Positions 1-64,000 are shown, counted from the stretch's first letter. The stretch is 64,000 nucleotides of DNA from Candidatus Poribacteria bacterium (GCA_963665235.2 CAXXLX010000001.1:928001-992000); one strand, 5' to 3'. Numbers and translations: made by a program. The notes: generated by a model from the letters alone, not told the origin.

Positions 1-613
1 ATTATCTGGCTTAAGGCGAATTTGTTCATCATAGTTAGTGACAGCTCTTTCATAATCTTTACGAGCATCCTCTTTCTGTCCAAGTTTCTCTTTGGCAAAA
101 CCACGGTTATTATAGTATCTAGTGGGATCTAACCGTATTGCTTCATCATAATCTTCAATCGCAGCCTCATGTTGACCTAACAATTGTTTCGCGTAACCGC
201 GATTATTGTAAGCAAGGGCATAATCAGGATTGATGCGTATTGCCTCATCATAATCTTCAATCGCAGCCTCGTATTGACCCAATTTGTGTTTTGCAATGCC
301 TCGGTTGGTATAGGCTTCGGCAAAGTCAGAGTTCAGGCGGATGACTTCGTCATAGTCGAGGAGGGCGGCTTCGTGGTGGTAAATTTCGTTTTTTGCACCG
401 CCGCGGTTGTAATATGCATCTGCATAATCAGGTTTGAGGCGTATCGCCTCGTCATAATCGGCGATGGCAGACTCGTACTGCTTCAATTCACCCTTGGCAA
501 TCCCGCGGTTATAGTAGGCATCCGTATATTCCGGATCCAATCGTATCACCTCGTCGTAGTCGGCGATGGCGAATTCGTGTTGCTTCAGTTCGTTCCTCGC
601 CCAACCACGATTG
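1..613 (-). CDS. TPR-repeat protein, runs off the left edge; 5' end interrupted by a MITE
   Basis: Manual minus-strand translation gives YNRGWARNELKQHEFAIADYDEVIRLDPEYTDAYYNRG...AYTNRGIAKHKLGQYEAA, classic TPR repeats. Not in the ORF track because it is open at the window edge. Confidence 0.85.
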
Positions 614-895
614 TAATACCATTTTTATTAATTATTCTATCATTACCGGTTGTTAGAAATGAAACGGAGAACGGAAGACACAAACTGGAAGTTTATGCTA
701 CAATAAAGAGCACAAACTGGAAGTTTATGCTACAATAAAGAGCACAAACTGGAAGTTTATGCTACAATAAAGAGCACAAACTGGAAGTTTATGCTACAAT
801 AAAGAGCACAAACTGGAAGTTTATGCTACAATAAAGAGCACAAACTGGAAGTTTATGCTACAATAAAGAGACATTTTCAATTAGAAATGGTATTA
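614..895. mobile_element. MITE (TAATACCATTT...AAATGGTATTA termini) containing 6 x 32-bp REP-like tandem repeats
   Basis: Terminal inverted repeats at 614-624 and 885-895; a homologous inverted copy lies at 34443-34781. Confidence 0.8.
679..870. repeat. Tandem repeat, 6 x 32 bp CACAAACTGGAAGTTTATGCTACAATAAAGAG
   Basis: Perfect copies start at 679, 711, 743, 775, 807 and 839. The reverse complement reads GTAG overlapping the hairpin GCATAAACT-TCC-AGTTTGTGC (REP-like). Confidence 0.95.
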
Positions 896-1056
896 CATAA
901 AATATTCAGGCCAAGAAAAAACAGCTATGTTCGCGATAAATCCATCCGTATATCAGGAAAAACTGCCAATATTATGACATATCTAAAACCTATATGTCAA
1001 GATCTTGCTGTAGCTGGTTCAAAATCGCGCTAAGCGGAACGTTATATCTCTACTAG

Positions 1057-2328
1057 CTAACGCGCATCAACGGCATGCCGACTAAACTGTGTCAAATAAT
1101 TACCAATTTTATCTTGAATGCCCCGCGCTTGTGCTGATGAACCGATGTAGTGGCTAATCAAAATGCCGAACGCGAACACCTCACCATCTGCTGTAACAGT
1201 GTAACCAGCGAGTGAGGAGACACCACTCAACGTCCCAGTTTTCGCGCGTAACACCTTTTCCGCGTACATTCCCAGCATCCGATTTTTCAAGGTACCATCA
1301 ACCCCCGCAATTGGGAGCGATGCCAAATACTCCGGTCTCAACGCAAAGTTGTGATAGATATAGACAAGCAACTTTGTGAGCAGGTCAACGTTGAGAAGGT
1401 TATACCGGGAGACCCCAGAGCCGTCAAGGCATCGATGCATCGGGGGGGTATCCATAATTTCACCTAAAAATGCAGTGATAGCTGTTCTCCCCTTTTTCCA
1501 CGTTCCCGGTTCACCGATGACTTCTGCACCGATTGTCTTGAAAAGCAGTTCAGCGATGTAATTGTCACTCGGTTTGTTCATCAATTTAAGAATGTCGGCG
1601 AGGGGCGGCGATAGATGTGTGGCAACACGCTGCGCCGCTGATGGCACTGTGCCGAGGACGACCTCACCTGTCACGTCAACCCCTTTTTGTGTGAGCGTCC
1701 TTTTCAGGAGATGTCCACACGCGAGGGCTCTGCTGCCTGTACTATCATCAGGTTCAATGCTTCGGATGCTCAAGGCACTGAAGTGAAGCGGCCTATCGTC
1801 CCACATCCAGCCCGGCCCCTCTCGAACAGTGTCAAGGTATGTCTCATCAACGACAATGTTGCCCTGGACTGATTTTATGCCGGTGTGAAGCAGTGCATCC
1901 CCCAATTTCACGACATCGTCCGGTTGAAGCACCGGATCGGCGCGGCCTTTGAGATAGACGTTTTCTGCTACCTCCGCGTTCGCTGTAGTATCAACATAAA
2001 CCGTTGTTTCAAACCGATAATCTGAGCCTAGTTTTGCTAAGGCGGTTGCTGCGGTGAGCAGTTTCATCGTAGAGGCGGGATGGTGTAGCTTGTGGATATT
2101 TTTTCCGTAAACCACCTCGCCTGTTTCAACGGAAACAACCTTTATCCCGATGCTTGCTGTTGTGAACAACGCGTCCTGCAAAACCGCGTCAATATCGGCG
2201 TGTAGTTTTTCGAGCGGGTTTGCTATAGCGGTTGGCGGTTGGGTTTCAACCGGTTTCGTCGCGAATATGCCACAACTTGAGAGCAGCAGGACACCACAGA
2301 ATAAAAAGATAGAGAAAGTTTTTATCAT
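1057..2328 (-). CDS. dacB: D-alanyl-D-alanine carboxypeptidase/endopeptidase (PBP4, peptidase S13), lipoprotein
   Basis: PASTMK (SxxK), SDN (SxN) and KTGTL motifs; DGSG motif; lipobox LSSC. Confidence 0.92.
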   Translation of the reverse strand: MIKTFSIFLFCGVLLLSSCGIFATKPVETQPPTAIANPLEKLHADIDAVLQDALFTTASIGIKVVSVETGEVVYGKNIHKLHHPASTMKLLTAATALAKLGSDYRFETTVYVDTTANAEVAENVYLKGRADPVLQPDDVVKLGDALLHTGIKSVQGNIVVDETYLDTVREGPGWMWDDRPLHFSALSIRSIEPDDSTGSRALACGHLLKRTLTQKGVDVTGEVVLGTVPSAAQRVATHLSPPLADILKLMNKPSDNYIAELLFKTIGAEVIGEPGTWKKGRTAITAFLGEIMDTPPMHRCLDGSGVSRYNLLNVDLLTKLLVYIYHNFALRPEYLASLPIAGVDGTLKNRMLGMYAEKVLRAKTGTLSGVSSLAGYTVTADGEVFAFGILISHYIGSSAQARGIQDKIGNYLTQFSRHAVDAR

Positions 2329-2396
2329 TATTTTGCTCTGAAACGCTGAGGAACAAAAAGTACTATTGCTACAAAAAATACAAACGTTTTCCTGTT

Positions 2397-3158
2397 CTAC
2401 CTACTCGGTAAACCTAAAAATTCGTACGGGTCAATGCCCGCTTCCGCCATATCCACTACCTTAACCTCAGGGGGGATGTCCTTTTCCAAAACTTTACCCT
2501 TTTGTAGTTCAATGTTCCAGAGAATTTTTCCCATGTGAGGATCACCAGTCCTATCGGCGACAGATTTTTCCACCGTACCATCTGGTAGGACGGTCCGCTT
2601 CCATTTGACATAGACCACCCCGGGAAGAGTGGGGTAAATCAGTCCATCGTCCCTCATATTCCCGCCAAGTGCTCGTATTCCCTGTTTCCAAAGTTTGATA
2701 TGGACGCGTATCAGTAGTTCCCCTTCTGCGGTAAGTTCTGAGTGCCAAGCAGTGGCGGGGTAATCCGGATAATCCGGTGGTAACTCTGGATAGGGCCCAA
2801 ACCCATGCGGAGAAACAGGAACCTCCTCGGCGTTGGTTTCTGTTTGCTGTGTCGCCGCAGTAACGGGGCCGGTTTGTTCACCGGTGCGTCCGTCCGTCTC
2901 CGGAACTGCATCGGTTGTGTTGTTTATAGGTTTTTCTGCGGTTGGCGTTGGGCTTTCCATAGGTGCATCGGATATCGCTTGCGTCGTCTCTGCTTTCTGG
3001 GCGCGTTCCGCTTGACGTGGCATTTCCGCATTTTCCGCTGCTTGTTGCTTGTAGGGTGCCAGCTCATGCTGATACCAGAAATAGCAAGCAATACCGAAAA
3101 CAATCAGGAAACAAAAACCGCCTATAACCCACCTGTTTGTGAAATACTCACGTAACAT
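2397..3158 (-). CDS. Membrane-anchored protein A1 (MLREYFTNRW family, C-terminal class I)
   Basis: N-terminal TM helix; GGAGG RBS; C-terminal domain homologous to 4433-5191 (SPxGFGPYPELP...GIDPYxFLxLP). Confidence 0.85.
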   Translation of the reverse strand: MLREYFTNRWVIGGFCFLIVFGIACYFWYQHELAPYKQQAAENAEMPRQAERAQKAETTQAISDAPMESPTPTAEKPINNTTDAVPETDGRTGEQTGPVTAATQQTETNAEEVPVSPHGFGPYPELPPDYPDYPATAWHSELTAEGELLIRVHIKLWKQGIRALGGNMRDDGLIYPTLPGVVYVKWKRTVLPDGTVEKSVADRTGDPHMGKILWNIELQKGKVLEKDIPPEVKVVDMAEAGIDPYEFLGLPSR

Positions 3159-3178
3159 GTTTGTGCCTCCTTTACGTC

Positions 3179-3208
3179 TAAGACGTTAATTTTGTACCAA
3201 AAGCCCAA
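3179..3208 (-). promoter_or_regulatory. Putative ECF sigma promoter upstream of A1
   Basis: TTGGGCTTTTGGTACAAAATTAACGTCTTA; one of four conserved copies, with a CGTC -10-like element. Confidence 0.65.
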
Positions 3209-3689
3209 TAAAAAAATGATTTTTTTGGAAAAAAGGTGCTAATTACAGGAAATGCAGAAGTCTGAAGCAGTTGTTATTGATTCATGATACCAAAAAATGT
3301 AAGAATAAATCAACCCAAAAGCGGCACCGGGGGACCATGATAGACATAGGACGACATAATGTGGCAGTGTGCGTTCTATATCTGGCATCCCCTCTCGGAA
3401 GGTGTTTCTACGGGATGAGGTGAATTGTCAACGGCAGCAGAAGGCTTTTGAAGGAAAAGGCATGGCGGGGACGGCGGGTGTGGGCGAAAAGAAACAGGCA
3501 GGTAACGCGATGGAGAAAGAGGCATCTGTGATAAGGGACACAGATGCCCCTGGTATCACTGCAATTGAAGCATCAGTAGGCTATATGACTACATAAACGC
3601 ACATTATGAAATCTTTGATTTTTCATATTGCGCGTCTTTGGTGGTCTGAGACGACAGACAGCATCGTCATCATCGTCACCTTTGTTACT

Positions 3690-4421
3690 CTAATCCGCAT
3701 CTCCCTCATGCGCTTTATTATGTTCTGTGGGGTCGGGGAAATTCCACGCATTTGCATAAGCCTTGTTGGACAGAGCAGGACGGTACTTGTCTACTAAAAC
3801 CCATTTGGGATAAGGATCGTAATAAGACGGATCCCAAGGTTTGGGTGCAATATCAGGATTAATAGGGTCGACCTTTATCCACTCCTGCCAATTTTTTTCA
3901 GGACTGGCTCCGTTGATATCGCCCCATGCAGTGCATTGGGATAAATCCGTGTCTGCTTGTATATCTGCCCAACTTCCGTATCGGGCTTTGTCAGCAGCTG
4001 CCCATTCTTCATCGTTCTCAGCTAGACTTATGCTATCCTCTGCTTTTACCTTTCTCTTTACGTATCCAGCCCACGTTTCACGTGGTTCGTGATCTTCATC
4101 ATTAGGCACCCAGGCGTAGCACTCGTACTCGCCTTCGTAATCATCGATGTCCCGCGCATCTCCTAATACTTTGGCATACGCCTCATATTCTATACCGTAG
4201 CCGTTAAAGAATGCATCGATGGCGTTTCGTATGCCACGTTCTCCGGGATACTCTATATTCACGTCAATGTAGGCTTCGGCGGATAAGACACCATCGGCAT
4301 CGATTGAGGTGCATTTTCCCTAATGCTGTTTCACGTTTCTCTTTTGTTGATCCGCCAAAAGCACAGTGGCAGAGCTCCCTATCATCACAAAAATGAGTGT
4401 GTAAATTATAAAACGTTTCAT
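3690..4421 (-). pseudogene. Secreted partner B2 with an in-frame TAG at codon 34 (and a possible second read-through TAG at 3690-3692)
   Basis: GGAGG RBS plus ATG at 4421 gives signal peptide MKRFIIYTLIFVMIGSSATVLLA. TAG at 4320-4322 is followed in the same frame by GKCTSIDADGV..., running into the 190-aa ORF. Confidence 0.75.
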
Positions 4422-4432
4422 AATCATCCTCC

Positions 4433-5191
4433 CTATTTGGGTAAATCAAGGAAGGTATAGGGGTCTATACCACCCTCTTCATAAGGTATCAGTTTGATAC
4501 CGGGAAAGTCAGACGCTGTGACACTTTCACGCCGTCGTTTCTTTTCTTGTTCGATTGTTTCCATATCATCATCGGGATGTCCGAGCACATCGCGTAGATA
4601 ACGTCTGCCTCTGGATGTCTCGCCCCATCTTACATAGCAGACCCCTTTGATGATAGGGTATACCAAGCCATTGCTCATAACAGTTCCTTCTACCGGAACC
4701 CCTTGTTTCAGAAGTTTTATCCTAACACGTATCATCAACTCGGATTCAGCACTCTTGCGTGGCCATGTAATAGGTCCAAATCCTTCGGGTAATTCGGGAT
4801 AGGGTCCGAAACCGTAAGGGGAGATGAGCGCATTTTTAGGAACTGGTATAGGTGGTGGTTTCGGCCCGATATAGATGTCGTCTGTTAGGAAAAACCCTTT
4901 GTCTTCTGTCTCGTTCCTGTTTGTTTCCTCTTGTGAGCCTATATCGGGGTTTCTGTTTTTCTCTGTAGTTGACGTTGTGCTTTCCATAGGTGCATCAGCG
5001 GTCGGTTTCGCATCGCGGTCTGTATCGGATTTTTGGAGGTCCGCTTGGCGTAGCATTTCCGCGGTTTCTGCTTTTGATTGTTCGTAGGGTGCCAGTTCAT
5101 GCTGATACCAGAAATAGCAAGCAATACCGAAAACAGTAAGGAAACAAAAACCACCTATAACCCACCTATTTGTGAAATACTCACGTAACAT
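4433..5191 (-). CDS. Membrane-anchored protein A2 (MLREYFTNRW family, class I)
   Basis: Same N-terminal anchor; class I C-terminal domain shared with A1. Confidence 0.85.
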   Translation of the reverse strand: MLREYFTNRWVIGGFCFLTVFGIACYFWYQHELAPYEQSKAETAEMLRQADLQKSDTDRDAKPTADAPMESTTSTTEKNRNPDIGSQEETNRNETEDKGFFLTDDIYIGPKPPPIPVPKNALISPYGFGPYPELPEGFGPITWPRKSAESELMIRVRIKLLKQGVPVEGTVMSNGLVYPIIKGVCYVRWGETSRGRRYLRDVLGHPDDDMETIEQEKKRRRESVTASDFPGIKLIPYEEGGIDPYTFLDLPK

Positions 5192-5211
5192 TTTGGTTCC
5201 TCCTCTACGCC

Positions 5212-5241
5212 TAAGACGTTAATTTTGTGCCAAAGACCCCA
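5212..5241 (-). promoter_or_regulatory. Putative ECF sigma promoter upstream of A2-B2
   Basis: TGGGGTCTTTGGCACAAAATTAACGTCTTA, identical to the copy upstream of the sigma gene. Confidence 0.7.
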
Positions 5242-5537
5242 TAAAAGATGATTTTTTTTGGAAAAAAGGTGCTAATTACAGGAAATGCAGAAGTCTGAAG
5301 CAGTTGTTATTGGTTCATGATACCAAAAAATGTAAAAATAAATCAACCCAAAAGTGGCACCGTGGTATACATAGGATAGCATTCGGAGAGTGCCCATTAC
5401 CTTTTTAATGTGGCAGCGTGCGTTTTGTCTCTATATCTGGCATCCCTTCGCGGAGCGCGTTGCCACGGGATGAGGCGCATTGTTAATGGCAGCTGAAGAC
5501 TTTTGAAGGAAAAGGCGCGGCGAGTGCAAGTAAAAAG

Positions 5538-5588
5538 AAAAGCAGGTCCCTCCGCTAGCAGGGGAGAGTAAGGGAGGGACTTGCTTTT
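5538..5588 (-). terminator. Rho-independent terminator after B3
   Basis: Stem AAAAGCAGGTCCCTCC...GGAGGGACTTGCTTTT with a U-tract on the minus strand, just downstream of the B3 stop. Confidence 0.6.
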
Positions 5589-5606
5589 GAAATCAATGAT
5601 GGGTTC

Positions 5607-6557
5607 CTAAAAATTAAAATACCACCACTCAGGATGTCCACAAGGACTATTATAACAAATCCATGAAAAACCAGAGGCAATGCAACCGTTTCCATAACAA
5701 ACGTAGGAATGATAATGTGTGCCTGGCACCTCATAACCGTGTCCAGCATCGGCATCGGCAGGACAGAGCGGTACCCGGCTGGTTCCATAAAGACCTATAT
5801 TTGGAACAGCACACTTGGTCCCTGTTGGAAACTCGTCCTCTGAGCGGATCTCAATTGTGAACGATTCAGTTGGTTCTTGGACCACACCGGGAAATCCCTG
5901 GGGTGCAGTGACACTCCCTGCCGCATAATTTAATGAAAAACTAAAACCTGCTCCACCTGCTCCACCGCCTGCACCACCGCCATGTTCCGACACTGCTGCA
6001 CCATACGCCGTTACACTATAGGTAATTGTTTGTGGCTCATCCACTATATAATAACTTGACGCACTACAAGACACAGAACCCGTAGCGTCTCCGCCGTTTT
6101 TTTGATAAATGGTCTTATCGTTCACATCACCAAGATGGTGTGTCCATCCAGCAGTGCTCTCGACTTTTCCCATACATGCAACATGCCCCTTGAAAGAATC
6201 TGCGCGGGTTGCATCAAGACGGCCGGTAGCATAAAAATCCACTTTGACTTTCTTTTTAAAAAACTCCTTGTCTTTATCAGGCAGGAAGTCTTTTGGTTCA
6301 TCAAACGACTCATACTGACCTGTGTCGATATTCTTAAGATACTGATAACCAATATTGTGCCATCGATGAACGGTACCGACAGTTGAATAATTAGAGCCCT
6401 CATCGCGTGTGCCGAACGTATAATAATACCCCGGGGTAACGTCCGTACTGTCACTTATTACGGGCCCAGGGCCGACATCTTGTGATTGTACGTTGTCAAT
6501 AACTATAAATCCTATCATAAAAATGGACAGGGTGAATATCAAAAACTTAAATTTCAT
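5607..6557 (-). CDS. Secreted partner B3 (signal peptide, Gly-rich GGGAG-FSFS segment, Cys-rich tail)
   Basis: Signal peptide MKFKFLIFTLSIFMIGFIV; paralogous to B4 (VGxVxRWxxIGYQxLxNxxTG; WxCYNSPCG). Confidence 0.85.
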   Translation of the reverse strand: MKFKFLIFTLSIFMIGFIVIDNVQSQDVGPGPVISDSTDVTPGYYYTFGTRDEGSNYSTVGTVHRWHNIGYQYLKNIDTGQYESFDEPKDFLPDKDKEFFKKKVKVDFYATGRLDATRADSFKGHVACMGKVESTAGWTHHLGDVNDKTIYQKNGGDATGSVSCSASSYYIVDEPQTITYSVTAYGAAVSEHGGGAGGGAGGAGFSFSLNYAAGSVTAPQGFPGVVQEPTESFTIEIRSEDEFPTGTKCAVPNIGLYGTSRVPLCPADADAGHGYEVPGTHYHSYVCYGNGCIASGFSWICYNSPCGHPEWWYFNF

Positions 6558-6587
6558 CAAAATCTTCGGATTGGAAACCCCCAGCAT

Positions 6588-7616
6588 TTATGCGGGGGAG
6601 GAAAATCCGCCTTTATAGTTGAAGTTCAAGCGTGTTAGCACTTGAAAATCCGTGCGTTTTGCCCCCGTTGTTAATCGGTGTCCATCTTTTGAATAGACAG
6701 AGAATAGTCCTTTAGCATTAACACCCGCAAGGCGTGTTAATCCGTATTTGTTGTGCTTTATTAATGTGTTTTTAACAAGTCCATCGCCTAATAAGGTGCC
6801 ACCATATCGCGGGCGATTGCCACCTTTCTGCGGATTTTGTCTGTGGAGTTGTCGCCTGCGTATCGGTATCGGTGAGATACAGAATATATCGGTATTGTCG
6901 GGTATCTCTAAACCGCCCACGGTGTGATAGGCCAAGCACCAACTATCAACGCAATGTGCCTCAAAGGTTTCAGCTAACTTCTTTGACGACTTGTTGAGAC
7001 CCAGACGCTCGCGTATCTCTTTGGTTTCAAACCCTTGTATCGTCAGGAGTTCCCATCGCTTTTCTACCTCTGAATAGAACCAATGCTTGCCCACTTCCAA
7101 AGGACTGAAGGCCTGATTCCACTGCTTTTGATACTGTTTTGTCCGCGCCTTAATATCCTCAACACAGACGTGTGTAACAGGATAGAGTTTAGACAACCAA
7201 TCTAATATGCGAAGTTTCCAATCCCATCTTGCACGTGTGCCTGCAGGGATACGCTTCCGGTTCGACAGGTTGTGCTGCTTCTTTTTTCGATTCGGGCATT
7301 TCCGTGTGCGTCTGCTTCTCCGCAACGTCCGACGCTTCTCGATTTTCTTTCCAACCTTGTTGTGAGCGTCTGCTTGCACATTTAGGTAGGTATGTGCCTC
7401 GCTCTTGACGGTAAAGCCTTCCTTCTTACTGCCGGGGTCTACGCCTACGCATATCTGTTGGAAGTATCTATCCGAAGGGTCGGCGTTAAGGCGCACACAA
7501 AAAACGCCATTCTTCCAAAACGGTGTGGCTTTCTTGTCTCGTATCCACTTCCTTGCCCGCGAAGGCTTTGTCGGCATCAGTGGATTTTGGTTTTTGTCAA
7601 CGACAGGAACAAACAT
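6588..7616 (-). CDS. isrB: IsrB RNA-guided nickase (RRXRR/PLMP, split RuvC, no HNH), 342 aa
   Basis: PLMPT motif; RuvC-I VGVDPG; Arg-rich bridge helix RRTLRRSRRTRK; RuvC-II VEDI; RuvC-III HCVDS; no HNH between RuvC-II and RuvC-III. Confidence 0.88.
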   Translation of the reverse strand: MFVPVVDKNQNPLMPTKPSRARKWIRDKKATPFWKNGVFCVRLNADPSDRYFQQICVGVDPGSKKEGFTVKSEAHTYLNVQADAHNKVGKKIEKRRTLRRSRRTRKCPNRKKKQHNLSNRKRIPAGTRARWDWKLRILDWLSKLYPVTHVCVEDIKARTKQYQKQWNQAFSPLEVGKHWFYSEVEKRWELLTIQGFETKEIRERLGLNKSSKKLAETFEAHCVDSWCLAYHTVGGLEIPDNTDIFCISPIPIRRRQLHRQNPQKGGNRPRYGGTLLGDGLVKNTLIKHNKYGLTRLAGVNAKGLFSVYSKDGHRLTTGAKRTDFQVLTRLNFNYKGGFSSPA

Positions 7617-7624
7617 AGTTTGTA

Positions 7625-7821
7625 ATTCTCCGTAGAGTTTGTATTTCCCCATCCAGATCGGTATATCAGCGTTTACATCGGACTTGGGGAGCATCCGAAA
7701 CACCTTTGTGCACCACCACAGATATACCGATATATTACTGTAGTGAAGAACTTAATCTTTGACAGGGAACGTGTGGTTACGCTATGTCAAAGCACCCATG
7801 CTTTAGCAGGGTGATCTTTAC
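7625..7821 (-). ncRNA. omega-RNA scaffold of IsrB (boundaries approximate)
   Basis: Structured 5' region upstream of isrB, with hairpin TCGGATGCTCCCCAAGTCCGA and long stem TCGGTATATC...GATATACCGA, typical of IscB/IsrB omega-RNAs. Confidence 0.7.
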
Positions 7822-7885
7822 TTTATTCCTCCTTTGGCACAGGATGCGCCATTTTTTCTCCTGAAAACAGGATATTCTAGCAGAC

Positions 7886-8833
7886 CTATTCTGGCACTCG
7901 CGCGTTAAATAATCTATTTCTCCATTGACGCGAAATTTTTGCGGCTTCTGATTCCCGCTCTATTGTTATGCCGAGTTCTATTTCAATCTCATCAAGGATT
8001 TCCTCAACGACAACGTCAGTACGTCTGAGTGTCCGTTGGGGTGAGCGTGTCGCTGCGTTCAGTGCTTCGCTCATAAGGTGCCTTTCGTTCTCTCTATCCG
8101 CCTCAGTTACCGGCCTGTCGTAATAGACAGAAGACGTGGCTATTGCGGTAGGTCCGTAAGTCTTTTCACGGAGTTCCATATACCATTCTTGTGCCAGCTC
8201 ACAAACTTCGGGAGGATAAGCAAGCATCTGATGTGGGTGTCCCCCGGCAGCAATGAAACTTGCTACAGATTCTTGATTATCTTTAATAAACCCAAGAGCG
8301 GTGTAACGTTCATATTCCGCGTCCGTGAGTTGGTGAAATTGGTTGTATTGGGGCGGTCCCTGTTTCACCTTAATGATAGGCACATTATTTGGGACAAGTT
8401 CCCACACACCTGTCTCTTTATTAAAATCGTGATGGTATCCCTCCGGGGGTGGAGTTAATCCCCGTTCTGCAAAAAATGCGCGCTTTACTGCATCTCGCGT
8501 TGTCTGAGGAAGTTTAGCATACTCCTCTTTGGACAAATTGTATAACGCTTTCCAATTGACGGGCCAGTCCGCATCTTCTGGCCACTCTATCGTGATATCC
8601 TCCAATTTGAGAGGTGTTTTTTCTGCGGTTGGCGTTGTGCTTTCCAAGGGAGCACCGGCGGTCGGTTCCGCTTGGGTGCGTTCCGCTTGGCGTATCAGTT
8701 CTGCGGTTTCTGCTTCTGATTGTTCGTAGGGAGCCAGCTCATGCTGGTACCAGAAATAGCAAGCAATACCGAAAACAATCAGGAAACAAAAACCACCTAT
8801 AACCCACCTATTTGTGAAATACTCACGTAACAT
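7886..8833 (-). CDS. Membrane-anchored protein A3 (MLREYFTNRW family, class II)
   Basis: True start at 8833 (AAGGAG RBS); class II C-terminal domain shared with A4 (PLKLxDITIEWPExADWPVNWK...ILDEIExELGITIERE). Confidence 0.85.
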   Translation of the reverse strand: MLREYFTNRWVIGGFCFLIVFGIACYFWYQHELAPYEQSEAETAELIRQAERTQAEPTAGAPLESTTPTAEKTPLKLEDITIEWPEDADWPVNWKALYNLSKEEYAKLPQTTRDAVKRAFFAERGLTPPPEGYHHDFNKETGVWELVPNNVPIIKVKQGPPQYNQFHQLTDAEYERYTALGFIKDNQESVASFIAAGGHPHQMLAYPPEVCELAQEWYMELREKTYGPTAIATSSVYYDRPVTEADRENERHLMSEALNAATRSPQRTLRRTDVVVEEILDEIEIELGITIERESEAAKISRQWRNRLFNARVPE

Positions 8834-8873
8834 GTTCGTTTCTCCTTTATGCCCGCGCAGGACATATTTGTCA

Positions 8874-9692
8874 TCAAAATTGTCCATTGCTAACACTATT
8901 GGAGCCTGAAGCCGTTTTCTTCTGCCGTGCAATAATTTTCTTCCAACGTGCCATCGCCCGATTTAAGCCCTCCACAACATCCTGCGACGAAACACGTAAA
9001 AATGTAGCAATATCCGCACAAGAAGACAGATCTAACAGATACTGTCCCATCATCGTCCGCTCATCGCCCGGGAGGCGGCTGAGCAAAGATGGCAATTGAC
9101 TTTCGATAGTCTTGACGAGTGTTCTCGTCCGGTTCATTCTATGCTTAACCGATTTTAACGTTGTGTCGGTTAACGCTGCTATCCTCTTTTGCGTCAGGTT
9201 CCCGATATAGTAGAGCTGCATCACCTGCTGGTCCTTGTGTGGAAGCAGACGAATTATGCGTTTTAGCTGGATAGCTTGCTGACGCTGTGCTTCAATTTGC
9301 TGCGCCTGCTTGTGAACTACAAGAGCTGCCGTATCTGCAAGAGGCACAGTATAGGGTTCTCCAGCCGCGTCAACTTCAGCGGGAGATTCGTCTATAGAAA
9401 CCAACGTTATGCGTTTAGCGTGTCGTGCAGCTTTACGCATCCTATCCTTAGCAGTATTCGCGGCGATGGTAAGCAACCAGCCTAAAATATTGTCAACCCG
9501 CCTCAGTTTTTTCATCTTACGGAACGCTTTGGAAAAGGTATCATTCACAACTTCCTCAGCATCTTCATGATTTTTCAAAAGCCTGAATGCGCAGCTGTAA
9601 ACGGCATCGTAATACGTTTGGAATATCAAGTTCAAGGCTGCCTCGTCATCAAGTTCATCCAGTCGCTGAATCCGTTCGGCATTCTTTTTCAT
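8874..9692 (-). CDS. ECF sigma-70 factor with tandem sigma-4 domains
   Basis: Region 2 DAEEVVNDTF...WLLTIAAN; region 4 LPHKDQQVMQLYY..TQKRIA..VKHRMNR; second region-4-like segment LPGDERTMMGQYLL..CADIA..VVEGLNRA. Confidence 0.9.
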   Translation of the reverse strand: MKKNAERIQRLDELDDEAALNLIFQTYYDAVYSCAFRLLKNHEDAEEVVNDTFSKAFRKMKKLRRVDNILGWLLTIAANTAKDRMRKAARHAKRITLVSIDESPAEVDAAGEPYTVPLADTAALVVHKQAQQIEAQRQQAIQLKRIIRLLPHKDQQVMQLYYIGNLTQKRIAALTDTTLKSVKHRMNRTRTLVKTIESQLPSLLSRLPGDERTMMGQYLLDLSSCADIATFLRVSSQDVVEGLNRAMARWKKIIARQKKTASGSNSVSNGQF

Positions 9693-9743
9693 ATCATAAA
9701 CCTCCTACTAAAGAGAAATAACATGAAATGTGCTTATATTCTT

Positions 9744-9773
9744 TAAGACGTTAATTTTGTGCCAAAGACCCCA
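9744..9773 (-). promoter_or_regulatory. Putative autoregulatory ECF promoter of the sigma-A3-B3 operon
   Basis: TGGGGTCTTTGGCACAAAATTAACGTCTTA, about 50 bp upstream of the sigma ATG. Confidence 0.7.
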
Positions 9774-9903
9774 TAAAAAATGATTTTTTGGAAAAAAGGC
9801 GTTAATTGCAAGAAATCCAGAAGTCTGAAGCAGTTGTTATTGCTTTATGATACCAAAAAATGTAAGAATAAATCAACCTAAAAATGGCACCGCTCCGTTT
9901 AAG

Positions 9904-10160
9904 TAATACCAAATTAACACAATTCGTCTCGTTCCACTCTTCCGCTCCAGCGGAGCGTCCGTGAAGACGATGAATCAAATGAAGTTGGTATTAGCCATCC
10001 GGGCGATATGTTTCATGCGCGAAATCCTCTTTTTTCCGCGTTCTCCGCGTTCTCCGCGCCTTCCGCGATTCAGACAATAAACATAAACATACCAAAAACC
10101 TTCCCGTTAGCATCCGACATCACGGTCCGTGAAGACGATGAATCAAATCAATTTGGTATA
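9904..10160. repeat. Two short TACC-ended MITE-like elements (9904-9993, ~10089-10160) flanking a TCCGCGATTCAGACAA repeat
   Basis: TAATACCAA...TTGGTATTA termini; shared GTCCGTGAAGACGATGAATCAAAT; the TCCGCGATTCAGACAA motif also occurs inverted near 29755. Confidence 0.6.
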
Positions 10161-10190
10161 ATACCGTATTTCCAAAAAAAACATTTTTTA

Positions 10191-10220
10191 TGGGGCCTTT
10201 GGCACAAAATTAACGTCTTA
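10191..10220 (+). promoter_or_regulatory. Putative ECF promoter of the divergent A4-B4 unit
   Basis: TGGGGCCTTTGGCACAAAATTAACGTCTTA, one mismatch to the sigma-gene copy. Confidence 0.7.
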
Positions 10221-10286
10221 GGGGTATAAGGACATTTCATGAGCTTCGTATCAATAACGCATCGTAACAGATTTGGAGGTATCAAC

Positions 10287-11261
10287 ATGTTACGTGAATA
10301 TTTTACAAATAGGTGGGTTATAGGTGGATTTTTGTTCCTCATTGTTTTTGGTATTGCCTGCTACTTCTGGTACCAACACGAGCTGGCACCCTATAAACAA
10401 CCGGAAGTGGAATCCGCAGAACTGCTACGCCAATCGGAACGCGCCCAAAAGGCAGAGATAGGGAGTGAGACAGAGCAGGCAGCCGATATACCTATGGAAA
10501 GCGTAACGCCGTCCGCAAAGACAGGCCCTCTCAAATTGGCGGATATCACGATAGAGTGGCCAGAAGGCGCAGACTGGCCCGTCAATTGGAAGGAGTTAGT
10601 CGCGCTGCCACCGGAAGAGTATCATAAACTTCCTGCAGCAACAAGACAGGCAATAGTGAAAGCATACTACGCGGAACATGGACTTGAGAGACCACCAGCA
10701 GGGTTCCACTACAGACTAAATAGTAAGACAGGTGCGTGGGACCTCCATCCGAACAATAAACCCATCATAACAATTCATTGGAAAGGAAACTCATACGGAC
10801 AGCTACACCAACTCACGGATGAAGAATATGAGCGGTATAAGGCGTTGGAAAGAATTGCCACAAACCCTGAGTCTGTCGCATCACACCTCGAAAGAGGTGG
10901 CCGTCCAAGTCAGTACCTAGCCTATCCGCTTGCGGCATGCAATTTGGCACAGAAATGGTTCGACGTGCTCCACGAAAAAACGCGCGGTCCCGCGCCGAGT
11001 GCTACCTCGGGTGCCTTTTACGATAGGGAATATACAGAATCCGATAGGGAAAGGGACCACCGTTTAATACGCGAAGCTATAGACGCGGTGACCCCGCCTC
11101 CTCGGGATGGCAGCGTCGATGAGACGGTTCTGAATCAAATCCTTGATGAAATCGAGGCAGAACTTGGAATCACAATAGAACGGGAAACCCAAGCTGAAAA
11201 GTTTTCTCGTCGACATTTCGAGCAAATATTAAACTCACTCGAATCGTGGGAAGATAGGTAG
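10287..11261 (+). CDS. Membrane-anchored protein A4 (MLREYFTNRW family, class II)
   Basis: GGAGG RBS before ATG 10287; class II C-terminal domain. Confidence 0.85.
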   Translation: MLREYFTNRWVIGGFLFLIVFGIACYFWYQHELAPYKQPEVESAELLRQSERAQKAEIGSETEQAADIPMESVTPSAKTGPLKLADITIEWPEGADWPVNWKELVALPPEEYHKLPAATRQAIVKAYYAEHGLERPPAGFHYRLNSKTGAWDLHPNNKPIITIHWKGNSYGQLHQLTDEEYERYKALERIATNPESVASHLERGGRPSQYLAYPLAACNLAQKWFDVLHEKTRGPAPSATSGAFYDREYTESDRERDHRLIREAIDAVTPPPRDGSVDETVLNQILDEIEAELGITIERETQAEKFSRRHFEQILNSLESWEDR

Positions 11262-11314
11262 ATAAGTAACTCCCTTCTCCCCCCCCGAGCTCCGAAAGGA
11301 ATAGGAGAAAAAAG

Positions 11315-12140
11315 ATGAAAACACAGATATCAATCATTTTGTTAGTTGTACTTTTACTGTTACCGCAAGCAAGCACTGCGAACGGCGACAACACAACCCA
11401 AACGAATCAGGAATTGACAACGACAGCCAATATCCGTTTAAACTCTACAAATAGAACTGTCGGTGAGGTGAAGCGATGGAGAGATATTGGGTATCAATCT
11501 CTGATGAACCTAAACACCGGAGAGACCGAAAGATTCGAAGAATACCCAAAGGCCATATATCCATCGACGGTAAAGTGGTACGACAAGGAGGTAAAGGTTT
11601 ATGCAGTTATTGAAGCCACTTTTAAACCCGTACGGAGCGTAGCCTTCCGGGCGGATGCCCGTGTCGACGGTAGAGTCACATCGGACGATAGTCCTCAGAC
11701 GATTAACGAACCACTTACGGGAGTGGATCACGCTATGTCCGATATTCTTTGGATTCAGACATCTCTTGGGCCTCGATATAGCGCACGAGGCCATACCGCA
11801 ACAGCGGTAGCCACTGCCACCTCAAAAACATACACCTTGAAGAAACCGATGACCGTGTCTGTCTACGCAGATGGACAGGGAGATGCAGTTCCGGGTACGG
11901 GTGGCGGTTTCTCGTTTAGCATCCCTATCTACAAGGATCGCGACCTCAGTCTGGGAATTCTGCATCTGCAACTTGTATAATTACGCCTGTGGGAATGCAG
12001 GAAATCCTGCTTGTTTTTGCGGTTCAGGTCCACCAAAATATACGTTCGCCGAAAGGTGGGTTTGTTACAACAGTCCTTGTGGACCCCGGGCTGTCGCAAA
12101 TCATCACGCGTTGCTTCGATGGTATTACCCTATTATGTGA
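11315..12140 (+). CDS. Secreted partner B4; Cys-rich tail is in another frame (frameshift or deletion near 11950-11980)
   Basis: Signal peptide; homology to B3 in 11315-11980; the homologous WVCYNSPCG tail lies in ORF 11871-12140. Confidence 0.75.
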
Positions 12141-12160
12141 AAAGGAACACTGTCTTTTCA

Positions 12161-12200
12161 AAAAGCAGGTATCCTTACGGGGTACCTGCTTATTTTTTTA
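12161..12200 (+). terminator. Rho-independent terminator after B4
   Basis: AAGCAGGTATCC-TTAC-GGGGTACCTGCTT followed by a T-run. Confidence 0.75.
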
Positions 12201-12493
12201 TTACAGAGACGCGTCCGCTACATATTCGTTTTTGGCTCATGTTATAGGTGTGTGCGATTGTTTTTATAAACGCAATGGCCACAGGAGTTGAATTTTTGAG
12301 CCCCATCCTTCCAATCTTAAAATCTTCCATTCCTCACAACAATTAAATTCTTGACTTAAAATCTGCTTTTTGATATGATAACTAAAGTTTTTTGTTATAC
12401 GGTCAAAAAAACAACGGTCTCTGACGTTTTACATCACACTGGTAAACATTAGAAAAATTTCTGAAACCTTGAGAATAAAGGGGGAAATGAGAG

Positions 12494-13303
12494 ATGCAAC
12501 GTACCTCTCCAAAGTTTTTCACTGGCATAGGGTGTCTCTTCGGTGTCCTAACAATCTTAGTCATGCTTGGTGGGACATCGCCAACAGATGCGGCAGTCGA
12601 TAAAAACACCGTTGCGGTTTGGCTTTTTGAGGAAGGGGATGGAAAGACAGTAAAAGACGCTTCCGGGAATGGACACAGCGGCGAATTTTCTGGTAACCTC
12701 AAATGGGTACGGGCGAAATTTGGAACGGGGTTAGAATTCCCCGGGGATGGCAGCGGCTACATCGTTGTGGACTCCACTAAAAAATTGGAGCTGGACACCC
12801 TGAGCATCGAGGCGTGGGTCAAAGTCAAAGAGTCTACAGGCAAATGGCAAGGGATTGTCTGCAAACAGCAGGCGGGATGTACCAACCGAAACTACGGCAT
12901 TTGGGTGCAAGTCGATAAGCGGGTGCTGCATGCCGAAATGGGTGCAAATGGCGGCTGTGCATTTAACATAGATGGCACTACGGAAATTACCGACAACAAA
13001 TGGCATCATCTCGCCTTTACCTTTGATGGAAAAATGGGGCGAGTTTACGTTGATGGCGAGTTGGAAACGGAAAAACCTAACACCAATTCGTTTCAGAGCA
13101 ACGACCCAATTACTATCGGTGTCCCGAATATTGACAATCAGAACGGTTTGTCGGGGGTTATTGAAGAGATACGTATCTCCAACGTTGCACGCACCCAAGC
13201 GGAAATTAAGAGTGCTATGAATGTCGGTTTAGCCACAATTCTGAGCGTTGACCCCGCTAGCAAACTTGCAACCCGCTGGGGATACCTCAAACGCGGCATA
13301 TAA
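12494..13303 (+). CDS. LamG/ConA-like jelly-roll domain secreted protein
   Basis: VWLFEEGDG..DASGNG, SIEAWVK and WHHLAFTFDG..VYVDG motifs; C-terminal VDPASKLATRWGYLK. Confidence 0.9.
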   Translation: MQRTSPKFFTGIGCLFGVLTILVMLGGTSPTDAAVDKNTVAVWLFEEGDGKTVKDASGNGHSGEFSGNLKWVRAKFGTGLEFPGDGSGYIVVDSTKKLELDTLSIEAWVKVKESTGKWQGIVCKQQAGCTNRNYGIWVQVDKRVLHAEMGANGGCAFNIDGTTEITDNKWHHLAFTFDGKMGRVYVDGELETEKPNTNSFQSNDPITIGVPNIDNQNGLSGVIEEIRISNVARTQAEIKSAMNVGLATILSVDPASKLATRWGYLKRGI

Positions 13304-13318
13304 AAAGGGAGGGTAGAT

Positions 13319-14566
13319 GTGAAAAGAATCGCTTATACATTTTTACTGTTTTTCTGTATTATCACGTTGGCGTGCGCGCCAACTACAAAGAGCACATCGG
13401 AGGTCGGGCTGCCGACATCGGCACCCGAAAAGGTCGACGTTTCAGCCGAACGTCTTCAGGAGATTGCTCCTGCCCTGCAAGACTATGTCGACAAGGGGCA
13501 ACTGCCAGGATTCCTGACAGTCATCGCGAGACGGGGGAAGGTTGTTCATTTTGAGACGCTCGGCATGCGCGATGTAGAAAATAAAAAACCGGTGGAAGCG
13601 GATACAATATTCCGTATCTACTCCATGACAAAACCGATTACCAGCGTCGCCGCTATGATACTCTATGACGAGGGACATTTTCAATTAGATGACCCTGTTG
13701 AGAAATTCATCCCCGCCTTCAAAAATATGGAGGTCTTTAACAGAGAACAGAGTGAAACACATCCGGCTGAGAACAAGATGACCGTAAAGCATCTTCTCAC
13801 ACATACCGCCGGATTGACTTACGGGTGGGGCAACAAACCGATTGATGACCTTTACCGGCGATTTAAGCTGTTTAGTGCCAAATCAACGTTAGCTGAGATG
13901 GCAGAAAAATTAGCCGAGATTCCACTGCTGCACGAACCCGGTGAACGGTGGAACTACGGTGTCGCTACGGATTTGCTCGGCTACTTCATAGAGGCAGTTT
14001 CGGGAATGCCGTTCGAGACATTCTTACAAACACGGCTTTTCAAACCGCTCGGCATGGTAGATACAGGGTTTTCGGTGCCGCAGGAAAAGGTGGCACGGTT
14101 TGCCGCCCTATATAGACCCAATAAAGAGGGAGGTCTTCGACGGGTAGGCAATGCCCCGCTTGCAAACGATGCGCTCAGTTTTTTCCCCTCCGGCGGGGGT
14201 GGACTTGTCTCAACCGCAGCCGATTATCTCCGTTTCTGTCAGATGCTGCTCAATGGCGGCGAGTTAGATGGTACCCGCATCTTATCGCGTGAAACCGTCG
14301 AACTGATGCGCCATCCACATCACCAATACGGTAAAAATGGAGCGTTTGGACTCGGATTCCATGTCGTGACGGGTGAAGGTGGTGAAAAAGCGCAGCGCTC
14401 AGCTGGCGCGTACAGCTGGGGCGGGGCTGCAAGCACAACCTTCTGGGTTGACCCGCAAGAGGAGCTCATCGGCATACTCATGACGCAGCTGCTCAATAAC
14501 CGATACGGTTTCCAAGGAGATTTTAGGAAATTAACCTATCAGGCATTAGTAGACACGGCGGAGTAG
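13319..14566 (+). CDS. Serine hydrolase, beta-lactamase class C / esterase family VIII, lipoprotein
   Basis: FRIYSMTK (SxxK), LLTHTAGL, PGERWNYG and WGG motifs. Confidence 0.9.
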   Translation: MKRIAYTFLLFFCIITLACAPTTKSTSEVGLPTSAPEKVDVSAERLQEIAPALQDYVDKGQLPGFLTVIARRGKVVHFETLGMRDVENKKPVEADTIFRIYSMTKPITSVAAMILYDEGHFQLDDPVEKFIPAFKNMEVFNREQSETHPAENKMTVKHLLTHTAGLTYGWGNKPIDDLYRRFKLFSAKSTLAEMAEKLAEIPLLHEPGERWNYGVATDLLGYFIEAVSGMPFETFLQTRLFKPLGMVDTGFSVPQEKVARFAALYRPNKEGGLRRVGNAPLANDALSFFPSGGGGLVSTAADYLRFCQMLLNGGELDGTRILSRETVELMRHPHHQYGKNGAFGLGFHVVTGEGGEKAQRSAGAYSWGGAASTTFWVDPQEELIGILMTQLLNNRYGFQGDFRKLTYQALVDTAE

Positions 14567-14603
14567 GTAATCAGCAATCAGGTCAAGCAGACTGCCCCTT
14601 AAT

Positions 14604-15233
14604 ATCGCGTGCACAGCACGCTCCTACAGAAGAGAACGGTTGAAAAACATCGCGTGCACAGCACGCTCCTACAGAAGAGAACGGTTGAAAAACATCGCGT
14701 GCACAGCACGCTCCTACAGAAGAGAACGGTTGAAAAACATCGCGTGCACAGCACGCTCCTACAGAAGAGAACGGTTGAAAAACATCGCGTGCACAGCACG
14801 CTCCTACAGAAGAGAACGGTTGAAAAACATCGCGTGCACAGCACGCTCCTACAGAAGAGAACGGTTGAAAAACATCGCGTGCACAGCACGCTCCTACAGA
14901 AGAGAACGGTTGAAAAACATCGCGTGCACAGCACGCTCCTACAGAAGAGAACGGTTGAAAAACATCGCGTGCACAGCACGCTCCTACAGAAGAGAACGGT
15001 TGAAAAACATCGCGTGCACAGCACGCTCCTACAGAAGAGAACGGTTGAAAAACATCGCGTGCACAGCACGCTCCTACAGAAGAGAACGGTTGAAAAACAT
15101 CGCGTGCACAGCACGCTCCTACAGAAGAGAACGGTTGAAAAACATCGCGTGCACAGCACGCTCCTACAGAAGAGAACGGTTGAAAAACATCGCGTGCACA
15201 GCACGCTCCTACAGAAGAGAACGGTTGAAAAAC
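14604..15233. repeat. Tandem repeat, 14 x 45 bp, GTAG-REP-like unit
   Basis: Perfect unit ATCGCGTGCACAGCACGCTCCTACAGAAGAGAACGGTTGAAAAAC; the reverse strand reads GTAG-GA-GCGTGC-TGT-GCACGC (hairpin). Confidence 0.95.
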
Positions 15234-15301
15234 CAGCGAAAAAATGATACCACACCCCGTTTCGCCGGTAGCCGACAGCTACCGAAAGGAGATAAAAACT
15301 T

Positions 15302-16474
15302 ATGGACTACGGAATTCCACGCGCTGTTCCCGAAGAGGTCGGAATGTCAACATCGCGGCTAGGACGAATTGCCCCGGTAATGCAAAAGTGGGTGGATGCA
15401 AACAAAATCCCCGGCGCATTGACAATGATAGCGCGTGAAGGCAAGCTCATCCATTTTGAAAAATTCGGCATGCAGGATGTCGCAACTGCTAAACCGATAG
15501 AATTTGATACCATCTTCCGCATCTACTCCATGACTAAACCGATTACCAGCATCGCCGTGATGATGCTTTATGAGGAGGGACATTTTCAACTCAATTCACC
15601 GGTATCCGAATTTATCCCCGCTTTCAGAGATATGAAGGTTTACGCGAATCATGGGGATGCAATTGTTGATGCGGAACGAGAGATGACGATAAAACATCTG
15701 CTCACGCATACCTCCGGGCTTATCTATGGCGGCGATTGGCCGCATCCGATTAATAAACGGTATAAAGAAGCGAATTTCTACAGTGGCGATCTCGGAAATA
15801 TGTCACGGGCACTTGGAGATATCCCGCTTTTGCATCAGCCCGGCGGATGGTGGAGCTACGGCATGTCTACCGATGTACTCGGCTATCTGGTAGAAGTGGT
15901 GTCAGGCATACCGTTCGCTGAATTTTTGGAAACGCGCATTTTTGAACCGCTCCGCATGAGCGATACCGCCTTTTCCGTTCCAGAAGAAAAGGCGGACCGA
16001 TACGCAACATTATATGAACCCGCGGAAGATGGCGGTATTCAGGTGCTTGAGAACGCGCCTGTTTCAAGTGGACCGCTCAGCTTTTTTCACTCTGGGGGTG
16101 CGGGGTTACAGTCAACCGCTGCCGATTATCTGCGCTTCTGCCAAATGATGCTCAACGAGGGAGAACTAGATGGTGTCCGTTTGCTCGGTAGAAAAACGGT
16201 AGAACTTATCACAATGAATCATATCTCTGACGACTGGCAACCCCTTGAAAGAACAGGAAACGGTTTCGGGCTCGGATTTGCGGTCGTTACCGATGTCGCC
16301 AACACACACGGCCCCAGTTCCAAAGGCACGTACAGCTGGGGTGGGCTTGCAAGCACAACATTCTGGATCGATCCGGTGGAAGAGTTAATTGCGATTTTGA
16401 TGACACAACTCATCGGCGATTCCCCATTCCACGCCCAATTCCGAGTGCTAACTTATCAAGCAATTAGCGATTAG
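15302..16474 (+). CDS. Serine hydrolase, beta-lactamase family (cytoplasmic paralog)
   Basis: FRIYSMTK, LLTHTSGL and WGG motifs; no signal peptide. Confidence 0.9.
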   Translation: MDYGIPRAVPEEVGMSTSRLGRIAPVMQKWVDANKIPGALTMIAREGKLIHFEKFGMQDVATAKPIEFDTIFRIYSMTKPITSIAVMMLYEEGHFQLNSPVSEFIPAFRDMKVYANHGDAIVDAEREMTIKHLLTHTSGLIYGGDWPHPINKRYKEANFYSGDLGNMSRALGDIPLLHQPGGWWSYGMSTDVLGYLVEVVSGIPFAEFLETRIFEPLRMSDTAFSVPEEKADRYATLYEPAEDGGIQVLENAPVSSGPLSFFHSGGAGLQSTAADYLRFCQMMLNEGELDGVRLLGRKTVELITMNHISDDWQPLERTGNGFGLGFAVVTDVANTHGPSSKGTYSWGGLASTTFWIDPVEELIAILMTQLIGDSPFHAQFRVLTYQAISD

Positions 16475-16497
16475 CTCATTGGCGAAAGGAGACATAC

Positions 16498-17115
16498 ATG
16501 AAAATCGCAGTGGTAACAGGTGAACACGGATTTCGTGAAAAAGATTTTGACGGTGTTTTTCAGAGCATGCAAGGCATTGCGTTCGTGCGGGAAGACCTAG
16601 ATGTCTTTGTGGACGACCCAAATCAGACAGAATACGAAACCGTTGTCTTTTACAACTTCCACCGGCCCTATCCGACGGAGGCGCAGGCAGAAGCCATTCT
16701 AGGGCTCACCGAACGCGGCCAAGGTATTGTAATTCTGCATCACGCTCTACTTGCATTTCCAGAGTGGGCGGAATATTCTGATATGTGCGGGATTGACGAC
16801 CGGGAGGATTTTGGCTACTACCCACGGCAAACGTTACAGGTGCAAATCGCTGATGCAACCCACCCGATTACTGAAACACTTGCCGATTGGGAGATGGGGG
16901 ACGAAACCTATACGATGAAATCCGCAGGGGAGGATAGCACTATCCTGTTGACCGTCGAGCATTCGAATAGTATGGACGTAATCGGGTGGGCACGTGAATA
17001 CGGAAATTCCCGTATCTTCTGCCTCCAGAGTGGACATGACAACGTTACCTATTCCAATCCGAACTTCCGGACGGTCCTGCAGCGCGGGATTGAGTGGTGC
17101 GCGAAAACGAAATGA
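16498..17115 (+). CDS. ThuA-like (class I GATase fold) protein
   Basis: G.GIVILHH, HPIT..L...DETY and W.REYG.SRIF...GHD motifs. Confidence 0.8.
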   Translation: MKIAVVTGEHGFREKDFDGVFQSMQGIAFVREDLDVFVDDPNQTEYETVVFYNFHRPYPTEAQAEAILGLTERGQGIVILHHALLAFPEWAEYSDMCGIDDREDFGYYPRQTLQVQIADATHPITETLADWEMGDETYTMKSAGEDSTILLTVEHSNSMDVIGWAREYGNSRIFCLQSGHDNVTYSNPNFRTVLQRGIEWCAKTK

Positions 17116-17167
17116 GATACCAAGCACGATATTCTCTGAATACCGTTAGAAAAGGAATTGACGCATT

Positions 17168-18232
17168 ATGGCAACACAAACCGAAGCCCAAACGAGGAAC
17201 AGCTCTCAACAGACACCCCTTACCAAACCGCAAGGAAATCTCAATTATTCGGTAGATGAGAAAACAGTTGACGGTTTTCAGGTTTACTGTCTAACGCAAG
17301 CTGAAAAAGCCATCGCTGAAATTGTGCCAGCATTAGGAAATAACTGCTACGGGTTCAGAGTCGCCGATGGGGATAACTGGCTCAACTTGATAGATGCACC
17401 GCCAGATTTAGCGACGTTGGAACAACGCCCAACCGCTTTCGGCAACCCCATCCTTTTTCCTTTTCCGAACCGAATTCGAAACGGGAAATGGCAATTTGAG
17501 GGAAAAACCTATCAATTCGACAAAGCCCCAGAATCCCCAACGACAATACACGGACTCCTGTTGAACCGTCCTTATAAAGTTGACAAACTGGCTGCGGATG
17601 AGAACGGTGCAACGTTAATCTGCTCACTCAATTCTCAAGATTTTCCGGATGTCAGCCGCCAATATCCCTTTCCCTTTAGTATTATAATTACCTATACGCT
17701 TACAGAGGCGGTGCTAACGATGACGGTTTCCATCAAAAACCTGGGTGAGGAAAAGATGCCGATGGGGTTCGGTATACACCCGTATTTCAGCACCAACCTC
17801 ATCGGAACAGCAGATGCGTCAAAGGCGGTCATTACCGTCCCCGCAGCCAAGTATTGGGAATTGGACGATGTACTTGTGCCGACCGGAGTCCAGCGCGATG
17901 TTACAGGAGTGCTTGACCTACGCAACGGGCAACCGTTCGCACATTTGAAGCTCGACCATGTTTTCACAGACGTTCAATTCGTTGATGAGGTAAGCCAGTG
18001 CTGCATTGAAAATCGGGATACGGGACACGGAATGGTGATGGAATCAGATGCACAATTTCGGGAGTTGGTTGTCTATACCCCCCCAGGCAGAGAGGCTATC
18101 TGTTTTGAACCTTACACCTGCCCGACAGATGCGATTAATTTAGAGGCGAAAGGCATTCCTGCAGGCATAATTGTGCTGTCGCCGCAGGAGACATTTGACG
18201 CATGGTGTCTCTTCTCGCCTATCGCTCATTGA
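17168..18232 (+). CDS. Aldose 1-epimerase family protein
   Basis: PILFPFPNRI, IHG, GIHPYF and ICFEPYT motifs. Confidence 0.9.
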   Translation: MATQTEAQTRNSSQQTPLTKPQGNLNYSVDEKTVDGFQVYCLTQAEKAIAEIVPALGNNCYGFRVADGDNWLNLIDAPPDLATLEQRPTAFGNPILFPFPNRIRNGKWQFEGKTYQFDKAPESPTTIHGLLLNRPYKVDKLAADENGATLICSLNSQDFPDVSRQYPFPFSIIITYTLTEAVLTMTVSIKNLGEEKMPMGFGIHPYFSTNLIGTADASKAVITVPAAKYWELDDVLVPTGVQRDVTGVLDLRNGQPFAHLKLDHVFTDVQFVDEVSQCCIENRDTGHGMVMESDAQFRELVVYTPPGREAICFEPYTCPTDAINLEAKGIPAGIIVLSPQETFDAWCLFSPIAH

Positions 18233-18257
18233 CGATAGGCAGGACTGCGGAGGCATC

Positions 18258-19223
18258 ATGATTCAAAAATTTTTATGGACAATTCTGCTAATATGGACCG
18301 CAACGCCGTGCAGTGCTGTTTTTGAGGGAACTGCCAACGCAGGCATCTTTATCAAAATCTATGAACAACGCGGGGAGTTCGGCAAACTTGCACTATGGCA
18401 TGAAGCGGCAGCTGAATGCCTCACCCTTATTTCTGTACCGATGAACGAGATTGCCTATAGCTATTACAAACGTCACGGATATGAGAAGTGGGCAGCGCGC
18501 ACACAAAAGGAGGCGTTGGAAATTCAGGAACAACGCCAATTCCATCGCGAATGTGCAAAAGCCGCTTGGGAAAAATCGGAAACGCCTCAGTCTGTCCTTA
18601 ACGCGGAACGCCAAAAGATTGCAAAATTCATCGCAACGTGGCTTCCCTACTATCCGAACAAGTTTTACGACTTCGGCATCTATGCCACTTTTTTTAGAGC
18701 ACTTAAAGCAGCTGCTAAAGCTGAAGGAGACTATGCAAAAGTGTTGCAGCTTGAAGCAGATGCCGCTGAAATGTGTGCAGCACAATATGAGCGGATTCCA
18801 ATAGCGTACAGTAAGGTAGTAGGCACACACCGTTGGGTTTCGGTAACAGATGGATTGAAAAATTATGCACAATTTAGAGATGCATATCTCCAACATGCAA
18901 CCCTACTCCGTATACTTGCAAAGCGGAGCTCAGCGGGATTGCCCCCTGAAGTAGACGTTGGCAACCTACAGGTCCAACTTAAGCGACCTAAACCTGAAAT
19001 ATCACCGAGGAGACAGGCGGACGCGATTATTAACATCGCAAAATCTGAACCGCGCATCAAAGCGGTGCTAGCAATGCAAAAAGGCGTTCGTGAATACGCT
19101 TGGTTTCAAGGATTTGCTTGGACAGTGAGTTTTTATAACCACGGTTGGGGCAATCTCGCCATTGCCGTTATTGATGACACGTCCGGAAACATTTTAGACA
19201 TCTTAGAAACTGATTTCCGATAA
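18258..19223 (+). CDS. Hypothetical secreted protein
   Basis: GGAGG RBS before ATG 18258; signal peptide MIQKFLWTILLIWTATPCSA. Confidence 0.7.
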   Translation: MIQKFLWTILLIWTATPCSAVFEGTANAGIFIKIYEQRGEFGKLALWHEAAAECLTLISVPMNEIAYSYYKRHGYEKWAARTQKEALEIQEQRQFHRECAKAAWEKSETPQSVLNAERQKIAKFIATWLPYYPNKFYDFGIYATFFRALKAAAKAEGDYAKVLQLEADAAEMCAAQYERIPIAYSKVVGTHRWVSVTDGLKNYAQFRDAYLQHATLLRILAKRSSAGLPPEVDVGNLQVQLKRPKPEISPRRQADAIINIAKSEPRIKAVLAMQKGVREYAWFQGFAWTVSFYNHGWGNLAIAVIDDTSGNILDILETDFR

Positions 19224-19227
19224 AGGT

Positions 19228-22200
19228 ATGAATCAAAAGAGACACTCAAAAATCCTATCCCTTTTAGTTCTATTTATTATTAGCGTGCTTTGTCATTACG
19301 GCATTCCCGTTGGACATGCTACCCCATCCGAAGTCACGCCTGGTGAGTTGTTAATTCGACTGACCCCGGAAGCATCGGTGGCATCAGGAGATTCGATAGC
19401 CGCGTTGTCCGAAAAGCACGGCGTGACGTATATGAACTCTGTTTTTCCGGCTTCATCCGCTCCCTTAAAACATAACGCGCGTTTACAGCGGACATATCTC
19501 CTTCGGTTTTCCGCTGCTGCGGACCTTTCAGTCCTCAAAGCAACGTTTGAGGCGAGCGACCTCGTTGAGGCGGTCGCCTATAACTATCTCCGTCCAACAT
19601 TAGCTTCCGATGAAATTGTTCCCGATGACCCAAAATATCCGGAACAGTGGAGTTTACCGCTGATTAAATTACCGCAAGCGTGGGGAATTGAAAAGGGGAA
19701 TAGGGACGTGATTATCGCCATCATCGATTCTGGCATTGATTATAAACACGAAGACCTCGCCTCGAAAATATGGACAAACCCTGGTGAGATTCCTGATAAT
19801 GGATTAGATGATGATGGAAACGGTTACGTTGATGACATGCACGGTTGGGATTTTACCGATGCCCCCAATTTGCAGGCAGTGGGGGATTTCACAGAACGTG
19901 ATAACGAGCCGCTTGATAGCTCCGGGCATGGGACGCATGTTGCTGGTATTGCTGGTGCAATGCCGGATAACGGTATCGGTATTGCCGGGGTTGCTTGGAA
20001 TTGTCCGTTGATGGCGGTACGTTCTGGCTTGTCCCTCGGGGGCGGCTCCCGGATGCAAGATGACGACTCCGCTGCCGCGATTGTCTACGCTGCTGACAAC
20101 GGTGCTAGTGTTATCAACATGAGCTGGGGCAGCGAACAACGTTCCTTCGTTATCCAGGATGCGATTGATTACGCTTATGCTCGAGGGGTTGTCTTAGTAG
20201 GGGCGGCGGGAAATTCACAGAAAGCTGCCAGCATTTTTCCCGCGGGCTACCGAAAAGTTATCGCTGTGGCTTCAACGGAACAACATCAACGCCGTTTTTA
20301 TCAATCCAATTATGGTGCCTCTATTGATATCGGCGCGCCCGGCAACGCTATTCTCAGCACACAAATTGACAATTCTTATAGAATCCTTACAGGTACCTCT
20401 ATGGCAGCCCCCCATGTTGCCGGCGTTGCAGCCCTGCTCCGTTCAAAACGCCCTACCCTCACACACGAAGAAATTCGCCAAATACTAGTCAGGACAGCTG
20501 ATGCTGTTTTGCTGGCAGACAGCGATGCCCCTGAGCCGAAATTTGTTGGGGCTGGCACCTTGAATGCCGAACGCGCCCTACTAACCAGCGGTGCATTACA
20601 AGCCCGCATTCTTGCACCCGAAACCAATAGCGGGGGTGCAAACGCAATAACAATTGTCGGCACTGCAGGCGGCTATAAGTTTGCCTCCTGGCAGCTGGCT
20701 TACGGGTCTACCACTGTGCCTACCGAATTTATTCCGTTCACCGGTATCATGACTACGCAGAAGGTTTCGGAACACCTCGCTGTCTGGGACACTACAACTG
20801 TGCCAGAGGGGATTTACACCGTACGCCTGCTGGTCACAGCCACAGACGGCAGCCAAACCCATGACCAGGTCGTCCTAGCAGTAGACCGCACCCCCCCGCA
20901 AGTTTTCGCGCTCGATGCAATTGAGACCCTTTACGGAGCGGAGTCCATTACGATTTTTACATGGGCGACCGATGATGTAACCCGAAACACTCTCTATTAC
21001 CGCCGTAAAGGGCAAATCACACCTTTTGCACACTTTGAGGAAAACGAATTCGGGAAAGAGCATCTCTTCTCTTTCGGTAACCTTGAAACGGGGACATACC
21101 AATTTTTTATTGAGGCACAGAACACCGTCGGATTGAAGACAACTGATGACAACCACGGACAGCTTTACACATATAACGTCACTGGGCATCCCATCTCGCC
21201 GAACGGATTCACTGAGGTGCCCCTCGACCTGCCCTCACTCCACATTGTCAGCCTCACCACAGACTTTGATAGAGATGGAAAACCCGAAATTGTCGGCACC
21301 CCCTTGTCAGAAACAGATACTACAGATAAATTTTCTATACCGCATATCCTTGAGATTTATGAACGCACCTCAACCGGGAAGTATAAACTTGAACATGCCC
21401 TCTCCAACGTAGAAACCGTTGCTAATCCTGATATAATCTCAAATCGGGGGGTTGATTTGGAAACGTTCACACCGTGGGCAGTAGACGACACAGACAACGA
21501 TGGATTGTTAGAAATATTGGCGAGCGACAAAGAGCGGACCTTTCTGATAGAGAGCCTTGCCCCGGGCAAATACCCTGAACAAATCATAATGGAATCTCTA
21601 TATATCACTGGCGGGAACATTGCCGACCTGGATGGCGATGGCAGAAAGGAAATTGTCGGTGCCGATAATAACAACGGCCGGCTTCTCATCTTTGAGACCC
21701 GCGGAGATAACCTATATGCGGAAACAGCTGAGTTGATTAATGAAACCGAGGGCGCGAATATTTTCGCAAAACAGTTCGCTATCGCTGACTTTGATGGGGA
21801 CGATGGTACGCCTGAGCTTGTCGCGGGCGATAGCGAAGGGGAGCTCTTTATTTACGCTGCTACTGCCAATGACAACTTCCAGCTACAGTGGCAGACACAG
21901 CTCGATATCCGCGATATCACCCAATTTGCCACGGGGGATTTGACCGGCGATGGCACACCGGAGCTTGTTGTTGGGGGTAACACCGCCTCACCGGATGTGC
22001 CCTCAGCCCCATCTATTTGGAAATTCCTTATTTTCACCTACACCCCCGCGGGTTATACGCTCCTTTCGGAACACGCTATTGCCCCCTATCGACACGACGG
22101 GAATAGCCTCGCTATTGCCGAATTAGATGGAGACGCACACAATGAACTTGTCATTATCACATATCCGAACCTTTACGTGATGAAGTGGAATGGCACAACA

Positions 22201-23286
22201 TTTTTACCGGTCTGGCACCGGGAGGTCTCCGAAACGCCTATGCTCTTGACAACCGACCTAAATAACAACGGATTTGACGAACTTTACGTGAATTTGGATT
22301 CCGATGGCGTGCATCGTGTTGAATCTATCTATGCTACAGATAGGAATTCTATCGAACCGCTCACGCCGTGGAACGTCGCCGCAACGCCTTTGACAGCGAA
22401 AACAGTTCAAATCACGTGGACAACCGCACAAACGGCCACCTTAACGGAAAGCGGCGGGCCTCCTGTTTTCACGCTCTATCGCGCGACCGGTGGAAAGGAT
22501 GAAGCACCAGCAGCCTCCGCGTTTGAGGTGCTCGTAGAGAATCTCACCGGCACCCGATTCTTAGATAGAACTGTCACCCCGAATAACACCTACTGGTACA
22601 CCCTCACGGCGGAGGTGGAAGCGGGCAAGGAGACATCGCGCACCGAGGCTGTCTCCGTAACACCGCGCGAACCCGCTAAATTAACGAGTGCCACCTATCA
22701 CCCGCCTAATTGGGTCACTGTTACATTCGACCGGCCGATGGGCGTGTCTATTGCAGACGCAACCAGATATCTCCTGCGCGAACCTAAACGGATTGACGGT
22801 GTCCGCCCGACATCGGCTATACGCGGTAGAATGAGCACACACGCCATCTTAACCTTTGATACGGCAAGTATGCAACGTCTTAAGATAGGAGCGGCGAACG
22901 GATATGAGCTAACTGTCTCCTCTGTTTACGATGCAGATGAAAACCCGCTTCGCACCGCAACACTTCCCCTTGAAATCCCCCTGAAACACGGTGAAACGGC
23001 GGTGACAGATTTCACACAAGTACGCGTCTATCCCAATCCTGTGTATCCCACCCAAGCGGACAAAGGGGTGATTACGTTTGATAATGTGCCTGTTGGCACC
23101 CGTATTCAGCTCCTCGCGCCTGATGGAAGCCCACTTGAGAATCTTGAGGTCACCGAAAGCGATGGCAATCGCAAACAGTGGTGGTTGACAAGCAATCGTA
23201 CTGCTGATGTATCAACCGGTGTCTATATCTACATCCTTGAATTTGACACCTTGAAGCAGATAGGAAAAATCGCCGTGATTAAGTGA
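19228..23286 (+). CDS. S8 subtilisin-like peptidase with FG-GAP repeats, FN3/Ig domains and a T9SS-type C-terminal domain
   Basis: IIDSG, GHGTHVAG and GTSMAAP catalytic triad; DLDGDG repeats; terminal VYPNP...GVYIY..KIAVIK. Confidence 0.92.
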   Translation: MNQKRHSKILSLLVLFIISVLCHYGIPVGHATPSEVTPGELLIRLTPEASVASGDSIAALSEKHGVTYMNSVFPASSAPLKHNARLQRTYLLRFSAAADLSVLKATFEASDLVEAVAYNYLRPTLASDEIVPDDPKYPEQWSLPLIKLPQAWGIEKGNRDVIIAIIDSGIDYKHEDLASKIWTNPGEIPDNGLDDDGNGYVDDMHGWDFTDAPNLQAVGDFTERDNEPLDSSGHGTHVAGIAGAMPDNGIGIAGVAWNCPLMAVRSGLSLGGGSRMQDDDSAAAIVYAADNGASVINMSWGSEQRSFVIQDAIDYAYARGVVLVGAAGNSQKAASIFPAGYRKVIAVASTEQHQRRFYQSNYGASIDIGAPGNAILSTQIDNSYRILTGTSMAAPHVAGVAALLRSKRPTLTHEEIRQILVRTADAVLLADSDAPEPKFVGAGTLNAERALLTSGALQARILAPETNSGGANAITIVGTAGGYKFASWQLAYGSTTVPTEFIPFTGIMTTQKVSEHLAVWDTTTVPEGIYTVRLLVTATDGSQTHDQVVLAVDRTPPQVFALDAIETLYGAESITIFTWATDDVTRNTLYYRRKGQITPFAHFEENEFGKEHLFSFGNLETGTYQFFIEAQNTVGLKTTDDNHGQLYTYNVTGHPISPNGFTEVPLDLPSLHIVSLTTDFDRDGKPEIVGTPLSETDTTDKFSIPHILEIYERTSTGKYKLEHALSNVETVANPDIISNRGVDLETFTPWAVDDTDNDGLLEILASDKERTFLIESLAPGKYPEQIIMESLYITGGNIADLDGDGRKEIVGADNNNGRLLIFETRGDNLYAETAELINETEGANIFAKQFAIADFDGDDGTPELVAGDSEGELFIYAATANDNFQLQWQTQLDIRDITQFATGDLTGDGTPELVVGGNTASPDVPSAPSIWKFLIFTYTPAGYTLLSEHAIAPYRHDGNSLAIAELDGDAHNELVIITYPNLYVMKWNGTTFLPVWHREVSETPMLLTTDLNNNGFDELYVNLDSDGVHRVESIYATDRNSIEPLTPWNVAATPLTAKTVQITWTTAQTATLTESGGPPVFTLYRATGGKDEAPAASAFEVLVENLTGTRFLDRTVTPNNTYWYTLTAEVEAGKETSRTEAVSVTPREPAKLTSATYHPPNWVTVTFDRPMGVSIADATRYLLREPKRIDGVRPTSAIRGRMSTHAILTFDTASMQRLKIGAANGYELTVSSVYDADENPLRTATLPLEIPLKHGETAVTDFTQVRVYPNPVYPTQADKGVITFDNVPVGTRIQLLAPDGSPLENLEVTESDGNRKQWWLTSNRTADVSTGVYIYILEFDTLKQIGKIAVIK

Positions 23287-24381
23287 CTAAATTTTGGACA
23301 ATTGTGGTATAAAAGGTAAAGTCACAACTGTGCCATCAATACGTCCATCAGGGGTTTCAATTTGCACCGGACTGCCATCTGCTGTGACTGCCATTCTAAC
23401 GTATCCGAGGGCTATCGTTTTTTGTAGGGTGGGGGCATAGGTAGCACTAGTGACCCAGCCTATCGCTTTGTCCGCGCTGTAAATTGAGGCGTTCTGTTGT
23501 GGTACATATTCTGCTTGGAGCTCAATTCCGCGCAGGAGGCGGTTTGGGTGTCCGCGATATTTCATTCTCGCCACAATCTCTTGGCCGATATAGCAGCCCT
23601 TCTCAAAATTGATGGCGTGTTCTAATTCTGCCTCAAGGGGAATAACAGCATCGGTTAATTCTGTTCCGTATCTAGGCGTGCCAGCCTCAATTCTGAGCGA
23701 TTGTAGCGCGTTCCATCCGACTGGCTGCGCGTCTGCGTCTACAGTCATTAACCTTTCCCAGAGCCACGCTAACGATTCGGCTGCGGTATAGAGATGATAG
23801 CCTATTTCGCCAGTAATATCTAATCGGACACAGACAATCCACCGGTCATCCTCTCTCCAAAAGCGGTTGTGATATTCCGGTAGGGTGCGGAGGTCTGTCA
23901 GGTTTAGGGCTGTTTCGACGAGTTCAGGCGACTTTGGGCCATAGACAGCAATTGTCCCTGTTTTCTCTGTTAGTACATCAAGTTCAACATCATCGGCGAT
24001 GATATATTTGTCCAATTCTGTGAAGAGGCTTTCGGTCGTTTCAGGCGCGGTGCTGATGCCGATTACGTTTTCGAGTACATATACGTTCATATCCGCGATG
24101 ATTTTGCCGCGATGCGTTAGAAGCAGGGCATAATTGCCCTCCCCAGCAGTGAGGGGTTCAACGTCGTTGGAGATGAGACGGTGTAGGAATTTTGCCCGGT
24201 CGTCGCCTGTTAGCAAGAGTCTACCGCGGTGCGACAGGTCGGCAATACCGACGTTATTTCTAACAGCGTGGTGTTCCGAAATGGCATCGGTGAACTGTGT
24301 GACTAAATTCCAACCTTCGTGCTTTTCAGCAAAGGTTGCACCGAGTTGGCGGTGTATATCATAAAGTGGTGTTGTCTTCAT
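23287..24381 (-). CDS. ygfZ: Folate-binding YgfZ/GcvT-family aminomethyltransferase
   Basis: KGCYIGQE motif; GcvT fold. Confidence 0.82.
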   Translation of the reverse strand: MKTTPLYDIHRQLGATFAEKHEGWNLVTQFTDAISEHHAVRNNVGIADLSHRGRLLLTGDDRAKFLHRLISNDVEPLTAGEGNYALLLTHRGKIIADMNVYVLENVIGISTAPETTESLFTELDKYIIADDVELDVLTEKTGTIAVYGPKSPELVETALNLTDLRTLPEYHNRFWREDDRWIVCVRLDITGEIGYHLYTAAESLAWLWERLMTVDADAQPVGWNALQSLRIEAGTPRYGTELTDAVIPLEAELEHAINFEKGCYIGQEIVARMKYRGHPNRLLRGIELQAEYVPQQNASIYSADKAIGWVTSATYAPTLQKTIALGYVRMAVTADGSPVQIETPDGRIDGTVVTLPFIPQLSKI

Positions 24382-24402
24382 TTTTTGATATTTCCTTGCG
24401 GG

Positions 24403-27400
24403 TTAAAATATGCGCCCTAAGCGTAAAATGAGCATAGGATTTCGTAAAGAGAGTGTCGGACTGAGAGGCTCGGCAATTTCAAGCCCAATGCTCCACGGGG
24501 TCTGTTCGTCGACCGGCACCATGAAAAAGGAGCAGCCGATGCCGATTGAGGTTTTTAGCTGCCTTACGAAAGTGTCAGCATAAACATTTTCATTGGCCCA
24601 CCAAACCTGGCCGGTATCCAGAAAACAGCTCAGTGTCCATCCGACATGTAGGTTAGGGGTAGTGTGTCTAACGTGGGTTTCCTCTATAAACCGATATTCA
24701 ATATTGAGCAAAACGCGGTTATCACCGGCGAAGGTGTTGAACGGATAACCTCTGAGTGTAAAGGGGCCGCCGAGGTACAGGAGGTGTTGTCTGGGCAAAG
24801 GTGCATCGGAAAAATCCCCGGCAAGTCGTACGTTTAAGGTATGCCGATTGAAGAGCGGTGTATAACGTGCTATCTCAAACCCGTAGGTATTGAAAGTGAA
24901 ATCGCTTTGGAGGCGTTCTCCTGTGGTTCGAATCGTGAGGTGTCCGCGCCATCCGCGCCGGGTGCGTTCATTTGCCCAGGGCACCATGTGACTCCCTATA
25001 TTTTCCAAACGTTGAAGTGTCGCCTTTTGGTCACGAGTGTCAAACGTCCATCTGAGCGAGAGCATTCTCAACTGCCCTCGATTAATTCGGGGGTTGCCGG
25101 GCTTAATCTGTTTTCGGTTAAGATAGCTCCAATCGGTTGATTTAAATAGGTTATCATGGTTCTCCTGTGTGAATGTGAATCGGAGCTGTGCCGAGGTACC
25201 ATAATCTTGGACTATCCAAGTTTGATATCCTGCGCGTTGATAGTAATCTTCATAGGCAGTCCCGTAAATAGCATCGCTGAGACTGGCGAGCGTAGTGGAT
25301 GAATAGTTATTGTAACTTACATCTGTCAGTTTGTAGAACCCGGTGCCGAATTTGAGCGGGTACCGCTCCAAAAAACGTTTCTCAATACCGGCGTGATAAT
25401 TCCAGAGTTGACCGGAAAATCCGTAGCTGACTGAGCCGAAGAGCTGTTCCCACCGATGAGTTGGGTTGCAAGCGTTCCGCTGCCGCCTAAAACCAACCCG
25501 TGAACACGATTAAAGCCGACTATCGGTGCCCCGCTGTATTTAGCGAAGGGTTGTTCAACAATATTAACAATTAGTATATTTTTGCCGCCTTCGCGTTGTA
25601 TACGCCACCCTCGAACAGATTTAAACTGCTTGTTATCTCGTCTGAGTTTTTTGCGCATCAGCTCTATTTTCGATTCGCCGAGGGCATGATAATAAACATC
25701 TTCAAGGTTTAAGTCAAGGGCAGCTGTGAGTGCTGAACGCGAGATACGGCGATTTCCTGTAAAACGAATTTCATCTAAACTGCCTTCGCTAATGGTAAAC
25801 TGAAGCGTGTCGTTGTCAAATAGATGCGTAACGGTAGCAAATGTGTAACCGCGGTTCGCATAGAAATCGGCAATCATCTGCTGTTTCAGTTGTGCATTCG
25901 CGAGTGCGACATAACCCGGTGACAGGTCGAACCACCTTTTGATGAACAGTGTCGGAAATCCGCTGTTTCCCTCAATGTCAATTTTGCGGACAAACTTCAC
26001 AGGCGTTTCGATTACGCGGATGTGCAAATCAACTTTCATAGAGTCTTCAGGTCGCAATTGGGAGGTTGCTTCCACCTTTGCGGTTTCTTCAGTGAGTTGC
26101 GTCGATGGTGTTTCCAAGGGGTCGGGTGTTGCGACCATCGTCTCCAAACGCACCTCCTGAAACCAATCGTTGCTTTCCAATTCTGCAATCAACCATGCAA
26201 GCTGCGTATTGGTGACAGTGTCGCCCGGTGCGATAGGGAGGTGTTTTAGCACAACCTCGCTTGGAATTGTGGTGTTCCCCTCAATTTTAATTGCAGCAAC
26301 CGCCAATTTTTCTACCGCAGCAGGGGGTTGTGCTGCTGTCAGTGTCAGTGCTCCCAACGTTTCTGCCCAATGTGGCCACCACGGGTGTTCCACGTCGTAT
26401 AGCGGTAACCAAGCACTATATTCGCGGTATGCGGTAGAAGTGTGCTGGTCCGTGTCCGCAATGCTAGCTTGTGCTTTCCGGTGTGCATTGAAAAACCATG
26501 TGTTTTTAGTGTCCGCTTTCAATGCGCTACGCGGGATGGCGACCTCCAGGCTCCAGAAGGTTGCGTTAATTTGGGTTGCAACGTTGGCTCCTGAGTTCCA
26601 GTCGCTGTCTGCTACGAACGGTTGGATTTGTCCGGTTTCTGTTTTTTCAACGCGGCGGACGCTATCCCGTTTAACGTCAGCTGGGGCAAACCGAAAATTG
26701 GGGGGGCCTGGTGAAATGACCTGCTGGTCGAAGAACGCTCCAATCGGATTGAAAACGAAGTGATAGTAGGGTGAGGTTTGTGGATTCGGGTCGAGTAGGA
26801 TTTCGACCGCTTCGTCTTCCCAGATAGGCGAGTCGTGTTGGGTTTGTGAAATACGCGGAATTTGGTAGTCAGGGAAGTATGCCTTTGCCCCGATATAAAA
26901 GTTTTCCGCATCCGACATGAGAAATAGCTCCGTCCGATTTTCGGGCAATTCATCGCTGTCTACGAATTGAAAGGGGGACAGTGCGGCGGCTGTCTCCCAC
27001 ACCTTTTCAGATAAATTTCCATCGATAATAGGTGCCTGTAATGTTTGCGGCACAACTTGTGCAGGAGCTACGAGGATATCTGCCTCCTCCTGTCCCTCCG
27101 CTAGCGGGGGGGTGGGGGATGTCGCTGGCGTGCCGTTTTGTGAACTCTGTCTCTTTAGGATTGAGATTGCATCGGTGGCTGTCAAACGGAGCAGCGGGCC
27201 TCCACCGTTGATAAACGCCATGTTATTCTCTATCTCCGCGGGGAGGCTAATAATAACCCGCTGTTTCTGGCTTTTAAATTCGACGTTCGCAGTGTAATTT
27301 TCGTGCACATGCAACCGGATTGCGCCCCCGTGTGCGGTTAAATCCATCGGCGATGCAAGTCCATCGAGGAGGATAAGTTCAATTGACCCCTCCTCTGTTT

Positions 27401-28109
27401 TTATCCTATTTTGCCCTCGGGTCAACAAAATTTTTCCGTGAATGCTGCCCTGCGTTACATTGATGTTATAATTTCCGGAGATTTCATCTAGATGTACGCT
27501 CCCGGTCCCTGTTGTGATTGCTATTTTTCCACGGAGATGATGTAGCCGTACATCCCCCGTTTTCACATTGAGTTGAACGGAGACATCCGCAGGTGTCTTA
27601 ATTGCATAGTTCAATCGCAGTTGCTCTTTTAGGTTTTGTTGTGTTTCCTCGGGTGTCTCCTCTAACAGCTGGGCATCTATAAGAAGTGTACCGTCCCGCT
27701 TTGTTCCTGTTAAGGCGATTCCCTGTAGATAGGTTTTCGTCAATATTGGGTTATGTGCCAAACCACGCTTTTCCAACGTAACGCTAATAGTATTGCTGTT
27801 GTTATCCTCACTGTCCACAGCGACTATTTCAATGTCCCCGGGCGTATCCATGTTGATTTCTATCTGGTAAACATCATCGAAGCTGAAGGTCTGCGATGAA
27901 GTTGCTGTGAGCGTTTCAGGCGCGTCCGGTTGGGCAGGTGCGGGCTGTTCAGCTTCCGTTGCATCATCCTGAAATGCCGTGACAAATAGAGGCGGGGTTT
28001 CAGTAGGTTCAACCCAACCTACAACAATCAGCCCGAGCAGGAGGAAACACAATAGCTGTAGATAGTAAGAAGTGGTGTGAGGTATTGATACCATGTGAGA
28101 AGATTCCAT
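24403..28109 (-). CDS. Omp85/BamA-family outer-membrane protein with N-terminal DUF4097-like and CBM9-like domains, POTRAs and barrel; frameshift at ~25450
   Basis: APIIDGNLSE..W and DAENFYIG..EILLDP (CBM9-like); IEGN/FTGN POTRAs; barrel with LRGY, FLDTG and terminal F. One extra G in the GGG at ~25450 joins the two ORFs. Confidence 0.8.
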
Positions 28110-28218
28110 TTTTTTAATTCTGCTGCGCTGGGTGTATAAAGTTTTTGTCCATAAGTCCCAATTTGTGATAAAGTAGAAAAACAGATAGACACCGACTTCA
28201 AGACCCCTTCATCCCCTG

Positions 28219-28323
28219 CGAAAAAAGCGGTATAATTGTAGCATAAACTTCCTAGTTTGTGCTGTTTTTTGCTAAAACTACCACAGAACGCTCTAGGTCA
28301 AAACTTTTTTTCAAACTCGCGTT
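28219..28323. repeat. Partial copy of the ACGTGAG-type MITE (matches 35440-35545)
   Basis: About 105 bp near-identical to the 3' part of 35394-35545, including the GTAGCATAAACTTCCTAGTTTGTGC hairpin. Confidence 0.8.
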
Positions 28324-28410
28324 ATCTATTGTGTTTCAATAATTAATGGGTAGCACGAAATCGTTTCGAAGGTAGCATGCCCGTGTGTCCATTGTTCCTG
28401 CTGTGATGAG

Positions 28411-28449
28411 AAAAAGCCGTGTTATACCCGGATAACACGGCTTTCGTTT
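28411..28449. terminator. Bidirectional terminator-like hairpin after the PD40 gene
   Basis: AAAGCCGTGTTAT-ACCCGG-ATAACACGGCTTT. Confidence 0.7.
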
Positions 28450-28473
28450 CAATAGAGGTTTAGCCTTAAGGGT

Positions 28474-29472
28474 TCACCTCTTTAGATTGCCCCACCTTAC
28501 TTTTTTTTTATCTAGTGGGGTGACAGAAAGCACTTTATCGCTTATCCAATCCGGGGAGTAGTCGTCTTGCGGATGGTTTGTCAGGTTGGTTATGTTGTCG
28601 TTGGCGAGATTATACCGGTAGATGTCAATCTGCCGATTTGGGGCATCGAGTGGCTCTGCGCCAATCAGCACCTGTTTTCCGTTGTCCATCCAACAGGCGG
28701 AATGTATTAACCAATCCTTGGGGGTTTCTAAAATCCGCCGCGCTTTTGTCCCGTGCTTTTGAATCACGAGGTTGTTTGTTAGTAGTTTGAATCCCTGCCC
28801 CGGCTCGTAGAGTGCTTCAACATACATAACAGATTTGCTATCTGGAGACCAACGTGGGCTACCGCGATACCAATTGTCAGCGCGAACAAGCGGTTGCGCG
28901 CGTTTTCCATCCGCATTCATCACGTAGATAGTTGTTAATCCGCGTGGGGGTTTCGCCTGTCGGTAGGCGATATATTTGCCATCGGGAGACCAGTCCGGCC
29001 CAGCAGCCCATTCCCGCAAACCTATATTGCGGGTTAGTTGTCGAATTTCTCGGGTTACGATGTCTATCACATGAATTTCAGCGTTTCCGCTCCGGTTAGA
29101 AGTGAATGCTAGGTGCCGGCCATCCGGGGCCCACGAATGATTGCCATCCAATGCCGCATCCTCGGTGAGCCGCTGTTCATTGCTGCCATCTCTATCGATG
29201 ATGAACATGTCTGTCTGCTGCCCCTTTTTCTCCGGGTCCACAATCACACTTCTCCAAAACGCAATATGCTTGCCATCCGGAGAATAGCGGGGCCCCGAAT
29301 CAGAGAAGGGAAACGGTGTGAAGGTTATTCTTTGGACATTGCTGCCATCATCGTCCATCACATAGAGATTGTTAGCTCCATCGCGCTGTGATTTAAAAAC
29401 GATTTTCGCAGTAGTAAGAGTAGGAACCAACAACAGAAGGCAGCAGGTAATAAAACGTTCATAGCGCATCAT
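28474..29472 (-). CDS. TolB-like PD40 beta-propeller secreted protein
   Basis: Repeated WSPDG / IYVMNADG motifs; signal peptide; C-terminal VTPLDKKKVRWGNLKR. Confidence 0.88.
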   Translation of the reverse strand: MMRYERFITCCLLLLVPTLTTAKIVFKSQRDGANNLYVMDDDGSNVQRITFTPFPFSDSGPRYSPDGKHIAFWRSVIVDPEKKGQQTDMFIIDRDGSNEQRLTEDAALDGNHSWAPDGRHLAFTSNRSGNAEIHVIDIVTREIRQLTRNIGLREWAAGPDWSPDGKYIAYRQAKPPRGLTTIYVMNADGKRAQPLVRADNWYRGSPRWSPDSKSVMYVEALYEPGQGFKLLTNNLVIQKHGTKARRILETPKDWLIHSACWMDNGKQVLIGAEPLDAPNRQIDIYRYNLANDNITNLTNHPQDDYSPDWISDKVLSVTPLDKKKVRWGNLKR

Positions 29473-29692
29473 TATGGTCTCCCATCATCCCTTTAAGGGA
29501 AGTTATGACACACCAACAAAATGGTCTGCCCATTATGAAAGTAGTTATAGCCCCTACGATTTCCACCATTCGGTGAAGTAAGCACACTGTGTGCATCGCG
29601 GATTCGGGACAAGTGCTTCTCTATCATTAACAATTATATGATAAATGCCATAAAATGTCAAGTGATTAATGTCACGATGCACGGCTGCGCGA

Positions 29693-30608
29693 GGGTGTGT
29701 AAAGTTTTTGTACTATGATAGAGGGAAGGGTGGAAGCGTGAATTTCGGGTGTGTTGTCTGAATCGCGGATTTATCGGATTTCGCGGATTTTAAGATGCGT
29801 AGCAATAGAAGGTTTGTGATTATGAGCTAGTGTGTTGTGTATTCTATAAAGATACCGCCCCGCTGGGGCTAGTTTGTGTTGTGTTGTTGTGTATTCTATA
29901 AAGATACCGCCCCGCTGGGGCTAGCTTGTCTGGCCCTTGTGCTTCTATAAAGATACCGCCCCGCTGGGGCTAGTTTGTGTTGTGTTGTTGTGTATTCTAT
30001 AAAGATACCGCCCCGCTGGGGCTAGCTTGTCTGGCCCTTGTGCTTCTATAAAGATACCGCCCCGCTGGGGCTAGTTTGTGTTGTGTTGTTGTGTATTCTA
30101 TAAAGATACCGCCCCGCTGGGGCTAGCTTGTCTGGCCCTTGTGCTTCTATAAAGATACCGCCCCGCTGGGGCTAGTTTGTGTTGTGTTGTTGTGTATTCT
30201 ATAAAGATACCGCCCCGCTGGGGCTAGCTTGTCTGGCCCTTGTGCTTCTATAAAGATACCGCCCCGCTGGGGCTAGTTTGTGTTGTGTTGTTGTGTATTC
30301 TATAAAGATACCGCCCCGCTGGGGCTAGCTTGTCTGGCCCTTGTGCTTCTATAAAGATACCGCCCCGCTGGGGCTAGCTTGTCTGGCGTTCACATTAAAC
30401 ATGTTGCCCCGATACCCCTAGTCCCGTAGGGACGATATATTTATAGAAGTAGATGTTCCGACAACCGCTAGTCCCGTAGGGACGATATATTTATAGAAGT
30501 AGATGTTTCGCAACCGCTAGTCCCGTAGGGACGATATATTTATAGAGATTAGTGAAAACGGACATTTATTTTCAAACTCACGTTTAAGTACAAAAATTTT
30601 ACACACCC
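29693..30608. mobile_element. 916-bp non-autonomous element with 22-bp TIRs and 9-bp TSD (IS256-like)
   Basis: TIR GGGTGTGTAAA(G/A)TTTTTGTACT; TSD GCTGCGCGA at 29684-29692 and 30609-30617; no transposase ORF. Confidence 0.85.
29842..30546. repeat. REP-like array: 11 copies of a 31-bp unit with two alternating linkers, then 3 inverted homologous copies
   Basis: TTCTATAAAGATACCGCCCCGCTGGGGCTAG at 52/49-bp alternating spacing (29842-30377); CTAGTCCCGTAGGGACGATATATTTATAGA at 30418, 30468 and 30517. Confidence 0.9.
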
Positions 30609-30737
30609 GCTGCGCGAAAAAGACTTGACACGTTTTAAATAATACCTTATACTTACTATAAAAGTCAAGTAGTTTGTTAGGAATAGGCAGAGCCATTTAG
30701 TTTTACAGATTCACTGGACAGATGTGTATATGTCCTC

Positions 30738-30851
30738 TGTAGGAGCGTGCTTGGCACGCGATACATTATATCACATACGGACACAGACAAATCCCAGTAT
30801 TCAGGCAAGTAGGCCGCTCCTTCACATCGCGAGCACAGCTCGCTCCTACAT
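30738..30851. repeat. Inverted pair of GTAG-REP hairpins (REPIN-like)
   Basis: TGTAGGAGCGTGCTTGGCACGCGAT ... ATCGCGAGCACAGCTCGCTCCTACA; same family as the 45-bp tandem. Confidence 0.75.
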
Positions 30852-31050
30852 AAGAGGTTTGTTGAGCAACCGGCGAAAATATCGAGAACTAAATAACCCT
30901 GTAGGAATAGGATGCTGCGTGCGCCAGACAAAACCTTTTTTAACGGATATCGGCTTTCGGAACCATCAGCAGAAAGGGTGTTATTCGCGTCCCCTATCTA
31001 ATTGCTGACTGCTATTTCCTGCTAACAGCTATTATCATTGGAGAAAAAAA

Positions 31051-32094
31051 ATGACAACACCACTTACCGAATACTGTTTCTCTTTTGGGCCCTGGAATAT
31101 ACATGAGGGTGCAGACCCTTTTGGCCCGCCTGTTCGGGAGTCGTTCAGTTTTGATGAAAAGATTTCATTTTACCGTGACCTCGGTTTTATTGGGGTTCAA
31201 TTTCATGACGATGACGTTGTGCCGGACATTGACGATAAAACGCATGCCCAATTGATGGCACAGGCCCAAAAAGTTAAAACGCAGCTGGATAATCACGGTT
31301 TGACCCCCGAGGTCATCGCGCCCCGTTTGTGGGAATCACCGCTGACGATTGATGGTGCCTACACTGCAAATTCCGAAAAAGAACGACAGTACGCGCTGGA
31401 CCGTTCAAAACGGTGTATTGATATTGCGAATGTTCTCGGTTGTAAAAATCTTGTGCTATGGCTTGCGCGGGAGGGCACATATATCCGTGAATCGAAGTGT
31501 GCTTCGGGTGCAGTCGGGCAGATTCTGGATGCGATTAATGTGTTATTAGCGTACGATGCGGACATTCGGATTTTAATTGAACCGAAACCGAATGAACCGA
31601 TGGATATGGCTTACATCCCAACAATTGGACACGCTATCGGTTTGGCTTACGCAAGTGATGACCCTGAACGTGTCGGGGGTCTCATAGAAACCGCCCACGC
31701 GATTCTGGCAGGATTAGAGCCATCTGATGAAATGGCGTACGCCTTATATCACAAGAAACTCTGGAGTGTGCATCTCAACGACCAGAACGGTCTTAAATTT
31801 GACCAAGACAAAGCGTTCGGCTCTGCCAACCTGCGCCGCGCCTTTAATCAGGTGCGAGTCCTTGAAGAGAATGGCTACGGCAGGAACGGCGAATTCATCG
31901 GATTGGATGTGAAGGTGATGCGAACGCAACCACGCGATATTTCAACCAAACACCTATTGAGCAGTCGCGAAACCTTCCTTAACCTACTTGAGAAGGTGCG
32001 GACGCTCGACAAAAAGGTAGAACAACAATTTATTGAATCACGGGATTACGAAGGTTTGGATTTCTACATACTTCAACATCTCCTTGGCTCATAA
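31051..32094 (+). CDS. Xylose isomerase-like protein
   Basis: FHDDD, LW.AREG, IEPKPNEP, ETAH and LNDQ...FDQD motifs. Confidence 0.85.
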   Translation: MTTPLTEYCFSFGPWNIHEGADPFGPPVRESFSFDEKISFYRDLGFIGVQFHDDDVVPDIDDKTHAQLMAQAQKVKTQLDNHGLTPEVIAPRLWESPLTIDGAYTANSEKERQYALDRSKRCIDIANVLGCKNLVLWLAREGTYIRESKCASGAVGQILDAINVLLAYDADIRILIEPKPNEPMDMAYIPTIGHAIGLAYASDDPERVGGLIETAHAILAGLEPSDEMAYALYHKKLWSVHLNDQNGLKFDQDKAFGSANLRRAFNQVRVLEENGYGRNGEFIGLDVKVMRTQPRDISTKHLLSSRETFLNLLEKVRTLDKKVEQQFIESRDYEGLDFYILQHLLGS

Positions 32095-32134
32095 CAATAG
32101 AATGCAGCAACGGCCACAGAGGAAAAGAACACAC

Positions 32135-32788
32135 ATGACACTGGATAAAACCCCTCTACACCCGGAGGACGGGCCATGTTATCGGTCTATTATGCTTGTA
32201 GGCCCTCCCGGGGCAGGCAAAGGAACACAAGGAAAACTGCTCTCACAGATTCCCGGCATTGTTCACATCTCCAGCGGGGATATGTTCCGCCAACTCGATA
32301 AAAATTCTGAATTGGGACAGCTTTTTCAGCAATTCGACAAGCACGGTGACTTAGTGCCTGATCAGGTCACAATTAAAATATGGTATCAATACGTTGAAAC
32401 CAAAGTAGCGGAAAAGGTCTATAATCCTGAAAACGACCTGCTTGTACTGGATGGCATCCCTCGCGACATAGAGCAAGCAGAGTTGATAGCCCCTTATATT
32501 GATGTCCTTAAAATCATCTATATGGTTTGTGAAGACCGCGAGGTGATGTTCGAGCGGATTCGCGGGCGAGCCCTCAAGGAGTATCGGCAGGATGACACCG
32601 ATGAAGCCATCGTCCGGCACCGCTGGGACATTTACAAGGAAAAAACCGAACCGCTCATTGACTACTATCCACAAGAACTGATTAGAATCGTTGACGCTGA
32701 TAAGATTCCCGCAGAAGTGCTTTACAATATCTTAGACGCAGTTGTTCCTATTCAAAGGCAACATTTCTCGCCCGCGTTTTTGTTGTAA
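32135..32788 (+). CDS. adk: Adenylate kinase (short-LID type)
   Basis: GPPGAGKGTQ, SSGDMFR, LVPD, LDGIPR and RQDD motifs. Confidence 0.85.
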   Translation: MTLDKTPLHPEDGPCYRSIMLVGPPGAGKGTQGKLLSQIPGIVHISSGDMFRQLDKNSELGQLFQQFDKHGDLVPDQVTIKIWYQYVETKVAEKVYNPENDLLVLDGIPRDIEQAELIAPYIDVLKIIYMVCEDREVMFERIRGRALKEYRQDDTDEAIVRHRWDIYKEKTEPLIDYYPQELIRIVDADKIPAEVLYNILDAVVPIQRQHFSPAFLL

Positions 32789-32839
32789 CCCACCCCCCTC
32801 TATTCCCATAACGATAGCACTCGCTGTCCGGTCAGGTAT

Positions 32840-34441
32840 TTAATCGCGGCGACGATAGAGATGAATTTCGGGATGGACAAGGGCACGCATCGGAAACGGT
32901 GCCCCCCTATCGGCTATACGAATGCCTAAAAAGTAGGGGGTGCGGCGAAACGTGCGATGCAATTCATAACGGCTCTCTGCCCCCAAAATTCGTTCGTAAA
33001 ACGCTAGCGTTCCCGTTACGTCAATGTCCTGAAGCGGGTACCAATCCTGTTTTTGATACCTTTGGGGATGCTGGGCATATTTTTGAAACACCTCACTGTC
33101 GGGTACCAGAATCAGTGCCCATTCTGCTGGTTCATCTGTTAGGTCACGGTGTAATTCTGGGAGAAGCCAGTTGAATAAAATCTCCGGTGCGCCAGAAATA
33201 GCTGCCTGTTCCGGTATATTCTCGGCTATCCACTCGGCAGCCTCCTGTCTTGTCGGTTGGGTCAACAAAACGGATGCATGAGCTGCAGTGTAAACAAAGG
33301 CGTAAAGTGCGACAGTTGCCCCGATGACAATAGCAATCCGCTTATCAAACGTGTTTAGCGTTGCCGCAGCGAGAATAGTGAGGGCAGGGTAAAGAATCAA
33401 CAGATGCCGCGTAAACGTAACCTTATACGCGCCAATAAACAGCAGATACGGAATAATGAAAGCGAGTATGAGTAAACCCATCCGTGTTTTTTCATCTGTT
33501 ATAGTCGAAGATTTTCTGAGAGCTAGCCCCGATTTGATCAGTGTCCAGATTACACCGAAACTAACTAGCAGTGCAAGCGGTCCCCCCATTCCCCACTTGA
33601 GAAGTGTCCAGAGATAGCTAAACCGCTGTGCCCACCCGGTATCAGCAGAGGCAAATAACCCGAAATGCCCGCGATGGTAGTGCAGCGTTTCATACCAAAA
33701 ATCCTCAAAGAAATGGTTCCACGCTGGAGATACGACATCGATGAGCCAATAAGGACAGACCAGCGTAAAGGTTAAGACAGAAACAGCGATAACTGTTGCA
33801 AGTCGTCTATAAAAATTTTGTGTGCCAATAAAACAGAGAAGAGATAGACAGACGAAAACCGTTGGAAACTTGACTGCAAAAGCGATGCCGGCTACAATGC
33901 CGAGCCAGATAGCGGTTTTGAAGGTGAGGCGTGTCTCTCTCGCGGTTATGTAGAGAAACAGTGTGACGCAGAAGGTAGCAGGAATATCGACGAGTGCAAA
34001 ACGCGATTCGTTGGTGGCGTGTAGCATGGCAACCGCAAGAAGACCGGCGGCAATCTGCCCAACCCGCTTGTTATAACAACGCACGCCGAGGCGGTAGGTA
34101 AACCATAGCGTCGCTACAGAAAACAGGACATTGATAAACCGCGCCAGCCAAATCACGCGAGCCGCTGTTATATCGGCCCCCACGAGGGCAAACCCTTTAC
34201 CTATCAACGCAATGAGATAAAAGTAGGCTGTTCCCGGCCAGTTATAAATATCGGGCGGGGCAGTGAAATGGATGAGATTCAACACATTTTCAGCAATCAG
34301 CACCTCGCGCGGCTCAGGTGAATCGGGTAAACCAACCCCTATCCCCACAAGACGTAGCCCTAAGCCGATAACTATAATAGCAGGCATCACAAAGATATCA
34401 GGTGTGTAGGCGCGGGTTTTAGAGGTGATTGGTGATTTCAT
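32840..34441 (-). CDS. GT-C fold glycosyltransferase (PMT/GT39/ArnT-like)
   Basis: Multiple TM helices; PEPRE luminal motif; SRFALVD and AVKFP motifs. Confidence 0.75.
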   Translation of the reverse strand: MKSPITSKTRAYTPDIFVMPAIIVIGLGLRLVGIGVGLPDSPEPREVLIAENVLNLIHFTAPPDIYNWPGTAYFYLIALIGKGFALVGADITAARVIWLARFINVLFSVATLWFTYRLGVRCYNKRVGQIAAGLLAVAMLHATNESRFALVDIPATFCVTLFLYITARETRLTFKTAIWLGIVAGIAFAVKFPTVFVCLSLLCFIGTQNFYRRLATVIAVSVLTFTLVCPYWLIDVVSPAWNHFFEDFWYETLHYHRGHFGLFASADTGWAQRFSYLWTLLKWGMGGPLALLVSFGVIWTLIKSGLALRKSSTITDEKTRMGLLILAFIIPYLLFIGAYKVTFTRHLLILYPALTILAAATLNTFDKRIAIVIGATVALYAFVYTAAHASVLLTQPTRQEAAEWIAENIPEQAAISGAPEILFNWLLPELHRDLTDEPAEWALILVPDSEVFQKYAQHPQRYQKQDWYPLQDIDVTGTLAFYERILGAESRYELHRTFRRTPYFLGIRIADRGAPFPMRALVHPEIHLYRRRD

Positions 34442-34442
34442 C

Positions 34443-34781
34443 TAATACCATTTCTAATTGAAAATGTCTCTTTCCAGTTTGTGTTCTTTCTTGTAGCATA
34501 AACTTCCAGTTTGTTCTTTCTTGCATAAACTTCCAGTTTGTTCTTTCTTGTAGCATAAACTCCCATAAACTTCCAGTTTGTTCTTTCTTGCATAAACTTC
34601 CAGTTTGTGTTCTTTCTTGTAGCATAAACTTAGCATAAACTTCCAGTTTGTTCTTTCTTGTAGCATAAAACTTTTCCAGTTTGTGTTCTTTCTTGTAGCA
34701 TAAACTTCCAGTTTGGGTCTTCCGTTCTCTGTTCATTTCTAACAACCGGTAATGATAGAATAAGTAATAAAAATGGTATAA
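34443..34781. mobile_element. Inverted copy of the TACCATTT MITE with degenerate REP tandem
   Basis: Homologous to 614-895; flanked by TAA on both sides; sits between the GNAT stop and the GT start. Confidence 0.82.
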
Positions 34782-35378
34782 CTAGTGTGAGACCTTATCC
34801 CACAATTCGGCGGGGAGCGTTTGTCGGAGCTGTGTTATCTCTTCTGTCATGGGTGGGAGCTCCAATTTTTCAAAAATGTCTTGCCACCGTCTCGGCTGCG
34901 AACGTTCAACGTAGATAGGGATAAACCCTAGATTCAGATAGGTTTTAATGGCGGGGAGGCGAAAATCGTCGGTGTCAAGCATAGCACACTTGAATCGGCA
35001 GTCACGAAAATAGTACAGCACCGCAAGCGACACCCATTTTCCGAGCTTATGTCCCGTATGTTCAGCAACAACGCCTACCATGTGCACATAACCAACCTCT
35101 GTTTCATCGGGAGATTGTCGCCAGGCGCAGGCAGTGCCGACTGGAATACCTTGATGTGTTGCGAAATAGAGTCCATCGGGGATAAATACATCGCGCCCCG
35201 TAATTTCAGCCTGCGTGTCTTGCACGGTGCGCTGCCGTCCTCCGAACGAATCGCTAATGATGTTTGCCCAGTGTATCTCATCCCCCTCCCGGTAGGTGCG
35301 TATACTGTAGCCGGGGGGGAGCTCTAATTTCGGTAAGCGTTTTAAGTTAGGGCGCACCATTCTGAGCTGTCGTGCCAT
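34782..35378 (-). CDS. GNAT family N-acetyltransferase
   Basis: VGVVAEHTGHKLG acetyl-CoA motif; AIKTYLNLGF. Confidence 0.85.
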   Translation of the reverse strand: MARQLRMVRPNLKRLPKLELPPGYSIRTYREGDEIHWANIISDSFGGRQRTVQDTQAEITGRDVFIPDGLYFATHQGIPVGTACAWRQSPDETEVGYVHMVGVVAEHTGHKLGKWVSLAVLYYFRDCRFKCAMLDTDDFRLPAIKTYLNLGFIPIYVERSQPRRWQDIFEKLELPPMTEEITQLRQTLPAELWDKVSH

Positions 35379-35393
35379 CCGTTTTCTCCGTAC

Positions 35394-35545
35394 ACGTGAG
35401 CTTGATAATAAATATCCGTTTTCTCTAAACCTTTTTCATCGCGAAAAAAGCGGTATAATTGTAGCATAAACTTCCTAGTTTGTGCTGTTTTTTGCTAAAA
35501 CTACCACAGAACGCTCTAGGTCAAAACTTTTTTTCAAACTCGCGT
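35394..35545. mobile_element. 152-bp MITE with ACGTGAG...CTCGCGT termini and 7-bp TSD
   Basis: TSD TCCGTAC at 35387-35393 and 35546-35552; related termini at ~28323, ~30583 and ~57850. Confidence 0.78.
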
Positions 35546-35715
35546 TCCGTACTGCTAATTTACGAATTGTGCCAATTATACCACATCTTTAAAATTCGTG
35601 CAAAAACGTTTTACAATATTTTTCAAACATGCTATAATTTTTTAAAGTGGTCTTCAGTCTTCAGTGTTTTCGGACTGACAACTGATAATTATTCTCGATT
35701 GAAAGGTGAAAAGAG

Positions 35716-36228
35716 GTGGTCAAAAACGTGTCCAATATTGTGCTTGTCGGTTTTATGGGAACAGGGAAAACCTCTGTTGGTGAACAGCTTTCCTCGCGCC
35801 TCGGGATGCATTATGTTGATACGGACGATGTTGTCGAACAGATGAGCGGTCGTAGCATTTCTGATATTTTTGCCGAAGACGGTGAACCCGCCTTTCGCCA
35901 GCTCGAGAGTGAGGCTGTTCAGAAAGTGTCAAAACTCAACAACCATGTTATCTCCACAGGCGGGGGGGTTGTCTTGAAAAAGTCTAACATCGTAACTCTG
36001 AAGCAGACCGGTACTGTTTTCTGTTTAACGGCAACGGCAGAGGAAATCTATCGGCGTGTTGGTCATGAAACGCACCGTCCACTGCTCCAAACACCCGATG
36101 CGTTAGCGAAGATACGGACGATGTTGACAGAACGCGCCCCCTATTACGCAGAAGCAGATTATATGGTCGAAACGACTGGCCGTTCGTTTGAAGAGATTAT
36201 CGCGCATATCAGAGAAATATTGGACTAG
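35716..36228 (+). CDS. aroK: Shikimate kinase
   Basis: GFMGTGKT, FRQLES, STGGG and RPLL motifs. Confidence 0.95.
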   Translation: MVKNVSNIVLVGFMGTGKTSVGEQLSSRLGMHYVDTDDVVEQMSGRSISDIFAEDGEPAFRQLESEAVQKVSKLNNHVISTGGGVVLKKSNIVTLKQTGTVFCLTATAEEIYRRVGHETHRPLLQTPDALAKIRTMLTERAPYYAEADYMVETTGRSFEEIIAHIREILD

Positions 36229-36266
36229 GCACGGTCTGCCGTGTCGTAACTTGCTGTGAAGGCAAC

Positions 36267-37355
36267 ATGTTGAAAACCTTACGCGTCGAACTCGGCGCAA
36301 ACAGTTATCCGCTCCACATCGGAGCGGCGATTCTTAACCGTACGGGGGAGCTGCTTAAACCGCACGCGACATCCGCGAAAGTGCTTATTGTTACCGACAC
36401 TTTCGTTAATCAACAGTATACCCCCGTTGTCCAGCAAAGTTTAACCGCTGCGGGGTTTGATGTAAACACAGTTGAGGTGCCTGTCGGTGAAGCGAGCAAA
36501 TCGTTAGCGCAGTTCGCTCGGATACAGGATAGTTTGGTAACACATCAACTTGATAGAGGCTCAACGCTCATCGCTCTCGGTGGGGGTGTTGTCGGCGATT
36601 TAGGCGGGTTTGCGGCTGCGGTGTATATGCGCGGCATCGCTTATGTGCAAATCCCGACCACACTACAAGCTCAAGTAGATGCCAGTGTCGGCGGGAAAAC
36701 GGCAATTAACCACCCGAAAGGCAAAAACCTTATCGGAGCATTCCATCAACCGAAGTTAGTCCTAATTGATGTCAACACGTTAGAGACTTTACCGCAACGC
36801 GACATCCGTGCAGGACTCATTGAAGTCATTAAGATGGGGGTTATCCGCGATGAACCGCTGTTTGCAATGGTAGAAGAAAACCTACACGCTATATTGCATT
36901 TGGATGCGGGGACGCTAATTGAGATGATTGACCGCGCATGTGCTAACAAAGCGGACATCGTAGCGAAAGATGAAAAGGAGAGTGGGCTCCGGATGGTGCT
37001 TAACTATGGGCATACGTTCGGGCATGCATTAGAGGCACTAACACATTACAACACATACCGACACGGTGAAGCCGTTTCTATCGGCATGAATTGCGCCGCA
37101 CGATTAGCAGCCAATTTGGGGATGCTCTCCGAAACCGACTTTGAACGGCAACGCACCCTCTTAAAGCAAGCAAATCTGCCACTTACTTTTCCACCGGACG
37201 TTGCACCGGAAACGTTATGTGACGCTATGTACTTGGACAAAAAGACGTTGGGTGGCAAACTTCGCCTTATATTGCCAAAACGGATTGGCGAAGTCGTTAT
37301 CCGAGACGATGTGTCGGACACACAGATTGTCCAAGCAATTTCACAATGTCATTAG
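36267..37355 (+). CDS. aroB: 3-dehydroquinate synthase
   Basis: GGGVVGD, PTTL.AQVDASVGGKT, LNYGHTFGH and HGEAV motifs. Confidence 0.96.
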   Translation: MLKTLRVELGANSYPLHIGAAILNRTGELLKPHATSAKVLIVTDTFVNQQYTPVVQQSLTAAGFDVNTVEVPVGEASKSLAQFARIQDSLVTHQLDRGSTLIALGGGVVGDLGGFAAAVYMRGIAYVQIPTTLQAQVDASVGGKTAINHPKGKNLIGAFHQPKLVLIDVNTLETLPQRDIRAGLIEVIKMGVIRDEPLFAMVEENLHAILHLDAGTLIEMIDRACANKADIVAKDEKESGLRMVLNYGHTFGHALEALTHYNTYRHGEAVSIGMNCAARLAANLGMLSETDFERQRTLLKQANLPLTFPPDVAPETLCDAMYLDKKTLGGKLRLILPKRIGEVVIRDDVSDTQIVQAISQCH

Positions 37356-37388
37356 TTTATCAAATCCAACTCTTTTAATAGGAAATTT

Positions 37389-38621
37389 ATGACTTACAAC
37401 AAAGTACTATTATGGATGGTCGCTTGTTCAGTTTTATTATTATGCGGCAACTTTGCATTCAGTCAAGAACCTGCGCTTCCACCACAAGAACCTGTGCCTG
37501 AAGCTCCGTTACAGGAGCCCGTGCCACAAGAACCTGCCCCGCCATCACAAGAACTTACACCTCCATCAAACGTGGTTGCAAAAGACACCCCAAACGATGA
37601 TGGCTCAAGCATCACTATCACATGGGATGCTGCCGAAGATAGCACAGTCGTTGGGTACAAAATCTTGCGTAACACTGATTCGGGTGAGTTCGAAGAAATT
37701 GGCCAACAGTTAGAGGCAGGTACGACAGAATATAAAGATACCGAGATAGAAAAAGGTAAAACACATGCCTATATTGTACGTGCCATTACCAACACTGAGG
37801 CGACAGTGGAGTCACAACCGACAGAGTCAGTCCAAGCGAGGGGACAATGGTTTCACAGTGGTAAAATCCAACTTTTTATTGCCATGCTTGTCTTTTCCGC
37901 TGCGATCCTTGGAAGTATATCTCTTTCACGTAATAGTAAAGAGGTATTCGTTCGGCGTATTCCCGGTCTCGAAGCAGTAGATGAGGCAATCGGCAGAGCT
38001 ACCGAGATGGGACGCTCAATCTTATACGTGCTTGGATTAGGCGGTGTCAGTGGTCCCGCCACTATTGCAAGTATGACGATACTTGGGCAGGTCGCACGTC
38101 GAACAGCAGACTATGAAACAACCTTACGCGTGCCTTGTAATGATCCGATTGTGCTGAACGTCGTGCGTGAAATGGTAAAAGCCTCATATCTTGATGAAGG
38201 CCGTCCCGATGCCTATAGTGAGGAGGATATCTTCTTCCTTACAGATAGCCAGTTTGCTTATGCTGCAGGCGTTGACGGGATGATGCTACGCGAAAAACCT
38301 GCTGCCATCTTTTTGCAAGGGACATTCTACGCAGAATCACTTATCCTTGCTGAAACAGGTAATTCTATCGGCGCGATTCAGATTGCTGGCACAGATTCTG
38401 AACACCAACTCCCGTTCTTAATCACAGCATGTGATTATACATTGATTGGTGAGGAGCTCTATGCCGCCAGTGCATATCTTTCCAAAGAACCGATGCTACT
38501 CGGAAGCCTTAGAGGACAAGATTGGGGGAAGCTACTCATTTTTGCAACTATCGTTCTCGGCGTATTCCTCGAGCTGTTCGGAGTCAACTGGATTACAACC
38601 CTTTTACAGCGGGTGAGTTAG
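37389..38621 (+). CDS. FN3-domain membrane protein (DUF6754-like C-terminal domain)
   Basis: Signal peptide, Pro-rich linker, FN3, TM helix, then RRIPGLEAVDEAIGRATEMG and DYTLIGEELYAASAYL. Confidence 0.75.
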   Translation: MTYNKVLLWMVACSVLLLCGNFAFSQEPALPPQEPVPEAPLQEPVPQEPAPPSQELTPPSNVVAKDTPNDDGSSITITWDAAEDSTVVGYKILRNTDSGEFEEIGQQLEAGTTEYKDTEIEKGKTHAYIVRAITNTEATVESQPTESVQARGQWFHSGKIQLFIAMLVFSAAILGSISLSRNSKEVFVRRIPGLEAVDEAIGRATEMGRSILYVLGLGGVSGPATIASMTILGQVARRTADYETTLRVPCNDPIVLNVVREMVKASYLDEGRPDAYSEEDIFFLTDSQFAYAAGVDGMMLREKPAAIFLQGTFYAESLILAETGNSIGAIQIAGTDSEHQLPFLITACDYTLIGEELYAASAYLSKEPMLLGSLRGQDWGKLLIFATIVLGVFLELFGVNWITTLLQRVS

Positions 38622-38629
38622 GAGGTCCC

Positions 38630-39298
38630 ATGAAGAGACAAATTCCATTAATACTCTGTTTTCTATTCGGGATCATAATGATCTTAACTCAGTTTAGTCC
38701 ACATTCGTCTTCTCAAGGTGTATATGAAGAGATTATGAATTGGGCACGTATTATAACCCCCTTCGCGTTAGTGTTCAGTACAATAACCCTTATCCAAACA
38801 CATGTCACGCGTATACGCCGCAGGACCGATCATTGGCAATACAGTTTCTTGGTTTTTCTGGGTATTGCTATTATGGTAGCGGTTGGAATTCCTTTCGGAC
38901 CGCAACACCCTGTCTTTGAATGGTTATTTAACAATGTGCAACTGCCAATGGATGCGACAATGTTTTCACTACTCGCTTTCTTTATCGCGTCAGCGGCATA
39001 CCGCGCATTCCGCGCACGAAATACTGAAGCATCATTACTCCTAATTACTGCGGTTATTGTTATGTTAGGCAACGTACCCGTGGGCGATCTGATTTGGAAT
39101 AAATTAATCGCTTTGACACCGTGGGCGGGGGTAGAAAGCTTGACTGATGGTTCCTCAGGTCTGAAACAGTGGATTTTAGACAATCCGAACCTCTCAGCCA
39201 GACGTGGAATTATCCTCGGCGTGAGTTTAGGTGTAATTTCACAATCCATCCGCATTATATTGGGCATCGAACGTTCATATCTTGGGGGAGGAGATTAA
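38630..39298 (+). CDS. Uncharacterised multi-pass membrane protein
   Basis: GGAGG RBS; TMFSLLAFFIASAAYRAFRAR; ILGIER. Confidence 0.8.
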   Translation: MKRQIPLILCFLFGIIMILTQFSPHSSSQGVYEEIMNWARIITPFALVFSTITLIQTHVTRIRRRTDHWQYSFLVFLGIAIMVAVGIPFGPQHPVFEWLFNNVQLPMDATMFSLLAFFIASAAYRAFRARNTEASLLLITAVIVMLGNVPVGDLIWNKLIALTPWAGVESLTDGSSGLKQWILDNPNLSARRGIILGVSLGVISQSIRIILGIERSYLGGGD

Positions 39299-39301
39299 CA
39301 C

Positions 39302-40117
39302 ATGCTAACAAAATTGGTAAATATGGATCGGCGAATCGTCTTCATTTTGGTTGCATTGGCAGTCATCATCCCCATGTTGTTACCTGTCAGTTTACCAGTG
39401 TCTATTTCTGAACCGACCCAGAATCTCTACGACTATATTGATAAACTCCCTGAAGGAGCAGCGATTATGCTCGTTTTTGACTACGGGCCCTCCTCTTTAG
39501 CGGAGCTGAACCCTATGGCGAAGGCTATATTGAAACAGTGCTTCGACAAAGATATTAAAGTCATCGGACTTACACTTTATGCCGTGGGAACAACTATGGG
39601 AAGTAATCTGATGCAGGAGGTCGCAAAAGAAAAAGGTGCTGTCAACGGTGAAGATTATGTCTTCCTCGGATTTCGGCCCGGTGCTGAACTAGTGATTCTC
39701 GGCATGGGCACTGACATCGCGAGTATCTTTGAAAAGGATTTTTACGAAACCCCAACTACCGACTTACCGATGATGAAAAACATTACCAACTATGATCAAA
39801 TTGAATTAGTTGTCGATTTATCTTCTGGCAGTTTGACAGAGTACTGGATTACCTATGCAAATGTGCAATATAATCAGAAAATCGCCGCGGGAGTTACAGG
39901 TGTCATAATCTCACAGATGTACCCCTATTTACAAACGGGACAATTAATAGGATTGATATCGGGTATTGCGGGTGCTGCCGAATATGAACGTTTAATAAAT
40001 GCCCCCGCAAAAGGGCTGTTGTGGATAAATGTTGAATCGTTTGTACACCTGCTGATTGTCCTGTTGGTAATCATTGGCAACATCGCCTTCTTTGTTCGGA
40101 GAAAGCAAGAGGAGTAA
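39302..40117 (+). CDS. Uncharacterised membrane protein with a periplasmic alpha/beta domain
   Basis: N- and C-terminal TM helices; DYVFLGF; PYLQTGQL..GAAEYE. Confidence 0.8.
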   Translation: MLTKLVNMDRRIVFILVALAVIIPMLLPVSLPVSISEPTQNLYDYIDKLPEGAAIMLVFDYGPSSLAELNPMAKAILKQCFDKDIKVIGLTLYAVGTTMGSNLMQEVAKEKGAVNGEDYVFLGFRPGAELVILGMGTDIASIFEKDFYETPTTDLPMMKNITNYDQIELVVDLSSGSLTEYWITYANVQYNQKIAAGVTGVIISQMYPYLQTGQLIGLISGIAGAAEYERLINAPAKGLLWINVESFVHLLIVLLVIIGNIAFFVRRKQEE

Positions 40118-40121
40118 ATTA

Positions 40122-40820
40122 ATGGAACTTTTTGGCATCTGGATTGCCGCATTTCTAACACTATGTATTTATAGTTTTCTTTATCGGGACAATCCGTTTT
40201 ATCGGTTCGCAGAATATCTGTTTGTCGGCATGTCAGTCGGATACGGTATCGTACTTCAATATCATCAAGGGTTTATACCGTTCGCATGGGAACCTTTTTC
40301 GGATGCAGTAACAGGGGGTTCGTGGACAGGTTGGATAAAGTTGATTCCGATTGGGGTTGGTTTGTTATTTTTCTCTGGGTTATCACCCCGACATACTTGG
40401 CTGATTCGGTTTCCGAGTGCAATTCTTATCGGTGTAGGGTGTGGGCTCGCTATTCCGAATGTTCTACGCGCCAATATTTTTGAGCAAACACGTGGCACAG
40501 TGGAACCCTTTTCAGAAATTCATAATCAAGTTACAGGGCAAGTTCCAGCGATTGAAGTAATGTCTTCTGGAGAATTGACTTTTTTCATTATCGGGGCGGT
40601 CCTTATGGTAATTGGTGTGATTTGCACACTTACCTATTTTTTCTTTTCGGTGGAGCATAGAGGCCCGGTCAAATGGGTATCAAAGGTCGGTATTGCCTTT
40701 CTCATGATAGGTTTCGGTTCAGCGTTCGGTAACACCGTCATGGGGCGTGTGGCACTACTGATTCAGCGCGTTGATTTTCTACTAAACGATTGGCTCGGTT
40801 CCATTAGCGCACTTTTCTGA
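40122..40820 (+). CDS. Uncharacterised multi-pass membrane protein
   Basis: YSFLYRDNPFYRFAE; LMIGFGSAFGNTVMGR. Confidence 0.8.
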   Translation: MELFGIWIAAFLTLCIYSFLYRDNPFYRFAEYLFVGMSVGYGIVLQYHQGFIPFAWEPFSDAVTGGSWTGWIKLIPIGVGLLFFSGLSPRHTWLIRFPSAILIGVGCGLAIPNVLRANIFEQTRGTVEPFSEIHNQVTGQVPAIEVMSSGELTFFIIGAVLMVIGVICTLTYFFFSVEHRGPVKWVSKVGIAFLMIGFGSAFGNTVMGRVALLIQRVDFLLNDWLGSISALF

Positions 40821-40845
40821 CGTTCCTAAAAACGCGCACAGTGAG

Positions 40846-41868
40846 GTGACAGATATGACACCTGAAAACAGCACGAAAAAAGTTGAGGAGACAGCACACG
40901 CCTACGCGACCGACCCCACGTTTGTCCTCGTAGAGAGGGCGATAGCCGAGGCAGATATGCTACAGAAGGCAGGGAAAATTGCCGAAGCCGTTGAGAAATG
41001 GCGTGCAATCGCAAACATCACCGAAGGAACAGACAACGCACTCGCCGCAGACGCATGGGTCAATGTAGGGAATCTGCTGACAGCGCGCAATAACGACGAG
41101 ACAGCACTTGATGCCTACGACAACGCTATACGGTTGAATCCAGCACATGCAGAAGCATATCTCTATCGCGGAAAGGTCAAAAACGCATTGGAATGTTATG
41201 AAGCTGCACTCTCGGACCTCGATGAAGCCCTCCAGCTACAGCGGGACTGTAAGGTAGAAGCGATTTCCCAATTGCGAGCAGAAATCCACACTGCCCGGGG
41301 GGTAGCAAAATTCGGGCTCGGTGAACACAACGCCGCATTCGCTGAACACACAACAGCACTTCGTCTAAATCCGAACTGTGCAGAGGCATACTACAACCGG
41401 GGGATTGCGAAGATGAAGCTAGGCGAATATGAAACTGTTATTACGGAACTTGACGCGGCACTCCGTATCAACCCAGATATGGCGGAAGCCTATCACTATC
41501 GGGGTTACGTGAAATTCTTCATGAGTCAATTTAAGGAGGCTCTTTCGGATTATGACCATGCGATTCGCCTTGCACCGTGGCAGGGAGCTAGCTACACCAA
41601 CCGGGGGCTTGTGAAATATTCGTTAGGACAGCGTGAGGAGGCACTCGCTGACTATGAAGAAGCAATTCGTGTAGCCCCAACGTTCGCGCACGGTTACACG
41701 TATCGGGCAGAGATGAAAATCCGCCAAAATCGCGATGCAGAAGCAAGAGCAGACTTGGAAATTGCCTTGAAACTTGCGCGTGCCGCCGGCGATGAAATCC
41801 ACCAAGTTTACGTTGAAACCTCAATTAAAGAACTTGACGAATCAGAGGAAACAACAACTTATGCCTGA
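40846..41868 (+). CDS. TPR-repeat protein (paralog 1)
   Basis: Repeated AY.NRG..K..LG...A..D...A.RL.P. Confidence 0.9.
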   Translation: MTDMTPENSTKKVEETAHAYATDPTFVLVERAIAEADMLQKAGKIAEAVEKWRAIANITEGTDNALAADAWVNVGNLLTARNNDETALDAYDNAIRLNPAHAEAYLYRGKVKNALECYEAALSDLDEALQLQRDCKVEAISQLRAEIHTARGVAKFGLGEHNAAFAEHTTALRLNPNCAEAYYNRGIAKMKLGEYETVITELDAALRINPDMAEAYHYRGYVKFFMSQFKEALSDYDHAIRLAPWQGASYTNRGLVKYSLGQREEALADYEEAIRVAPTFAHGYTYRAEMKIRQNRDAEARADLEIALKLARAAGDEIHQVYVETSIKELDESEETTTYA

Positions 41869-42364
41869 ACTTTCTGGATTCCAGCGGGTCAAACCGCGCA
41901 CAATCTGGCCACATGAAGCACAAGATTTCACACCCTGGATAGCGGGGAACATACCCCTCCTTGCCAGGGTGCTGAACATGGAATTGGAATTTGAAGCAAA
42001 AGAGAAAGATGTTGAGGGGTTCCGAGCTGACCTAGTGTGTCGTAACAAAGCGGACAACTCACGCGTTGTTATTGAAAACCAATTGGAGAAATCCGATCAT
42101 TCACACCTTGGTCAGGTCCTCACATACGCGGCTGGGCTACAAGCAATTACCCTCGTCTGGATTACGACAGAATTTCGTAATCCACATCGCGTAACGCTGG
42201 ATTGGCATAACGAAATAACGGATGCACGGTTTAAGTTCTTCGGTATAGAGCTGCGCACATGGCAATATGGTACAGCAAATTACTTTGCGGAGTTCGCTAT
42301 TGTCTCCAAACTACAGAATTGGACACTTTTAGAAGATTCGTTCCTGTACCGTATCCAAATTTAA
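41861..42364 (+). CDS. NucS-like/DUF4268-associated PD-(D/E)xK endonuclease domain
   Basis: WPHEAQDFTPW, ADLVC and VVIENQLEKSDHSHLGQVLTYAAG motifs. Confidence 0.75.
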   Translation: MPELSGFQRVKPRTIWPHEAQDFTPWIAGNIPLLARVLNMELEFEAKEKDVEGFRADLVCRNKADNSRVVIENQLEKSDHSHLGQVLTYAAGLQAITLVWITTEFRNPHRVTLDWHNEITDARFKFFGIELRTWQYGTANYFAEFAIVSKLQNWTLLEDSFLYRIQI

Positions 42365-42459
42365 ACATCCCTGGCTAAAGCTCAGATGCAGAAATCGGAA
42401 AGTAGTCAACAAATATAGGAAGGGGTAGGGGTATATCATGAAAATTACCAAGGTGAATT

Positions 42460-43467
42460 ATGTCACATGAAAACAGCACACCAAAAGCTGAGGAGACAGC
42501 ACACGCCTACGCAACCGACCCCACGTTTGTCCTCGTAGAGAGGGCGATAGCCGAGGCAGATATGCTGCAGAAAACGGGAAAAATTGCCGAAGCCGTTGAG
42601 AAATGGCGTGCAATCGCAAACATCACCGAAGGAACAGACAACGCACTCGCCGCAGACGCATGGGTCAACGCAGGACACCTTACAGTCCAGCTTGCAAGCA
42701 CGTATTGTAAGTTAGGGCATGGTAAAATCAAGGAGGCTATTGCCGCTTATGACAACGCAATACGGTTGGACCCAGAGCATGCAGAAGCCTATCTCCATCG
42801 AGGCAAAGCCAAAAATACCCTCGAACACTATGACGCTGCCCTCTCGGACCTCGATGAAGCCCTTCGGCTAAACCCGAATTGTGCCGAAGTCTATACCGCC
42901 CGGGGAGTTGCAAAATTCGGACTTGGCAAACACGAAGCCGCCTTTGCAGATTATGCAGCAGCACTTCGTCTAAATCCAAATTGTGCTGAAACCCACTACA
43001 ATCGGGGCATCGCGAAGATGAAACAGGGCGAATATGAATATGCTGTTGCTGAGTTTGACAAGGCACTTCGGATCAATCCAGATATGGCGGCAGCTTATCA
43101 CGGACTCGGATATGTGAAGTTCTACCTCGGACAATTCAAAGCAGCGATTGCTGACTACGCACGGGCAATCCATCTCGAGCCCAAGTGGGGTTCTAGTTAC
43201 ACCGCTCGAGGGCATTTGAAATATTCATTAGGACAACGTGAGGAGGCACTCGCTGACTATGAAGAAGCAATTCGAGTGGAACCTGAATTCGCCCACGGTT
43301 ATAGCTATAGAGCAGGCATGAAACTTCGCCAAGGCCGCGATGAAGAAGCGATAGCGGATTTGGAAACTGCTCTAAAATTGGCACAGGCAGCAGGGGATAC
43401 GCAACACCAAGCCTACGTTGAATCTTGGATTGAAGAATTGGACGAATCGAGAGGAGAAACCACATGA
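42460..43467 (+). CDS. TPR-repeat protein (paralog 2)
   Basis: About 190 bp near the 5' end are near-identical to paralog 1; TPR repeats. Confidence 0.9.
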   Translation: MSHENSTPKAEETAHAYATDPTFVLVERAIAEADMLQKTGKIAEAVEKWRAIANITEGTDNALAADAWVNAGHLTVQLASTYCKLGHGKIKEAIAAYDNAIRLDPEHAEAYLHRGKAKNTLEHYDAALSDLDEALRLNPNCAEVYTARGVAKFGLGKHEAAFADYAAALRLNPNCAETHYNRGIAKMKQGEYEYAVAEFDKALRINPDMAAAYHGLGYVKFYLGQFKAAIADYARAIHLEPKWGSSYTARGHLKYSLGQREEALADYEEAIRVEPEFAHGYSYRAGMKLRQGRDEEAIADLETALKLAQAAGDTQHQAYVESWIEELDESRGETT

Positions 43468-44306
43468 AACTCGGCTATAGCACATGGGGAATGCCCACTG
43501 TTCCAGTAGACACCGCTATTTCCCATATCGCCAACCTCGGATTTGATGGTATCGAGCTGACTATCATCCAACGTTTTACGACCGAACTGAGCACACTCCA
43601 TGCAGCAGAGCGGAAACGGATTGCTGCTTTGCTGAAACAGCACAACTTAGCTTTACCAGCAATTGCCGCACATTCCAATCTGATGGATGTTGACGCAGAG
43701 TCCCATGCTAGAAATATGTGGCGACTCAAAGGCGGCGTTGACCTAGCAGTTGAACTTGCACAGGGGGACGAGCTCCCCGCAGTTAATACAACCCCCGGCG
43801 GAAAACCGGAGGAGTGGAACACAAAGAAAGACTTCCTCGTTGAACGGGTCGGCGCACTAGTTGATTATGCAGCTTCACGGGGGGTCACGATAGCGATGGA
43901 GCCACACATCGGCGCAATTATCGATACACCCGCCAAGGTGCTTGAACTTCTGGAAATTGTTAACTCGCCGTATCTCAAAGTCAACTTTGACATCAGTCAT
44001 TTCGACATTGTCGGCATGCCAACGGAGGAGACGGTGTCCGCGTTAGCTGCGGTCTCGGCACATACACATGTCAAAGACCAACGCGGTATTGCCCCAGATT
44101 TTGAATTCCTTATCCCCGGCGAAGGCACTTTCGACTATGTCGATTATCTTAAAAGGATGCAAGCACACGGATATGATGGTTTTATCACAGCCGAAGTCAG
44201 TTTTATGGTGCAGGCGCGCGAAAACTATGATCCGCTTGCTGCTGCTACGTTGTCATATCAAACATTGTCTAAAGCGTTCGTTGATGCCGGACTTGAACGA
44301 AATTGA
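43464..44306 (+). CDS. Sugar phosphate isomerase/epimerase (AP endonuclease 2 TIM barrel)
   Basis: GFDGIEL, MEPH, FDISH, HVKD and PGEG motifs. Confidence 0.88.
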   Translation: MKLGYSTWGMPTVPVDTAISHIANLGFDGIELTIIQRFTTELSTLHAAERKRIAALLKQHNLALPAIAAHSNLMDVDAESHARNMWRLKGGVDLAVELAQGDELPAVNTTPGGKPEEWNTKKDFLVERVGALVDYAASRGVTIAMEPHIGAIIDTPAKVLELLEIVNSPYLKVNFDISHFDIVGMPTEETVSALAAVSAHTHVKDQRGIAPDFEFLIPGEGTFDYVDYLKRMQAHGYDGFITAEVSFMVQARENYDPLAAATLSYQTLSKAFVDAGLERN

Positions 44307-44327
44307 CCAGTTATATATGGAGCGGCT

Positions 44328-45704
44328 ATGAAACCTAACATTCTTCTTCTCATGACAGACCAGCAGCGGTGGGATGCAATGGGCTGCAGCGGTGGATGGG
44401 TACAAACCCCCAACCTGGATAAAATTGCAAGTGAAGGGGTCCGATTTACCAACTGCGTCACGACCTCCCCCGTTTGTATTCCGACGCGTCTTAGTTTAGC
44501 AACAGGACTTTACCCACACAACACCGGTGTTTGGAACAATATGCGGCATACAATGTCCGCAGAAACACCGACCTGGATGCAAGCAGTACGTAACGCCGGA
44601 TATCGCACCAGCCTTTTCGGTAAAACGCACCTCCACCCGCACAACGGAGACTTACGCGAACGTGAAGACCTGATGCACGCCTACGGATTAGACGATGTGA
44701 ACGAAATCGGCGGACCGCGGGCGAGCGCGAATGTGCTATCTCACATGACAGCACTGTGGGAAGAAAAAGGATTGTGGAAAGCATACCGCGCCGATTATCG
44801 CGAACGATTCAGCACAAAACCTTACCTCGTCCGTCCCTCTGTCCTTGAGCTCGAAGACTACGCCGATGTCTACGTCGGACAGCAAGCGAAGCAATATCTT
44901 CAAAATTATGACCGACATGAACCGTGGTGCTGCTGGGTCAGTTTCGGTGGCCCTCATGAACCGTGGGATACACCTGAACCCTACGCCAGCATGTACGACC
45001 CGAACGATATGCCGCCGCCAATACCGCGTCCCGCTTCAGGTGAACGTCCCCGCGGAAATTTGGATAGTATGATGGAACGCATGAATCCCAAATTTGAAGC
45101 GGGGGAGGTCGGAAGATTACGCGCCGACTATGCAGGGAACGTCACGCTTATTGATGCACAGATTGGTGAAATCCTTGATGCAATTCAGGAACGCGGTGAA
45201 CTAGAGAATACCGTTATCGTTCACTGCTCCGACCACGGTGAAATGAATGGCGATTACGGATTGATTTACAAAAGCAATTTCCTCAACGGTGCCGTCCGTG
45301 TCCCGCTATTAGTGCGAACGCCAGAGACGGCAAAAAACCCCCACGCTGCAAACGTGTCTGAAACCCCCGTGGAGTGGATTGATATCGGGCCCACACTCGT
45401 TCAATTGGCAGGCGGTGAGTTGAAACATCGCCAATTCGGTAAATCGTTGTGTCCCGTTCTTGATGATACCGAAGCAACACATCGTGAATTTGCGATTTCT
45501 GAAATATCGGGTGAAATTATGTTGCTGAATCAGGAGTGGAAAATTGCGCTAAACGCTGATGGATTGCCCTATCTCCTATTTAATGTGCAAAACGACCCCG
45601 ATGAAACAAACAATCTTGCGGGGTTACCCGAAATGAAGGAATTAGAGACACAGCTACGGTTGCAAATTTTAGAACACCTGTTTCAAACTCAGACCAAAAA
45701 ATAG
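44328..45704 (+). CDS. Sulfatase (FGly-dependent)
   Basis: PNIL..TDQQR, CIPTR (CxPxR), GKTH and SDHG motifs. Confidence 0.93.
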   Translation: MKPNILLLMTDQQRWDAMGCSGGWVQTPNLDKIASEGVRFTNCVTTSPVCIPTRLSLATGLYPHNTGVWNNMRHTMSAETPTWMQAVRNAGYRTSLFGKTHLHPHNGDLREREDLMHAYGLDDVNEIGGPRASANVLSHMTALWEEKGLWKAYRADYRERFSTKPYLVRPSVLELEDYADVYVGQQAKQYLQNYDRHEPWCCWVSFGGPHEPWDTPEPYASMYDPNDMPPPIPRPASGERPRGNLDSMMERMNPKFEAGEVGRLRADYAGNVTLIDAQIGEILDAIQERGELENTVIVHCSDHGEMNGDYGLIYKSNFLNGAVRVPLLVRTPETAKNPHAANVSETPVEWIDIGPTLVQLAGGELKHRQFGKSLCPVLDDTEATHREFAISEISGEIMLLNQEWKIALNADGLPYLLFNVQNDPDETNNLAGLPEMKELETQLRLQILEHLFQTQTKK

Positions 45705-45799
45705 TCCATTCTTGCCCCATTTCGTGCAGAATGCTATAAAATCCGCCCCATTTCGTGCAAGATACCAAAATGCCATCCTACAACGTTGGGTGAATGTGC

Positions 45800-48034
45800 T
45801 CATTCACGCAACTGTCCAAGAATAGGCGGTTTGCGCTGTTTTTTCTGAATATCGGAAGCGGAATTGACTGCGGGCACTTCGGGCTGCCCATAAATTTCAA
45901 CGTAATTGTCATAGCTATTGATTACCTTTTTGATATGCAGCCGGGTCTCCCGGATAGTAATTTTTTCAACAAACTCGTCAATATCCTTGATATTTTTTGA
46001 CGAGACCCACCGCTTCATCCGTCCAGGGCCGCCGTTGTAGGCACCGGTCACCAACATTGCGTCACTATCAAAGAGTGAGTTGAGGTAGCGAATGTACTTC
46101 ACACCCATCTGAATGTTAATTTCGGGGTTTTTAAGCATCGTAGTACGGAATCGGCGGATTTTGAGTTGCCGTGCAAGTTCTCTGCCGGTTGCTGGCATAA
46201 TCTGCATCAACCCAATTGCCCCCGCCCAGCTGATTGCATCTGCGCGATAGCGGCTCTCCTCCAAAATCATGGCGAAAATTAAGAAGGCATCTACCTGATA
46301 TAACTTCGCGTACTTCTCAATTAGGGATGCGTAGTGACGTGGATAGAGCAACTGCTGAAGCTTCTCCGCCTCTGTTCGCGTCTGATTTTCAAAAGCTGGG
46401 CTAGCGAGTGCTTTTTCGACAACCTCTCGCGCTTTATCGTACTGCGCCAACCGTTCATAACAGGAAATCAAGGCATAGAAACACGCCTGTGATGTTTTCG
46501 GGGCTGCCTGGATGTGATGGGTTAATTGGTAAATAGCATCCTCATAAAGACTGAGCTTCATCAACATTTCAACCTGCTCTGGGCACGCTGTACGCGGTGG
46601 CAATTGTGTATTCGGTATGGCACGCGGTTCCAATTCGGAGGGGGAAATGCCTAAAAGTGCCTTGGCTCTTGCGCTGTAATACCAGTAGCCTGCCCTCGCG
46701 ACTTCGGTGTATAACGCTTGTGCAAGTATAGGTTTGTTTTGCCGTTCCCGAATTTTTGCCATCCAGAAATGCGCGCCCATCGCATAGCGGTTTCCGGGGA
46801 AGTTTTCCTTTATCCCTTTAAAAAACTGGTAGCTTTCCTCGTAACGTTTTTCGTCAAAACGTTGCCATGCAATGCGCCAAGCTGCCCAATCCGCATATTC
46901 GCTTTTCGGTGCTGCCGCAATTAACCGCTCATACACCTTCATTGCCAATTCGGATTTTTTCTGTTTTTCATGTATCTGTGCTAGGTCATAGAGTGCATCA
47001 TCTACCAATTCGCTCCAGGTATAGGTCTTCACAAAATTTTCCAGTCGGTTTATCGCACTTTGCAAGCTGCCTTTCTGTTTATAGCATTGTGCAATTTGGT
47101 AGTAGGCACGTGTGAGATATTGTGTTTTATCACCGAGCGCGATAACGGCATTATACTTTTTGAGCGCGCTATTATACCATTTTTGACCTTGATGACACTT
47201 CCCCAGAAAGTAGAGGGCGCGTCCTCGCAATTTCAGGTTAGAGCTATAGGTAAGCGGTGTAAATTCGGATATAGCGGCCTTCCATTTTCCATGATGAAAA
47301 AACACCAACCCACAATTTACGCGGTCGATTTGGGTTAGCATCAGAGCCATATCCTGTCTCGCGAGCAATTTGAGTCGACCTAATGTCTTCTCAGCAACGG
47401 CATCGGAATGCCTGTCCGTAAGAAGTTGTTGATAGGCACGGTAAGCGTCTGTAACGTTTTCGAGTTCTTCATTGCAACGTGCTAAAGCGTACGTTGCCTT
47501 TCTAGCATAACGCGTATTTTCGACGAGTGTCGTTAGGAGCGGTTTTGCCGCTTCATATTTTTCCTGTTTTAGATAAAGTTGTGCCAAAGCCCATTTCGCT
47601 TCGGTGTGATAAAAGCTACTCGGGTAATCCTTGACGAGCTGTGAATACTCCTTTATTGCCCGTGTGTCGTTCTTCATATCTTCATAAAGTCGTGCAAGCC
47701 GGTAGATGGCACAATCCGCAAGCGGATAACTGAGAAAGGCGACCCGTGTATAATGACGCACCGCTTCCGAGCGATTGTTCAGTTTTTCATAGCAATACCC
47801 TAGCACATGATGAATTTCCCGTTTCTCCGGCTCAGATAACTCAGGACTTAGGAGTGCTTTCAGTTTTGAAACAGCAAGCCGGTGGTTACCTTTATCGACA
47901 AGTGCTAAAGCACTCTCTAGGTCATCGGCAGAAACCGGCATGCCCACCATCAAGCAACTGTAAACTAGTATTAGCAAAACCAACACGGACTTCCGCCATA
48001 TTAAAATTGTTCGCATTCTGGCAAAAAACTGCAT
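45800..48034 (-). CDS. TPR-containing soluble lytic transglycosylase (SLT)
   Basis: EESRY..AIS.AGAIGLMQIMPAT, AYNGGPG and ETR..KKV motifs; TPRs. Confidence 0.9.
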   Translation of the reverse strand: MQFFARMRTILIWRKSVLVLLILVYSCLMVGMPVSADDLESALALVDKGNHRLAVSKLKALLSPELSEPEKREIHHVLGYCYEKLNNRSEAVRHYTRVAFLSYPLADCAIYRLARLYEDMKNDTRAIKEYSQLVKDYPSSFYHTEAKWALAQLYLKQEKYEAAKPLLTTLVENTRYARKATYALARCNEELENVTDAYRAYQQLLTDRHSDAVAEKTLGRLKLLARQDMALMLTQIDRVNCGLVFFHHGKWKAAISEFTPLTYSSNLKLRGRALYFLGKCHQGQKWYNSALKKYNAVIALGDKTQYLTRAYYQIAQCYKQKGSLQSAINRLENFVKTYTWSELVDDALYDLAQIHEKQKKSELAMKVYERLIAAAPKSEYADWAAWRIAWQRFDEKRYEESYQFFKGIKENFPGNRYAMGAHFWMAKIRERQNKPILAQALYTEVARAGYWYYSARAKALLGISPSELEPRAIPNTQLPPRTACPEQVEMLMKLSLYEDAIYQLTHHIQAAPKTSQACFYALISCYERLAQYDKAREVVEKALASPAFENQTRTEAEKLQQLLYPRHYASLIEKYAKLYQVDAFLIFAMILEESRYRADAISWAGAIGLMQIMPATGRELARQLKIRRFRTTMLKNPEINIQMGVKYIRYLNSLFDSDAMLVTGAYNGGPGRMKRWVSSKNIKDIDEFVEKITIRETRLHIKKVINSYDNYVEIYGQPEVPAVNSASDIQKKQRKPPILGQLRE

Positions 48035-48052
48035 ATCTTTATTCCTACTGTT

Positions 48053-48167
48053 CAGGACTTACGCAAATTTAGCAGACCCCTTGTAGGGGCGGGGTCCCCC
48101 CGCCCGCTAGGTTTCCCCCTATGCTCCCACTATCATAAGGGTTTATCAACGCGCTGCGTCCGTCCTG
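48053..48167. mobile_element. 115-bp MITE (CAGGACTTACGCA TIR, 5-bp TSD CTGTT) with internal GTAG hairpin
   Basis: TSD at 48048-48052 and 48168-48172; homologous to 62427-62541. Confidence 0.82.
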
Positions 48168-48349
48168 CTGTTTTTAAGTTCTCCAAACATGTTTGTTAGT
48201 TCAATTGAATAGAATAACCTACGTAGTTTTAATTATAACGTCATTTAAAGGCAAAAGACAACAAAAAAGAGAATTATTTCCAAAATTTGTGAAATTATGC
48301 TATACTTAATAGTAGAGATTCATAACTGAACTTGAAAGGAGCAGAAATT

Positions 48350-49123
48350 ATGGAAATTGTAGCACTTGGAAAAACAGGATTAGAGGTTTCACGCCTCTCA
48401 ATTGGCACCGGGTCAAACGGGTGGAACGGACGCTCAAATCAAACCGATTTAGGATTTGAAGGATTACGCGACCTGCTGCTGTTCTCACATGAAAAAGGCG
48501 TGACGTTTTGGGATTCCGCAGACCAGTACGGAAGCCATCCGCATGTGAAAGAAGCCCTCAAACATGTGCCTCGGAGCAGTGTCACCATTACAACAAAGAC
48601 GGTATCGCGCACACGTGAAACTGTTGAGGCGGATGTAAAACGGTTTCTCAAAGAAATCGGCTCTGACTATGTGGATATTGTCCTGCTTCACTGCCTCACA
48701 CAGATAGACTGGCCACAACGGTATCCGGATGCAATGGAAGCCCTTGTTCGTTGTAAGGAGCAGGGCCTGATCCGAGCACACGGTGTATCCTGCCACGACT
48801 ACGGCGCATTCCAGACATCCGCCATGACTGAATGGGTGGAGGTTGTACTGGCACGGATTAATTACGCCGGCGTTCAGATGGACGCATCCCCTGCCGATGT
48901 TATCCGAACGATGGAACAGATGGCGTTTGTCGGCAAAGGCATTTACGGCATGAAGGTCCTCGGCATGGGAAAATTGGCGAAAGATGCAGAGAGCCAACGC
49001 GAAGCAATTGAATTTGTGATGGGACTCCCCTGTGTTCACGCCATGACTATCGGCATGACCTCTCAGGCTGAAGTGGAGGCAAATGTAGCTGTTGTTAACG
49101 AATTATCGGAGGACACTGCGTAA
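48350..49123 (+). CDS. Aldo/keto reductase
   Basis: LGKTGLEVS, DSADQYG, DYVDIVLLH and GLIRAHGVS motifs. Confidence 0.9.
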   Translation: MEIVALGKTGLEVSRLSIGTGSNGWNGRSNQTDLGFEGLRDLLLFSHEKGVTFWDSADQYGSHPHVKEALKHVPRSSVTITTKTVSRTRETVEADVKRFLKEIGSDYVDIVLLHCLTQIDWPQRYPDAMEALVRCKEQGLIRAHGVSCHDYGAFQTSAMTEWVEVVLARINYAGVQMDASPADVIRTMEQMAFVGKGIYGMKVLGMGKLAKDAESQREAIEFVMGLPCVHAMTIGMTSQAEVEANVAVVNELSEDTA

Positions 49124-49208
49124 CCTTTGTTATTGTTGTTTACTAGTAAGCGGGTTGCCCCGCTTTGGGGCAACTCACACCGTTTCGCGAATACGAGAGT
49201 GAAAATTC

Positions 49209-50654
49209 ATGGAAAAATATGAAATAGTTATCGGTTTAGAAATCCACGCGGAGTTATGCACAGAGAGCAAATTATTTTGCAACTGTGCTTATACCTTTGG
49301 TGCCTCGGCAAACGACTGTACCTGCCCAATCTGTTTAGGGATGCCGGGGACGCTGCCCGTTATCAATCACCGCGCGTTGGAGTTCGCCATTCGCGCAGGA
49401 TTGGCGATGGGATGCAACATCACACCACACAGTAAATTCGATCGGAAAAACTATTTCTACCCCGACCTGCCGAAAAATTATCAGATTTCACAATACGACC
49501 TTCCGTTGTGTAGCAATGGAGCCGTAACGTTCGAATTCAATGGGCACCCCCAGACCATCAACCTCCGTAGAATTCATCTCGAAGAGGACGCTGGTAAATC
49601 CATTCACGCTGACGTTACAGGCGACCCAACGCGGAGTTTTATGGATTTCAATCGCGCAGGAGTTCCGCTACTGGAAATTGTCAGCGAACCGGAAATTCAT
49701 TCCCCCCAAGAAGCCATCGCATACTGCCGAGCTGTCAAAGAGATTCTAGAATACATTGAGGTGAGCGATTGCAACATGGAGGAGGGCAGCCTCCGATGTG
49801 AACCGAATATCTCCTTGCGACCCAAAGGCAGTGAAGAATTAGGCACACGCACCGAAATTAAAAATAAAAACTCGTTTCAAGAGCTGCTCGTCGCAATGGA
49901 ATATGAGGTGAAACGGCAGGCACGCATCCTCGACGCGGGCGACAAGGTGGTTCAAGAGACGCTGCTGTTCGATGCAAATACGGGAAAGACCGTCGCAATG
50001 CGTGGAAAAGAGGAAGCGGACGACTATCGCTATTTTCCTGAACCCGATCTGGTTCACGTCCGGATTGATGATGAATGGATTGAGAAAATTCAGCCAACGC
50101 TCCCGGAACTTCCCGCTGACCGCCGCAAACGGTTCATCGCAAAGTACGACATCTCCCCTGAAAACGCTGAATTCTTAACCACCACCCGACAACTCGCTGA
50201 GTTCTTCGAGGAAGCAGCGGAAAAAAGCGGCAAACCGACTGCCTGCGCAAACTGGATTATGGGAGACCTCACACGGCTGCTCAATACCGCCGAAATTGAA
50301 ATTCAGGACGCAAAGGTTACGCCAGCACATCTCCACGAACTCATTCAGTTGATAGACGATGACACCATCAGTGGGAAGATTGCTAAATCTGTGCTGGATG
50401 ACGCATTCGACACCGGTAAGATGCCGAAACAAATCGTTGAAGAAAAGGGCTTAGCCCAGATTACCGACACCTCCGAAATAGAGGCTGTCGTCTTAGAGGT
50501 TATTGCGGAAAACCCTGGGCCCGCTGAGGATTACCGAAACGGCACAAAGAAGGCCATCGGATTTCTTGTCGGGCAGGTGATGCGGAAAACGCAAGGAAAG
50601 GCAAACCCGCAATTGGTAAATCAGCTCTTGACGCAGGAGTTGACGACAGATTGA
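49209..50654 (+). CDS. gatB: Asp-tRNA(Asn)/Glu-tRNA(Gln) amidotransferase subunit B
   Basis: IGLEIH, RKNYFYPDLPKNYQISQ and YRYFPEPDL motifs. Confidence 0.97.
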   Translation: MEKYEIVIGLEIHAELCTESKLFCNCAYTFGASANDCTCPICLGMPGTLPVINHRALEFAIRAGLAMGCNITPHSKFDRKNYFYPDLPKNYQISQYDLPLCSNGAVTFEFNGHPQTINLRRIHLEEDAGKSIHADVTGDPTRSFMDFNRAGVPLLEIVSEPEIHSPQEAIAYCRAVKEILEYIEVSDCNMEEGSLRCEPNISLRPKGSEELGTRTEIKNKNSFQELLVAMEYEVKRQARILDAGDKVVQETLLFDANTGKTVAMRGKEEADDYRYFPEPDLVHVRIDDEWIEKIQPTLPELPADRRKRFIAKYDISPENAEFLTTTRQLAEFFEEAAEKSGKPTACANWIMGDLTRLLNTAEIEIQDAKVTPAHLHELIQLIDDDTISGKIAKSVLDDAFDTGKMPKQIVEEKGLAQITDTSEIEAVVLEVIAENPGPAEDYRNGTKKAIGFLVGQVMRKTQGKANPQLVNQLLTQELTTD

Positions 50655-50698
50655 GGCACTCTAACAAACTCAGTTTATAGCTCGGATAAGGAGAGTTT

Positions 50699-51460
50699 AT
50701 GAAAAAATTAACCGCCCTCCAGACACCTCCCGGACTTTTTTCTGATACAACGGATGCGGTTAAAAATAACGTGTTCTCCACCGAGCGGGTCGTACAAGCC
50801 CCGCCTCTGACACTGCCAGATTTTCTAAAACCGAATACACGGTTAAAGATGGATGGTTTGGAACTTCTCTCTCACCTGCCAAAAGAATCGGTGCCTGTAG
50901 CGTTTCTTGACCCACAGTATAGAGGCGTACTTGATAAAATGAATTACGGCAATGAGGGTAAAAACCGAGAGAAACGCAGATGTGCATTGGTCCAAATGCC
51001 TGAAGAATTAATTGCTGAATTCATTCGGGGCATTGACAATGTGCTTATCCCATCTGGACATCTGTTTCTGTGGATAGATAAGTTTCACCTTTGCCAGGGG
51101 TTCAAAACGTGGTTTGATGATACACAGTTAGACGTTGTCGACCTAATCGTCTGGAATAAAGATAGGTTCGGCATGGGGTACCGGTCCAGACGTGTGAGCG
51201 AATATTGTGTTGTGCTACAGAAACACCCGAGAAAGGCGAAGGGAGTTTGGCAAATTCATAACATCCGAGATGTTTGGCTCGAACGAACGAAAACAAAAGT
51301 GCATCCCCATCAGAAACCTGTCGGTTTACAGGCAGAGCTCATCGCTGCTGTCAGCAATGAAGGTGATTATATAATCGATCCGGCTGCCGGCTCCTTTTCT
51401 GTCATGGAGGCGGCACACGCAAGAAACCGGAATTTCATCGGCTGTGATCTGGAGGGGTAA
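50699..51460 (+). CDS. Beta-class N6/N4 DNA methyltransferase (DPQY variant), orphan
   Basis: FLDPQY catalytic motif, then HPHQKP and IIDPAAGS. Confidence 0.8.
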   Translation: MKKLTALQTPPGLFSDTTDAVKNNVFSTERVVQAPPLTLPDFLKPNTRLKMDGLELLSHLPKESVPVAFLDPQYRGVLDKMNYGNEGKNREKRRCALVQMPEELIAEFIRGIDNVLIPSGHLFLWIDKFHLCQGFKTWFDDTQLDVVDLIVWNKDRFGMGYRSRRVSEYCVVLQKHPRKAKGVWQIHNIRDVWLERTKTKVHPHQKPVGLQAELIAAVSNEGDYIIDPAAGSFSVMEAAHARNRNFIGCDLEG

Positions 51461-51462
51461 GG

Positions 51463-52721
51463 TTGGAAAACTTGAGACATAAAGATGAATCGTGGGACTT
51501 TCGAGCAGCAGATACTAAAGAGTACACCCACTGTTTCCACACTTATCCGGCGATGATGGTTCCGCAAATCGCCAGACGATTGCTAAAGCAATATGGAGTC
51601 AAAGGTAGATGGCTCCTCGACCCATATTGTGGTACGGGCACCTCACTGGTTGAGGCATCTCTATTCGGTATGCACAGCGTCGGATGTGACATCAACCCCC
51701 TCGCGCGCCTGATTGCTACCGCAAAATTGACCCCCATCCCTCTGAAAATGCTTGACAGTGAACTAAATCCGTTAAACAATGCACTCTTTCAGGTTGAATT
51801 TCGAACAGACCAGGTGCCAGCCGCGCCGATTCCGCATTTCCCAAATCTGGAGTATTGGTTTTCTGAAGGGGTTATCAGATGTCTCGCCTACTTACAGCAT
51901 CAAATTAACAGAATAGCAGATCAAGCGGTTCGGAATTTTACCACGTAGCGTTTTCGGAGACGGTTCGTGAGGTATCCTATACACGGACAAGTGCGTTTAA
52001 GTTGCACCGAATGCCAGCAGAAAAACTTGAAAACTTTAATCCTGATGTTTTTGGTATCTTTCGCAAAAAACTGTATAGGAACAGACAAGGTTTGATGACA
52101 TATATGGAAAAACGCAAAAATGTAGAGGTGTCGGTTTGTAGTGCCAACACAGTACAAGGTGAACTTCCAATGTCACGTCCGCCTGGCGGTTACGACCTGG
52201 TGATTACGTCTCCGCCCTATGGCGATTCGCAAACTACGGTCGCTTATGGGCAATTTTCTCGGCTGTCCGCAGAATGGCTCGGGCTGCCGAACGCACGAAA
52301 AATTGATAGGCTCGCCATGGGGGGCACTCCTGCCAGTGAAACATTGATGGATACCCCTGTTTCATCTGCTATTCAAGAAATCCGTTCAATTGATGAAAAG
52401 CGAGCCCGAGAGGTTTCCGCCTTTTATATTGACCTGAAACATAGTATTGATTCAGTGGCAAAAGTGCTTTCTCCGCATGCCACAATTTGTTATGTTGTTG
52501 GCAACCGGCGCGTTAAGGACGTTTTGCTGCCAACAGACGAGTTTGTCGTCTTTGCCTTCGGCAAACATGGGTTTTCACACAAGCACACCGTGGTTCGGAA
52601 CATTCCGAATAAGCGGATGCCCAAGAAAAATAGCCCCTCCAATATTGCCGGGCAAACCGCAACGACGATGCACGAAGAAAACGTTGTTACCTGTCAAAGG
52701 ACAGCTGCCCTATGTCCGTAG
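51463..52721 (+). CDS. Alpha-class N4-cytosine DNA methyltransferase, frameshifted at ~51938
   Basis: [15 protein letters not shown] and TSPPY motifs; adding one T to the TTTT run joins the two ORFs. Confidence 0.8.
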
Positions 52722-53819
52722 GTGAAATTATCCTATCATCTCTAACAAAAAGGTTCGGCGATACAGTCGCTGTGGACGACGTGTCACTGCGAATAGAAGG
52801 CGGCGAGTTTTTCTCCTTGCTGGGACCGAGCGGATGCGGAAAAACGACCACATTGCGAATTATCGGCGGGTTTGTGTACCCAACCGCTGGCGACGTTTTT
52901 ATCAACGGCGAACGCATGGTTGAAACCCCACCGTATCGCAGACCTGTCAACACTGTGTTCCAAAATTACGCCCTATTTCCGCACAAAACCGTTGCACAGA
53001 ATATTGCATTCGGACTCCAGATGAAAAAAATTCCAAAAACGGAAATTGCGGATGCGGTTGAACGTTCCCTCGATTTAATTCAACTGCCGGGCTACGGTGG
53101 CAGAAAACCGAATGAACTCTCCGGTGGCGAGCGGCAGCGCGTGGCACTTGCACGCGCATTGATTAATGAACCGACTATTCTGCTATTAGACGAACCGCTC
53201 TCCGCCCTTGATCTGAAACTCCGCAAACAGATGCAATTGGAACTGAAAACGTTGCAGCGCAAAGTCGGGATTACGTTCGTCTATGTCACGCATGACCAGG
53301 GGGAGGCGTTAGCACTGTCCGAGCGGATTGCGGTGATGAACGAAGGCAAAATCCTTCAGGTGGGAACACCCGCTGAAATCTACGACTCCCCACAAAACCG
53401 GTTTGTCGCCGATTTTATCGGAACATCAAACTTCTTTGAGGGAATATGTATCAGCACTGACGATAAATTTACAACCGTTGTGTCAAATACCGAGCCGGAG
53501 TTCAACGTTCGTTTGTAAACGCAGCGAAGAGGTGCCGGTAGACACAGTTGTCACCGTGGCGGTGCGTCCGGAGCGGATAGACATATCGGCGGAACCTCAT
53601 TCGGCTTTACCGAATTGCTTGCGCGGGGTTGTTCAAGATGCAAGCTATCTCGGAACGACGTTGCAATACACAGTGCAGACCGATTACCCGACCCCGCTCA
53701 TTGTCCATCAACAAAACACGGGTGCTAAGGAAATTCATCGTTTTCAGCAAGGCGATACGGTTTATTTGCAATGGACACCGAAGAGAGGGAGTGCCACTCT
53801 AATTCTGATTGATTTCTAA
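52712..53819 (+). CDS. potA: Spermidine/putrescine ABC ATP-binding protein with TOBE domain, frameshift ~53505
   Basis: [21 protein letters not shown] and DEPLSALD motifs; AVRPE/TOBE in the next frame. Confidence 0.8.
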
Positions 53820-54390
53820 ACGGCCGCTCTCATTAACCCGAATAGTTTTGTCTTCCAAAAATTCATTGACGGTGTCCGTATAACGGTTTAACGGTGTAAA
53901 AATTCTTTCTCTATCCTCTTCAAGTTCCCGCGCGTAGCCGACCATGTGTTTAGTTCTACTAATAATTGGAAGGACGAGGATATCTTCGAATTCCAAGACC
54001 AACTTCTCTTCGTAACGCTAATTCGTTCAGCCAACCCTTCTGCTGTAGCGAAATGATCATTAATTCTACGCTGCATCTGTTCATCTAGAAGTCCGGCATC
54101 GTTCGAAAGCTTTTTGTAACGATGTTTAAGATAGAGTAATAGTGAGAGAGACCTTCTAATAATTCCTGAAGTCGTAAATCTACGGATTCCAAAGGACTTC
54201 TCCTATATCGTTCATCCTTATCCACCACTATAGGTAAACGGCGACTATTGTGATAGCTACAGTTCGTTTCTGTTCGGAAATTCGCAGCTTGACCTGAGAT
54301 TACTACGGACTGGCATTTTGTAGTGCTTGGCGTATCTGTTCTGCTTCGCGAACTGCCCTATGCAATCGCCTCTTCAAACTATTAGACATT
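53799..54390 (-). pseudogene. Degraded gene remnant (possibly an ATPase middle region)
   Basis: Several short overlapping AT-rich minus-strand ORF fragments downstream of the REase; no intact motif. Confidence 0.3.
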
Positions 54391-54594
54391 ATAGTAGGAT
54401 TTAGAATTAATTGGACATTGTCCGTATCTCGTTTACGAAACCGCGCTTACCAGGGCTGTTGTCCAACAAACTTTTAGTTTGTGTCCGCATCCGCACGAAC
54501 TGGAAAGTTTGTGCTACAAAATCTCCCAATAAGTATATGCTTTACTATACATATCCATTCAACTCAAACTCAGATAATTGGCGAAGGTATTGGA

Positions 54595-55365
54595 TCAACT
54601 GAATTGTTTAAAATATTCGTCAATTTCATCTCTTAACTCAATGCCAGCCTGCTCAAAAGCATCCAAAAGTTTTACGTACGTTCCCTCTCCACCAATAAAA
54701 TCCCACAGTTCATCTGCAACCAAAATATCATGCTGCAAATCCAACATTCCTTTTAACGTCCATCTCTGATACGGTTTAGGTTCATAAGGATTGTAAGGAA
54801 TACCAATCATTGTGTTTACAACCACCTCAGGATCTCGCGCAAATTCAGCAGCTGTCCATTCCAAAAGGGTTCGCTTATACTCCTTAAAATTACCTTTGTT
54901 AGGTTTCACAGTTTTTAGGTCAAATAAAAACAGCTCACCTTCGTAGTTTTCCAACCAGATATCCACCCATGTCAGTTTTACCTCGTCTAAAGTTCCGGTT
55001 CGACAAACTTCTCTAATTTCTTCAATTTCAATAGGCTTATTGGGTTCTCTATCAGCCACCGTTAATTCATTCATTATTGTCTGAATTTGCTGATATGCTC
55101 CAGAGCTTATTTTGTTAGCAGGTTTAACTTGACTTTGGGCAATTCTAAACTTTCCGCTCGCCAATGCAATAGCGACGGGCTCATATATTGATACTCCAAA
55201 TGTGGTATTCAAGGATTGAATAAAGGAGAATAAAGCCATCCTATCTTTACCGAGCAACCGATAATGGAACGGCATGTAACGCGTTTCAGGATTGTACGAT
55301 CGGAATTTTTCTCGCATGCAATCCTTGATTTTCTCTTTTATCATCAACATTCGTTGTGAATTCAT
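54595..55365 (-). CDS. Type II restriction endonuclease, TdeIII/MjaII family (GGNCC expected)
   Basis: PET..MPFHYRLLGKDRMALFSFIQSLNTTFG, VD..E...DLKTVKPN and IPYNPY motifs. Confidence 0.85.
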   Translation of the reverse strand: MNSQRMLMIKEKIKDCMREKFRSYNPETRYMPFHYRLLGKDRMALFSFIQSLNTTFGVSIYEPVAIALASGKFRIAQSQVKPANKISSGAYQQIQTIMNELTVADREPNKPIEIEEIREVCRTGTLDEVKLTWVDIWLENYEGELFLFDLKTVKPNKGNFKEYKRTLLEWTAAEFARDPEVVVNTMIGIPYNPYEPKPYQRWTLKGMLDLQHDILVADELWDFIGGEGTYVKLLDAFEQAGIELRDEIDEYFKQFS

Positions 55366-56942
55366 CCTTTAGTTCCTTTTTCTTTTAAATGGAAAATCGT
55401 TTCTGAATACGCTGTTTCTCGATTCTTTTCAGTCCGATTCAGGACAGGCCGCTTGTGTTGATTGACGATGTGCATACCCGCCATATCAGCAATAGTCGGG
55501 TACATACTAAACTTATCGTTTGCAACAACGAAAACATTGTAATCGTCCGCTAAAAACCGTTTACAGTTCTTGAAAACCGCTGCTATACCCTGAACGTAAG
55601 ACTCTCTCGCCTCGCGTCCCTTTCCTCTAAACAAGGGGCCAATCTCCAATTCATCTAACCTTTTGAAACCGAAAAGATCATAAGCGTAGGCGTGCTGCTC
55701 GTGGTAGTTGATGAGTCCAACATACGGCGGACTTGTAAAGATACCTTTAATCCGCTGTTTTTGGGCAATCTCTGCAAACTGTGAATTTACCTGTTCCAAC
55801 ATCGTGAAGATGTTAATCGTCCGCGAATCACCGGTAACGCAGTGTTGAAAAGTGTCCGTTTTTAATCGATTGAACTCAAACCAACGTTCTATGCTGTCCT
55901 TACTGTATCGCTCCCACCACCCTAAGATGGAAAAGAGCGGTTTGCAAATCTTTCCATGTTTTCTACAAAAGTAGGGGGTCGTTACAGGGTGCCGCAATGT
56001 CCCTAGGTCCGCGTGTGTCGTGGCTCTACATGAACGGATAGTCCGGCTTAAGATGAGCATCAAACCTCTTTGGGTTGACGCGTCCTCTATTTCACGAATT
56101 TTGCTGTGGACAAAATCTATCTCCGCCTTCACCCCCGGCAAATACCACCGCTTCATAAAACGCGCCGAATCGGTTGGCATCTCTATCTCAATTTGATACT
56201 CGGCGACAAGCGGACGGTATATCTCTAAAAAATCGGTCTCCTTCTCAGCCCCATACCTTTTCTGGTCAATCTCACCCGTTCTCACTTGCCGTTTGAAGGA
56301 TACCGGAAAATACTGTGTGTTGAAAACCGTAAGGGCATCCGAAAGTTTGGAGTCAAATTCCATTATGCCAGATGTAGCAACAAAATTTCGGAGAGCGGCT
56401 GTAATTTTCTGGCTCGCCTCGTATAGCCGAACGAAGTTGAATGTTCCAACCTTCGCATTGCTAATAAACGCGTTAAACGCCGAAATATCAATCCCAATTG
56501 CGTGCATCCCCAATTCGTTCGCTTGCACTAAGGTTGTCCCACTACCACAAAACGGGTCAAGCACAATATCTCCTGATCGAAAATAGATCTCCTGTTTAAA
56601 GTCGTCGGTATGTGTATCTAGGAAATATTCAACCAATTGCGGGATAAATTTACCTTTGTACGGATGCAGTCTGTGGACATGTTTTGTCGTCTCCGCCTCT
56701 TTAACCTTTTCGAAGGACAGTGTCCAATTCAGGTCATCGCCGAGTTCGTCTTTCCACTGCTTCTCTCGGCGGCTTTGTCCATAATAATTTTCTAAGCTCT
56801 GTAGCGGAATCAGTGTTGTCCCCTTTTCAGGACTCGTTTCGAGGTGTCCGTACTGAATTAAGTAGGAGATATTCGCGGTGGTAACGTTTTTATTGAGATG
56901 TTTTGATGCCCATTGGCTTGCCTGTTTGAGTGTCAGAAGCAT
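55362..56942 (-). CDS. Cognate N4-cytosine DNA methyltransferase with N-terminal HTH
   Basis: HPYKGKFIPQLV, DPFCGSGT and TSPPY motifs; ATGA overlap with the REase. Confidence 0.88.
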   Translation of the reverse strand: MLLTLKQASQWASKHLNKNVTTANISYLIQYGHLETSPEKGTTLIPLQSLENYYGQSRREKQWKDELGDDLNWTLSFEKVKEAETTKHVHRLHPYKGKFIPQLVEYFLDTHTDDFKQEIYFRSGDIVLDPFCGSGTTLVQANELGMHAIGIDISAFNAFISNAKVGTFNFVRLYEASQKITAALRNFVATSGIMEFDSKLSDALTVFNTQYFPVSFKRQVRTGEIDQKRYGAEKETDFLEIYRPLVAEYQIEIEMPTDSARFMKRWYLPGVKAEIDFVHSKIREIEDASTQRGLMLILSRTIRSCRATTHADLGTLRHPVTTPYFCRKHGKICKPLFSILGWWERYSKDSIERWFEFNRLKTDTFQHCVTGDSRTINIFTMLEQVNSQFAEIAQKQRIKGIFTSPPYVGLINYHEQHAYAYDLFGFKRLDELEIGPLFRGKGREARESYVQGIAAVFKNCKRFLADDYNVFVVANDKFSMYPTIADMAGMHIVNQHKRPVLNRTEKNRETAYSETIFHLKEKGTKG

Positions 56943-57004
56943 TTCAGGTCCCTGTGTTTATGATGACGATAAAATTTTCGTCGCAGATGCACATGTTCAC
57001 TAAA

Positions 57005-57361
57005 GTCAAGGCACCCACTGCCTTAAGGCAGGGGAAACCTGTGCTTCAGTATTCGGGCAAACAGCCCGCTCCTACGCAGTTAGCGTTTCCTCGGAAACGT
57101 CTTATATCTACTCCACAGAGGGATCACAAGCAGCCCTCAAAATGTTTATCGCAGCGTTTACGTCTCTATCGTGGTGTGAGCCACATTCGGGACAGGTCCA
57201 CTGCCGATTTAAAAGTGTCAGGTCTTCGTTATGGTATCCACAATCTGAACAGGGTTTGGTTGGTCGTCAAGTATGTTACCAAAACGCATATTCTGCGGAT
57301 GTTCGCGTATCTGATATTTATACGTGCGGCGGTGTTGTTTAGGTTCTCTTTTCTTTTTCAT
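57005..57361 (-). pseudogene. tnpB: Internally deleted tnpB (IS605/IS1341-like) with retained right end / omega-RNA region
   Basis: N-terminus MKKKREPKQHRRTYKYQI fused out of frame to CSDCG...[21 protein letters not shown] (stop 57108); hairpin CCCTGCCTTAAGGCAGTGGG downstream. Confidence 0.85.
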
Positions 57362-57456
57362 AAATACTCACGTGTCACCACTTTAACCCCTGAACAGTGG
57401 GTAGGCAGACACGTTACCAAGCGGTAACGCTGTTCATATCTGCCAACGTGATACGC

Positions 57457-57488
57457 TAATTATACTACATTTTGATATTATTTGTCAA
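57457..57488 (-). promoter_or_regulatory. Sigma-70 promoter facing the tnpB remnant and R-M operon
   Basis: TTGACA-N18-TATAAT on the minus strand. Confidence 0.55.
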
Positions 57489-57890
57489 GAAAAAATAGGA
57501 AAATAGGAGCGGGTATTCCCCCCCTACATAATCTATCTACACATGGATAGATGCGTCACAGAGTTTGTCCGAATTTGGTTGACTTATGAAGAACCAGCCA
57601 TTTTTGGCGAGGGTATTGATGATATATTCCCTTCTATATTGACAACAAAACTTTTCTAACTGTGCCCCGTTGCAATCAATCGTTAAAATAATAACACATT
57701 CGGTGAAGAAAAAGCAAAAATTAAGTGGTCTATTTTGCAGAAACGTGTTATAATATCCGTTGAATGAACTCCTTTCGCTGAAAAAGTTTATTATTTTCAA
57801 AAGAGTTCTCTTTACACAAAAAATTCGTCAATTATTTATCAAACTCACGTTACAATCCAAAGCCTTAAGAATGTGCTATTCCGAAAAAAA

Positions 57891-59664
57891 ATGACAACAA
57901 ATTGGAACTCCCAGCGTGTTGGGGATATTAAGGAAAAATCTATAGCCGCTTTAGCGCGTGGTACCGCTTTTCTGCTGACGCAACAGAGCGCAGCCGGGAA
58001 CTTCGAGGGACAACTTTCCGCGAGTACGTTTCCCTCCTGCGCGTACGCATGGATTCAACTGGCGCAGGGAGATACCCCCGACCAAAACCTTATTGACTGG
58101 TTTATTAACAGCCAAAACGAAAACGGCACGCTTTAGCGCGTGGTACCGCTTTTCTGCTGACGCAACAGAGCGCAGCCGGGAACTTCGAGGGACAACTTTC
58201 CGCGAGTGGGGGTTAGACACTGCAAATCAATCAAATCCGGACGCAACCCTATTTGCTCAATTGATTTTGGAACAGGTCGGTGAACAGATTGCCTCACCAC
58301 GTTTAGAAGAGACAGTGGCACGTATTCCGCAATACCCGCTTGATTTGGCGTTAATTAAACTTGCTTACGCGGCTTTCAATCGATTTGACTGGCAGAAGCT
58401 GACTGTTTCAAAACGAGCGTTGCCGCTTATGCGATTCGTCAAGTCCTTAACGCGAATTCCCACATTGCGTGCCCTCTTAAAACCCCCCCGACACCGGCTG
58501 CCACCCGTTGACATCTTTAACACGTCCCTATTTGACGCACTGTTTATTGCAGAACAACATACGTTAGTGCCCGTTTTTATCTTAATTGAACTGAATACAA
58601 CGAACCGTCCCCAAATTATCGATTCCCTATTAGCTTGGTTGAAGGCGCGTGTTTTGAGCGATGGCAGCTGGTTTCGCGTCAATTATATTACCGCGCTATC
58701 GGTATTGGCACTGATTGAACTGCGTGAAAAGGGACATGCCGATGCCGATATTCCCGCGTTGATAGAGACCGGCATGGAATGGCTCCACACGACGCAAAAC
58801 CCGGATGGGGGATGTCGCGAAGCACTGAATCTCAATGTCTGGGACACAGCCTTGAGCATCATCGCCTTGACAGAGGTCGGCACAAGTCCGGACGCAATCA
58901 ACGCAGCAGCGCAATGGCTCATGGAGAATCAAAACGACAATGGCGGGTGGGCATTTTCTGGCATGCCCGATAGTTCACTTCCCAGCGATGCGGACGATAC
59001 CGCTCTGTCAACTCTCGCCTTAATTCGCGCAAAACGAGACGGCACCGAAGATGCAATTCAACGAGGCGTAGAATGGTTAAAACGGAATCAGGGAAGCGAC
59101 GGCAGTTGGAGCACGTATCAGCCCGGTCAAGGCGACGTGGGGTGTGTTAGTATTACCGCACATGCCATCGAAGCACTGCTTGCCTACGGCGACAATGAAA
59201 CGGTTATAACCCGCGGTATCCAATGGCTACGGGCGGCCATTCACAGCGAGGGTTTTTGGGACGACCTCTGGTTGGCAAAGCGGACTTATGGGACCGCTTA
59301 TGCGCTCGTTGCACTCATCAAAGCAGGCATGAAAGATGTACCGGAGATTACGCGCGGTGTGCACTGGTTAGAGCAGACACAAAATGCAGATGGGGGTTGG
59401 GGTGAAGATATGTTTGGAAACCCCACACAGAGCACAGTGGAGCAGACCGCGTGGTGTACTTACGCCCTTCTACTCGCTACCGATGAAAACCTCGCCGCTC
59501 AAAACGGCATAACGTTTCTCCTGAAACATCAACGGGAAGACGGTTCATGGCCCGAAAGCTGCGTCGGCATCTATTGGGAGGTCATCGGCGGGTACAGCGA
59601 CCCAATCTATGCGTCTGTTTTTCCAATGCTGGCGTTGAATCAGTATAACACAGGAACACCTTAG
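57891..59664 (+). CDS. Squalene-hopene cyclase-like / prenyltransferase-repeat protein, interrupted by a 76-bp duplicated insert
   Basis: QW repeats (QNxDGGW), VWDTAL and DADDTA (DxDD). Deleting 58131-58206 restores QNENGTWGLD. Confidence 0.8.
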
Positions 59665-59678
59665 ATTAGGAGAAAATA

Positions 59679-60671
59679 ATGAACAGAACTGCTGACGTTC
59701 TGGTGGTGTAAAACGGCACACGCCCCCCTTGGGGGAATCTACAAGAACAAAGGAGGCGGTGTTTCCTCCCCCCACTAAAGCAGGGGTATCCACACCGAAT
59801 ATTTTTATTGAAGCGTTACCTAAAGCTACCCTATATCCGCCGCTTTTACGACCGGCGGGTTATTATCAAATATGGCGGTGCCGCCATGGAGGAGGAAAGT
59901 CTTATCCACTCCGTTATGGAAGACATCGTTTTGATGAAATACGTGGGGATGCGCCCGATTGTTGTACACGGTGGCGGCCCACGAATCAGCACGTGGATGG
60001 ATAGGGTTGGGAAAACAGCAGAATTTGTGCAAGGACTACGCGTAACTGATGCCGAAACCGTGGAAATCGCCGAGATGGTGTTAGCAGGGTCAATTAACAA
60101 AAGCATTGTATCGCTTATCAACCAACACGGCGGGCAAGCAATTGGCATTTGTGGTAAGGATGGAAATCTGATTATCGCTGAAAAACATACACCCAAAGTG
60201 ACAGATGAGGCAGGCAATGAGACCACCGTTGACATAGGGTTTGTCGGTAATATCATTGGGGTCAACATCCAACCGATTATGGCACTTGATAAAGCGGGGT
60301 ATATCCCGGTAATTGCACCTAACGGGGTAGGGGTCGATGGGCAAACCTATAACATTAATGCGGACACCATGGCAGGTGAAATCGCTTCTGCACTACAGGC
60401 GGAAAAACTGATTTTGCTAACCGACACTCGCGGCATCTGCCGAAATCTGGACGACACGGCTACGCTCATTCCGACTATCTATATGCGGGAGATCAAAGCA
60501 CTCATCGATAGCAAAGTCATCACAGGCGGAATGATACCGAAAATAGAGGCGTGCGAGAGAGCCCTCCTCGGCGGTGTAGCGAAAACACATATCATTGATG
60601 GAAGAATTCCGCATTCCCTGCTCCTTGAAGTCTTCACGGAGGGGGGCATCGGAACAGAAATTGTCCGATAA
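59679..60671 (+). CDS. argB: Acetylglutamate kinase, 5' end interrupted
   Basis: IKYGGAAM, VHGGGP, GLRVTD, NINAD and GGMIPK motifs. The native N-terminus MNRTADVL is separated from EALPYIRRF by an insert. Confidence 0.92.
59703..59807 (+). mobile_element. ~104-bp IS200/IS605-type mini element (IsrB-like right end)
   Basis: GGCGGTGTTTCCTCCCCC..ACTAAAGCAGGGGTATCCACACCGAATATTTT aligns to the IsrB right end at 6558-6612. Confidence 0.7.
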
Positions 60672-60685
60672 ACAGGAGGAACACC

Positions 60686-61840
60686 ATGGAACAACGTAAA
60701 AAAATCGCTGCTATCATAACAACCTACTTTCCACATTCGCATGCTGATGTGATTGCCACGAAATATATGAAAGGTTTTCCGACAGATGATGGGCACCGGA
60801 TGCCGCGTGTGGAATTGGCATCCATCTATCTTGACCAGGTGGATGCACGAGACATCGGGGTGGGTTTGGCTGCAGAACACAATGTCCCGATATATCCGAG
60901 CATTCGGCAAGCGTTGACGCTCGGAGGCGGTGAATTGGCTGTAGATGGCGTTCTCCTCATCGGAGAACACGGTGACTATCCGCATAACGAATTGGGACAA
61001 CACATGTATCCGCGCCGCTATATGTTTGAACAGATTTGTGGCGTGTTCGCATCGAGCGGTCGGTCGGTGCCTGTTTTCTGTGATAAACACCTCGCCTATA
61101 GTTGGGACGATGCGGCTTGGATGTATGCGCGTGCAAACGCGCTTGAGGTGCCGTTTATGGCGGGTTCATCGTTACCGCTCTGTTGGCGGCAACCTTTCTT
61201 AGAACACCCCCTTGATATTCCGTTGGACTCGGCTGTCGGCATAGGCTACGGCGGTGTGGAGTCGTATGGTTTTCACGCGCTTGAGACGCTGCAGTGTATG
61301 ACTGAACGCCGCCAAGGCGGAGAGTCTGGGGTCGTTGCAATTCAGTGTCTGGAGGGAGAAGCGGTCTGGAGGCAATGGCCGCTCGCGTTAGCCGAAGCAG
61401 CATGTGCACAAATCAGAAACAGACCGGACAAGACGCTTGTAGAGGGGTGTCCAAATCCAACGGCATTTCTGATAGAACATCGGGATGGGTTTCAGTCCGC
61501 CGTGCTGATGTTGAACGGTTATGTCACCGATTTCGCCTACGCCGGAAGACAGGGGGATAACGTCTATGCCACGGAGTTTTACCTTCAAAACGGCCCGCCC
61601 TACGCGCATTTCAGCTATTTGAGCCTTAACATAGAGGAGATGTTCGTGACAGGTGTTCCGCAATACCCTGTGGAACGGACGCTGCTGGTAACCGGCATTC
61701 TTGATGCGATTATGCACTCACGGGCACAAGGATATATCCGTCTTGAAACGCCGCATCTGTCGGACCTTGCATATCGTTCTTACCAGAAAATGCCTATCCG
61801 TCCTACTGCCCCGCGTCCTGAAGGTGCAACGTTGCTGTAA
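60686..61840 (+). CDS. Conserved hypothetical protein, Gfo/Idh/MocA-like
   Basis: VDGVLLIGEHGDYP, PVFCDKHL and YGFHALE motifs. Confidence 0.7.
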   Translation: MEQRKKIAAIITTYFPHSHADVIATKYMKGFPTDDGHRMPRVELASIYLDQVDARDIGVGLAAEHNVPIYPSIRQALTLGGGELAVDGVLLIGEHGDYPHNELGQHMYPRRYMFEQICGVFASSGRSVPVFCDKHLAYSWDDAAWMYARANALEVPFMAGSSLPLCWRQPFLEHPLDIPLDSAVGIGYGGVESYGFHALETLQCMTERRQGGESGVVAIQCLEGEAVWRQWPLALAEAACAQIRNRPDKTLVEGCPNPTAFLIEHRDGFQSAVLMLNGYVTDFAYAGRQGDNVYATEFYLQNGPPYAHFSYLSLNIEEMFVTGVPQYPVERTLLVTGILDAIMHSRAQGYIRLETPHLSDLAYRSYQKMPIRPTAPRPEGATLL

Positions 61841-61910
61841 AATCATAGGTGTAAGATTACCTGAACCCATTCTAGCATATGATAGCCTTGGCAATTGGAC
61901 ACCTGTCAAT

Positions 61911-62408
61911 TTATTTCGCCGTGAGTTCCTGAAACAAGCAGGCAAGTTTTTCTTGTGTAACATTCGGATCTTCTATGATGATGCGCGCCCCCCCGATAAT
62001 GTCCATGAACCCTAACTCACGCGGATAGCGGGGCACAACGTGCACATGGAGATGTGGAATGCTTGCCCCGGAGGCATCTCCCATATTATAACCGACATTA
62101 TACCCGCGCGGTTGATAGGCATGCATCAATACCTCAAAACAGAGACATTGGAGCTCATGAAGGTTTAGTACCTCTTCGGGGTTCAATTCCCGCATATCAA
62201 TTACATGTCGATTCGGAAAGATTAAGAGGTGCCCGGGACTATAAGGATAGAGATTGAGTGAAATCGTAAAACGTTCCGTTCGATGTACTTCAAGCCGTTC
62301 AACTTTTTCATCTTTTTCGACAATTGCACAGAGAATACAAGGGACATCTGGACGGTTTTTTCCTTTGGCATAAGGCATTTTGTCTGGTACGAAGAGGTTG
62401 TGTCGCAT
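61911..62408 (-). CDS. HIT family hydrolase (Ap4A phosphorylase-like)
   Basis: CILC, LNLYPYSPGH and SIPHLHVHVVPR motifs. Confidence 0.9.
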   Translation of the reverse strand: MRHNLFVPDKMPYAKGKNRPDVPCILCAIVEKDEKVERLEVHRTERFTISLNLYPYSPGHLLIFPNRHVIDMRELNPEEVLNLHELQCLCFEVLMHAYQPRGYNVGYNMGDASGASIPHLHVHVVPRYPRELGFMDIIGGARIIIEDPNVTQEKLACLFQELTAK

Positions 62409-62426
62409 AGACGGGTCATTCCTTCT

Positions 62427-62541
62427 CAGGACTTACGCAAATTTAGGACATAGTCTCGTAGGGGCGAGGTCACCTCGCCCGCTAAGTCTCCCTCTAAATC
62501 TCATTATCATGCGGATTTATCAACGCGCTGCGTAAGTCCTG
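62427..62541. mobile_element. 115-bp MITE (CAGGACTTACGCA TIR, 5-bp TSD CTTCT)
   Basis: Perfect 13-bp TIRs; TSD on both sides; internal GTAGGGGCGAGGTCACCTCGCCC hairpin. Confidence 0.85.
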
Positions 62542-62714
62542 CTTCTGAAAAATTTAACTTCTGATACATATATAGTATACTATTTGCAGGTTTGTTGCAA
62601 GAGATATGTTCTGTTTTCATTTTTCTTGCGCTTTTTTTTTAAAGATGTTATCATAGCAGCAGACCTATAAAGATACCGCCCTTATAGGGCTAAAGAGTAA
62701 AGGTAAAGATTTTT

Positions 62715-63575
62715 ATGCGAAAAATTACGGACGATGAAATTCAATTCTTTAATGAGAACGGTTATCTCATCCTCAAAGGGATTATTCAACCGGATGAGCT
62801 TGCTGTTATTCAGCAGGAAAGCCAAAGACTGATAGATGAGATTTTGAGCGGCGGCCCGGCTGACCCCTGGTGTATGCGGGGTCCCGAAGGCGTTCCGTAT
62901 TATCTCACCTATCTGCATTCACACCCGAACGACTTTTCACTGCGGTTGCTCGGACATCCTTTTGTCGGCGATTTGCTGCATCGGATTATCGGCCCCGATT
63001 TCATACCGTGTTATGAATCGCTTGTGTTCAAGCTGCCGAAACACGGCTCCTCCGTGCGGTGGCATCGAGATGGCAACGCTATCCGAGAGAATCTCCCCAT
63101 CTTCAACGTTGACATATACATTGATAATTCCACCGTTGATAACGGGTGTGTTTGGGTCATACCGAAAAGCCATCTCTGGAGCATTGAGGAAGCACAAGAG
63201 ATTATCGAGAAAGGGACAGTCAATTTTGACCGGCCTGATGCGGTGCCAGCTGAAGTAGAGCCCGGTGATATTCTGCTGCATCATACCAAGGTCTTGCACG
63301 GCAGTAAAATTAACACAAGCGACACGCTTCGCCGCGTTATCTACTTCGACCAACGGACCCCGAAATGGAACGCACATTACAAATGGTGGCAAACGGAATT
63401 CCTGACGCAACGGTGCAAAATGTATCAACGCGCCCTTCATGAACGTCGTAGTAATCCCTATTCATCGGATACGGAGCAGTTCGATTACGAGGTACCATCG
63501 GATATGCCAACGTGGGCACGCGACGATAATTTCGATCTGCGGATTCAGCATCGTGCCTACACCTACAAGGAATAA
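62715..63575 (+). CDS. Phytanoyl-CoA dioxygenase (PhyH) family Fe(II)/2OG oxygenase
   Basis: F.ENGYL, WHRD, NGC.WVIP.SH and LHGS..N.S..R motifs. Confidence 0.9.
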   Translation: MRKITDDEIQFFNENGYLILKGIIQPDELAVIQQESQRLIDEILSGGPADPWCMRGPEGVPYYLTYLHSHPNDFSLRLLGHPFVGDLLHRIIGPDFIPCYESLVFKLPKHGSSVRWHRDGNAIRENLPIFNVDIYIDNSTVDNGCVWVIPKSHLWSIEEAQEIIEKGTVNFDRPDAVPAEVEPGDILLHHTKVLHGSKINTSDTLRRVIYFDQRTPKWNAHYKWWQTEFLTQRCKMYQRALHERRSNPYSSDTEQFDYEVPSDMPTWARDDNFDLRIQHRAYTYKE

Positions 63576-63629
63576 AGTGTTCATTTAGGTGCCTAGGCCC
63601 CCTCTTAGCCTGTATTGGAGACCTATCAC

Positions 63630-64000
63630 ATGAAGAAATCTACCATCTTATTATTCTTTGTGTTTATTGCTATCCTAATGTCCTTTCCACTCAATTTATT
63701 CGCAGCGGACACAACACGCATGAGTTTGCCGGAGGGTGCCAAAGCGCGTCTCGGGAAAGGTATTATAAAGGAGATTGCGTATTCACCGAATGGCATGCAT
63801 TTAGCAGCAGCGGGAAGTGCGGGCATCTGGCTCTATGATGTGACGCTCCGTCAAGCAGTTGCACTTCTTACCGAAAATACGGGACCTGTCAGTAGTGTCG
63901 CATTCAGTCCAGATGGAAGTACTATCATTAGTGGCTATGACAGCGGAGGCATCTTGGTGTGGGATGTTAAAACAGCCAAACGCAAGCAAATTTTGCAAAC
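63630..64000 (+). CDS. Secreted WD40-repeat protein (partial, runs off the right edge)
   Basis: MKKSTILLFFVF signal; LPEGAKARLGKG..IAYSPNG..IWLYD; VAFSPDG. Confidence 0.85.
   Translation, partial: MKKSTILLFFVFIAILMSFPLNLFAADTTRMSLPEGAKARLGKGIIKEIAYSPNGMHLAAAGSAGIWLYDVTLRQAVALLTENTGPVSSVAFSPDGSTIISGYDSGGILVWDVKTAKRKQILQ

What the first reader, a model, noticed from the sequence alone, without database searches (positions are those of the whole stretch)
2397..12200. Candidate undescribed ECF-controlled cassette system: paired membrane-anchored (A) and secreted (B) polymorphic proteins
Seen: four A genes share a near-invariant ~36-aa N-terminal anchor (MLREYFTNRWVIGGF.FL.VFGIACYFWYQHELAPY), a low-complexity linker, and one of two unrelated C-terminal domains (class I in A1/A2, class II in A3/A4). 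A2, A3 and A4 are each followed directly by a signal-peptide gene. Both class II A genes pair with homologous Gly-rich, Cys-tailed B genes (B3, B4); class I A2 pairs with an unrelated acidic Trp-rich B2; A1 is an orphan. All transcription units, including the sigma operon, share one 30-bp promoter. Inference: these are cognate A-B pairs (effector/immunity, ligand/receptor or chaperone/cargo) diversified by swapping C-termini behind a constant promoter plus anchor and co-induced by the local ECF. The logic resembles polymorphic toxin loci, but I recognise no family for A or B.
Basis: partly seen in the sequence, partly recalled or inferred. Interest (0 to 1): 0.88.

Follow-up and report, generated by a model that had tools for sequence, protein, structure and literature searches.

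The report
Poribacteria membrane-anchor and secreted-partner gene pairs
This stretch of a sponge-symbiont-type (Poribacteria) genome holds four partly decayed copies of a gene pair found only in that phylum, a membrane-tethered protein and the secreted protein it probably holds on to, apparently switched on together by a neighbouring sigma factor; what the pair does is unknown.

Summary
Four A genes share a 36-residue anchor (35-36 of 36 identical) and have two unrelated ectodomains. One 26-base promoter-like element precedes A1, A2, A4 and the sigma-A3 operon and occurs nowhere else in the genome.

Corrections:
- A 1.27-kb IsrB insertion sequence separates A3 from B3.
- B2 has a TGG-to-TAG stop at codon 34.
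- B4 carries a deletion and a frameshift.

This is one locus of a large family seen only in Poribacteria. The class I ectodomain was found in 116 of 151 phylum genomes, often in A-B-A-B arrays, and has 566 cluster representatives. Its model is confident (pLDDT 94) but matches no solved fold (best Z 2.5). A and B match no Pfam or NCBIfam family.

A-B binding is predicted, not shown: A2 ectodomain with B2 scores 0.86, best control 0.01. The predicted contact surface is the most variable part of A. B N-terminal modules follow the A class.

Pairing is not universal: 37 of 78 scorable loci have a signal-peptide gene behind A. Sigma genes lie beside few loci. Control by the ECF sigma is plausible but untested, and a toxin/immunity role has no direct support.

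The parts
2397..3158 (-). A1: anchor + linker + class I ectodomain. It is an orphan: the next gene downstream, after a 68-nt gap, is a Peptidase_S13 D-Ala-D-Ala carboxypeptidase at 1057-2328.
   Evidence: In the tree its nearest relative in another genome is followed by a B gene.
3178..3203 (-). Shared promoter-like element, copy upstream of A1 (2 mismatches to the A4 copy). It ends in CGTCTTA, 24 nt before the ATG.
3690..4421 (-). B2: signal peptide plus an acidic, Trp-rich body. It is interrupted by an in-frame TAG at 4320-4322 where intact orthologues have Trp. It belongs to a modular B family with a conserved ~100-residue N-terminal module.
   Evidence: Run contigs show the same letters.
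4433..5191 (-). A2: anchor + linker + class I ectodomain
5211..5236 (-). Shared promoter-like element, copy upstream of A2 (1 mismatch)
5607..6557 (-). B3: signal peptide, Gly-rich middle and Cys-rich tail. The ORF can be read 10 codons further upstream (to 6587) into the end of the insertion sequence.
6553..7822 (-). Insertion sequence with an IsrB-like gene (ORF 6588-7703, probable start near 7616). It sits between the A3-B3 ribosome-binding site and the B3 start codon. It is not part of the A/B system.
7886..8833 (-). A3: anchor + linker + class II ectodomain. It starts 40 nt after the sigma stop codon, with its own AAGGAG ribosome-binding site and no copy of the shared element.
8874..9692 (-). 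ECF-type sigma factor of 272 aa, with regions 2 and 4 and a C-terminal extension of about 75 residues
   Evidence: An orthologue with the same extension stands before an A-B pair in L070.
9743..9768 (-). Shared promoter-like element, copy upstream of the sigma-A3 operon (2 mismatches)
10196..10221 (+). Shared promoter-like element, copy upstream of A4 (the reference copy)
10287..11261 (+). A4: anchor + linker + class II ectodomain
11315..12140 (+). B4: homologue of B3, split over two frames (11315-11980 and 11871-12140) and lacking about 55 residues. Probably a pseudogene.
   Evidence: Run contigs show no gap here.
12163..12191 (+). Terminator-like hairpin (13 pairs plus a T run) that closes the A4-B4 unit

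Best explanation
The region holds four units of a two-gene module that was found only in Poribacteria and is present in many copies per genome.

A is a single-pass membrane protein with the N-terminus inside the cell. It has a conserved anchor helix, a helical and then disordered linker of about 60-90 residues, and an outward-facing C-terminal domain. That domain is either class I (about 135 residues, alpha+beta, no recognised fold) or the unrelated class II. B is a Sec-exported protein encoded directly behind A.

Inferred mechanism: once B reaches the periplasm, the ectodomain of its own A grips B's N-terminal module, mainly a beta-strand segment around a conserved Trp. This tethers, escorts or masks B at the outer face of the inner membrane. 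The contact surface of A is its most variable part, so each paralogue probably recognises its own kind of B. B proteins are modular: an N-module that goes with the A class, followed by variable C-terminal parts.

In this locus all units and the ECF-type sigma gene carry one promoter-like element that is unique in the genome. The sigma factor therefore probably activates itself and the four units together. The promoter-plus-anchor block is kept about 85-97% identical by duplication or gene conversion, while the ectodomains differ.

The locus is decaying: A1 has no B, B2 has a stop codon, B4 is frameshifted, and an insertion sequence splits A3 from B3.

Shown here: the anatomy, the distribution, the synteny, and the lack of any known family or fold. 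Predicted: binding. Inferred: topology, sigma control and tethering.
For: - Anatomy and shared 5' block.
- Family size: 332 proteins; 566 representatives at 50% identity; 116 of 151 phylum genomes, in families f1-f3 only. The best 80 of 363 hits among 185,579 species genomes are 76 records titled Poribacteria and 4 titled 'uncultured bacterium' from one MAG.
- Synteny: A-B-A-B arrays in 10 fetched regions. In the broader set, 37 of 78 scorable loci have an ORF with a signal-peptide-like start within -60 to +100 nt of the A stop.
- The same class I domain fused behind a TPR lipoprotein is also followed by a B (L070).
- Binding: A2 ectodomain with B2 gives ipSAE 0.86, 0.86 and 0.84 against a best control of 0.01. 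Runs agree in at least 91% of contacts and partner pLDDT is at least 75. In the tool's calibration this mark was reached by 58 of 80 solved complexes and 2 of 110 mismatched pairs. My own alignments were used, so those counts hold only roughly.
- The 36 predicted interface positions of A are more variable than the other 95 (column entropy 2.56 against 1.49 bits, Mann-Whitney p 2e-7).
- A class tracks the B N-module: 21 of 71 against 0 of 21, and 14 of 21 against 0 of 71. All 19 A proteins linked to a B2-type module fall in one clade of 34 rows (support 85/88). Label changes number 22 against a shuffled mean of 29.9, and 0 of 200 shuffles were as low.
- Fold: pLDDT 94 and pTM 0.85; no Foldseek hit at E <= 0.001; best VIA Z 2.5 among 48,161 chains.
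- Sigma: Sigma70_r2 and r4_2 match, and TIGR02937 scores 81.8 against a cut-off of 42.9. The same element precedes the sigma gene. Sigma-A-B order recurs in L070, L062 and L072, and sigma-(small membrane protein)-class II A-B recurs in L090 and L098.
Against: - Binding is a model's confidence, not a measurement. Only one pair was tested, no non-cognate pair was run, and B2 is itself a broken gene here.
- Interface variability was not corrected for surface exposure.
- The tree and co-occurrence signals are inflated because A and B are inherited together.
- 29 of 78 scorable class I genes have no adjacent ORF, and 12 have one without a signal peptide by my crude rule. A therefore need not act only with a neighbour.
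- A sigma gene lies beside few loci: 3 of 39, 0 of 79, and 3 of 24 class II loci.
- No RNA data exist for the locus, so neither the promoter nor co-transcription is shown.
- The element's -35 region is not the usual ECF GGAAC. It contains TGGCAC, and the genome has rpoN.
- The anchor matches a loose lipobox in 48 of 61 distinct N-termini, so some A proteins may be lipoproteins rather than signal-anchored.
Confidence: 0.5

Rival explanations
1. Polymorphic effector or toxin with a tethered immunity or escort protein. B proteins are secreted weapons or host-directed effectors whose variable C-terminal parts carry the activity. A neutralises or holds its own B in the producer's periplasm until export.
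For: - B proteins are modular, with a conserved N-module and variable C-terminal parts of 0 to about 350 residues.
- The family is multi-copy, forms arrays and includes orphan genes.
- The 5' block is constant while the 3' parts are swapped.
- Binding is predicted through a hypervariable A surface.
- Frequent decay of B genes would fit costly or conflict-driven genes.
Against: - No toxin, peptidase or nuclease family was found in any of 13 B proteins scanned.
- No known trafficking domain or secretion-system gene lies nearby.
- A is predicted to bind the conserved N-module of B, not the variable end, which is the reverse of immunity proteins.
- A is the conserved partner.
- There is no third gene.
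Confidence: 0.15
2. Signalling module of the ECF sigma factor. A (with B as its periplasmic ligand or co-sensor) regulates the sigma factor in place of a classical anti-sigma factor, for example through its conserved membrane helix.
For: - A3 sits exactly where an anti-sigma gene usually lies, 40 nt after the sigma stop codon.
- No other anti-sigma candidate is in the locus.
- The anchor helix is unusually conserved for a mere anchor.
- Sigma-A-B order recurs in other genomes.
Against: - Only about 9 residues of A face the cytoplasm, too few for an anti-sigma domain.
- Most A genes have no sigma gene nearby.
- Arrays of up to seven A genes look like regulated output, not sensors.
- Class II operons carry a separate small membrane protein between sigma and A that is a better anti-sigma candidate.
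- The sigma factor has its own C-terminal extension, which may regulate it.
Confidence: 0.12
3. The shared upstream element is not read by the local ECF sigma factor. It is either a sigma-54 (or other) promoter, or simply rode along in segmental duplications. In that case the units are co-regulated by something else, or not at all.
For: - The invariant core contains TGGCAC, the sigma-54 -24 word, in 3 of 4 copies, and rpoN is present.
- In A1, A2 and sigma the conserved block is 150-300 nt long and also holds a sigma-70-like TTGATT-18-TATCAT site, which fits plain duplication.
- The element was not found (at 5 or fewer mismatches) in loci of other genomes.
Against: - The -12 position reads TAAC, not TTGC, and A1 has TGGTAC.
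- No enhancer-binding activator gene is in the locus.
- The only part common to all four units, including A4, is the 58-nt stretch ending in CGTCTTA, so selection seems to act on that stretch.
- The orthologous sigma gene in L070 also has ACGTCATTA, with 12 of the preceding 22 bases alike (compared by eye).
- Self-activation is the usual habit of ECF sigma factors (textbook knowledge).
Confidence: 0.25
4. A and B are merely co-transcribed envelope proteins with no physical contact.
For: Many A genes lack a B gene. B proteins are very diverse.
Against: - The complex prediction has clean controls.
- A class is linked to the B module.
- Gaps between A and B are short, typically 5-25 nt.
Confidence: 0.15

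Closest known systems
ECF sigma operons with a membrane partner and a periplasmic partner (RpoE-RseA-RseB, CnrH-CnrY-CnrX), and ECF sigma factors with regulatory C-terminal extensions and no anti-sigma factor (ECF41/42 type). All recalled from memory.
   Same: An ECF-type sigma gene is followed by a single-pass membrane protein gene and a periplasmic protein gene. The same promoter-like element precedes the sigma gene and its presumed targets. The sigma factor has an extra C-terminal stretch of about 75 residues.
   Different: A has almost no cytoplasmic part and no anti-sigma domain. The A/B pair occurs mostly without any sigma gene and in arrays. The sigma extension was not classified here.
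Polymorphic toxin loci such as MafA-MafB-MafI of Neisseria, CDI and Rhs (recalled from memory)
   Same: A membrane-associated protein gene stands upstream of a Sec-signal protein that has a constant N-terminal module and variable C-terminal parts. Copies are many, orphans occur, and there are signs of recombination behind a constant 5' block.
   Different: There is no sequence or family match. No toxin domain and no downstream immunity gene were found. The predicted contact is with B's constant module.
TonB/TolA-type proteins (recalled from memory)
   Same: Same overall build: a conserved N-terminal membrane helix, a long flexible linker and a small C-terminal domain predicted to grip a beta-strand of its partner.
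   Different: No TonB_C match in Pfam. No TonB or TolA chain appeared among the listed fold matches, which does not exclude them. The partners here are soluble secreted proteins encoded next door, not outer-membrane transporters.
   Same: That note describes a sigma factor, a membrane-anchored protein with an unmatched fold, a secreted protein with a variable head, and WD40 and TPR proteins. This matches what I saw in locus L070.
   Different: It is an unchecked AI note on another genome. The window here lacks the WD40 and TPR genes and adds the second (class II) ectodomain.
IsrB/IscB (OMEGA) insertion sequences of the IS200/IS605 type. This concerns only the inserted element.
   Same: RRXRR domain at 113 bits, a partial match to guided_IscB, a weak HEARO (omega-RNA) match at the element's left end, and seven full copies in the genome.
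   Different: No transposase gene lies inside the element. No HNH family matched, so it looks like IsrB rather than IscB. The RNA match is far below Rfam's threshold.

Membership tests
ECF (group 4) sigma-70 factor, for ORF 8874-9692 | Sigma-70 regions 2 and 4 present, with no regions 1.1 or 3 | tested here: met
   PF04542 E 2.2e-14 and PF08281 E 2.6e-10; no region 3 family was listed. TIGR02937 scores 81.8 bits against a cut-off of 42.9.
ECF (group 4) sigma-70 factor, for ORF 8874-9692 | Cognate anti-sigma factor encoded alongside | tested here: not met
   The next gene, A3, has about 9 cytoplasmic residues and no anti-sigma family match. The sigma factor instead has a C-terminal extension of about 75 residues.
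ECF (group 4) sigma-70 factor, for ORF 8874-9692 | Reads its own promoter and those of its target genes | not testable with these tools
   All that can be said is that the same 26-base element precedes sigma, A1, A2 and A4. No RNA run was listed.
Anti-sigma factor (for A) | Cytoplasmic N-terminal sigma-binding domain of about 50 residues or more, placed before the membrane helix | tested here: not met
   The hydrophobic helix starts at residue 10. No Pfam or NCBIfam match.
Polymorphic toxin / immunity system | Constant N-terminal part joined to variable C-terminal parts in the secreted protein | tested here: met
   The B2-type N-module of about 100 residues precedes C-terminal parts of very different length in 21 downstream ORFs. 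Some C-modules are shared between B proteins of different A classes.
Polymorphic toxin / immunity system | Recognisable toxin domain, with an immunity gene directly behind it | tested here: not met
   No Pfam family in B2, B3, the two B4 fragments, eight B proteins from other genomes or the class II-linked B of the own genome, L009. The gene after B is the next A gene or an unrelated gene.
TonB family (for A) | C-terminal TonB_C domain (PF03544) | tested here: not met
   No Pfam match at E <= 0.1 for A1-A4.
TonB family (for A) | Fold of the C-terminal domain | tested here: inconclusive
   No TonB chain is among the listed matches. The best Z of any chain is 2.5.
Bacterial lipoprotein (for A) | Lipobox ending in Cys at the end of the signal sequence. 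The pattern was recalled from PROSITE PS51257. | tested here: inconclusive
   The loose pattern fits 48 of 61 distinct A N-termini. The Cys is present in 40 of 46 aligned sequences and is replaced by Ser or Phe in 6. Class II relatives with other anchors have no Cys.
Sigma-54 promoter (for the shared element) | TGGCAC-N5-TTGC, with GG at -24 and GC at -12 (consensus recalled) | tested here: not met
   TGGCAC is present in 3 of 4 copies and TGGTAC in A1, but the -12 word reads TAAC in all four. rpoN is present.
IsrB/IscB RNA-guided nuclease (ORF 6588-7703) | N-terminal PLMP/RuvC part (Pfam RRXRR) | tested here: met
   PF14239 scores 113.1 bits against a cut-off of 25.
IsrB/IscB RNA-guided nuclease (ORF 6588-7703) | Full-length match to the guided_IscB model; HNH insert | tested here: not met
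   NF040563 scores 93.2 bits against a cut-off of 175, and only model positions 3-165 of 314 are matched. No HNH family was listed. This fits the HNH-less IsrB form.
IsrB/IscB RNA-guided nuclease (ORF 6588-7703) | Omega RNA (Rfam HEARO) upstream of the gene | tested here: inconclusive
   RF02033 at 7641-7821(-) scores 25.8 bits against a gathering score of 83, E 0.064. The match starts at the element's left end.

The most novel reading that the evidence does not exclude
Poribacteria carry a previously undescribed, phylum-specific class of Sec-dependent 'tether and cargo' system. Each copy would have two parts. The first is a membrane-anchored protein with a new fold and a hypervariable binding face that captures its own partner. 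The second is that partner, a modular secreted protein, which the tether then releases or hands on. New pairs would arise by cassette recombination behind a constant promoter-plus-anchor block. Some clusters would be under dedicated ECF sigma control. The system would serve competition or interaction with the sponge host.
Probability: 0.25. Interest if true: 0.8.

Novelty: categorically new. Interest (0 to 1): 0.66.

Why it matters
Poribacteria are abundant, uncultured sponge symbionts, and most of their lineage-specific genes have no known role. This module is one of their larger private gene families: up to at least 18 copies per genome and 566 clusters at 50% identity.

It has four features that make it worth study:
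- It faces the cell envelope.
- Its core domain gives a confident model that matches no solved fold.
- The predicted partner-binding surface is the part that varies between paralogues.
- In some loci it appears wired to its own sigma factor.

If binding and sigma control hold up, the module offers a simple, testable case of how a symbiont diversifies envelope or secreted proteins by swapping cassettes. It would also add a new protein-protein recognition domain.

If instead A and B prove to be plain structural envelope proteins, the result is still a useful annotation of several hundred 'hypothetical' protein clusters.

Tried and rejected
- Pfam, NCBIfam: no family for A1-A4, B2, B3 or B4, nor for ten further A-variant and B proteins of other genomes.
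- ESM Atlas: no usable hit for the class I domain or the class II domain.
- Fold search with the full-length A2 model returned only long-helix look-alikes. I therefore modelled the ectodomain alone.
- B3 family: only 4 proteins in the 5.8-billion-cluster search, one of them the window's own. None was found in 150 other phylum genomes with this query. Scans of the species-genome and metagenome collections gave no confirmed relative. The class II / B3-type pairing could therefore not be tested outside this window. Contig lengths hint that two B3 relatives share contigs with class I A genes, but the contigs could not be fetched.
- Sequencing runs: no RNA holder was listed, so expression, transcript starts and co-transcription remain untested. 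The runs laid were contigs only.
- The window's promoter element was not found in loci of other genomes at 5 or fewer mismatches.
- Earlier notes of this scan: nothing by place near the finding or by sequence.
- Literature: 0 papers for 'Poribacteria' with 'ECF sigma' and 0 with 'polymorphic toxin'. Nine papers hold 'Poribacteria' with 'sigma factor' and 7 were listed. I saw only their titles and abstract starts, and none concerns this family.
- I considered reading TAG as a sense codon for B2. I rejected it because orthologues have Trp (TGG) at that position; I did not check how TAG is used elsewhere in the genome.
- I considered B C-terminal aromatic ends (IPW, VPF) as an outer-membrane beta-signal. 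I did not pursue this: only 8 of 56 pairs carry such ends, and a Pro at -2 is atypical (recalled).

Full report
**What is in the sequence**

The window lies in a 5.3-Mb, four-contig genome. Its close protein relatives come from Candidatus Poribacteria MAGs.

On the minus strand the genes are, in order:
- A1, 2397-3158.
- B2, 3690-4421.
- A2, 4433-5191.
- B3, 5607-6557.
- An IsrB-like gene, 6588-7703.
- A3, 7886-8833.
- A sigma gene, 8874-9692.

On the plus strand are A4 (10287-11261) and B4 (11315-12140).

The four A proteins start with the same 36 residues. A1 and A3 are identical there, and A2 and A4 each differ at one position. A1 and A2 share one C-terminal domain (50% identity). A3 and A4 share another (59%). 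B3 and B4 are related. B2 is unrelated to them.

A 26-base element lies upstream of A1, A2, the sigma gene and A4. These are its only four occurrences in the genome, even when six mismatches are allowed. The conserved block is sharply bounded. DNA identity is 85-97% from the upstream region to about +130 of the coding sequence. Further downstream it is about 45-60%, near what this gapped global alignment gives for unrelated sequence. The sigma gene shares only the upstream part.

**Corrections to the observation**

- A3 and B3 are separated by a 1.27-kb insertion sequence (about 6553-7822). It carries an IsrB-like gene: RRXRR at 113 bits, and a partial match to guided_IscB. The genome has seven full-length copies.
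- B2 has an in-frame TAG after its signal peptide. Intact orthologues in other genomes align across this point and have Trp there.
- B4 lacks about 55 residues present in B3 relatives, and its Cys-rich tail is in another frame.
- Contigs of public runs carry the same letters over B2 (3286-5120, no differences in X1 and X3) and show no gap over the B4 shift (X3, 10092-12200). These runs may include the sample the genome came from, so they are weak as independent support.

Two of the three B genes here are thus probably dead, A1 has no B, and the third pair is split by a mobile element.

**It is one locus of a large family**

- The genome has 13 ORFs with the anchor. Nine carry class I, two carry class II, one has another C-terminal part and one is a fragment.
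- It has 12 ORFs with the class I domain. Three of these sit behind other N-termini.
- The word-indexed search found 332 relatives of A2, all unnamed or 'hypothetical' except one.
- A profile of the class I domain found 566 representatives at 50% identity.
- In a sample of 151 genomes of the phylum, 116 have the domain. All are in three families of one order (85 of 99, 9 of 10 and 21 of 26, not counting the window's own genome). None of 15 genomes in six other families has it. Counts reach at least 18 per genome.
- In a pattern scan of 185,579 species genomes, the best 80 of 363 confirmed hits comprised 76 records titled Poribacteria and 4 titled 'uncultured bacterium' from one MAG. The remaining 283 were not listed.

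**The pairing with B**

In ten regions chosen because A genes cluster there, A is followed within a few bases by a gene with a signal peptide, repeatedly and in arrays. One array has seven A genes (list).

In the less selected set of 80 loci:
- 78 could be scored; 1 had no full A ORF and 1 was cut by the contig end.
- 37 have an ORF with a signal-peptide-like start within -60 to +100 nt.
- 12 have an ORF that my crude rule did not call a signal peptide.
- 29 have none.

Pairing is therefore common but not universal, and orphans like A1 are frequent.

B proteins are very diverse but not random. A B2-type N-terminal module of about 100 residues occurs in 21 of 71 ORFs downstream of class I genes and in 0 of 21 downstream of class II-type genes. 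The 71 include some duplicates from overlapping loci.

Of 25 class II-type proteins, 21 have a downstream ORF. In 14 of these it starts with a different shared module, 'ADIRALAAVPNP'. That module is found in 0 of 71 class I partners. Some C-terminal B modules are shared across the two classes.

On a tree of 56 class I domains, all 19 with a B2-type partner lie in one clade of 34 rows (support 85/88, not starred). Partner labels need 22 changes against a shuffled mean of 29.9, and 0 of 200 shuffles were as low. Because A and B are inherited together, this shows non-random association, not co-evolution.

**Structure and predicted binding**

The full A2 model has a helix over residues 9-57 (membrane segment plus extension), a disordered stretch over 58-98 and a confident C-terminal domain.

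Modelled alone with 39 sequences, the class I domain reaches pLDDT 94 and pTM 0.85. It has an extended N-terminal segment carrying the invariant SPxGFGPYP motif, a helix, a four-stranded sheet, a second helix and a short C-terminal strand with turns. Foldseek found nothing at E <= 0.001. A full scan of 48,161 chains gave a best Z of 2.5, to VirB8 and cystatin-like alpha+beta folds. The tool reports 7-8 as the usual best Z for models without a clear Foldseek match. I read this as 'no recognised fold', not as proof of a new one.

A complex prediction was run for the A2 domain with the part of B2 after the stop codon, each as an alignment. It scored 0.86, 0.86 and 0.84 against a best control of 0.01. 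Runs agreed in at least 91% of contacts and partner pLDDT was at least 75. In the tool's calibration, 58 of 80 solved complexes and 2 of 110 mismatched pairs reached this mark. My own alignments were used, so those counts hold only roughly.

The contact runs between A's first and fourth strands, plus one face of its helix, and B2 residues 81-98, around a nearly invariant Trp. The 36 interface positions of A are much more variable across paralogues than the other 95 (2.56 against 1.49 bits, p 2e-7). This was not corrected for exposure. The invariant motif lies outside the interface.

The class I domain also occurs at the end of signal-peptide or lipoprotein-type proteins with TPR, WD40, C-type lectin or redoxin parts. 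In L070 such a TPR form is again followed by a B. Together these results point to a partner-binding module that works outside the cytoplasm.

**The sigma link**

ORF 8874-9692 is an ECF-type sigma factor with regions 2 and 4 (TIGR02937 over its cut-off). It has about 75 extra C-terminal residues.

A3 starts 40 nt after its stop codon, with its own ribosome-binding site and no copy of the shared element. The operon is therefore sigma-A3, and it included B3 before the insertion. A strong terminator-like hairpin closes A4-B4.

The stretch common to all four units is 58 nt and ends in CGTCTTA. In A1 and A2 that word lies 24 nt before the start codon. An ECF-like -10 word that is also present before the sigma gene fits self-activation plus a small regulon.

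This remains unproven, for several reasons:
- The -35 region is not the usual GGAAC.
- The core contains TGGCAC, though the sigma-54 -12 word is wrong, and rpoN exists in the genome.
- The A1, A2 and sigma blocks also hold a sigma-70-like site.
- No RNA data are available.

An orthologous sigma factor with the same extension stands before A-B in L070, preceded by ACGTCATTA. ECF genes also lie before A-B in L062 and L072, and before class II operons in L090 and L098, where a small Cys-rich membrane protein sits between sigma and A; in L081 the sigma gene lies just after class II A. Overall, however, sigma genes are next to only 3 of 39 and 0 of 79 class I loci, and 3 of 24 class II loci, within the short flanks fetched. 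An earlier, unchecked note of this scan (e1-781687) describes the same kind of sigma-headed cassette in another Poribacteria genome.

**Most likely mechanism**

A is anchored in the inner membrane and presents a binding domain on a long flexible tether. It captures the N-module of the B protein made from the same transcript. The variable face of A gives each paralogue its own partner type, and B's C-terminal parts are interchangeable payloads. In this locus the sigma factor probably switches on itself and all four units. I put about 0.65 on A-B binding, about 0.5 on ECF control of this locus, and about 0.5 on the whole picture.

What the pair is for is not known. The toxin/immunity reading lacks a toxin domain and an immunity-type contact. 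The anti-sigma reading fails on the missing cytoplasmic domain.

Whether A is an uncleaved signal-anchor or a lipoprotein is open. A loose lipobox fits 48 of 61 N-termini, but the Cys is replaced in some sequences and is absent from related anchors.

**Novelty**

No family, fold, paper or database name was found for A or B. The architecture only loosely recalls known kinds: ECF operons, polymorphic toxin loci and TonB-like tethers. None of their defining features that I could test was met, other than generic modularity. I therefore rate it as lying outside known kinds. The caveat is that function is unknown and the claim of a new fold rests on negative searches.

Noticed in passing
window 6553-7822; also G000 C1:672969-674253 and five more full copies: A 1.27-kb IsrB-type insertion sequence is present in seven full-length copies of 95-100% identity. 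In the copies examined its right end reads ...TTGATGAA and is followed directly by the rest of a gene's coding sequence, several of them signal peptides. Its left flank is a ribosome-binding site. It therefore seems to land between the ribosome-binding site and an ATGAA start codon. Two copies sit between an A gene and its B gene. The IsrB stop codon is followed at once by an in-frame ATG that extends B3 by 10 residues.
   Followed up: partly
window 7641-7821 (-): A weak Rfam HEARO (IscB omega-RNA) match, 25.8 bits against a gathering score of 83. It begins exactly at the left end of the insertion sequence, upstream of the IsrB-like gene.
   Followed up: no
window 9904-10159: The divergent region between the sigma and A4 promoters holds three copies of a ~25-base word: an inverted pair at 9904-9928 / 9969-9993 and a direct copy at 10137-10159. 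A CCGCG-rich segment lies between them. Around 10034-10077 the summed contig depth in public runs is about 650-730, against about 23 for the flanks. This suggests a small, very high-copy repeat or MITE, or possibly operator sites.
   Followed up: no
window 14604-15233: A perfect tandem array of 14 copies of a 45-base unit (100% matches) lies between two beta-lactamase-family genes. It is open in several frames.
   Followed up: no
G000, many places (for example C1:3190577-3193573 and C1:2930632-2933655): At least 14 ORFs of about 740-1060 residues, among the 44 rows listed by the sigma search, begin with an ECF sigma domain. These are sigma factors fused to long C-terminal parts. Earlier notes of this scan describe such membrane-tethered sigma fusions in other Poribacteria genomes.
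   Followed up: no
window 12494-13303 (+) and neighbours of paralogues elsewhere in G000: The Laminin_G_3 protein ends in ...KLATRWGYLKRGI. Similar tails (KLAIRWAQLKRIH, KLVTTWSKLKRAE) end other exported proteins next to A paralogues.
   Followed up: no
window 10231-10289; G000 C1:330385-330440, C1:3982497-3982560 and C1:3632350-3632405 (approximate): A4 and three distant A paralogues share a ~50-base 5' leader (AGCTTCGTATCAAT...CATAACAGATTTGGAGGTATCAACATG) that A1 and A2 lack. It may be a conserved untranslated leader.
   Followed up: no
window 8874-9110 (C-terminal 75 residues of the sigma factor): By eye, the sigma factor's extra C-terminal stretch looks like a second region-4-like helix-turn-helix. 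It is conserved in the orthologue in L070, where the gene is split into two ORFs.
   Followed up: no
L090:960-1184, L098:2240-2470, L091:2405-2656: In class II operons of other genomes a 74-83-residue protein lies between the ECF sigma gene and A. It has one membrane helix and a Cys-rich tail, matches no Pfam family, and is a candidate minimal anti-sigma factor.
   Followed up: partly
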